Below, one piece after another: positions 1 to 43,017 of a stretch of DNA of 43,017 bases. Under the pieces are notes generated by a model. That model did no database searches and was not told the origin of the DNA. It was given only the letters and a program-made list of their open reading frames with translations. How positions within the stretch are numbered: position 1 is the first letter of the stretch; every line of letters begins with the position of its first letter. Location of the stretch: contig NW_025214728.1 in assembly GCF_004010195.1 (NCBI RefSeq), positions 1-43,017 on the forward strand, read 5' to 3'. This stretch comes from Chiloscyllium plagiosum. Its lineage: Eukaryota. Made by a program: the position numbers and the translations under genes.

Positions 1-226
1 GTGCACATTCTCCCAGTGTCAGCATGGGTTTCCTCCGGGTGCTCCGGTTTCCTCCCACAATTGGAAAATGTGCAGGTTAGGTGAATTGGCCATGCTAAAT
101 TGCCCGTAGTGTTAGGTGAAGGGGTAAATGTAGGGGAATGGGTCTGGGTGGGTTGCTCTTCGGAGGGTCAGTGTGGACTTGTTGGGCTGAAGGGCCTGTT
201 CCTACATTGTAATCTAATCATCTAAT
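1..226 (+). mobile_element. HE1-type V-SINE, 5' part cut off by the window start
   Basis: V-domain TGCACATTCTCCC..GGGTTTCCTCCGGGTGCTCCGGTTTCCTCCCAC, CR1/HER1-like 3' end GGACTTGTTGGGCTGAAGGGCCTGTT and an (AATCT)n tail. Confidence 0.85.
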
Positions 227-616
227 GTAAACATCCAGAAAAGGGCCAGAAGTAGACCACATTCACCTGGAAGTGAAATTTGTCTCTTGATCTTAACAAT
301 ATTAAGGGTCACATTCGCACTAGGTGTTAATTTGATTATGAGTGCAAAAGAAAAAAAGATTATTACTAATTTTTAGTTGCACTCTTTTCATCTCAGAACT
401 GCAATGCAAGGTGGTTGCTTTTTTTAAAATCATGGATTAAATTCTGTCAAGTAAGTAGACTAATGACATAGTACTGCAACATGAAGGGGAGACAAATATA
501 TGTAAGGTTTACTGGAGGTGGGCGGGGGGGGCGGAAATCACTCGAAAGATCACTTCAGTTGCCTCATTTAAGATGAAGCACTTTGGTCTGCATTTTGTCA
601 CACTACACTTTTATAA

Positions 617-839
617 AGTTAAAAATCACAACACCAGGTTATAGTCCAACAAGTTTAATTGGAAGCACACTTGCTTTCAGAGCGACGCTCCTTCATCAGG
701 TGATAGCCACTATCACCAGATGAAGAAGCATCGCTCTGAAAGCAAGTGTGCTTCCAATTAAATCTGTTGGACTATAACCTGGTGTTGTGATTTTTAAACT
801 TTGTACACCCCAGTCCAACACCGGCATCTCCAAATCATG
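617..839 (+). mobile_element. Short palindromic non-autonomous Penelope-like element (inverted pseudo-LTR) with hammerhead cores
   Basis: About 90-bp inverted arms (617-706 and 710-~802) around a CCA loop, an asymmetric tail GTACACCCCAGTCCAACACCGGCATCTCCAAATCAT, and TSD ACTACACTTTTATAA (602-616) / ACTACTCTTTTATAA (840-854). Confidence 0.75.
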
Positions 840-1019
840 ACTACTCTTTTATAAGCCTTACATTAAGCAGAAACTAATAGTGCGCTGGACAATTTGTTCC
901 TTTTTTCATGGTTGGCTTCCTGCACAATATAAAATGGCTTCATATAAAATTACACAAGCAATTCCAAGTTACAAAACGTTACTGGAGTCACAGTAACTAT
1001 CTGCTGTCTGTTAGGCAAC

Positions 1020-1924
1020 AATGAGGGGATTAAAGGGTGGGTAAGCAAGTTTGCAGACGACACAAAGGTTGGAGGTGTCACTGACAGTATAGAGGGCTGT
1101 TGTAGGCTGCAGCGTGACATTGACAGGATGCAGAGATGGGCTGAGAGGTGACAGATGGAGTTCAACCTGGATAAATGCAAGGTGATGCATTTTGGAAGAT
1201 CGAATTTGAAAGCTGAGTACAGGATTAAGGATAGGATTCTTGGCAGTGTGGAGGAACAGAGGGATCTTGGTGTGCAGATACATAGATCCCTTAAAATGGC
1301 CACCCAAGTGGACCCAAGCATATGGTGCTTTGGCTTTCATTAACAGGGGGATTGAGTTGAAGAGTCGTGAGATCTTGTTGCAGCTCTATACAACTTTGGT
1401 TAGACCGCACTTGGAATACTGCGTCCAGTTCTGGTCGCCCTAATATAGGATAGATGTGGATGCTTTGGAGAGGGTTCAGAGGAGGTTTACCAGGATGCTG
1501 GCTGGACTGGAGGGCTTCTCTTATGAAGAGAGGCTGACTAAGCTCGGACTTTTTTCACTGGAGGAGAAAAGGAGGAGGAGAGGTGACCTAATTGAGGTAT
1601 ACAAGATAATGAGAGGCATAGATAGTCTCTGGCTATCGACTCTATTTCCCAGGGCAGAAATGGCTAACATGAGGGGTCATAGTTTTAAGCTGGTTGGAGG
1701 AAAGTATAGAGGGGATGTCAGAAGCGGGTTCTTTACACAGAGTTGAGAGAGCATGGAATGCGTTACCAGCAGTAGTTGTGGAAGCAAGGTGACTGGGGAC
1801 ATTTAAGAGACTGCTGGACATGCATATGGTCACAGAAATTTAAGGGTGCATACATGAGTATCAATGGTCGGCACAACATTGTGGGCTGAAGGACCTGTTC
1901 GGTGCTGTACTGTTCTATGTTCTA
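1020..1924 (+). mobile_element. CR1/HER1 LINE, 5'-truncated ORF2 C-terminus and 3' tail (defective)
   Basis: KFADDTK, MEFNLDKCKVMHFG, LVRPHLEYCVQFWSP, LERVQRR, RGDLIEVYKI and WNALP motifs across frameshifts; ends in TGTTCTATGTTCTA. Confidence 0.92.
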
Positions 1925-2215
1925 ACATGCTCACACCATTACCAAGAGTAGAATTATGAGGTGCCAGCCTGGAGTAGCAAATAAACAGAATTGTGTGCGT
2001 GTTAAACAGCATGCTATGGACAGAGCGAAGGTGAACTCACAACCAATGCATCTGGCCACAAATCTGTTTTGTTCCATCCAATCATGAATGATGATATGTA
2101 ATTATTTAATTAAAAAGGAAGTGGTGTCATGAACATTCCCATTCTGGATGATACTGAGGCCAGCATAACACAAATTAACAATAATACAGCATTTAAAAGT
2201 ATGTTTAGTCAAAAG

Positions 2216-2332
2216 ATATTTTCTGATCAACCTGTTCAGAGATGTTGTTACACACCTCTGAAACAAATGGAACTTGAACCCAGCCCTCCTGGTACCAAGG
2301 CAGGGACATTATCCTTGCCATCAGAGGACCCC
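2216..2332 (-). mobile_element. Short tRNA-derived SINE-like repeat, copy A
   Basis: Minus-strand B-box GGTTCAAGTTCC (2269-2280); aligns by eye with 2992-3107 and 3372-3468. Confidence 0.6.
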
Positions 2333-2619
2333 CAATCTTTAGCCAGAAATACCACGCAGATGATCCTTCTCAACTGCCTGCAATTACAAACCAATCTTCA
2401 ACTAGTTAAATTTACTTGATACGATTTCAAGAAATGGCTCTGTGTATTAAGTACGGCAAAGAATTTATGGTCTGTCAACATCCTGCCCTGATTCCTGAAG
2501 GCCTGTTCCCCAAAAATAAAAAAAACTGCTCTAGCGCAGCTATAATAGTACATCTGAAAGATAACGTGAACATTTGCTCAGCTATGAGCAGATCAGACAG
2601 CTTCTGGTCCAGAGGTTGG

Positions 2620-2940
2620 ATTAGATTAGATTAGATTCCCTACAGTGTGGAACAGGCCCTTTGGCCCAACAAATCCACACCGACCCTCCGAAGAGCAACC
2701 CATCCAGACCCATTCCCCTCTGATTAATGCACCTAACACTAGGGGCAATTTTGCATGGCTAATTCACCAGACCTGCACATCTTTGGGCTGTGAGATGAAA
2801 CCAGAGCACTCGGATGAAACCCACACAGGCATGGGGAGAATGTGCAAACTCCACACAGACAGTCACCTGAGGCTAGGATCGAACCTGGGGCCCTGGTGCT
2901 GTGAGGCAGCAGTGCTAACCACTGAGACACCATGCCGCCC
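2620..2940 (-). mobile_element. HE1-type V-SINE, full length
   Basis: Minus strand begins GGGCGGCATGGTGTCTCAGTGGTTAGCACTG (A box) then GGTTCGATCC (B box), V-domain and (AATCT)n tail at 2620-2637. Confidence 0.9.
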
Positions 2941-2991
2941 AGTAACATGACCATGGCATCACAAGGCCTTTTTTCTTGATTCTCAGATATA

Positions 2992-3107
2992 GATATTTTT
3001 CAATCAACCTGTTGAGATGTGTCATGACAAATATTTGGAACAGCTGGAACTTGAGCTCAACCTGTCTGGCACAGAGGTTTGAGCACCACCACTACATTAT
3101 AAAGCCC
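2992..3107 (-). mobile_element. Short tRNA-derived SINE-like repeat, copy B
   Basis: ATATTTT..ATCAACCTGTT..GAGATG..GGAACTTGA..CTGG.ACAGAGGT shared with copies A and C. Confidence 0.55.
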
Positions 3108-3257
3108 TTTGTTTTTACTCAGCTACATTCAGCACATTAAAAATCAGACAAATTTAACATAACAAACTGCTACTCAAACTAATAACTAGCAAACCGGTGG
3201 AAGTAATTGTCAAAAATTAAAGCGAGCAGCCCTTATTCATCAAAAAATAAAGAAGTT

Positions 3258-3355
3258 CTGAAAAAAATGTCACTGAGCCAGAAACATTCACTTTGCTTCT
3301 CTCTCCACAGATATTGCCTGACCTGCAGAGCTTCTCCTGCAATTTCTGTTTTTGG
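3258..3355 (+). mobile_element. Degenerate Penelope-like element 3' terminus
   Basis: CTGAAAAA..GAAACATT..CAGATATTGCCTGACCTGCAGAG resembles the PLE end at 8611-8700 (GATGCTGCCTGACCTG). Confidence 0.5.
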
Positions 3356-3371
3356 TTCTTAATCATTGATA

Positions 3372-3468
3372 AATATTTTCTAAACAGCCTGTTCTGGGAT
3401 GCTATTACACATCTCCAGAACTTGAACCTCTTGATCCAGAGGTAGGGACACTATCACTGTGCCATTAG
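3372..3468 (-). mobile_element. Short tRNA-derived SINE-like repeat, copy C
   Basis: Minus-strand A-box-like TGGCACAGTGATAG and B-box GGTTCAAGTTC; same 3' part as copies A and B. Confidence 0.6.
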
Positions 3469-3749
3469 ATTTGCAATCATATCTTGCATAAAGAAGTATG
3501 ATTGTAGTCCAAGCCCAAGTCATCACTGCATGATCTCCTCACAGTAAAACCTTTGATGATCCACCTCCAATTACTTTGATTTATCATAAGGTCAGTTGTT
3601 GGAGCATTCAATGAAAAGTCAGAGCGTACACCTCGATTTGTTAAATAATGAAGAGGTCCATCAAACAAGACCTATACCACACTCATACGTGAACTAATAA
3701 ATGGCAAGTATTATTCATGTCAGTCAAGTCTTCAACAATGATTTTCTAC

Positions 3750-4460
3750 AAGAGACAACCTCAGCAATTTGACATTTAACAACATTACTATAGTAAATTC
3801 TTCTACCATCAACATCCTAAGATTTGCCCTTGGACAGAAACTCAGCGAGACTAGCTGCATAAATGCTGCGACCTTGAGAGCAGGTTAAAAACCGAATATT
3901 GCATAAGTGCCTTAACAGTCTAAATCCAAAAGCATTTCCACAATCAATAATAAACAAGTCAAAAACATGAAGTAGTAAGATAGATTATTCTCCACTTGCC
4001 CATGGGATGGGTGCAGAACAAAAGCATTCCAGATGGTGGGTGATATCCAAGGAAAAAAAGTAGTCCTCTTAACTGACACTATGCACCAGCTGAAGCATTC
4101 ACTTCCTCCAGCATCATCGCTACGGATTTTACCAGTCTAAAAGGTGCACATCACTCTCTTTTTCAGCATCACCTCCTAATTTCTATCATTTCAAAAAAGG
4201 ACAACAACAACAGGTGCATGGAAATTCAAATCACCTTGGTGTTCCATGAAGTCTCACATGACACCCCACACTGACCAGATATTACTGCTCTGTAATAATC
4301 TCTTCATGAAAATCCTGCAACTTTCTATTTGACAGGATTGTAGGAGTACCTTCACTACAAGGGCTGCAGCAGCTCAAGGAAAAGGTTCACCACATGAACT
4401 ACCTTCTCAAGGGCAACTAAGAATGGATAAAAAATGGCAGCTTTGTTAGATATGCATATA
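3750..4460 (+). mobile_element. Old non-LTR retrotransposon 3' end (CR1/L2-group, distinct from HER1)
   Basis: Degenerate ORF2 C-terminus GGGCTGCAGCAGCTCAAG..CTTCTCAAGGGCAACTAAGAATGG (GLQQLK..LLKGN*); the same end appears reversed at about 13100-13200. Confidence 0.5.
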
Positions 4461-4744
4461 TATCAATAATTTATTTTTGTAAATATTCTGCAGAAACAAT
4501 AAACGAAAATATCAAAATTTGTTTAGAGAAAACATTCGAGCCTCATTGTTTATGTAAACAATAAAAAAGGAGCTGCTTATTGTCAAATGAAGCAAGAAAA
4601 TTGTTTCATTGTTTACTCTTGGTTCACAACATATTACAGACCATATTAATGGATGAATGATTCGTGCTATGTAACTGAATTGCAGTTGACTATTGTTTTA
4701 GTTCATCCCATGTTTGTACTCAACAACAAAAAAAGCATTGCTAG

Positions 4745-5380
4745 AAAGACACAAAGTCAATGCTTTTCATTTTTCACTCATCAGAACTAGAATGCAAGAT
4801 ATCAAAATTAGAAAGGCAACAATTTATCCAGCATAAAAAGATGGTGCTAATTGGCTGGGATGCAGCAAGAACTGTTCACTGTTAATCTTAGTTAACTGAT
4901 TACACACTGACCAGACTGGTAGGCCCTGAGTGATCAGGACATTGCCATGTAGATGTCAGTGAGGATTGTTACTCTCCATAAACCTTTCCTCAAGACAAAG
5001 TGCAATGTTTGGACAAGTTATTTTTGCTGACAAAGAACAAGGGCCTGAGATATGAACATAAACAGCATCACAGATGAACAGATGAATCACCCTGCAACCC
5101 AACTGATAATCTTAATTTGGTTTCTGGTCTAATTCTTAGCATAGTCTGGATTTAGTAAATGCTGTCCAATAGTAGAATCACATGCAATCTTGAACATGGT
5201 GATCTGACATTTTAAGCAGAGGTTGGTAGGGCATGGTTGGTACGCTGCCTGCTGCAAATGATCAAAGCACGATGTAATTTGATAGAGTCCAATAGTCATT
5301 GGGGCATCTTTCCTACACCTGCCATGACATTGGTACTGAAACTCATTCTATATTAATCATAGTGTGGTAAGGAACAAGCA
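4745..5380 (-). mobile_element. Degenerate Penelope-like element: GIY-YIG remnant and 3' end with hammerhead core
   Basis: Minus strand near 5300-5345 reads EFQYQCHGR/VGK (YEFxC..YVGxT-like); minus-strand CTGATGA (4784-4778)..GAAA (4768-4765). Confidence 0.5.
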
Positions 5381-5396
5381 TTTCTTGGCTTGAAGC

Positions 5397-5610
5397 TAAA
5401 AATCACACAACGCCAGGTTATAGTCCAACAGGTTTAATTGGAAGCACTAGCTTTTGGAGCGTTGCTCTTTCATCAGGTGGTTGGTATGACAACCGCCTGA
5501 TAGAGCGGTGCTCCAAAAGCTAGTGCTTCCAATTAAACCTGCTGGACTATAACCTGGTGTTGTGTGATTTTTAACTTTGTACATCCCAGTCCAATACCGG
5601 CAACTTTAAA
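5397..5610 (+). mobile_element. Short palindromic non-autonomous Penelope-like element, copy 2
   Basis: Same family as 617-839; arms around a GTATGA loop (5484-5489); perfect 14-bp TSD TCTTGGCTTGAAGC (5383-5396 and 5611-5624). Confidence 0.8.
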
Positions 5611-5679
5611 TCTTGGCTTGAAGCAACATCTTAGTAGTGCACAAAACCATTTCTGTATCTGCTGCAAAGTGGCAAGGTG

Positions 5680-6132
5680 AAAGACACAGGAATCAAAATA
5701 GGCTATTCAGCCTATCGAGTCTTCTCTGCCATTTAATGAGATCTTGGCTGATCTGATAACCGTCAACTCCATTATAATACCTTTTCCCTTAATCCTTCAG
5801 AAAAATCTAACTCAGTCTTGACTATACTTATCAAACCAGCTATGACTCAATGACACAGCCTTCTTCAGCAAAGAATTCCACAGATTCACTACCCCGAGAA
5901 AGGAAATTCTTCATCTGTCTGAAATAGTGCCCCTTTAACTTAGATTATACCCTCTCGACTCACAAGGAGAAAACCACCTTTCCACAACTACCCTATAAAG
6001 CCCCCTAAAATCTTTGTCTGATATATAAGGTGATCTCTCACTAGGAACAGGCCTGACCTATTCACCGACTCCTCAGAAGATAGTCTCTCCATAACTGGGA
6101 TCAACCGAGTGAACTTTACTACTCTGGACTAC
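5680..6132 (-). mobile_element. CR1 LINE 3' portion, interrupted by the PLE at 6133
   Basis: Reverse CR1 tail (AATAGGCTATTCAGCC, GAATTCCACAGATTCAC = VNLWNS); continues after 8736. Confidence 0.75.
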
Positions 6133-6184
6133 AACCGCCTCCGCAATCGCCAGGAAGACCATCGCCGACAGATTCGCAGCCTCC

Positions 6185-8267
6185 GTGGGGCCCACATCCA
6201 CCGGGAACAACACCGTTTCTGCCGTCGCCGCAAACACTTCCGCCCCTGGAGTTGCCATCGCCGCATCTACTTCCGTCCCCAGTGACGTCACTCACCTGAA
6301 CAACGACCATGCCACATGCGTCTCCACCCCCATGCCGATCTCCACCCCCACAACCAACTCCGCCCCCACGCCTAGCTCCAGCCCCACACCAGGTCCTAGC
6401 TCCCAGCCCTGCCATATTTTCACCATCCCTCCAGACCTCCCCCTCTCTGAGGACGAAAGATCAGTCCTCAGCAGATGCCTCACCTTCATCCCCCTATGCT
6501 CCCGGATTAATGAGTTCAACACGCGGCGAGACATCGAACAATTCTTCTGCCGCCTTCGGCTCTGCGCCTACTTCTCCAACCAGGATTCTCGCCCACCCTC
6601 TGACGACCCCTCTTCCCGCCTCCAACACACCCCATCCACCTGGACACCCCGTGCTGGTCTCTTACCCACCCTCGATCTCTTCATAGCGAACTGCCGCCAT
6701 GACATTAACCACCTCAACCTGTCCACCCCTCTTACCCACTCCAACCTCTCACCCTTGCAACGTGCAGCCCTCCACTCCAACCCCACCCTCACTATCAAAC
6801 CAGCAGACAAGGGAGGCACGGTGGCAGTTTGGTGCACCAATCTTTACATTGCTGAGGCTAAACGCCAGCTCGCGGACACCTCCTCCTACTGCCCCCTTGA
6901 CCATGACCCCACCTCCCACCACCAAACCATCATCTCCCAGACCATCCATAACCTCATCACCTCAGGGGATCTCCCATCCACCGCCTCCAACCTCATAATC
7001 CCACAACCCCGCACCGCCCGTTTCTACCTCCTGCCCAAAATCCACAAACCTGACTGCCCCGGCCGACCCATTGTCTCAGCCTGCTCCTGTCCCACTGTAC
7101 TCATCTCTGCATACCTCGACACGGTCCTGTCCCCCTTAGTCCAAGAACTCCCCATCTACGTTCAGGACACCATCCACGCCCTCCACCTCCTCCATGATTG
7201 CTGCTTCCCTGGCCCCCAACGCCTTATCTTCACCATGGACATCTCATCCCTATACACTTCCATCCCCCATCACAAAGGCCTCCAAGCCCTCCGCATCTTC
7301 CTTTCCCGCCGAGCCAGCCAGTACCCTTCCACTGACACCCTCCTTCGACTGACTGAACTGGCCCTCACTCTGAACAACTTCTCTTTCCAATCCTCCCACT
7401 TCCTCCAAACCAAAGGAGTAGCCATGGGCACCCGCATGGGCCCCAGCTATACCTGCCTCTTCGTCGGATATGTGGAACAGTCCAACTTCCGCAGCTACAC
7501 TGGCACCATCCCCCATCTTTTCTTCTGCTACATCGATGACTGTATCGGCGCTGCCTCGTGTTCCCACGGTTGAACAGTTCATCCACTTTACTAACACCTT
7601 CCACCCCGACCTCAAATTTACCTGAATCGTCTCAGACTCCTCCCTCCCCTTCCTAGACCTCTCAATTTCTATCTCGGGCAACCGACTCAACACGGACATT
7701 TACTATAAACCGACTCCCATAGCTACCTAAATTACACCTCCCACCCTGCCCCCTGTAAAAACGCCATTCCATACTCCCAATTCCTTCGCCTCCGCCGCAT
7801 CTGCTCCCAGGAGGACAATTCCACGACCGAACAACCCAGATGGCCTCCTTCTTCAAAGACCACAATTTCCCCTCAGACATGGTCGACGATGCTCTTCACC
7901 GCATCTCCTCCACTTCCCGCTCCTCCGCCCTTGAACCCCGCCCGGCCAATCGCCACCAGGACATAACCCCACTGGTCCTCACCTTCCACCCCACCAACCT
8001 CCAGATACATCGTATCATCCTTCGTCATTTCCGCTACCTCCAAACAGACCCCATCACCAAGGATATATTTCCCTCCCCTCCTCTATCAGCATTCCGGAAA
8101 GACCACTCCCTCCGCAACTCCCTCGTCAGGTCCACACCCCCCACCAACCCAACCTCCACTCCTGGCACCTTCCCCTGCAACCGCAAGAAATGCAAAACTT
8201 GCGCCCACATCTCCCCCCTCACTTCCCTCCAAGGGCCCAAGGGATCCTTCCATATCCACCACAAATT
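6185..8267 (+). pseudogene. PLE reverse transcriptase to start of GIY-YIG ORF, frameshifted
   Basis: IKPADKG, FYLLPKIHK, PGRPIVS, TMDISSLYTSIP, QTKGVAMGTRMGPSY and YIDD in ORF 6185-7573. Frameshift after CSH, an in-frame TGA near 7623, then a continuation in ORF 7840 (PLVLTFHP, TFPCNRKKCKTC). Confidence 0.88.
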
Positions 8268-8364
8268 NNNNNNNNNNNNNNNNNNNNNNNNNNNNNNNNN
8301 NNNNNNNNNNNNNNNNNNNNNNNNNNNNNNNNNNNNNNNNNNNNNNNNNNNNNNNNNNNNNNNN
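8268..8364. other. Assembly gap (N run) inside the PLE nuclease region
   Basis: Run of N. Confidence 1.
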
Positions 8365-8610
8365 AGGAACCCTCCAACCACAAGGGATGAATGCAGATTT
8401 CTCCAGTTTCCTCATTTCCCCTCCCCCCACCTTATCTCAGTCCCAACCCTCGGACAGCACCGCCTTCGTGACCTGCAATCTTCTTCCCGACCTCTCCGGC
8501 CTATCACCCTCACCTTACCTCCTTCCACCTATCGCATTCCCAACGCCCCTCCCCCCAAGTCCCTCCTCCCTACCTTTTATCTTAGCCCTCTTGGCATACC
8601 TTCCTCATTC

Positions 8611-8638
8611 CTGAAGAAGGGCTTATGCCCGAAACATC
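8611..8638 (+). ncRNA. Minimal type I hammerhead ribozyme-like motif at the PLE 3' end
   Basis: CTGAAGA-A-GGGC-TTAT-GCCC-GAAAC-ATC; the stem III palindrome ACGT appears mutated to ACAT. Confidence 0.65.
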
Positions 8639-8735
8639 AATTCTCCTGCTCCTGGGATGCTGCCTGACCTGATGCGTTTTTCCAGCAACACATTTTTCAG
8701 CTCTAATCTCCAGCATCTGCAGTCCTCACTTTCTC

Positions 8736-10820
8736 CTGGACTACCATCAATGTCAGTATATCTTTGCCTGGATAAGAGGATACTCAAAACTGTTTGCATC
8801 ATTCCAGCTGTGGTCTTACTAGTGCATTGCACAGTTTTAACAAATTTTATATTCCATTCCTTTTGAAATAAAGGCACAACAATCCCTTTGTTTCCTTATT
8901 ATCTGCAGAACTTGTATGCTAGTTTATTTGTAGTTTATACATAAGAATTTCCAAAATCCAAAAAGCTTTCTGTCATCTTTCTCCATTTAAATAATATTAA
9001 GCTCCTCTATTCTTCCTGCCAAAAAGCATAACCTCATATTTTTCCACATTAAATTCCATCTGTCAAGTTTATGCCCACTTCCTTAACCTGTTTATATCCT
9101 TCTGCAGAACGTATCCTCTTCAGCACCTGCCTTCCCAACCATTTTTGAGTCAACCACAAAACATAACTACAGAATATTCATTTTCCTCATCCAAGTCATT
9201 TACATATATTTAATGAACAATAATCCCCAACATTAGTCCCTGTGGCATTCCAAGAGATACACGTTGACATCCTGCAAATGTTCATCTCTCCCAAGTCTGT
9301 CTTCTATTAACTACTCAACCCTCTACCCATGCTGACATACTAGTTTCAACACCATGGGATCTTATTCAGCTTCAATGTGTGCTACATTATCAAGTGCCGT
9401 CTGAAAATTCAGATATATTACATCCAATTATCTCTTGCTTGATTCTCTGTCATATACTATAGCTGCTATAACTATTCCTACCAGTCTTTTCTTCCCCTTT
9501 TTACTTCTTACCTCCAATGATGTGGACTCTGCATCTTCCAATCCAAGATCATTTTTTACTATGATACATATTCCATTTCATACTAAGAATGCTAACTTTA
9601 TCTTCATGCCAGTCATTTTGAAAAGTTACATATCCCTAAATATTTAGTTCCTAGCTTTGATCTTTTTACAAGATGTCCCAGTAATGACTAATCATATCCA
9701 TAACTTCTATTTGCAACGTTAATTCATTTATTTTGTTCCAAATATTACGCGCAAGTAAAAAGCCAATACTTTTGCCTTTTTACGGTTTCCTTTTTTCTTT
9801 GACGCAGTTTATTGCTGTTTTTCTATGTTTGTTCACGGTCTCTTCCCGTCACACACTGGGTATTATTTTCCAAAATAGCTGCCCTGTAATTCAACCACAT
9901 CTCATGCTTTGTGAGCCTACATTACCCATTTCCCAAACCCTGCGCCTTTATTAATTAGTTTGAAGCAGCCTTTGTTAGTTGATTCTTCAGCATAGTTCAA
10001 GTGAAGCCCGTCCCATGGAGCACCTCCAATACCAGTGCCAGTGCCCCAGCAAATGAAACCCATTTCCTTCCGAACCCCTCGCCACCCCCACACTAATCTT
10101 TAGGCTGTTCATTGAGTTGATTTAGTTTATGCCAGTTTACCCATGGCTCAGGTTGTAATCCAGAAATAATTAACTTCAAGATTCTTTGTTTCAATTTAGC
10201 TTGTAAACGTTCAAAATCTTTGAGCAGAATCTACTTTTTATTCCTATCACTGTTGTTAGCAACAACATCAAATACATCAGCAGGATCCTATCCTTTCCAT
10301 TCTAAGTTCTTCTCCAGTCATAAGAAGCTGTCCTTGCCCCAGATAACAGGCAGCCAGCATAACCTTCACAACTCCTGCTCACTGCTGCTGAGAACAGTAC
10401 CCATCCCCGTAATGAGCTTGTCCCCAACCACCACGATGTTCTTATTTGCTACCCTCGGGAGCCATGAACGACTTGAGTGCTTTCCTGTTCCAAGTGACTT
10501 GGTCAGTTTGCTCATCCGTCTGATATCTCCACTCAGTTTGCAAGAGCCTCACCGGGCAATTTAGGGGCCAAAGACCTTCGACTGTAACTTCCTAGGTTCC
10601 CATACATACCTCACATGCAATCACACCTTCCTGTTGCTGATCAAAAACCAATTTTTAATTATTTAATTTGAGGAATATTTCATTTGCTCTCTGAAGCAAA
10701 GAGTCCAGGTAACTTTCCCCTTCCATGATGCGTCACAATAGCTGCAACTCAGACTCCAACTCCTCAAACTGGATCCAAAGTTTATCAAGCTGCAAACACT
10801 TATTACAGCTAACTTCACCT
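8736..10820 (-). mobile_element. Continuation of the old CR1: RT, endonuclease and ORF1 remnants with internal deletions
   Basis: MEFNVEK-like (9040-9060), NARNI (about 9742-9756), and ORF1 zinc-finger/zipper CNKCLQLDKLWIQFEELESELQ on the minus strand at about 10743-10808. Confidence 0.65.
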
Positions 10821-11359
10821 GTTGCTCCAATTTTTAAAAGACACTTTCAGCGGGAGACTGGGCACATTCAGAGCCAAATGCGTGGCCAGAGGCAGTTCAA
10901 TAAGTTCCAAACAAAACAGTAACTGATTATTTGATCAGGATCAGCATCATTACACAAGATAGTATTATCCGACATGTTCTATCTTCACATAAAGTTTGCT
11001 TGGTAAGCAGACAGCTCAGGCCCTATGCATAAGCTTGCCAATGATCTTGTAGCATGTATGGAACTAAAGAAATCCTGACACATCTTAGCCGGTGAATGCA
11101 AGCTTACGGTTTATTGCAGCATGTTTCTCAACTAAAACACCAAAGAAAGGAAACTCGTTTGGTTGCTCTATTTTACTGGTAAATATGAGTGCAGGGTGAG
11201 TTTATTTCACAGTATAAGGAAATTCTGTGTTACAATTGTAGGTTCAAATAGTGCAAACACGTATCAGAAGTACGCAAAGAGGAGGAAGTTACTGGTCATT
11301 GCATCAATGAGGATAACTGGTAAAGATGTTAACAAGGGCTGGACTTTTTGGGATCACAT

Positions 11360-12960
11360 CATTCCCCTGTTTAGGAACGGAAAGAGGCAGAAGAAAGGAA
11401 GTTATAGACTGGCTAGCCTGACCTCAGTTATTAGTAAGATGTTCAGAATCCATTATTTAGGATGAGATTTCAGAGCACTTGGATGTGCATGGTAAAATAT
11501 GATTGAGTCAGCACAGCTTTGTCCAGGGGAGGTCATGTCTGACAAATCTGTTAGAATGCTTTGAGGAGATAGTGAGCAATTCAAAGGAGTGCTAAAATAA
11601 CTGCACAAACAGCTGGTATTCAGTCACCAAGTCACCCCTTTATTTACATCTGCATAGTTCATAGGTTCTGACCAGCCAGCTCAGAGCCAGTGCCTAGAAT
11701 GAAGATTCTCTTCTGTTTATATCTATCCACCAGAGTTCCTTGACAGGCCCAGGTTAACAACTCCCATCAAGGATCTCATGGACGATGAGGTCCATCTGGT
11801 CCTCGTTCCAAACAGCCAATGAACGTGATCTATTTGGCCTTCAACAAGGTGTCACACAGGAGGCTCCTAAATAAGATATGTGCCCATGATGTAAGGGGTA
11901 AGATACTGGCATGGATAGAGGATTGACTGACAAGCAGAAGGCAGAGAGTGAGAGTTAAGGGGTCTTTTTCAGGATGGCAGTGGAGTTCCACAGGGGTCAG
12001 TGTTGGGACCACAACTATTCAGATTATAACAATCTAGACAAAGGAAATTAGGGCATTATCACTAGGTGTACAGATGATGCAAAGATAGGAGGTAGGACAG
12101 GTTGCTTGAAGAAGCAGGGAGGCCACAGAATTCCTGGAGAGGCTAGGAGAGTAGGCAAAGAAGTGGCAGATGGAATACAATGTGGGGAAAGTGTGAGGTT
12201 ATGCATTTTGAAAGGAAGATCAGGCATAGACTACTGTCTAAATGGTGAAAGACTTCAAAATCTGGAGCATAAAGAGACTTGGGAGTTTTAGTTCAGGATC
12301 TCTTCAGGTTAATGTGCATGTTCCATTAGTAGTTGAAATGCAACATTAGCATGCATTTCAAGAGGACTAGAGTACAAGAGCAAGGATGTGCTGCCGGGGT
12401 TGTACAGGTTCTGGTCGGATTGCATTTAGAGTACTGTGAGCTGTTTTGGGCCCTGTGTCTAAGGAAGGATGTGCTGGCCTTGGAGGGAGGTCAAAAGAAG
12501 GTTTACAAGAACAATGCCATGGATTAAGGCCTTGTCACAGGAGGAACAGGTGAGCACTCTGGGTCTCTTCTCTTCGGTAGAAGGATGCAGGAGGAGAATC
12601 TCATTGAAACTTGCAGAATACCAAGAGGCCTAGAATGGACATAGGAGAAGACGGTTCCACAGTTGAGAGAGATTAGGTCCCAAGGACACAGTCTTAGAGT
12701 GAAGGGTTAACCCATTCGAGATGAGATGAAGAGAAACTTCTTCAGATATAGGATGGTAAATCTGTGGAGCTCACTGCCACAGAAAGCTGTGGTGGCCAAA
12801 TCACTGAGTGTATTTAAGACAGGATCTTGATTTGTAAGGGAATCAAGGGTTTTGAGGAGAAAGCAGGAGAATGGGGTTGAAAAAACACATCAGCCATGGA
12901 TGAACGATGAAGCAGATTTGATGAACCAAATTCTGTTCCTATATTGTATGGTCTTATGGT
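11360..12960 (+). mobile_element. CR1 LINE ORF2 3' half, degenerate, interrupted by a small LTR
   Basis: YRLASLTSV, QHSFVQGRSCLTNL, GVPQGSVLGP, HLEYCELFW and VNLWSSLP; 3' tail near 12930-12960. Confidence 0.85.
11590..11814 (-). mobile_element. Probable small solo LTR inserted in CR1
   Basis: About 225-bp non-CR1 block splitting CR1 AAAGGAG|..GCCAATGAACGTGATC; TG..CA ends; minus-strand TATAAA then AATAAA; no clean TSD. Confidence 0.5.
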
Positions 12961-13094
12961 ATGCAATAAAATTACTGTGGGCATACATGTGCAGTAGAAC
13001 CTGAAATCAATTGTACGATTTGCTAAGTTTATGAATTTTATGAAAGCAGTTACTAGGTGGTACATCTAGATTGCCTCAGTGACTTCTTAAAAAA

Positions 13095-14830
13095 CAAATT
13101 CATTCAAGGGTTATTGGTGTTGCTGGCATAGCATTTATTGCCCATCTCTAGTTGGATTTGAGACAGTTGTGGTGAGCTGCCTTCTTGAACTGCTGCAATT
13201 CATTTGCCACTATATCAGTAGACATGGTTCCATGATTTTGACTAAGTGACACTGAAGGCATGGCAATTTCAGCACAGTGAGTGGTCTGGAAGGAAAATTA
13301 CAAGTGGTGATGACGTCCCCATGTATCTGCTGTGCAAGACAGTTCGGACTTGTGTATTGTTGCTGGAATATTGTCAGGCTTCAGGGGCTTTGCAGTATCC
13401 AATGCTTCCAGTCATTTTTTGGTATCACATAGAATGAGTGGAATTGGCTGAAGACTGGCATCTATGATGCTTGGGACCTTTGCAGGATGATCAGTCACTC
13501 AGCATTTCCAGCTGAAGATTGCTGTGAATGCTTCAGCCTTGTCTACTGCATTAATGTGTTTGGCTCCACTATCATTGAGGATGTGATATTTGTGGAGCCT
13601 CCTCCTTCAGCAAGGTGTTAAATTGTTTACCACCATTCACAACTAGATGAGCACAGCTCAGATCTGATCACTTGGTTATGGAGTTGTTTAGCCCTGTCAT
13701 TTCTTGTTCATGCTGTTTAGCACAGAAAAAAAAACTGTTTTATTACTTCAATAAATCGATACCTAATTTTTCGGTATGCCCTCTTGATTCTTTGTTAAAC
13801 TAGGATTGATTCCCTGGATTGCTGGTAAAGAGGCAGGACATGAGATTGAAGATTATGTTGATGGACAAATCTGAGCTGCTGACGGTTCACAGCACTTGCT
13901 GAGTGCTCAGTCATTTAGTATTGTGATAATGCCATAGAATGCATAAAGGTGGGTATTTGCAACGTGAAGACAGGACTTGTCTTCACAAGGTCACTCTTAT
14001 TAATAATGTATGGACCAATACATTTGTAGAAGGCAGATTGGTGACAAATTCAGTCTAACATAGATGTGCTTTTGGACTTAACCAGCTCAATTAATAGCAG
14101 TGCTGCCGAACCACTGTGTCGGGCATTGAAATCTCCTACCCAGTGCACATTCCGCAGCCTTGCCACCCACAGAGTGCTTTCTCCCAGAGATACTAATCTC
14201 ATAGTTCACCTGATGCCATGAGACTCCACGGAGTCAGAAGTCAATAGTGAGGATTCCCAGGTCAACTGTATACCACTGCAACCACTTCTGTGGGGTCTGC
14301 CCTGTTGCTCAAACAAAGCATACCCAGGGATGGTGATGCTGTTGTCTGAGACTGTGTGTTTAAAGTATGATGTTGAGAGGTTGGCTACTCAGGCTATTGC
14401 TCAACTCGGCTTTGAGACAGCTCTCTCAAATTGTGCACTAGCCCCCAGATACTAGTAAAGTGGACTCCACAAGATTGACAGTGCTGAATATGGCGTTCTC
14501 ATTTCTTGTGCTTTAGTCAATGCAAAATGATTCATTTGAATTCATTGTGCATTCATGCCTAAACAATTGAAAGGTTTGCTGGCCATTTCAGACGGCAGTT
14601 AAGAGTCAAGTATATTGCTGTGGGTCTGGTTTTACAACCAGGTAGAATGGCACTTTTTCTTCCCTAAAAAACTTAATGGTCCAGCTAGTCATCACTTGAC
14701 TTTTAAACCAGATTTTTACCAAATTCAAATTCCATTATCTGCCATGATTGGGTTCAAACAGACGTCACCAGAACAACATCTGGGTCTCTGGATTGCTCAT
14801 GCAGTGACAACAGCACTACTTTGCATCCCT
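13095..14830 (-). mobile_element. Old non-LTR retrotransposon (same family as 3750-4460), internally deleted, with a SINE-like head at about 14590-14830
   Basis: GCATTTATTGCCCATC..GGTGAGCTGCCTTCTTGAACTGCTGC reverse end; the 14590-14830 part resembles 30160-30440. Confidence 0.5.
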
Positions 14831-15039
14831 CACCTACTGCAAATATGAATGGCTTTCTTGAGTAGTACATTGGTAAACAGGATAATAATAGCGAAGCTGT
14901 GCAGAGACACGTAGGTCTGGTATGGTCTTCAAAGTGTAGGAATCTGTCAGCATATGTAGAAAACTAATTTTAATATCTCTGTTTCATAGTAATAGAAGCA
15001 GGAGGATTTTATAAGCCCTTTTCATAATTTTATATGTTT

Positions 15040-15240
15040 CTCTAAGATCCCCTCTCACTAAATTCTAGTGAGTACAGTCCCAGGCGGCTCAACTTCTCCT
15101 CACAGAGTAATCCCTTCATGTCTAGAATCAACCTGGTGAACCTACTCTGCATCGCCTCCAAAGCCAGTATATCTTTCCTCAACTAAGGAGACCAGAACTG
15201 CACACAATACGCCAGGTGCGACCTCACCAACACCTTATAT
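15040..15240 (-). mobile_element. CR1 fragment
   Basis: YKVLVRSHLAYCVQFWSP on the minus strand. Confidence 0.75.
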
Positions 15241-16294
15241 TCTTGGAGAAGCTTTGTCCAATTGTGTAGGGCCATCAATAAAAGAGTCTGTAAAGGGATA
15301 TATATACCCTTTGTAAATCTTGAGCAGCTCCTACATACATGAGCCACGAGGCTAACTCCTATCATATTTCACCAGGTTGACACCCCAGAGGAACTCCAAT
15401 AAATGCCTCAGCACAATGCTCTAGAGAGAGGCTGTGCAGTCATGTGTACAAACAAGTGTTATAGATATAAATTTGCAACTATTAAGTATAATCTACATTT
15501 TGTTGTTAGGTAGAATTACTCGAGTCCCTTTCTGTATGAATGTTAAGGTTTGGTTTGAGTTTAAACAAAGTTACCAGACATTTGCAATTCACATGAAAAT
15601 TTGCCAAGTCATTACATGTTCCACAACAGATATGTTCCATGACTGCTCAAAGCACTTTCAGTGCCTCACCAGACTTGCTGACTGCTAGTTTTTGAAGAAT
15701 GAAACGGTTACAAAGGTATTCAAATTGAGCAAATATCTCTCCTTCATGAAGGTGGAATAAAGGCACAAAGTTGAAACCATGATTGAAAATAAACTTGTTT
15801 ACACAAGAACACATGCTCAGAGTGACTTACCACATGTATGCTGCAATCATTATTTGTGCTGCAAACTGCTTCTTTAAAACAGGTTTATAGGGTAGGCATG
15901 TTTCAAGTGGATATTGTTTATGACATTCCACTTACTGGGACAAGATGGCAACGCAAACTGATCAAATTGATCAATGAAAGAAATCTATACTTTTCTTACC
16001 AAACATAATTTAGACAGTGACATGTATTGGTAACCCTGCCACAAACGTGTTCTCTCTCATCTTGCATTAAAGCATGCTATGACAGGGCCTCACTTTAATT
16101 TCTCAACACATTTACAAAGTTAACACTGGCAAGACCTTGGGTTTTAGTACACCTTCAGAGGCATTTAAATGGATGGTTTTCTAGGTCTTAACTTTTTAAA
16201 GAGTCTAACGATGTTGCAGTCTGGCATTTGTAGAATCTTGGCCTCAGGTAAGCAAATAATTGCTTGACAGTACGGAACTTAATACACTGCTAAA

Positions 16295-16410
16295 AAGAGA
16301 CAAAGTCAAAGCTTGCGGTCTTGCATCCATTAAGATTAAAAATACAAGAAACCAAACTTACAAAGGAATGATTATTTATAGAAACAAGGGAAGAGGGTGC
16401 AGATTGAAGT
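16295..16410 (-). mobile_element. Degenerate PLE 3' terminus (same family as 4745-4860)
   Basis: ACAAAGTCAAAGCTT..GTCTTGCA..CAT..AG..CAAGA..CAAA resembles 4750-4830. Confidence 0.4.
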
Positions 16411-16599
16411 TTGAATGCAAAAGTCAATTGTGCAATTAAGGGTAAGAAGGATGAATTTAAGATCAGCAGTTTTACAGTTAAATAAAGGCAATTACAAGAT
16501 TGTGGAGAAACGAGGTGACTAAAATGAATCGAGAGATAAAGTTAAACATAGGACAGTAGAGACATAGTAGCAAAAATTTAAAGGTAGTTAATTGTGAGA

Positions 16600-18955
16600 T
16601 AGAGTCATAGTGACATACAGCACGGAAACAGATCCTTTAGTCCAACCCGTCCATGTCAACCAAATATCCTAAATTAATCTAGTCCTATTTGCCAGCATTT
16701 GACCCATAACCCTCTAAACCTTCCTATTCATAAACCCATCCAAATGCCTTTTAAATGCTGTAATTATACCAGCATTACTTCTAGCAGCTCATTCCATACA
16801 CACACCACCCTTCGCATGAAAACGTTACCCATTGGGTCTCTTTTATATCTTTCCCCTCTTACCCTAAACCTATGCCCTCTTGTTCTAGACTCCCCCACCC
16901 CAGGGAAAAGACCTTGTCTATTTATCCTATCCATGCCCCTCATGATTTTATTAAACTCTAAAAGGTTACCCCTCAGCCTCCGACACTCCAGAGAAAACAG
17001 CCCCAGCTGTTCAGCCTCTCCCTAGATCTCAAACTCTCCAACCCTGGCAACATCCTTGCAAATCTTTTCTGAACCTGTTGAAGTTTCACAACATGGTTCC
17101 GATAGGGGGGAGACCAGAATTACACACAATTTTCCAAAGGTAGCCTAACCAATGTCCTGTACAGCCGCAATATGACATCTCAACTCGTATACTCAATGCT
17201 CTGACCAATAAAGGAAAGCAGATCACACACTTGCTTCAATATTGTGTCCACTTGCCACTTTCAAGGAACTTTGAATCTGCATTCCAAGGTCTCTTTGTTC
17301 AGCAACAATACCCAGAACCTTACCATTAAGTGTATTATCTAATTTATCTTTCCAATAATGCAGAATCTCAAATTTATCTAAATTAAACTCCATCTGCCAC
17401 TGCTCCGCCCATTGGTTCATTTGATCATAATCCCGTTGTACTCTGAAATAACCTCCTTCACTGTCCACTACACCTCCAATTTTGGTATCATCTGCAAATT
17501 AACTAAATCTTATTTCTTCACATCCAAATCATTAATACAAATGACAAAAAGCTGTGGACCCAGCATCAATCCTTGTGGCATCCCACTGGTCACGTCTCCA
17601 CTACCACCCTCTGTTTTCTACCTTCGAGCCAGTTCTGTATCCAAGTGGCTAGCTCTCCCTGTATTCGATGAGATCTAATCTTGCTAACCAGTCTACTATG
17701 AGGAATCTTGTTGAATGCCTCACTGAAGTCCACGTAGGTGACGTCCGCCATTCTGCCCTCATCAATCCTCTGTTACTTCTTCAAAAAAGCTCAAGTTCGT
17801 AAGACATGATTTCCCACACACAAAGCCATGCTGACCATCCCTAATCAGCCCTTGCCTATTCAAATACATGTAAATGCTGTCCCTCAAGATTCCCTTCAAT
17901 AATATGTCCATCACTGACGTCAGGCTTACCAGTCTATAGTTCCCTGGCTTTTCCTTACCACCTTTTTCTTAAATAGTGGCACGTTAGCCAACCTCCAGTT
18001 TTCTGGCATCTCACTTGTGACTATTGATGATACAAATATCTCAGCAAGGGATCGAGCAATCAGGTCCTGGGGATTTTTCCACCCTTATATGTATAAAGGC
18101 ATCCAGCACCACCTCCTCTGTAATATGGACATTTTTCAAGATGTCACCATCTATTTCCCTACATTCTGTATCTTCCCCATCCCTTTCCACAGTAACTACT
18201 GATACAAAATACTCGTTTGATATCTCACCCTGTCTGTTGTGGTTCCACACATAGGTTGCCTTGCTGATCTTTAAGGAGTACTATTCTCTCCCGAGTTACC
18301 CTTCTGTCCTTAAGTGCAGTTTAATTTATCAGTCCTACCTCATTCTCTGCTGTGTTCCTGCCTGCCATGACTGTTTGACTGCTTCTTTGCCCAACTGTAC
18401 CAGTCTCATACTGATCTCTTTCCTCACTATCTCCCTGCGTCCTAACCTCCAGCTTACTAGTTTAAATCTTCCCGAGCAGCTTGAGCAAATCGCCCTGTCA
18501 TTATATTAGTCCCCTTCCAATTCAGGTACAATCCATCCTGATGTAGGTCACTTCTACCCCAGAAGAGATTCCAATGCTACAAAAATGTGAACCCTTCTCC
18601 CCTACACCAGCTCCTTAGCCACACATTCATCTGCTCTATCCTCCTATTTCTACCCTCACTAGCTCATGGCGCAGAAGTAATCCAGATATTACTACCCTCA
18701 AGGACTTCCTTTTTAAAGTCCTGCCTAACTTCCTATATTTGCCCTTCAGAATTTCATTTGTTTTCCTTCCTAGGTCATTAGTTCCAACATGTACAAAGAC
18801 CACCTGATGGTCCAACTACCCTTTGAGAATATTCTGCACTCTCTCCAACATAACCTTGATTGTGGCATCAAGGAGGTAACACACCACTTTGATTTCTTGC
18901 TGTGTCAGCCGCAGAAACATCAGTCTGTGCCTCTGACTAGAGGGTCACCTATGAC
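16600..18955 (-). mobile_element. CR1/HER1 LINE with large internal deletions (tail, RT, ORF1 remnants)
   Basis: Reverse tail AGAGTCATAG..ACAGCACGGAAACAG; QMEFNLDK, NEYFVSV and KSPGPD motifs; ORF1-like region at 18480-18950. Confidence 0.85.
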
Positions 18956-19039
18956 ATTGAACATCTATTTATTTGAAAATGCATTTAATAACTAATATTC
19001 AAACATTCCAGTGAGCAAATAAAGACTCTTTCAGAATGG

Positions 19040-20850
19040 GAAGTTAAGAACAGTACCAAATAGACAGAATTTAAAACCAGCAAAGGATCATTAAAATATG
19101 AGGAAAGAATTAGAGTTTGAGAAGAATCTAGCTGAAAATGTATAAAAACAGATAGCAAAAGTTTCTGTAACTTTTCAAAAACAATGAGTAACTAAACTGA
19201 ATGTCGGTGTTCTAGAATGAGTGAGAACTTCACAATGGAAAATAAGGATATAAAATAAATATTGACAGATTGTATATCTGCCTTCACTGTAGAAGATAAA
19301 ATTAAAATATCACAAATACTTCTAAATCAAGAGGGGAAAGGTCAGAAGTAATATAAACAATAATAATCATCAGGGAAAGAGTACAGAGAAAATTATTAAA
19401 ACTTAAAGGCTGACAAGTTCTCAGGATCTATGTACTTCATTCTAGGACCTAACAAGAAGTGGCTGCTGAGATAATGGATGCACTGGCTTTAATTTTCCAA
19501 GATTCTAGAAAGCTTCCATGATGTTAGAAGTTAGTGAATGTACCTGCTTTGTTCAAGGAAAGAGGTAGATAGAAAACAGGAAATTACAGGTCAATTAGCT
19601 AACAATTGCCATTATTAAATGCTAGAAATCTATTACTGAGGAGGTTATAGATATGCATAAAGATTTTCTAAAGGCCATCAGGCTGAGTCAACATGGGAAT
19701 TTATCCAGTGTATGAGAAATTATGTTCAATTCATTAGCATTGTCTGAGAAAGCAACAAGCAATATGGATAAAACAAAAACTTGCAAGTGTGGTGTACATG
19801 GATTTCCAACAAAGCATTTAATGAGGGGCAATCCCTAAGGTACATAAACTAATAGGATTGGCTCAATAACTGGAAGCAGAGAGTTGAGACTAATGTGCTA
19901 TTTTTGGATTGGCAAGCTGTAACAAGAACTCTGTGTCACAGAGATCAGGACTGCGGCCTTAACCAATGACAGTTGATAGCAATTATTTGAATTAATCGGC
20001 CAAATGAAATGAATTGTGCTAAATTTATTGATGATACCAAAATAAGTAGAAAATTAAGTTACAAAGAGCACATAAGGAGTCAGCAAAGGGATATAGATAG
20101 GTAAAGCGAGTGGGCAAACATTTGCGAGATGGAGTACAATTTGTGAAAACATCAATGATGAGATTTCTGAAGTATGTGATGCAGAAGGAGATAGGTTTAT
20201 TTATACATGAATCAAACAAGGTAGCATGCTGACACAGGAAATTATCAGAAAAACAAATTGAAAGGTGTTTATTGAGAAGGAAATGGAACATAAAAAGTGA
20301 AGTTTTGCTAGAGTTGAATGAAGAATTGATGAGAGAATGTCGACAACACTGTGTACAGTTTGAGTCTACTTAAGAGCATAATCATATTAAAAACGGTTTG
20401 AAAAAGGCTCACAACTAATTACTGGAATAAAACGTTTATCTTGGGAGGAAAGGTTGGACAGCTCGAGTCTGCTTGGATTATAGAAGAAAGACTCATGATC
20501 TCATTTAAACATAAGATCTTGCAGCCGGTAGGTAGTGAAAGGAAATTTCTCCTTATGGAAGAGTCTAGAAGCAGGGCTCGCAATAAGGTGTCTCCCATTT
20601 AAGGCAGAGGAGGAGGAGGAGGAGGAGGAGGAGGAGGAAGATTTATTTTTTCTCAGAGGGTTACAAATCTTTGAAAGTCTCTTTGCCCAAGGGCAGTTGA
20701 GATAGAGTGACTGAGTGTTTTTAATGCTGGATTGTTGATTGACAAATGTAATCAAATGTTAAATGCAGACAGACAAGTCAAGGCGAGGCCATAATGAGCC
20801 ATGATCTTATCAAATGGTGGAGCAGGGCCAACCTGCTTACTCGTGTACCT
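19040..20850 (+). mobile_element. Old CR1 LINE ORF2 3' part
   Basis: Degenerate KADKFSG, GNYRSIS, VYMDF, KFIDDTK and HCVQF motifs; tail GCCATGATCTTATCAAATGGTGGAGCAGG. Confidence 0.75.
20607..20636 (+). repeat. (GAG)10 microsatellite inside CR1
   Basis: Perfect trinucleotide run. Confidence 0.95.
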
Positions 20851-23237
20851 AACATGTCTGTTTGTACCAACGCTACAAAGTAGACAAATAATTTGGACAC
20901 AATACACCAAAAAGTGCAATACAAAATCAATACATAATCCACTTAAAAGCTCAGTGAAGAGAACTTAATCAACAGCTTTCTCTTGGAGACGGCCGTATCC
21001 CACCCTACATTAGATAATGTTGATTTGGATCATTCAGTCAGCAAATGACATGGCAGTTGCCTCTGACCTCAAAGGAAAATGTGCATCTCTTTTTACTTTC
21101 CAATCAGAACTTCTTGTCTTGAAGCAAGGCTGTTGAGGAGAAGGTATAAGTACATGTCTACTTTGAATGTTACTAGCTCAAGTAACTCCACTCAAGACCA
21201 ACATGATTGCAGCTTACAAGCAGAATTTTTTTAAGTTTGTTGTGACTTGCATTCTAATCGATTTCAAATATTTAAAGACTATTTGCTTCTGAGAGTTTGT
21301 GGTGGTGGGGTGGGAGTGAGAAGGCTGGACACTGTCAGGGATGGAGGAAGGGGTAAACTGCCCAAAAATACTACAAGAATAGGGTAACTATCTAGTTAAT
21401 TATAGAATATCAGGTCCAGGTCTCCAAAACTAAAGTTAGTGTCCGAACATTCTTAGAGAAGACCAGGCTGCATAACCATCTGCACTTTAGGCCTTCAAAG
21501 ATGATCAGTCTAAGTTAAATTACTCCGGTAAGCATGAAATAACAAACATTTGAGAACAAGAGAAGGTGAATCTTTCATGCTGCTACTATGTACTTTCCAT
21601 GAACAGGATACTGTTGTCAAGTCAAACAAATTTTGACCTACCACACAAATTAGGTTCATGAATTTCTACTTCGGTGATACTATATGTGAGCATATCTGGT
21701 GGACTGTATTAGAAAGCACAGCGTTTTGGTCAGAATGTGAGCCATATGAAACCAGCCTCAACTTTTTTTTTTAAAACAGCATCCAAGGTTCATAGTTATT
21801 CTGCAATTACCTCATTTAATGAAGAATCCATAGAGTGCCAACAGTGATAAAAACAACTCATTTAAGATGAGCAAGTGGGTTTCCGGTATGGTTCACATGC
21901 TTGAAGCTACATGTATTCGTACACAGGGTCCAGTCAACAGATAAATGATATGTTGGCCATTCATTGAGCTCTTTCAATTCACCAAAGTACTATTACCACT
22001 GTTCCCTGCAACACTGCCATGACAATGCTCCATCCAAAGTCTACCAATCAACAAATCAGCATCCTGCTTTTCATGCAATGTAAAATTATTCTTCTCTTTT
22101 TAATGTGTTTTCTTACATTGGTCCTCATGGGTGCAAGATAACTATTTTCAAAAGCATGTTTTGTTTCTTAGTAAGTTTAAAATTTATTGATTTAAATGTT
22201 TTATTCACACTGTGGACAAATGCTTCATGGAGAAACTAAATATTGCACACAAGAATTAATGAAATAACAAAGGCTTATACAGATGGTCTATGAAAGGAAC
22301 TGAAGCTAAAATAAAGCTTACATTTAAAATTGGAAATTTCAAAATTCAGAGTTGATTTCCTGTGGTCTACTTCAAATTTCTAAGATTTCACAGCCAAGAA
22401 ATGGAACTGCCAACTAAAATTAGCAATAATATGGATATCAGGAAGAGGGCAAGTGTCAAGAGATTATAACAAATTGATGAGAACAGATACAAAACAACAA
22501 AAACAATCCTAAGGAAGTAACAGGATTTTGACCCAGTGACCATCAATGATTGGCCCTTGTCCTTCTAAGTGCTCTCTGGAAACCCTTTAAGTTACTGAGT
22601 GAAGCAGAAAGCTGCCTTAACTTTATTTTTTGGGATTTTGAGCAGTTTGGGAACTGATCCAAATAGCTGAAAAATCCACAGCAGATAAAGTAAGTGGTGT
22701 AAGCACTGAAAACTAGCTTTATTAAAGGCCCAATAACACTTTTCAGAACGTTTAAAACTAATAACTCCTCATCACAGTGAAAGAGAGGGCAGGTCCAACA
22801 AAATGCTGCATAATGGAAACAATGATTCATATGCATATAGATAATCAGATCTTATCAAAGGTAGCAATGCAGTTTAATACAGCTCATTCTCATTTACATA
22901 TTATAGCCTGGGAACACAGCTTTATCAAAAATTAAACATATGAATGTGGTTCTTAATCGAGCAACAAAGTTGACAATACTTATACACCTCAACAGAGAAT
23001 GCTTTTTAACAAGTAAAAACTGAGCATCAAGATAATGCAATTAATATACTTAATCTCTCAAAAACTTCAAAGAGTACAATGCTACTTTTTGGCTGACACT
23101 GATTCAAATTAGTTGCTCTTGCCCTCACCTGGAGAAGGTTCAAATTATCGTTTTAATAAATGGATTTTTAAAATTTAGACTATATCACTGTTCAGTCACG
23201 GTACGGTAGCGTCTAAACACTACTGATGAGGACTCAC

Positions 23238-23315
23238 CAAAATAGATCTTAAGTACAATAGGGCTTGTTCTAGAATATACTGGACTTGGTGAGCAAGAGC
23301 TGCAAAAACCACTTC
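23238..23315 (-). CDS. Candidate 78-nt internal exon of the minus-strand gene (phase 0: EVVFAALAHQVQYILEQALLYLRSIL)
   Basis: Acceptor TTTATTTTTAGCCTTACAG|GAA, donor TTG|GTGAGT, length a multiple of 3, open in the frame of exon 1, in a repeat-poor stretch. The protein is not recognised. Confidence 0.35.
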
Positions 23316-24414
23316 CTGTAAGGCTAAAAATAAACTAAGATGGTTTGTTTTGCAGAGTAAACTGTAAACGATGATATTTCCAATAATGCCAATGTACAAA
23401 GCCTTTGCAACAGTGTCCATCCCTCATTTTAAAAGAACTTCTTCCAGTTCAATGGAACAATGTTGAGCCATGAATTTAAACATATCACAGAATTACTTCC
23501 AGCTATTTCCATCTTCAACATATTCTGCTACTCTAAAATATGCAACTGACGAGCCATTATTAATATACTGGACCATTTAATCTCCCAGCTACAGATGATA
23601 AATTCACAAAATTCAAAAGGAACTCCTATGTAAATTATTCCAAATATAAAGAATGCAGCAACACAATTTAGTGAACAATATGTTTAATAAGTACATTTTA
23701 CGAGTATAAAAAAAGATGAAATTGGTGGCCATGGATAGAACTACAAAGGAGGAGAAACTGCCAACCCAGAAAACATTTTGAGTGGAAATGTTTTAACACT
23801 TCAAAAGAATGATGTATTTCGACAAGCAAGTTTGAGCAGCACCAAACTCTGGTGCTCATTTAATCATTTACAATTGAATAAAAAAGTCAAAACTTTAGTA
23901 ATGATAGGAAAAAAGGTTGGCCTAAACTTTTTGTCCAAAATCTTTGCCATAAAGCATAATTATGATGTTGTTTCTAAACATCCAAATTCCGAAAACTGAG
24001 AGAAACATTTTGTCTTTCCATTTTTGGTAAGCCCACGAGCAAATTCATTGAACTACTGCGGCTTTAGAGTACTGGCTTCATCATTTCCAATGTAAGCATG
24101 ATGAAATGCCAAGTAAGATGACTAATCAGAACACCAACCAAGTGATGACAGTTAAACAGAGTACAAGTGCAACTGACACTTAACTGAACCTTAATCTCAA
24201 GCGTAGTGTCTTGCTATTTTTAAATCAAGTATGTGAAAATAAACCAAGGGGGTCACACATTTCTGTTGTATTAAATTAAGAGTTGCTCCTTCAAATAATT
24301 TACTTGGGAACTGGATCTATTAAACACGTAGTCAATTTCGACATTTAGGTGTCTTTTCATTTGCAGTTAATTAGCCAAGACAAGTCAAAATTGCCAATTC
24401 AGCACCAAATGCAC

Positions 24415-25500
24415 AAACGACATGAAGAAATGGGATAGGAGGTTCATTAGACCAATCATTTACTCCTGTTCGCATCAAGCTTGCTCTGCCAAGCAATTAG
24501 ATCATGACCGATTTGAACCCTAACTCTATTTACTCATGGTATGGCACACCTCCCAAAATAATTCCCTTAGTTTGGAAAATGTCCAGCATCACCTACATTT
24601 TAGGAGATAATTTTCCTTTTGTACTGCATAGTGTGAAAAAAACGCTTCCTGATTTCATTCCCAAATGGCCCAGCTATATATTTTTAAATTATGCCCTGTT
24701 CATCTTGATTCCATTGTTATGGTTTCTCTGCATTTAATCTATCAAGTACATTTAACATCTTGAACAGATCTTTATTCGATCCTCTGCACTCAAGGTTACG
24801 AACTTATGTAACTATCCCCAGAATTTAACTGTTACCTCGTATTCTCTTGGTAAATCTGCACTGCACTTCTCCAATGATCAATATGTTCAGCTATTTTCAT
24901 GTTCCATTCTTCACAAGGGATGGAAATCAAATTGAGAGTCTGACTTGGTCAGACACTCAACAACTGGCTCACCATTGTCTTCAGACTATTTCAGATAATG
25001 GTCAACTGTCTCCTTTATCATACATGACCACTAGCATCATATCGCTTCTGTAATTAAAATTCCAAATGTCTTTGCTGCTCTGCAGTATCTAAGTTCTTGC
25101 AATTGATAAAATACTTGGTGATTTTTTTTAAATCCAAAGTGAGCAAACCTCACATTTGTGAAGATTGAACTCTATCTGTCACGTTTTTCCCAGTCTCAAT
25201 TTGCAAATGCCCTCTGCAACTGCCTGCTCCCATATGCACTATCCATTGTTACTCCTAACTTAGTGGCATCTCCAGATTTGGATACGCAACTTCCTATTTA
25301 TCCTTGGAGATCATTGTCCAGACACTTCCGGGAAGCCCCACTGGGCAGAGACAGCACACCCAAGTGCATATACGCTCAACTCCATGTTAGAGGCTGTGAA
25401 AAATTTCATGTGCTCCCAATTTTGCTCACTCATTGTAGAACCTTATTGCACACCTTCTGGAAGACAATTCATAGGTACACCTCTGTGCTTTATTAGTGGT
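24415..25500 (-). mobile_element. Very old CR1 remnants
   Basis: Reverse CR1-type tail near 24420-24520, GGTAAATCTGCACTGCAC, and AACTCTATCTGTCACG (reverse of WQIEFN-like). Confidence 0.45.
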
Positions 25501-25781
25501 CCAGCATGAAATGCACTCAAGAGTATAAATGATTTGGATTTACAATTTTTAACATGGATTTAATCGAAAATACAAACTTCCAAAATGCAAGTTTGAAAGA
25601 AAGAAAATGGCATTAAACCACGAGTTGTACATGATACAGTTTGTAGCATAACATGCACTTGCGCAAAAGTACAGAATGTAATAATATTTTGAAAAGGAAA
25701 AGTCACCACAGTCCCAAAGAATCACAGGGCTGCTCTCTCAGGAGAGATAACTGACAGCACGCTTAACCAGGGGGTCAATCA

Positions 25782-26352
25782 TTACAGGAGTTGGGAGGTC
25801 ATGTTGCAGGTGTACAAGACATTGGTTAAGCCACTTTTGAAATACTGCATTCAATTTTGATCTCCCTCTGATAGGGATGTTGTTGTTAAACTTGAAAGGC
25901 TTCAGAAAAGATTTACCAGGATGTTGCCAGGGTAGAAGAGTTTGAGCTACAGGGCGATGCTGAATAGGCTGACGCTATTTTTCCAAGGAGCATCGGAGTC
26001 TGAGGCGTGACCTTATAGACGTCTATAAATTCATGATGGGTATGGATAGGGTAAATAGCAAGGTCTTTTCCCAGGCTAGGGGAGTCCAAAACTAGAGGGG
26101 ATAGGATTAAGGTGAGAGTGGAAAGGTTTAAATGGGACCTAATGGGCAACGTTTTCATGCAGAGGGTAGTGCATGTATGGAATGAGCTGCTAGAGAAAAT
26201 GTAGGACGCTGGTACAATTACAACATTTAAAAAGGCATCTGGATGAGTATATGAATAGCAAGGGTTTGCTAGCCATATGATAGCAAATGGGACTAGATTA
26301 ATTTAGGATATCTGATTGACATGCACAAGTTGGACCGACGGGTCTGTTTCCA
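25782..26352 (+). mobile_element. CR1/HER1 LINE 3' end
   Basis: YKTLVKPLLKYCIQF, TRGDRIKV and VWNEL motifs; tail GGACCGACGGGTCTGTTTCC. Confidence 0.88.
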
Positions 26353-26355
26353 AGC

Positions 26356-26490
26356 TGGGATCCAGAGGGATCTGTTAACCTGTACACCCAAATCCCTCTG
26401 GACATCAATGCTTCGAAGAGTTCTGCCATTGATTGTACAATTTGTACCTGAATTTGATCTTCCAAAGTTGATCATCCCTCATTTGTCCAG
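26356..26490 (-). mobile_element. CR1 RT fragment in the opposite orientation
   Basis: MINFGRSN..INGRTLRSIDVQRDLGVQVNRSL. Confidence 0.75.
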
Positions 26491-27414
26491 ATATGCAAAA
26501 ATGCACAAATTTGGTAATATTCACAACATCAGAAGGAGGAAAACACTGGATCAATTCCTGAATATAGTCTTCAGATGAAATGGGATGGGAGCATGCAGAA
26601 CAACTGAACAGAACATAAAGACATAATTCAGCATGTGCTTTCCATGGTTCTTATAAGAAATCGCAAAGTGTTGATACAAATGCTGATTGAAGAACATAAT
26701 TAAAGCATGACAAATTTACAAATACAGTATTAATGTGGAAATAAGAAACCTGGTTGGAGAAAAGCTTTACAATGAAAGTAGGTACTTTTCTCTTAACAGG
26801 AAATAGACGTAGACAACAGATTTTTAATCTAATATTATGCAGATAGACATTTACCATCAGGCACAATACGACAGATTTTCACATGTCATGGAGTCATATT
26901 AATTTATAAAAGATTTTGCTGCTTACAATTAAAAAAACCTTGTGTTTGAAAAGTGTGATTGTCATCTATGTTTCATTTTTTTAAAAAATCATCCATAGTG
27001 TGATCACTACTGTTTAAGCAATGCACATAATGTTGCAAATTTTCAAAGCAAACATTTTCAAATCTCTAATTTCTGTACTTAATGTTATCCGGCTTCTGGC
27101 TTACTATACTCCATATGACACTGCTTACTCACTCTTCCTCAAAATTTCGAAAGGATACAGCTATTTTTCAGCTAGAATCGGAGGTACATGGAAATCCTAT
27201 GTCTATACCTCAGAAATGTGACCCGGTCGCTCTAAGCAAGTACATCACTTCCAATTCACTAATACCCACCTTGAACACATCAATTGGGAAATAAATATCA
27301 GAGATACGCCCACATTTTGTAATTGGCCTTAAAACTAGTCTGAAAGAGGAACTTCAAGCTTGGGGTTGTTTATAGATGATACTTTGCTTTCAAATCCTAC
27401 TTTTTAATGGTAAG

Positions 27415-27665
27415 ATTGGCACTTATCTAAGACCTTTTAATGACCTCAATTTCACAAAGCACTTTAAGACAGCAGACATAGCATCCCATTTTCACCTTGC
27501 AAGCTGCCACAAAAACAGCAACATGATAACCATCAGTTAATCTATTTTTTTCTCATTGATCAAGGAATATATCTTAGCAGGATATTGGGGTTAACGCCCT
27601 TGATCTTCAAAACAGTACAATGGGATCTTATACATACACCCAAGAAAGCAGGTCAGGTCTTTATC
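27415..27665 (-). mobile_element. Deu-domain SINE remnant (SacSINE1/AmnSINE1-like) with L2-type tail
   Basis: The reverse complement resembles the Deu domain as recalled (GATCCCATTGTACTGTTTTGAAGA..ATATATTCCTTGATCAA..CATGTTGCTGTTTTTGTGGCAGCTTGC..AAAGTGCTTTG..GAGGTCATTAAAAGG). Confidence 0.55.
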
Positions 27666-27789
27666 TCAAAGGCTGGCAGGTTGATCTTCAACTGGTGTGG
27701 AAAATGAACTTGTACAGTTGTTGTCAGTCTGCACTGCAAACCAACCATTCAGTCAACTGATTTAACCAAATCCCAATATCTTGTACATG

Positions 27790-28110
27790 TCTATCAAATG
27801 TCTCTTTCAATCTCCTGAGCTCGAATGAAAACAAAGCTGGCTTCACCAACCTATCTTTTGAGCTAAAATCCTTTGTCTGGGAGAACTATTCAGACATCTG
27901 TTCTACACCTTTTTATGTACCTGCAATAGTGTCCAGATCTGGACACAATACTCTAGCTGTGGCCCAACCAGAGATTTATACACGTTCAGCATAACCTCCC
28001 TGTTTTTGTATTCAATATTACAACTTATAAGCCCAATATCTAATGTGCTTTCAACACAGCTTACTCAACATGTCCTGCAGTTTCACAGACTTTTGCACAT
28101 GAACCTCCAG
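27790..28110 (-). mobile_element. Old CR1 fragment
   Basis: CCAGATCTGGACACAATACTCTAG is the reverse of LEYCVQIW. Confidence 0.6.
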
Positions 28111-28227
28111 AAGGAAGGGTCCATCAGCTCAGCTGGCTGGACAGATGATTTATGATGCAGCATTGCTGACTGCCATACTGGAGGTTACCATGAAGCACTC
28201 ACTTTCTCAACCTCTCCCCCTAAAACC

Positions 28228-29140
28228 CTAAGACATAGGAGCAGAAGTTAGGCCGTTCAGCTCATTGAGTCTGCTCTGACATTCGATCATGGCTGATAAG
28301 TGCTCAATTTCTCCTTCAGATAAGTTTCTTAACACCATTCTCCCACTTTGTCCCCATAACCCTTGATTGCCTTGACAATCAAGTACCTATCTATCTCAGT
28401 CTTAAATACACTAAATGACCTTGCCTCCACAGCCTTCTGTGGCAATGAATTCCACACATTCACCACGCTCTGGCTGAAGAAGTTTCTCCTTACCTCTGTT
28501 CTAAAAGGTCTTCCCTTTACTCTAAGGCTGTGCCCTTGGGTCCGAGTCTCTCCTATCAAAGGAAACATCTCCTCAACATCCATTCTGTCCAGGACATTCA
28601 GTAATTTCTAAGTTACAATTAGATCCCCCTCATCCTTCTAAACTCCTACCGAGTATAGACCCAGAGACCTCAAATGTTCTTCACATATTAAGCTTTACAT
28701 TCCTGGGACTATTCTCATGAACCTCCTCTGAGCACACTCCAGGGCCAGTACATCTTTCCAGCAATATGAGGCTCAAAATTGCACACAATATTCCCAATGT
28801 GGTCTGACCAGAGCTTTATCGAGCCTCCCAAGTACATCCCTGCTTTTATATTAAAGTCCTCTCAAAATAAATGCTATCACTGCATTGCCTTTTTGACTAC
28901 TGATTCAACCTGCATGTTTACCTTGAGAGAATCGAGGACTAGAATCTTTGCACTTCAGATTTGTGAATCTTCTCCCCATTTAGAAAGTAGTTGGAAGAAT
29001 GGTGGCATGGACTAAGTGCATAACTTCTCACATTCCCACATTGCACTCCATTTGCCACTTCTTTGCCCATTCTCCCAATGTGTCTATATCCTTGTGCAGC
29101 CTCCCCGCCCCTCAATGCTATCTGTTACCCCTCCTATCTG
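28228..29140 (-). mobile_element. CR1 LINE 3' end
   Basis: ORF 28329-28583 TRTQGHSLRVKG..FFSQSVVNVWNSLP; reverse tail CATAGGAGCAGAAGTTAGGCCGTTCAG. Confidence 0.9.
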
Positions 29141-29474
29141 TGTATTGGCTGCAAACTGCTTTGAGTCACATTGACAGTTGGATTAAATGACTACTAGTCA
29201 TCTCTCTAATGAGAAAGCACCCCTGTGGTCCAGTCAGACTTTTATGTTCCTGTACACACTGGAATTATGCCATTTAATCTATATTGCTTCTCCTTATTCC
29301 TTTGTCAAAATACATCACCTTACACTTCTTTCTGCCACTTGCTTTCCCATTCTGCTAACCTTTCTATGCCCCGATGCAGTCAACCCATATTTCCCCATCA
29401 CTTACATTTCATTGTAAAATCTGAAATTTTATTCTGCATTCCAACCAGAAGTCACATCATGAACTAATGGTCAT

Positions 29475-29699
29475 AGCAACAGTTTCTACCCTACTGCTGT
29501 TAGAATACTGAACGGACTCAAACTCTTAACATTCACCTGTACCTATGTTTTTGTTTCTGCCACTGTTTACCTATTATTTACTATCTATACTACTTAACTA
29601 TGTGATCTGCCTGTTTTGCTCGCAAGACAAGGTTTTTCACTGTGCCTTGGTAAACGTGACAATAAATTCAATTCAAATTCAAAAAATTCAAATTCAATT
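29475..29699 (+). mobile_element. Rex1/Babar-like LINE 3' end
   Basis: SNSFYPTAVRILN C-terminal motif and a 3' UTR ending GTGACAATAAA plus (ATTCAA)n. Confidence 0.6.
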
Positions 29700-30094
29700 A
29701 CCCTCAGAAAACAATAATACTGTCTTCCAATCTGAGAAACAACCATATGTCATCATGTTTACTGTCTTTCTGTCTTTTTCTTTCAAATCCAAGTTACCAT
29801 TCATCTTTCTATTCCAAGTCACAATTTTATTTACCAGCCCTTGACTTTGACAATGGCTTTCTTAAAACCCATATAAATATCCAATGCATTTTCTTCTATT
29901 TTTTGGTGTATCTTCATCAAAAACATTAGTCAAACACAATGTGACATTTACAAATCCACAATGGCTATCCTTAATTAACTCAAATATTCCCAAGTGCCTG
30001 TTGACTTTTGCTGCAATTCCCTGATTTTTGCTTTCACTAATGATCATCAACCAGGAGGCCTGCAGTTGTTAGGGCTATCCTTACAGGTGTTTTT

Positions 30095-30438
30095 AAAATT
30101 CAACCACAGGACATGGATGTGGCTGGCCAGGGTAGTATTTGTTAGCCAGTAATTTGGTAATTGAGGGTCAACTACATTGCCGTGGGTCAGGAGGGACATG
30201 AAGGCCAGACCGGATAAAAATGGCAGATTTCCTTCCCCGAAGGACATCAGTGAATCAGATGGATTTTACCAACAATAGCAACAGTTTCATGGTCACCATT
30301 AGACTCTGAAGCCCAGATTTTTAATGAATTCAAATTGCACATCTGCCATTGTGAGATTTGAACTTGGCTCAGCAGAACCTTATCTGGACCGCTGCTTTAA
30401 TAGTCCAGTGACAATATCACTCGGTCATTGCCTCCCCT
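30095..30438 (-). mobile_element. tRNA-headed SINE with a tail like the LINE at 3750-4460 and 13095
   Basis: Minus strand begins GGGGAGGCAATGACCGAGTGATATTGTCACTGGACTA..AGTTCAAATCTCAC (A- and B-box-like). Confidence 0.55.
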
Positions 30439-31149
30439 ACTAATCCCACATTAAATAAGGGTGTCACAAATGCCAAACTATAATCCTTTGGCAACTCTCC
30501 ACACCTAGGTAAGATAAGAAGATTATGGCAAAGCCCTCTGCTATCTCCATCACCACTTCTTTTAGCAACTGGGGTTGCTGTTGGGAGTCCTCGGTTAATG
30601 CTGATTTTATTTTTGTTTTAATTATTGCTTCTTAAACCTTACCTAGGAAGATGGTAAACTGACAGGCCTGTAGCTAACATAACATGAGCCCACAAGCTGA
30701 GTGTTGCATAAATCCTAGAAGTTTGTCAAGGCCAAGATTTTACTGACCAATATATTAAACAGAACAGTACAACCAAATATGTATAACCAATACTGAATTA
30801 TGAAACCATATCAATCTCAGAATTTACAGGTAGTAGCATCATTTTTTTTGTCTAATCTGTATTTGTTCAGCACAGGTATTTCTATCTCAATCAAGTGGAA
30901 GAATGAATCAAATAAATATCTGTTTGCAACATGAGAACTAAGAAACTGTAATCACAGCATCACAAGTTTCTGCTTAGCTACATAAGATGATGAGAAGTAA
31001 TCCACAGTCAAAATACTAACTGTAGAACAAATTTCAGTGGAGTAAAAACAAATCCAGACAAAGACCACAGACAAAATTCTAAGAGACCAAATGTGCTGTC
31101 CTAAAGAAGATGCTTCAGCTCTAGTCAAGATATATTTCAGTACAGGAAA

Positions 31150-31795
31150 AGTAGGTCAACAAAAGCCATGGATGACTAAAGCAACAAAGAATAAGATTAA
31201 AATGGAAAAATGTGCAGTTCACAGGTATCAGCTTGATCATACAAGTGAGAATCAACCTGCATGTATAAACCTCAGAAAGGAGGAGAAAAATGACTAAAAG
31301 AGGCAAGAAGATAACAAGGAGACAGCACTTGAATGGGAATCTAAAGTCTTCTATTGACTTACAAATAATAAAAGGGTAACAAGAGATGAAGTGTAGCAGG
31401 GAGGCAATGGTCAGGCTGATTTGTACCTGCATTTATCAAAGAAGATACTGTCAAAGTAACAGTGCAAAAGAGGAGGTTGGTGGGTTACTCCTCTATCGAG
31501 AAAATTTAACTGCACTTAAAGTTGATAAATCACTAGGAGGGACGGAATACATCCAAATATGCTGAGAAAAATGTGGAAATTACATAAGCACAACCCATAA
31601 TCTTCAAAATTCCCATGTGGTGCTGGAGAACAGAATTTCAAGTACTACACACTTGTTCAAGTGGAAGTGGAAGGATTAATGCATCAAGTTTAGGCTAATC
31701 GGTTCAACATTGATGGCAAACACATTTTTAACAAATTATGATCCTGGATGAAATTAACAGTCACTGAATAAAGATAGATAGCATCATGGATTTGC
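31150..31795 (+). mobile_element. Very old CR1 ORF2 remnant
   Basis: KPWMTK, KVDKSLG..IHP and QHGF-like motifs. Confidence 0.5.
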
Positions 31796-32176
31796 TTTTC
31801 CTTAACTATCTGTTTTATTGTCACTCCAGCTGTAAAATCTGGGCCATTGGGTTTAGGGGCAAACAAATACTAGCCAACCATCCCAACAAGTCACTGTGAC
31901 TTGCAAATATTAAGATCTAATATTTGGACTAAGATATAAATGTTGTGAATAGTTACTAAACCTCAATGGCATTGAAAAAAAATATATAGGGACAACTGAG
32001 GTCAGAAAAAGCACTGGCCATATTTCTCAATTCTCAAATTGATCCACAGATCTGACATGCATAATCTGTGAATTAAGTTGAAACATGCCAAGCTTCCAAA
32101 AGTGAAATACTCAATAATTAAACAAAATTCCCCATTATCTGGATTTATAGTCCAAGTTCTCATGTTTGAGCACACT

Positions 32177-32443
32177 TTAGATTAGATTAGATTACTTACA
32201 GTGTGGAAACAGGCCCTTCGGCCCAACTCACAGCGCCAGAGACCCGGGTTCAATTCCCGCCTCAGGCGACTCTGTGTGGAACGTGCACATTCTCCCCGTG
32301 TCTGCGTGGGTTTCCTACGGGTGCTCCAGTTTCCTCCCACAGTCCAAAAAATGTGCAGGTTAGGTAAATTGGCCAAGTTAAATTGCCCGTAGTGTTAGAT
32401 GAAGGGGTAAATGTAGGGGAATGGGTCTGGGTGGTTGCGCTTC
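32177..32443. mobile_element. HE1 SINE with internal inversion (tail on minus, body on plus)
   Basis: 32177-32227 is the reverse tail (ATTAG)n..GGCCCTTCGGCCCAAC; 32227-32443 is the forward body CTCACAGCGCC..GTTGCGCTTC. Confidence 0.85.
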
Positions 32444-32889
32444 ACACAATTTAGGTAATAAAAGATTCAATGGTTGTATCTGGTGTTTGACAGCACTGAA
32501 GGAAAAACTGCATTTAACAAGACACTACAAGGTGAATGCATTGTGTTGGCAAAGACCAAGAGATCTCTTTACAAGAGTTTACAGAACCCTGGTTCTTTGA
32601 CCTGTTGCAAGTTCAAGCAAGTAGAACACTTATTTAAACCACAGCTGGAGCTTTGAGTAAACAAGCAAACATGTCATACAAAGTGCTAAAAACATTTGGA
32701 TTTTCAGTTTAAAAATAGTGATTAGTGGTATTAAAATGTTAGAAAATTAAGTCCAGATTTTATGCTAGTTTTCAGATTTTTTTAAAGAAAGTATTAAGAA
32801 CTTTCTTTGAAGTAGAAAGACATCTATAAATAGCAATACTAGACCAGTTTCACGCTGAAGCCAGTCAGGAAGATGTCTGCAAACCAAAA

Positions 32890-33500
32890 ACAGCCCTTAC
32901 TTGTCATCAACTCCACCTCAATCAAACTATTCTCTTGAGCAAACCTTCTGCATCATTGTTGCTCTATTCAACCATCAGCTGAGTTTGATTCCTCATATTC
33001 TCTCAATCTGCAAGATCACTTACTTTCACTTCTACAAGGCCTTAAACTTACTTTCATCTCGGGCCCTCCACTACTAAAACATCAACAGCTCTTTCACATT
33101 TCCAGATTCAACAATGTCCTAACTGACCTCCAACGGATACTCCTTAAAATCCTAACTTGTACAATGCTTTCACACTTACATCTTACTTGCACCAAGTCCT
33201 GCACATTCACAATCTTCATCCTTCTTGCTCAACATTAGTTTCCAGCCATTAAATTTAAACCCTATTTTCTTCTGAAATAATTTAATTATTTTTTCCATTC
33301 TATTCTGCCAATCTCATGAGCCCTGTATACTTTGTAATCACAATGTTCCTTTGACCTCAACCAATCTTTGTACTTTCTCATTGGCAAAAGAATGTGTCAC
33401 CTCAGTCCTACTCTCTCGAATACCCTCCAAAGGCTCTGTCACTTTACTTCTCACATATCCCTTCAGAACTTTGAGTCTTTTCAACAAGGTTTCACTAATT
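32890..33500 (+). mobile_element. Very old L2-like LINE remnant
   Basis: C/T-rich degenerate L2 3' motifs (ATTAAATTTAAA, CTCGAATACCCTCC reading xNTLP). Confidence 0.3.
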
Positions 33501-34699
33501 CTGACAAAATTTCCCCAATAGTGCAGCATCCCATTTCCTTGTGCATTTGATGAGGACTTGGGAATATTTATTTCCATTAAATGCACTCTATGAAGAAACT
33601 CAACCTCATAACTGAGGTGTCTGAGTGTTTTCAAAAGCTAATGGTATAGCGCATCAGCATAAATGTACAAGGAAAATAGGACCAAAATGAAATAGATCAG
33701 AACAGTTTTGGAAAAGCACTCAACAATCACACAAGCAAAATGATTCCATAAATAAGACATTTACTGCTGCTTCCTAACACAGCTTTGAATAAACTGAAAA
33801 ACCTATACTATGTACTAAAACACTCAAAGTTGAATTTTGCTGATACAAATGATATTGAATTCCAGTCAGCCTCTGTTACATCAACTTTGAATGTCAACTG
33901 AACATCACTGATAATGACATTATTGTGGTTCATTGATCACCACATAAAATTCATGAATCCTTCAATTGTAGCCACAAACTGAGCTAATAGTTAAAACTAA
34001 TCCTTTAGGACAAAGTTCTAAAGTTAAAAGAGGGTAAAATCTTTTCACATTCATTTTTACAGGACTTGAAAGAAATTAAAGGTCCACAGTTAACTGAGTG
34101 AAACAAACAGATCTACATGTTTTTTTTTTTCAGCAGTTTCTCTCCGGAAAGGAAATTCATATTAGTGACAGGTCAGCTTGTGATATTCTGTCTTCACAGC
34201 AGAAATCTGACAGGTCAACAAAACTTGATCCGTCAGTGCAGGGTATCAGTCCCAAGCACCACCTGTCATCTGCCTTTGACAGACCTCCAGCGTCCTCCGT
34301 CTGGGGGTGGATTTCAAGAGGCACATTAAAAACACACACACACCAGTAGGATCGCCTACTCTACACAAATACACACTGACAGCCAAGTCACTACTGATCG
34401 GGGCAGTAGGATTGGCACCGACGGGGTGAAAACCACATACAGACACGGTAAAACATCCTCCCGTTAAAACAAAACACGATGGACACAGACGCATTTACAG
34501 TAACAGGCGGAGGTGGGGTAAGGGGGAGTGGGCTGGGCTGACCTCGACCCCCCACCACCACCACCACAAAAAAAAGGAGAAAAATTAGAAAGGCAGCCCG
34601 ATTAAAACGTGCAGGAGGAGAGTGACCGTTAAATAAACTCTTGACGGGGACACAGGCTGGCACGGCACTGAAGAGCAAAGGTGAAACACGGCGCGGGGT

Positions 34700-35460
34700 A
34701 AACCGGCTCCTTGGATCCGGGGCTGGTTTCCGCTGCGTGGCCTCGCACACTGCGTGGAAAGTAAGGCATCCCCCACGGTGTGCGTCTGCACGGTCACACT
34801 CCCTGGGCGTCCATTTGACGGTGAACTCACCACTTGGTAGCGACTGCAGGCCTCCATCGCTCTCTCTCGCTGCCTCGGCGTCCGCCTCTCACAAATGTCC
34901 GTTAGCCGCAACTCGGTCCCGGGATCCTTTCCCTGCCGCCCGAACTCGGTCCTCCTTTACCCTGCTTTCGAATCCCGCTTCCTTTTCTTCCTAATCTCTT
35001 CACACACACTCTCTCTCTCTTTCTCTGTCACACACGCACTATTCCAGCACTCGGCCGGACGATTCGAAAATCAACGATCCGCAGACACGGACACACAAAC
35101 AAAAAAAAAATCCCCCGGCTCTGCGCCTGCGCGAACCCAGCCGGCACGGCCCTTTGTGACGTCTCGCCTCCAGCCACGGAACCAAGGAGAGGCGCGGCCG
35201 GGCTGTCCCCGCCCACTTCCTCGTCGGCCACGCCCTTTCGCCCGCAGGCCACGCCCCCTCACCGCCGACTCGTCAGCGGAGCTCCAGCCCAGGAAGAAAT
35301 GTTCCGTGACTAAGCGAAGATGTTGCTGTGGTGAGCAGTTTCCTTTGGACTTCCCCTGCTGGAAACATTGCGCCCTGAGGTGGGGTTTACCCCAGAGAGC
35401 GCCAAATCCCCTCCCCCTCAACCCAACTCTTTAAAACAGGAAAAACAGCAAAGCCGTACG
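34700..35460 (-). promoter_or_regulatory. CpG-island promoter of a minus-strand gene
   Basis: High CpG density against a CpG-depleted background; NRF1-like GCGCCTGCGC (35123-35132), CRE-like TGACGTCT (35157-35164), Sp/KLF boxes CCCCGCCCAC (35207-35216) and GGCCACGCCC (35226-35235, 35247-35256), ETS-like ACTTCC (35215-35220). Confidence 0.85.
34831..34857 (-). CDS. Coding part of the first exon, MEACSRYQV (unidentified gene; could be a uORF)
   Basis: Strong Kozak context GCG-ATG-G, 9 codons, then a consensus donor GTG|GTGAGT (34830-34825), immediately downstream of the promoter motifs. Confidence 0.6.
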
Positions 35461-35629
35461 TTAGCCGCTGGTTCTGAATCGAAAGAAGGGTGAAACTTTT
35501 TCTCTCTCTTCGAAGGATGGTCTTGGTTGAGCTCCCTGACCTAGCTCTTTTAGAAACATTATTTTCTGCTTCACCCGTTCTCCTCTTTGGTCTTCCACTG
35601 TCCCAAATGCATGTCCATGCATCTTTCCC

Positions 35630-36047
35630 GTGATTTGGAGGAGCCGGTGTTGGACTGGGGTGTACAAAGTTAAAAATTACACAACACCAGGTTATTGTCC
35701 AACGGGTTTAATTAGAAGCACTAGCAATGGGCGGCACGGTAGCACTGCTGCCTCACAGCGCCAGAGACCCTGGTTCAATTCCCGCCACAGGCGACTGTGT
35801 GTGGAGTTTGCACATTCTCCCTGTGTCTGCGTGGGTTTCCTCCCACAGTCCAAAAATGTGCAGGTTAGGTGAATTGGCCATGCTAAATTGCCCGTAGTGT
35901 TAGGTGAAGGGGTAAATGTAGGGGAATGGGTCTGGGTGGGTTGCGCGTCGGTGGGGACTTGTTGGGTCGAAGGGCCTGTTTCATCAGGTGGTGAAGGAGC
36001 AACGCTCCAAAAGTTAGTGCTTCAAATTAAACCTGTTGTGTGATTTC
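35630..36047 (-). mobile_element. Palindromic PLE-derived element, copy 3 (reverse orientation), disrupted by an HE1 SINE
   Basis: TGATTTGGAG..CCGGTGTTGGACTGGGGTGTACAAAGTTAAAAA is the reverse of the copy 1 tail; the second arm is at 35983-36046; possible TSD TCTTTCCC (35622-35629 and 36050-36057). Confidence 0.7.
35729..35982 (+). mobile_element. HE1 SINE with small deletions and no tail repeat
   Basis: GGGCGGCACGGT..GGTTCAATTCC, V-domain, ends at GAAGGGCCTGTTTC. Confidence 0.88.
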
Positions 36048-36059
36048 TGTCTTTCCCAC

Positions 36060-36270
36060 AACTTCCTTAAGTTAGGCTTCTGCCCTCACCACATTGTCAA
36101 AACGCATTTTAACAAAGTCAGATACACTATAAGAAATGCTCATGACCTACTCAATCTGTCCAGAGCCTTTTACACAGATGACATCTCGCCCCAAGGCCTC
36201 TCTATTGTCTCCTTGATGGGACTGCAGTCACCACATTCAATTCCTACCTATCCTCATGTAGCCAGAGAAA
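36060..36270 (+). mobile_element. Old L2 RT remnant, continuing at about 37883-37960 and 40620-40680
   Basis: L2-like TTCTGCCCTCACCAC, GACCTACTCAATCTGTCCAGAGCCTTT (LLDLSxAF-like) and TTCCTACCTATCC..GCCAGAGA; then GATGTCCCTCAG and GCCAATGACACA in the later pieces. Confidence 0.45.
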
Positions 36271-36271
36271 C

Positions 36272-37882
36272 ATAGAGTCATAGAGATGTACAGCACGGAA
36301 ACAGATCCTTCGGTCCAACTTGTCCATGCAGACCAGATATCTCACCTGCCAGCACCCGGCCCATCTGACTCCAAACCCTTCCCATTCATGTGCCCATCCA
36401 GGTGCCTTTTAAATGTTGCAATCGTACTAGACTCTACCACTTCCTCTGGCAGCACATTCCATACATTTAGCACCCTCTGCATGAAAACGAAACATTGCTC
36501 CTCAGATCTCTTTTATATCTTTCCCCTCTCATCCTAAACCTATGCCCTCTAGTTCTGGACTCCCCCACCCCCAGGGAAAAGACTTTGTCTATTTATCCTA
36601 TCCATGCCCCTCATAATTTTATAAACTTCTATAAGGTAACCCCTCAGGCTCCAATGCTCCAGGGAAAACAGCCCCAGCCTATTCAACCTCTTGCTATAGC
36701 TCAAATCCTCCAACCCTGGCAACATCCTTATAAATATTTTCTGAACGCTTTCAAATTTCACATCCTTCCAATAGGAAGACCAGATTTGCATGCAATATTC
36801 CAAAAGTGGTGGAACCAATGTCTTGTACAGCTTCAACATGACCTCTTAACAGGCTAAGCAAAGACAAGCCAAAGAATTCCTAGAGGCCTGGCACTCCAAC
36901 CACAACGCCATAAACAAACACATAGATCTAGATACCAGCTATCAACCCCTCAGAAAATGAACAGGAAATGACATCACCACAAACCCCAGGAACCCCATTC
37001 AGGACAAATATATAAATAGAAAGCAAGAGACAACAGCTTTGCTTCACTTGGAGATCGCCACTGATGATGTTACCTAGCCAGGTAATAAAACGTCTGGATA
37101 TCAAACCTACAGCTGAGCGAGCAAACCTACACCCTAAACCTCAACCTGAGCTACAAACCTTCACAAACCTTGCATGACCTCTTAACCCCTGTACTCAATA
37201 CTCTGACCTATAAAGCATACCAAACGCTTTCTTCACTATCCTATCTATCTGCGATTCCACTTTCAAAGAGCTATGAACCTGCACTCCAAGATCTCTTTGT
37301 TCAGCAACACTCCCCAGGACCTTACCATTAAGTGTATACGTCCTGCTAAGATTTGCTTTTCCAAAATGCAGCACCTCACATTTATCTAAATTAATCTCCA
37401 TCTGCCAATTCTCAGCCCATTGGCCCATCTGCTCAAGATCCCATTGTAATCTGAGGTAACCTTCTTCGCGGTCTACTACACCTCCAATTTGGTCATCTGC
37501 AAACTTACCAACCATACCTCTTATGCTCACATTAAAATCATTTATCTAAATGATGAAATGTAGTGGACCCAGCACCGATCCTTGTGGCACTACACTGGTC
37601 ACAGGCCTCCAGTCTGAAAAAGCAACCCTCCACCATCACCCTCTGTCTTCTACCTTTGAGCCAGTTCTGTATCCAAATGGTTAGTTCTCCCTATATTCCA
37701 TGAAATCTAACCTTGCTAACCATGTCCCATGGGAACCTTGTTGAATGCCTTACTGAAGTCCATATAGATCACTTCAACCCCTCTGCCCTCATCAATCCTC
37801 TTTGTTACTTCTTCAAAGAACTCAATCAATTTTGTGAGACATGATTTCTCACGCACAAAGTCATGTTGACTATCCCTAATCC
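36272..37882 (-). mobile_element. CR1/HER1 LINE 3' half, interrupted by a PLE fragment
   Basis: ORFs 37716-37931 (SCLTKLIEFFEEVT..YMDFSKAF), 37195-37530 (KFADD, QRDLGV) and 36549-36839 (LEYCMQIW); tail at 36272. Confidence 0.92.
36851..37172 (+). mobile_element. Penelope/Poseidon-type PLE 3' fragment
   Basis: QAKQRQAKEFLEAWHSNHNAINKHIDLD GIY-YIG C-terminus, hammerhead-like core at 37061-37094, perfect 14-bp TSD CATGACCTCTTAAC (36837-36850 and 37173-37186). Confidence 0.85.
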
Positions 37883-37967
37883 TGGTTTCACTTCCCAGTT
37901 TAGCACTGTTAGATTTGATGTCCCTCAGCAATGACTCCTCAGCTTGCTCCTTAGTCTTATTCTAAAG

Positions 37968-40617
37968 ACTGGCAAGTGTGCGGAAAGCTGAATGACTACA
38001 GAAATTAAGGTTTTGGTTAAGAAAAAGAAGGAAGCATATGTCAGGTATAGTCAGGATAGATCAAGTGAATCCTTAGAAGAGTATAAAGGCAGCGGGAGTA
38101 TACTTAAGAGGGAAATCAGGATTGCAAAAAGGGGACATGAAATAGCTTTGGAAAATAGGGTTAAGGAGAATCCAAAGGGTTTCTACAAAGGACAAAAGGG
38201 TAACTAGGGACAGAACAGGACCCCTCAAAGATCAGCAAGATAGCCTATGTGTGGAGCCATAGGAGATACTAAATGAGTATTTTGCATCAGTATTTACTGT
38301 GGAGAAGGACATGGAAGGTATATTACATGGGGAAATAATTGGTGATATCTTGAAAAATGTCCATGTTACAGAGGAGGAGGAGGTGCTGTATATCTTGAAA
38401 TGCATAAAAGTGGATAAATCCCCAAGGCCTGATTAGTTGTACCTGAAGGGAAGCGATTGCTGCCTCCTTGCTGAGATATTTGTATCATCAATTGTCACAG
38501 GTGAAATGCCATAAGACGGAGATTGGCAAATTTGGTGCCACTATTGAAGAAAGGTGTTAAGGAAAAGCCAGGGAACCATAGACGGGTGAGCCGGAGATCA
38601 GTGATGGGAAAGCTGTTAGAAGGAATCCTGAAGGACAGGATTTACATGTATTTGTAAAGGCAAGGACTGATTAAGGGTAGTCAGCATGGCTTTGTGCATG
38701 GGGAATCATGTCTCATGAATTTGAATGAGTTTATTTGAAGAAGCAGTAAAGGGGATTGATGAGGGTAGAGCAGTTGACATGACCTATATGGACTTCAGTA
38801 GGATATTTGACAAGGTTCAGCATGTGAGACTGATTAGCAAGGTTAGATCTCATGGAATATAGGAAGAACTAGCCATTTCAATACAGAACTGGCTGAAAGG
38901 TATGCAATGAAGATGTGGGTATACCCCTAAAAGAGTTAAAAGCAGCAGAACTACCGGATCCAGCACCAAGTGTACTCAAAAATGGCAACAATGTAATACT
39001 AGGTCGAAGCACTTCATTAGTTTGTTGCTTGCAGACAAAAACAAATTTGAATTCAGCCAATCAGTTTAAATTATACCCAAAGCATAACAAACTCCATTCA
39101 AGCTTGAATTGAGTATATTGACAACCTTAAAAGCCAATGACACAATCTGATGCACTGGAGTAGGACCGGGGAAAATTGAACAGTTGAGAGGAGAACTGCC
39201 ATGACTCGGCATGTAAACAGGCTGCTCGAAAATAGTTCTCTCTTAAAAGTCCCTTTTCAATCAGTAACCTGTAACATAGAAATTCCTAACAAGGAAAAAA
39301 GAAGACAAGAACCTACCGCTGTCTCGTTTTGAGATAAGAAGTGTTGTTTTGTAAATTTTAATTGGGAATTTTATTAGACTAGTATTATAAAAAAGAAGCT
39401 AAAAGATAGGTTATAGAAAGAAATTGTAAATAGTGGTTACTTAATTATTCTCTGTTATACTTTAAGAAATAAAGTCGTTAATTTTTACTTCTCATAGTTC
39501 TTGACCATTCGAATTTTTACAGATTACTGCATGGGAAAAATCTTTTCTGTTTTGCTGGTTTTAAATTAAGCAGGAGGGATTACCCATATTGTAACAGGTA
39601 GAAGACAGAGGGTGATGGTGTTGGAGAGTTGCTTTTCAGATTGGAGGTGGTGTGCCACAATGATTTGTGTTGCTCCACTACATTTCATCATTTATATAAA
39701 TGATTTTAATGTGAGCATAAGAGGTATAGTTAGCAAGTTTGCAGATGACACCAAAATTGGAGGTGTTGTGGACAGCGAAGGTTATCTCAGATTATAACGG
39801 GATCTTGATCAGGTGGGCCAATGGGATCAGGAGTGGCAGAGGAGCTTAATTTAGATAAATACGAGGTGCTGCATTTTGGAAAAGCAAATCAGAGCAAGAC
39901 TTATACAATAAATGGTAAGGTCCTGGAAGTTTTGATTAACAAAGAGATCTTGGAGTACAGGTTCATAGTTCCTTGAAAGTAGAGTCGCAGGTAGTGAAGA
40001 AAGTGTTTGGTATGCTTTTCTTTATTGGTCAGAACATTGAATATAGGAGTTGGGAGGTCATGTTGCAGCCATTTTTGGAATATTGCATGCAATTCTGGTC
40101 TCCTTCCTACCGGAATGTTGTAAAACTTGAAAGGGTTCAGAAAAGATTTACAAGGATGTTGCCAGGGGTGGACTGTTTGAGCTATAGGGAGAGGCTGAAT
40201 AGGCTGTGGCTGTTTTCCCTTGAGCGTTGGAGGCTGAGGGATGACCTTATAGAAGTTGATAAGATTATGAGGTACATGAACAGGTGAATAGACAAGGTCT
40301 TTTCCCTGGGGTGGGGAAGTCCAGAACTAGAGGGCATAGGTTTAGGGTGAGAGGGGAAAGATATAAAGGGGGCCTAAATGGCAACGTTTTCGCACAAAGG
40401 ATGGTGCGTCTACGGAATAAGCTGCCAGAGGAAGTGGAGGAAGCTGGTACAATTACAGCATTTAAAAAGCATCTGGATGGGTATATGAATAGGAAGGGTT
40501 TAGAGGGATATGGGCCAAGTGCAGGCAAGTGGGACTAGCTTAAGTTGCGATGTCTGGTCGGCCTGGACAAGTTAGACCTAAGGGCCTGTTTCCATGCTGT
40601 ACATCTCTATGACTATG
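37968..40617 (+). mobile_element. CR1/HER1 LINE ORF2 3' two-thirds, interrupted by a solo LTR
   Basis: KENPKGFY, LNEYFASVFT, SQHGF, KFADDTK, LEYCMQFWSP and TRGHRFRV motifs; tail CTCTATGACTATGA. Confidence 0.92.
38903..39596 (+). mobile_element. Solo LTR, 694 bp (Gypsy or ERV type)
   Basis: TG..CA termini, 4-bp TSD GGTA (38899-38902 and 39597-39600), AATAAA at 39468-39473; the CR1 sequence rejoins exactly when the insert is removed. Confidence 0.85.
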
Positions 40618-41167
40618 AGTGATCCTCAACGCCAAATAACAAGTTGCACTAAATGCCAATGACACAAGTTCTTTGGAAAACTTTTCTTAACCCCTCCCAC
40701 TGTGTTAAGTTTGTTACAATGCCTGTCTAACATATAATGCAGGATAAAGAGAATCAGCTAGAAATTCAAGGTAGGAATGCAGCAGGCCACAAAGGACTTT
40801 GAAAACAAGGAACAGAATTTTTAATCAAGGCATTTCTTCACTAGGAACCACAATCTTTGACTCAAATGCTACAACTTCTCACAATCCGGACTTGTCTGAT
40901 TATACTCCTGCGAAGTGCCGTGGGATGTTGGCAATGTAACTAGTGCTTTACAAATGTCAGTTGTTTTCAGTAAGTAGGCCATGTGTTTTGTTCATATGCA
41001 CTTTCAACAATTGGCACAATGTTGCTTGGCATTTCCAAATGGAATCCATATATTACTCTCTATGACAAGCATATTTCCCAGAAGTATCACACCTTATATG
41101 ATTGTTATAGGCAAGTAACGTTTTACCTGATACATAGTTACAGGAGAAAACATTGCCTTTGGAAAAC

Positions 41168-41360
41168 AGTGAGGTGGCTCAGTGGTGAGCACTGATGCCT
41201 TAGGTCAGGGACCTGTGTTCAATTCCAGCCTCAGGTAACTATGTGGAGTTTGCTCATTCTCCCTGTATCTGTGTGGGTTTCCTCTGGGTGTTTCTGTTTC
41301 CTTCCAAGTTCAAAGATGTGCAGGTTACGTGGAATTGCCCACATGCTAAATTGTCCATAA
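41168..41360 (+). mobile_element. Older HE1-type V-SINE, 3'-truncated
   Basis: GGTGGCTCAGTGG A box, GTTCAATTCC B box and a degenerate V-domain. Confidence 0.78.
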
Positions 41361-42044
41361 ACATAGAAGTACTCACTTGATTAAGTTGGCAAATTGAAAA
41401 GTCAGAAAAACTGTTTACAATATGCATCAACAAGTACACACCAAGTATAATAATTAGAAGCACAAAGAGCAAACAAACTTCAATGCCAGACTTGTTCTGT
41501 CTCCCATCCACCTTGCATAAAAATTCTTCAAATCACTAAACCATGCTTCTTGTATTTTTCCTATACGACATGTCACTCATTCACTGACCTGCTGTGGTTC
41601 CCATTTCCAGATTGTAATTTGGTTGTGTTACCCTTTCTTTTTAATCTTCTCTGCAGCCCTTTGAAAATTTGCTATTCTTTGAACATTACCATCTTTTACC
41701 TTTCACAATTGCTTGACTCCTTTGACAGTTATGCTTTCGGACATCTTAGCCCTAAGCTGTTTAATTTAAAAGATCAGCACTTGAGTGGTGGTCTCATTAA
41801 TAGCACCAACAAAACTTTCTGTCTTGTTGCAGCAAGTTTGGTGAAAGGCCTCTACAATCAAGTCTGAAGGAAAATAGTCTGGGAGTACAAACAAGATCAA
41901 AATATTGGGTAGCAGTTTCACCCTACTGCACTGCTGCCAATGCCAAGAAAATCTAGCCCTGTAAAACAAGTAACTATTGTAAAAAGGAGACCGTAATGCA
42001 AAGTTCACATATATAAGCGGGTATATACACATAATGCAGAGAAG

Positions 42045-42122
42045 ATTGATGATTAGCCATTATCTACAATCTTGAAGTCGGCTCAAAGGGTCTGAATGGC
42101 CTACTCCTATTCATGTTTCTCT
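42045..42122 (+). mobile_element. CR1 3' tail fragment
   Basis: GGCTCAAAGGGTCTGAATGGCCTACTCCT. Confidence 0.5.
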
Positions 42123-43017
42123 GAATGTATCACAAAATTCATGGAGACCTGCAATCGTGAAATCTTTCTCCATGCTTAGTTACCTAATCTTATCTCTGAT
42201 CAAAATCAATCAGCTCAGTTATGATGTATTACTTTGTGTTCTCCTCAGTTACATGTTTCGTCCTTGGTAAGGAATGTTCGTACTAGAAGCAAAGTTTCCA
42301 TAACAATCTTTGGTAGCAGTGAGCAAAGAGGACAAAAACGGAGTCAGCCTTGTGCTGCTGTTTATGGTACAATGCTGCTTGTTATATATGGATGTTGATT
42401 TATGGTTAACACTGCTTCATAATTACAGCCTGTTATTTGAATATCCTGCTGAAACTTCCCAGCATCACACTACACAAATATTGTGCCAATGAAGCACCTG
42501 TGGAATTTGCCATCCAGTGTAAATCACTGGAGAGAGCAAAATTTGCAACACTGATCATACGCAGAAACCCACTTCTAGTGTGCTTCTTTTTGAGTTAGGC
42601 ATGTGTGCACCAAGGTGTAACTCAATTGAAGACGTGTGCACATCAGAAAGAATTATGTGAGGTCTTTTAGTCTGCACATATCTCCAGCACATTTCCAATG
42701 TCAATTGTGATCTTCAGAAGAGGAAATTGCATGGAAAAGAGGAACTCTGTTGAAACAGCAAGGAAGAATAGAATTCTAATAACAAGGATAACGGTTATTG
42801 CAAAATCTTTTGACAGTAATTTAGAAGAATAAAAAAAACTTTGCCTTTTTATGTCAATCCAAGTATCTTTGACCAATTCTGCAGCTGCCCATGTGCATCA
42901 TCACAATCTCACATTTACCATTGATCCCATCACCAATAAAATTCTTACTCTTTCCCACCATGGCATGTCCTTGGGTACTACAACCCCTCTCTCTTATCAG
43001 CCTCACTGCCCCCCCCC

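Follow-up and report, generated by a model that had tools for sequence, protein, structure and literature searches.

The window analysed here, a 43,017-nt stretch of DNA from Chiloscyllium plagiosum, contains a short palindromic insertion in three copies (e1, e2 and e3), and we conclude that each of these palindromes is probably one integration product, in its shortest form, of an endonuclease-bearing Penelope-like retroelement (PLE). That the palindromes originate from PLEs, be it as fresh minimal insertions or as a family that copies itself, is highly likely. The layout of terminal repeat, tail and inverted terminal repeat is already described for PLEs, and four features of PLE insertions are found together here: a minimal type I hammerhead (in the consensus of sequencing reads), a tail of 30–40 nt, a head-to-head inverted copy and target site duplications (TSDs) of variable length. 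The palindromes look like a known kind of PLE insertion in its smallest form, and no new kind of element is needed to account for them.

Structure of the palindromic insertions

Element e1 is an insert of 223 bp at 617–839 (Table 1), in which two inverted arms of 88 nt each (619–706 and 710–797) are 94% complementary: the arms differ from one another at 5 positions and by one 1-nt indel, and are separated by a loop of 3 nt. Folded as a hairpin, e1 reaches −141.5 kcal/mol (z = −23.9), and 0/200 shuffled sequences folded equally well. The TSD of 15 bp is identical at 14/15 positions, and the hairpin element of about 220 bp with a 15-bp TSD that had been reported in a preliminary description from the sequence is thus confirmed. 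A tail of ~41 nt with 68% A+C is borne by the right side only. Both arms contain a degenerate minimal hammerhead: in the long arm, stem II lies at 725–737, the GAAA box at 738–741 and the predicted cut after 745, and the exchange U16.1>A in this motif suggests that the ribozyme is dead; in the short arm, the motif carries the exchanges C11.1>U and U16.1>A, and stem I contains 2 inserted nt.

BLAST and nhmmer searches identified e1, e2 and e3 as the only copies within the window. The second copy, previously placed at 5397–5610 with a perfect 14-bp TSD, was recovered as such by the TSD search; its centre loop measures 6 nt (5484–5489), and G12>A is found in both of its arms. The third copy had been placed at 35630–36047: this copy is real, but it ends at 36049, has lost its centre and carries a SINE-like insert, and a perfect 8-bp TSD can now be added to its description. 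The short arm of e3 exhibits a 17-nt deletion, whilst its long arm is interrupted by the insert (a repeat that we take to be a SINE), which occupies the place of stem II and the GAAA box of the long-arm hammerhead. In one and the same search, random position pairs reached the TSD score of e1 or e2 in 0/1490 cases and that of e3 in 15/1490 cases. The tail of e1 is complementary to two partly repeated arm stretches (tail and arm positions concerned: 767–788 and 812–825), so that two alternative stem-loops are possible; the best tail/arm fold of e1 is unlike that of e2 and e3, and the 17 nt missing from the e3 short arm lie between the repeated stretches. As for the surroundings, the window contains many LINE-like fragments in both orientations, presumably of CR1-type LINEs, together with several SINE-like repeat copies, and e3 is located at the edge of a CpG island (34250–35750; maximum GC 0.61, maximum CpG observed/expected 1.11) that is probably a promoter.

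Table 1. Features of the palindromic insertions and of the RT-encoding element in the window (strand: +, −, or. where none applies).
Feature	Position	Strand	Basis or remark
e1 TSD, left copy	602–616	.	14/15 match to 840–854
e1 short arm, inverted terminal-repeat copy lacking the tail	617–706	−	arm alignment
Degenerate minimal hammerhead, short arm	668–702	−	CUGAUGA intact; position mirrored from the right arm
Head-to-head centre loop, 3 nt	707–709	.	7 nt upstream of each hammerhead core
e1 long arm, highly likely terminal repeat of a Penelope-like element	710–797	+	arm alignment, read contigs
Degenerate minimal hammerhead, long arm	714–748	+	stem I CAC 714–716, core 717–723 (U4>A)
One-sided tail, ~41 nt	798–839	+	family 3' ends pile at 837–839
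e1 TSD, right copy	840–854	.	TSD search
e2	5383–5624	+	palindrome 5397–5610 between perfect 14-bp TSDs 5383–5396 and 5611–5624
e3	35622–36057	−	copy 35630–36049 between perfect 8-bp TSDs 35622–35629 and 36050–36057
SINE-like repeat within e3	~35729–35980	+	3'-truncated; no TSD of its own seen
Separate 5'-truncated Penelope-like element of another family	6124–8744	+	RT + GIY-YIG type, 9-bp TSD

TSD length is not fixed amongst the three window copies (15, 14 and 8 bp; n = 3), and a tail of ~38–41 nt is present at one end in 3/3 of them. These properties bear on the possibility that the palindromes are MITEs of a DNA transposon whose inverted repeats resemble a hammerhead by chance, as might be suspected of sequences that are short, non-coding, palindromic and very abundant, one of them (e3) having an 8-bp TSD. 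A standard DNA MITE is excluded by the variable TSDs in combination with an inverted repeat that misses one terminus, stopping ~40 nt before it, and the short end is itself variable: the probability that we would assign to such an origin is negligible. The earlier claim that the elements were retrotransposed, and did not arise as DNA transposons, is supported by the TSD lengths, by the one-sided tail of ~40 nt and by the existence of two classes of ends in the family (see below). The AT content of the three TSDs is 80, 50 and 50%, and a preference for AT-rich targets is therefore not supported (n = 3). At the short end, the target equals the continuation of the element at 11/15 positions over the three copies (p ~0.001–0.003, post hoc).

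The TSDs are also informative with respect to a different scenario, in which single-arm PLE stubs would have turned palindromic after insertion through template switching during replication. Palindrome centres are unstable, that of e3 having been lost, and the sharing of variants between arms suggests local copying; however, 3/3 copies exhibit a TSD around the whole palindrome together with a short arm that ends at a family-wide site, and a later rearrangement would respect neither the TSD nor the short-end site. We hold this scenario to be extremely improbable.

Abundance and ends of the family in public sequencing runs

Part of the stretch is contained in 20/24 listed public runs, of which four, from four coded organisms, were used, with one arm of e1 plus its flank serving as the query. 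None of the 20 is recorded as RNA, which says nothing about expression. The numbers of matching contigs in these four runs were 29732, 35578, 29117 and 5811, and the ratio of summed contig depth to flank depth, which is not a copy number, amounted to 2.4e5 for run X1 and 3.5e5 for run X2; abundance was therefore judged by the contig counts alone. The hairpin inserts are real and very abundant. Their long ends pile up at 837–839 (458, 753 and 454 contigs at 837, 838 and 839, respectively, in run X1), and the flanks of these long ends are unrelated to each other, with an agreement of ~0.35 (24 of the 688 loose-end rows listed). A second class of ends is found ~40 nt upstream, where the loose-end consensus at 789–797 runs to ~803 before agreement is lost. 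The A/T-rich consensus of the loose ends was not read as a target preference, since mixed flanks of an AT-rich genome give the same result, and the fall in depth toward the palindrome centre was left out of the analysis because it is biased by the mutations of e1 itself.

Joints between element sequences involve the same regions: one side lies at 787–808 or 836–842 in 14 of the 15 joints listed (27 in total) and in 11 of the 12 listed (14 in total) of a second joint set. Short ends joined directly to tail ends were seen in 4/4 runs, and could represent tandem palindrome units, but would equally agree with nested insertion at sites that bear ATT. Element ends are also often joined to the internal sites 748–769 and 787–797, both of which contain ATT, and these joints read as nested insertion into older copies. 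ATT has been reported as the preferred cut of PAc, the Poseidon element of Anolis carolinensis (PMC11167929).

Among the 15 joints listed, one contig from run X7 exhibits a head-to-tail junction, from 842 to 707. Such a junction would be compatible with a retrozyme-like origin, in which small hammerhead RNA monomers are cleaved, circularised and reinserted by the PLE machinery. Animal non-LTR retrozymes, which occur in a cartilaginous fish, are described as non-coding, as carrying type I hammerheads and as derived from PLE terminal repeats, properties in which the palindromes resemble them (Li et al. 2026, bioRxiv 10.64898/2026.07.22.740005). Retrozymes are however defined in that source by tandem head-to-tail units, whereas the palindromes are dispersed head-to-head pairs with TSDs and the window copies are inverted in 3/3 cases. 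Furthermore, the unit ends ~93 nt downstream and ~35 nt upstream of the cut site (745) and not at the cut. A retrozyme-like origin consequently appears very unlikely to us.

The 3' junction of e1 (818–1000) was recovered from organism A without any difference and from organism B with 5 differences, so that the insertion appears to be common to both; neither the run from organism C, of which 73% was read, nor that from organism D showed this junction. The run from organism D, X16, whose assignment as RNA is a guess, yielded a contig of 1817 nt (depth 256) that starts in the arm and extends ~1.7 kb past the tail, and this could represent a transcript of either the parent or the host. Over positions 738–809, X16 exceeded the three other runs in 8/11 rows for T>C and A>G changes and in 4/22 rows for other changes (p = 0.002; based on 33/39 rows, after removal of four rows private to e1 and two from the flank). 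The excess hints at A-to-I editing of the hairpin, in a comparison where the organism differs, the RNA nature of the run is guessed, the rows are pre-selected and several of them lie within an indel-shifted stretch.

The hammerhead motif

An intact hammerhead core is present in 0/6 arms of the window, in agreement with the core mutations that had been noted for all copies. Scanning of both window strands with a relaxed hammerhead descriptor gave 0 perfect hits and 1 unrelated hit with one mismatch, and the Rfam search returned 6 matches up to E = 1, none of which was a hammerhead: the top-ranking match, to a microRNA model, stayed below the threshold of that model, and the microRNA matches reflect the hairpin only. 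A search for tRNA genes found none. With no intact arm in the window, the motif had to be examined in other copies, namely those of the public runs, and here the loose-end consensus before position 748 contains an intact hammerhead core in 4/4 runs. The 30-letter consensus from 4/4 runs comprises CUGAUGA, one extra A, a stem II of GGAGC/GCUCC with a 3-nt loop, GAAA, GC and UA; completed by the CAC/GUG of the window as stem I, it corresponds to the min-HHR consensus of PLEs published by Cervera and De la Pena (NNN CUGANGAH G..C GAAAN palindrome UH NNN; PMC4209133). The features held in common with metazoan min-HHRs are CUGANGA followed by an extra base, G10.1–C11.1, a stem II of 5 bp, GAAA, a palindromic helix III and a stem I of 3 bp. 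The GAAA-GC-UH helix III of the family consensus recurs in four rows given by Cervera and De la Pena, and the motif of a shrimp PLE closely resembles this consensus; the family sequence itself is absent from the min-HHR rows listed there, amongst which there is no shark entry (PMC4209133). The fit of the read consensus to the published motif thus supports the earlier proposals of a PLE origin and of a minimal type I hammerhead that contains a palindromic AGCU. That the family consensus fits a descriptor without any perfect hit on either strand of the window also argues against the chance resemblance that a DNA MITE would require.

In the predicted fold, stem II forms with P ~0.93 and stem I with P ~0.19, and a rival hairpin covers the cut site; for the dimer, the hammerhead-shaped fold reaches −17.7 kcal/mol versus −27.9 kcal/mol for the best alternative dimer. 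As modelled, the weak stem I and the dimer folds fit the low or protein-assisted cleavage that is reported for min-HHR motifs (PMC4209133, PMC11167929). The two hammerhead cores of a palindrome are only ~17–20 nt apart. Owing to the head-to-head arrangement of the arms, a transcript of either strand would have the sense hammerhead preceded by its own complement, and this hammerhead is predicted to fold into the long stem: buried in this hairpin, it should not allow the palindrome to cleave. The claim of a ribozyme core on both strands consequently holds for the DNA, but not for the transcripts, in either of which the sense hammerhead would fold into a long hairpin. On inspection, no reading frame opens in the arm hammerhead, and all three frames stop within ~60 nt.

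Search for a parent element

Scans with an exact pattern of 24 nt from the arm yielded 0 hits amongst the contigs of viruses, metagenomes and prokaryote genomes, and a second, degenerate arm pattern gave 0 hits in metagenome contigs. The RT element of the window (6133–8735) was considered as the parent of the arms and was rejected, the best local match being one of 13 nt with E of at least 0.4. This element belongs to another family (Table 1): it exhibits a Pfam RVT_1 match (E 1.2e-6) just under the curated cut-off, has relatives with RT and GIY-YIG at up to 54% identity, and contains frameshifts and a stop as well as an assembly gap (8268–8364). A decayed hammerhead-like motif of its own is located at 8611, at a distance of 125 nt from the 3' end of the element, to be compared with 122 nt from core to end in the palindrome family, and no inverted arm was seen for this element. 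The pattern scans and the comparison with this element thus linked no parent with an RT ORF to the arm, which speaks against the palindromes being minimal PLE insertions. Our search of the literature, with Repbase and Dfam lying outside its scope, found no description of this sequence family or of an abundant, ORF-free palindromic form; PMC5753468 and PMC8969392 contributed nothing specific.

Origin of the palindromes

In the PLE insertions described to date in PMC3846280 and PMC8557442, an inverted, 5'-truncated copy lies beside the upstream repeat, one end carries a tail of 30–40 nt, and there is a TSD; Pen2a_Av has a TSD of 9 bp and an inverted repeat that is shorter by 37 bp. Inverted terminal repeats and a 34-bp repeat are reported for Penelope of Drosophila (PMC2377424), and opposite-strand pairs of min-HHRs 100–700 bp apart have been noted in metazoan PLEs (Cervera and De la Pena 2014, PMC4209133). 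The palindromes resemble insertions of EN+ PLEs with an inverted pLTR in their head-to-head repeat, palindromic junction, tail and variable TSD. They differ in that nothing lies between the repeats, the total length being 214–223 bp, and in that they exhibit no ORF and are very abundant, whilst the PLE examples described in these sources keep part or all of the ORF. [quoted passage not shown] 2024, PMC11167929); the distance from stem II to the end is 114 nt here versus +111–118 in PAc. In vitro, uncleaved RNA serves as a template for PAc, both strands are cut and extended, and hammerhead mutants do not block insertion (PMC11167929). PAc also differs from the present family: its ORF begins in the hammerhead, whereas no frame opens there in the arms, and its priming is reported to be homology-free in vitro (PMC11167929), whereas the short ends here exhibit microhomology with the target. 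The microhomology as such speaks for our preferred explanation; the two differences from PAc count against it.

If the palindromes are minimal integration products, their formation may be pictured by analogy with PAc. The GIY-YIG nuclease of the element would cut the target in a staggered manner, 8–15 nt apart, and reverse transcription would start internally at an A/C-rich site ~114 nt downstream of the hammerhead stem II. The RT would then copy ~130 nt, through the uncleaved (or religated) hammerhead, and stop 7–13 nt upstream of the core. Each arm continues past the predicted cut site for ~35 nt, which implies a template that was uncleaved or religated. The mirror arm would be made in the same insertion and would end ~40 nt short, with the tail being left as a result. 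As to how the mirror arm would be primed, the second cut end and fold-back of the first cDNA, the latter proposed from junction palindromes by Arkhipova et al. 2013 (PMC3846280), appear to us evenly balanced. Priming from the second cut end naturally explains the two fixed ends, fold-back of the first cDNA explains the variants common to both arms, and the microhomology of the short end with the target allows either. The hammerhead would in this process be an inherited cargo of the terminal repeat that is silenced by the hairpin in the palindrome, whilst its activity in the parent RNA probably depends on a dimer or on the help of a protein. The palindromic insert itself is most likely inert DNA.

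An alternative is that the whole palindrome constitutes a non-autonomous family: a genomic hairpin copy would give rise to a read-through transcript, ribozyme-dead or not, on whose single-stranded tail a PLE protein acting in trans would prime the copying of the entire unit. The e1 arms exhibit 5 common departures from the read consensus (731, 737, 744 and two 2-nt indels) versus 6 private ones, and both arms of e2 share G12>A, which speaks for this alternative; the very high abundance (5811–35578 contigs per run, four runs) and the joints of short ends to tail ends in 4/4 runs point in the same direction. There is precedent in the ability of PLE terminal repeats to mobilise sequence in trans (PMC3846280) and in the existence of non-autonomous PLE derivatives (PMC8557442; bioRxiv 10.64898/2026.07.22.740005). 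The common departures of the e1 arms, which would agree equally well with a fresh mirror copy, with arm-to-arm conversion and with a palindromic source that has decayed, count to that extent against minimal insertions. However, many other joints listed have their second side at 748–769 and thus read as nested insertion. Ordinary PLE insertions give the same layout (PMC3846280, PMC8557442), a second RT start site accounts for the clustering of the short end, which read-through copying does not, and the 88-bp hairpin would need to be unwound. Finally, the centres of e1 and e2 are unlike, differing in both sequence and loop length. These are the only two intact centres in the window, that of e3 being deleted, and the read contigs break off before the palindrome centre; with two centres only, two subfamilies of a fixed palindrome could also account for the difference, which weakens the case for minimal insertions. 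Copying of the whole palindrome through a read-through transcript is on balance a somewhat unlikely explanation, and it seems unlikely that the palindrome is now the mobile unit, in the sense of a ribozyme-dead or ribozyme-masked hairpin RNA of ~220 nt that is copied in trans by the PLE protein. Of the earlier suggestion of a non-autonomous PLE derivative, the derivation from PLEs therefore stands, whilst copying of the unit itself is the less likely reading: the layout is that of an ordinary 5'-truncated PLE insertion, and the centres differ.

Implications for Penelope-like elements

Repeat annotators can mistake these hairpins for DNA MITEs or microRNA precursors, and ready-made hairpins of ~88 bp could feed RNA editing or small-RNA pathways. 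If the palindrome did copy itself, it would represent a retro-MITE class with tens of thousands of copies or more, and its two ends would record priming from both cut strands, making it a natural read-out of PLE integration. A family of minimal products bears on the formation of the inverted repeats and tails of PLEs: as such products are very many, with long ends that are fixed, short ends that cluster and centres located just upstream of the hammerhead, a computational comparison of two-ended priming with fold-back becomes possible.
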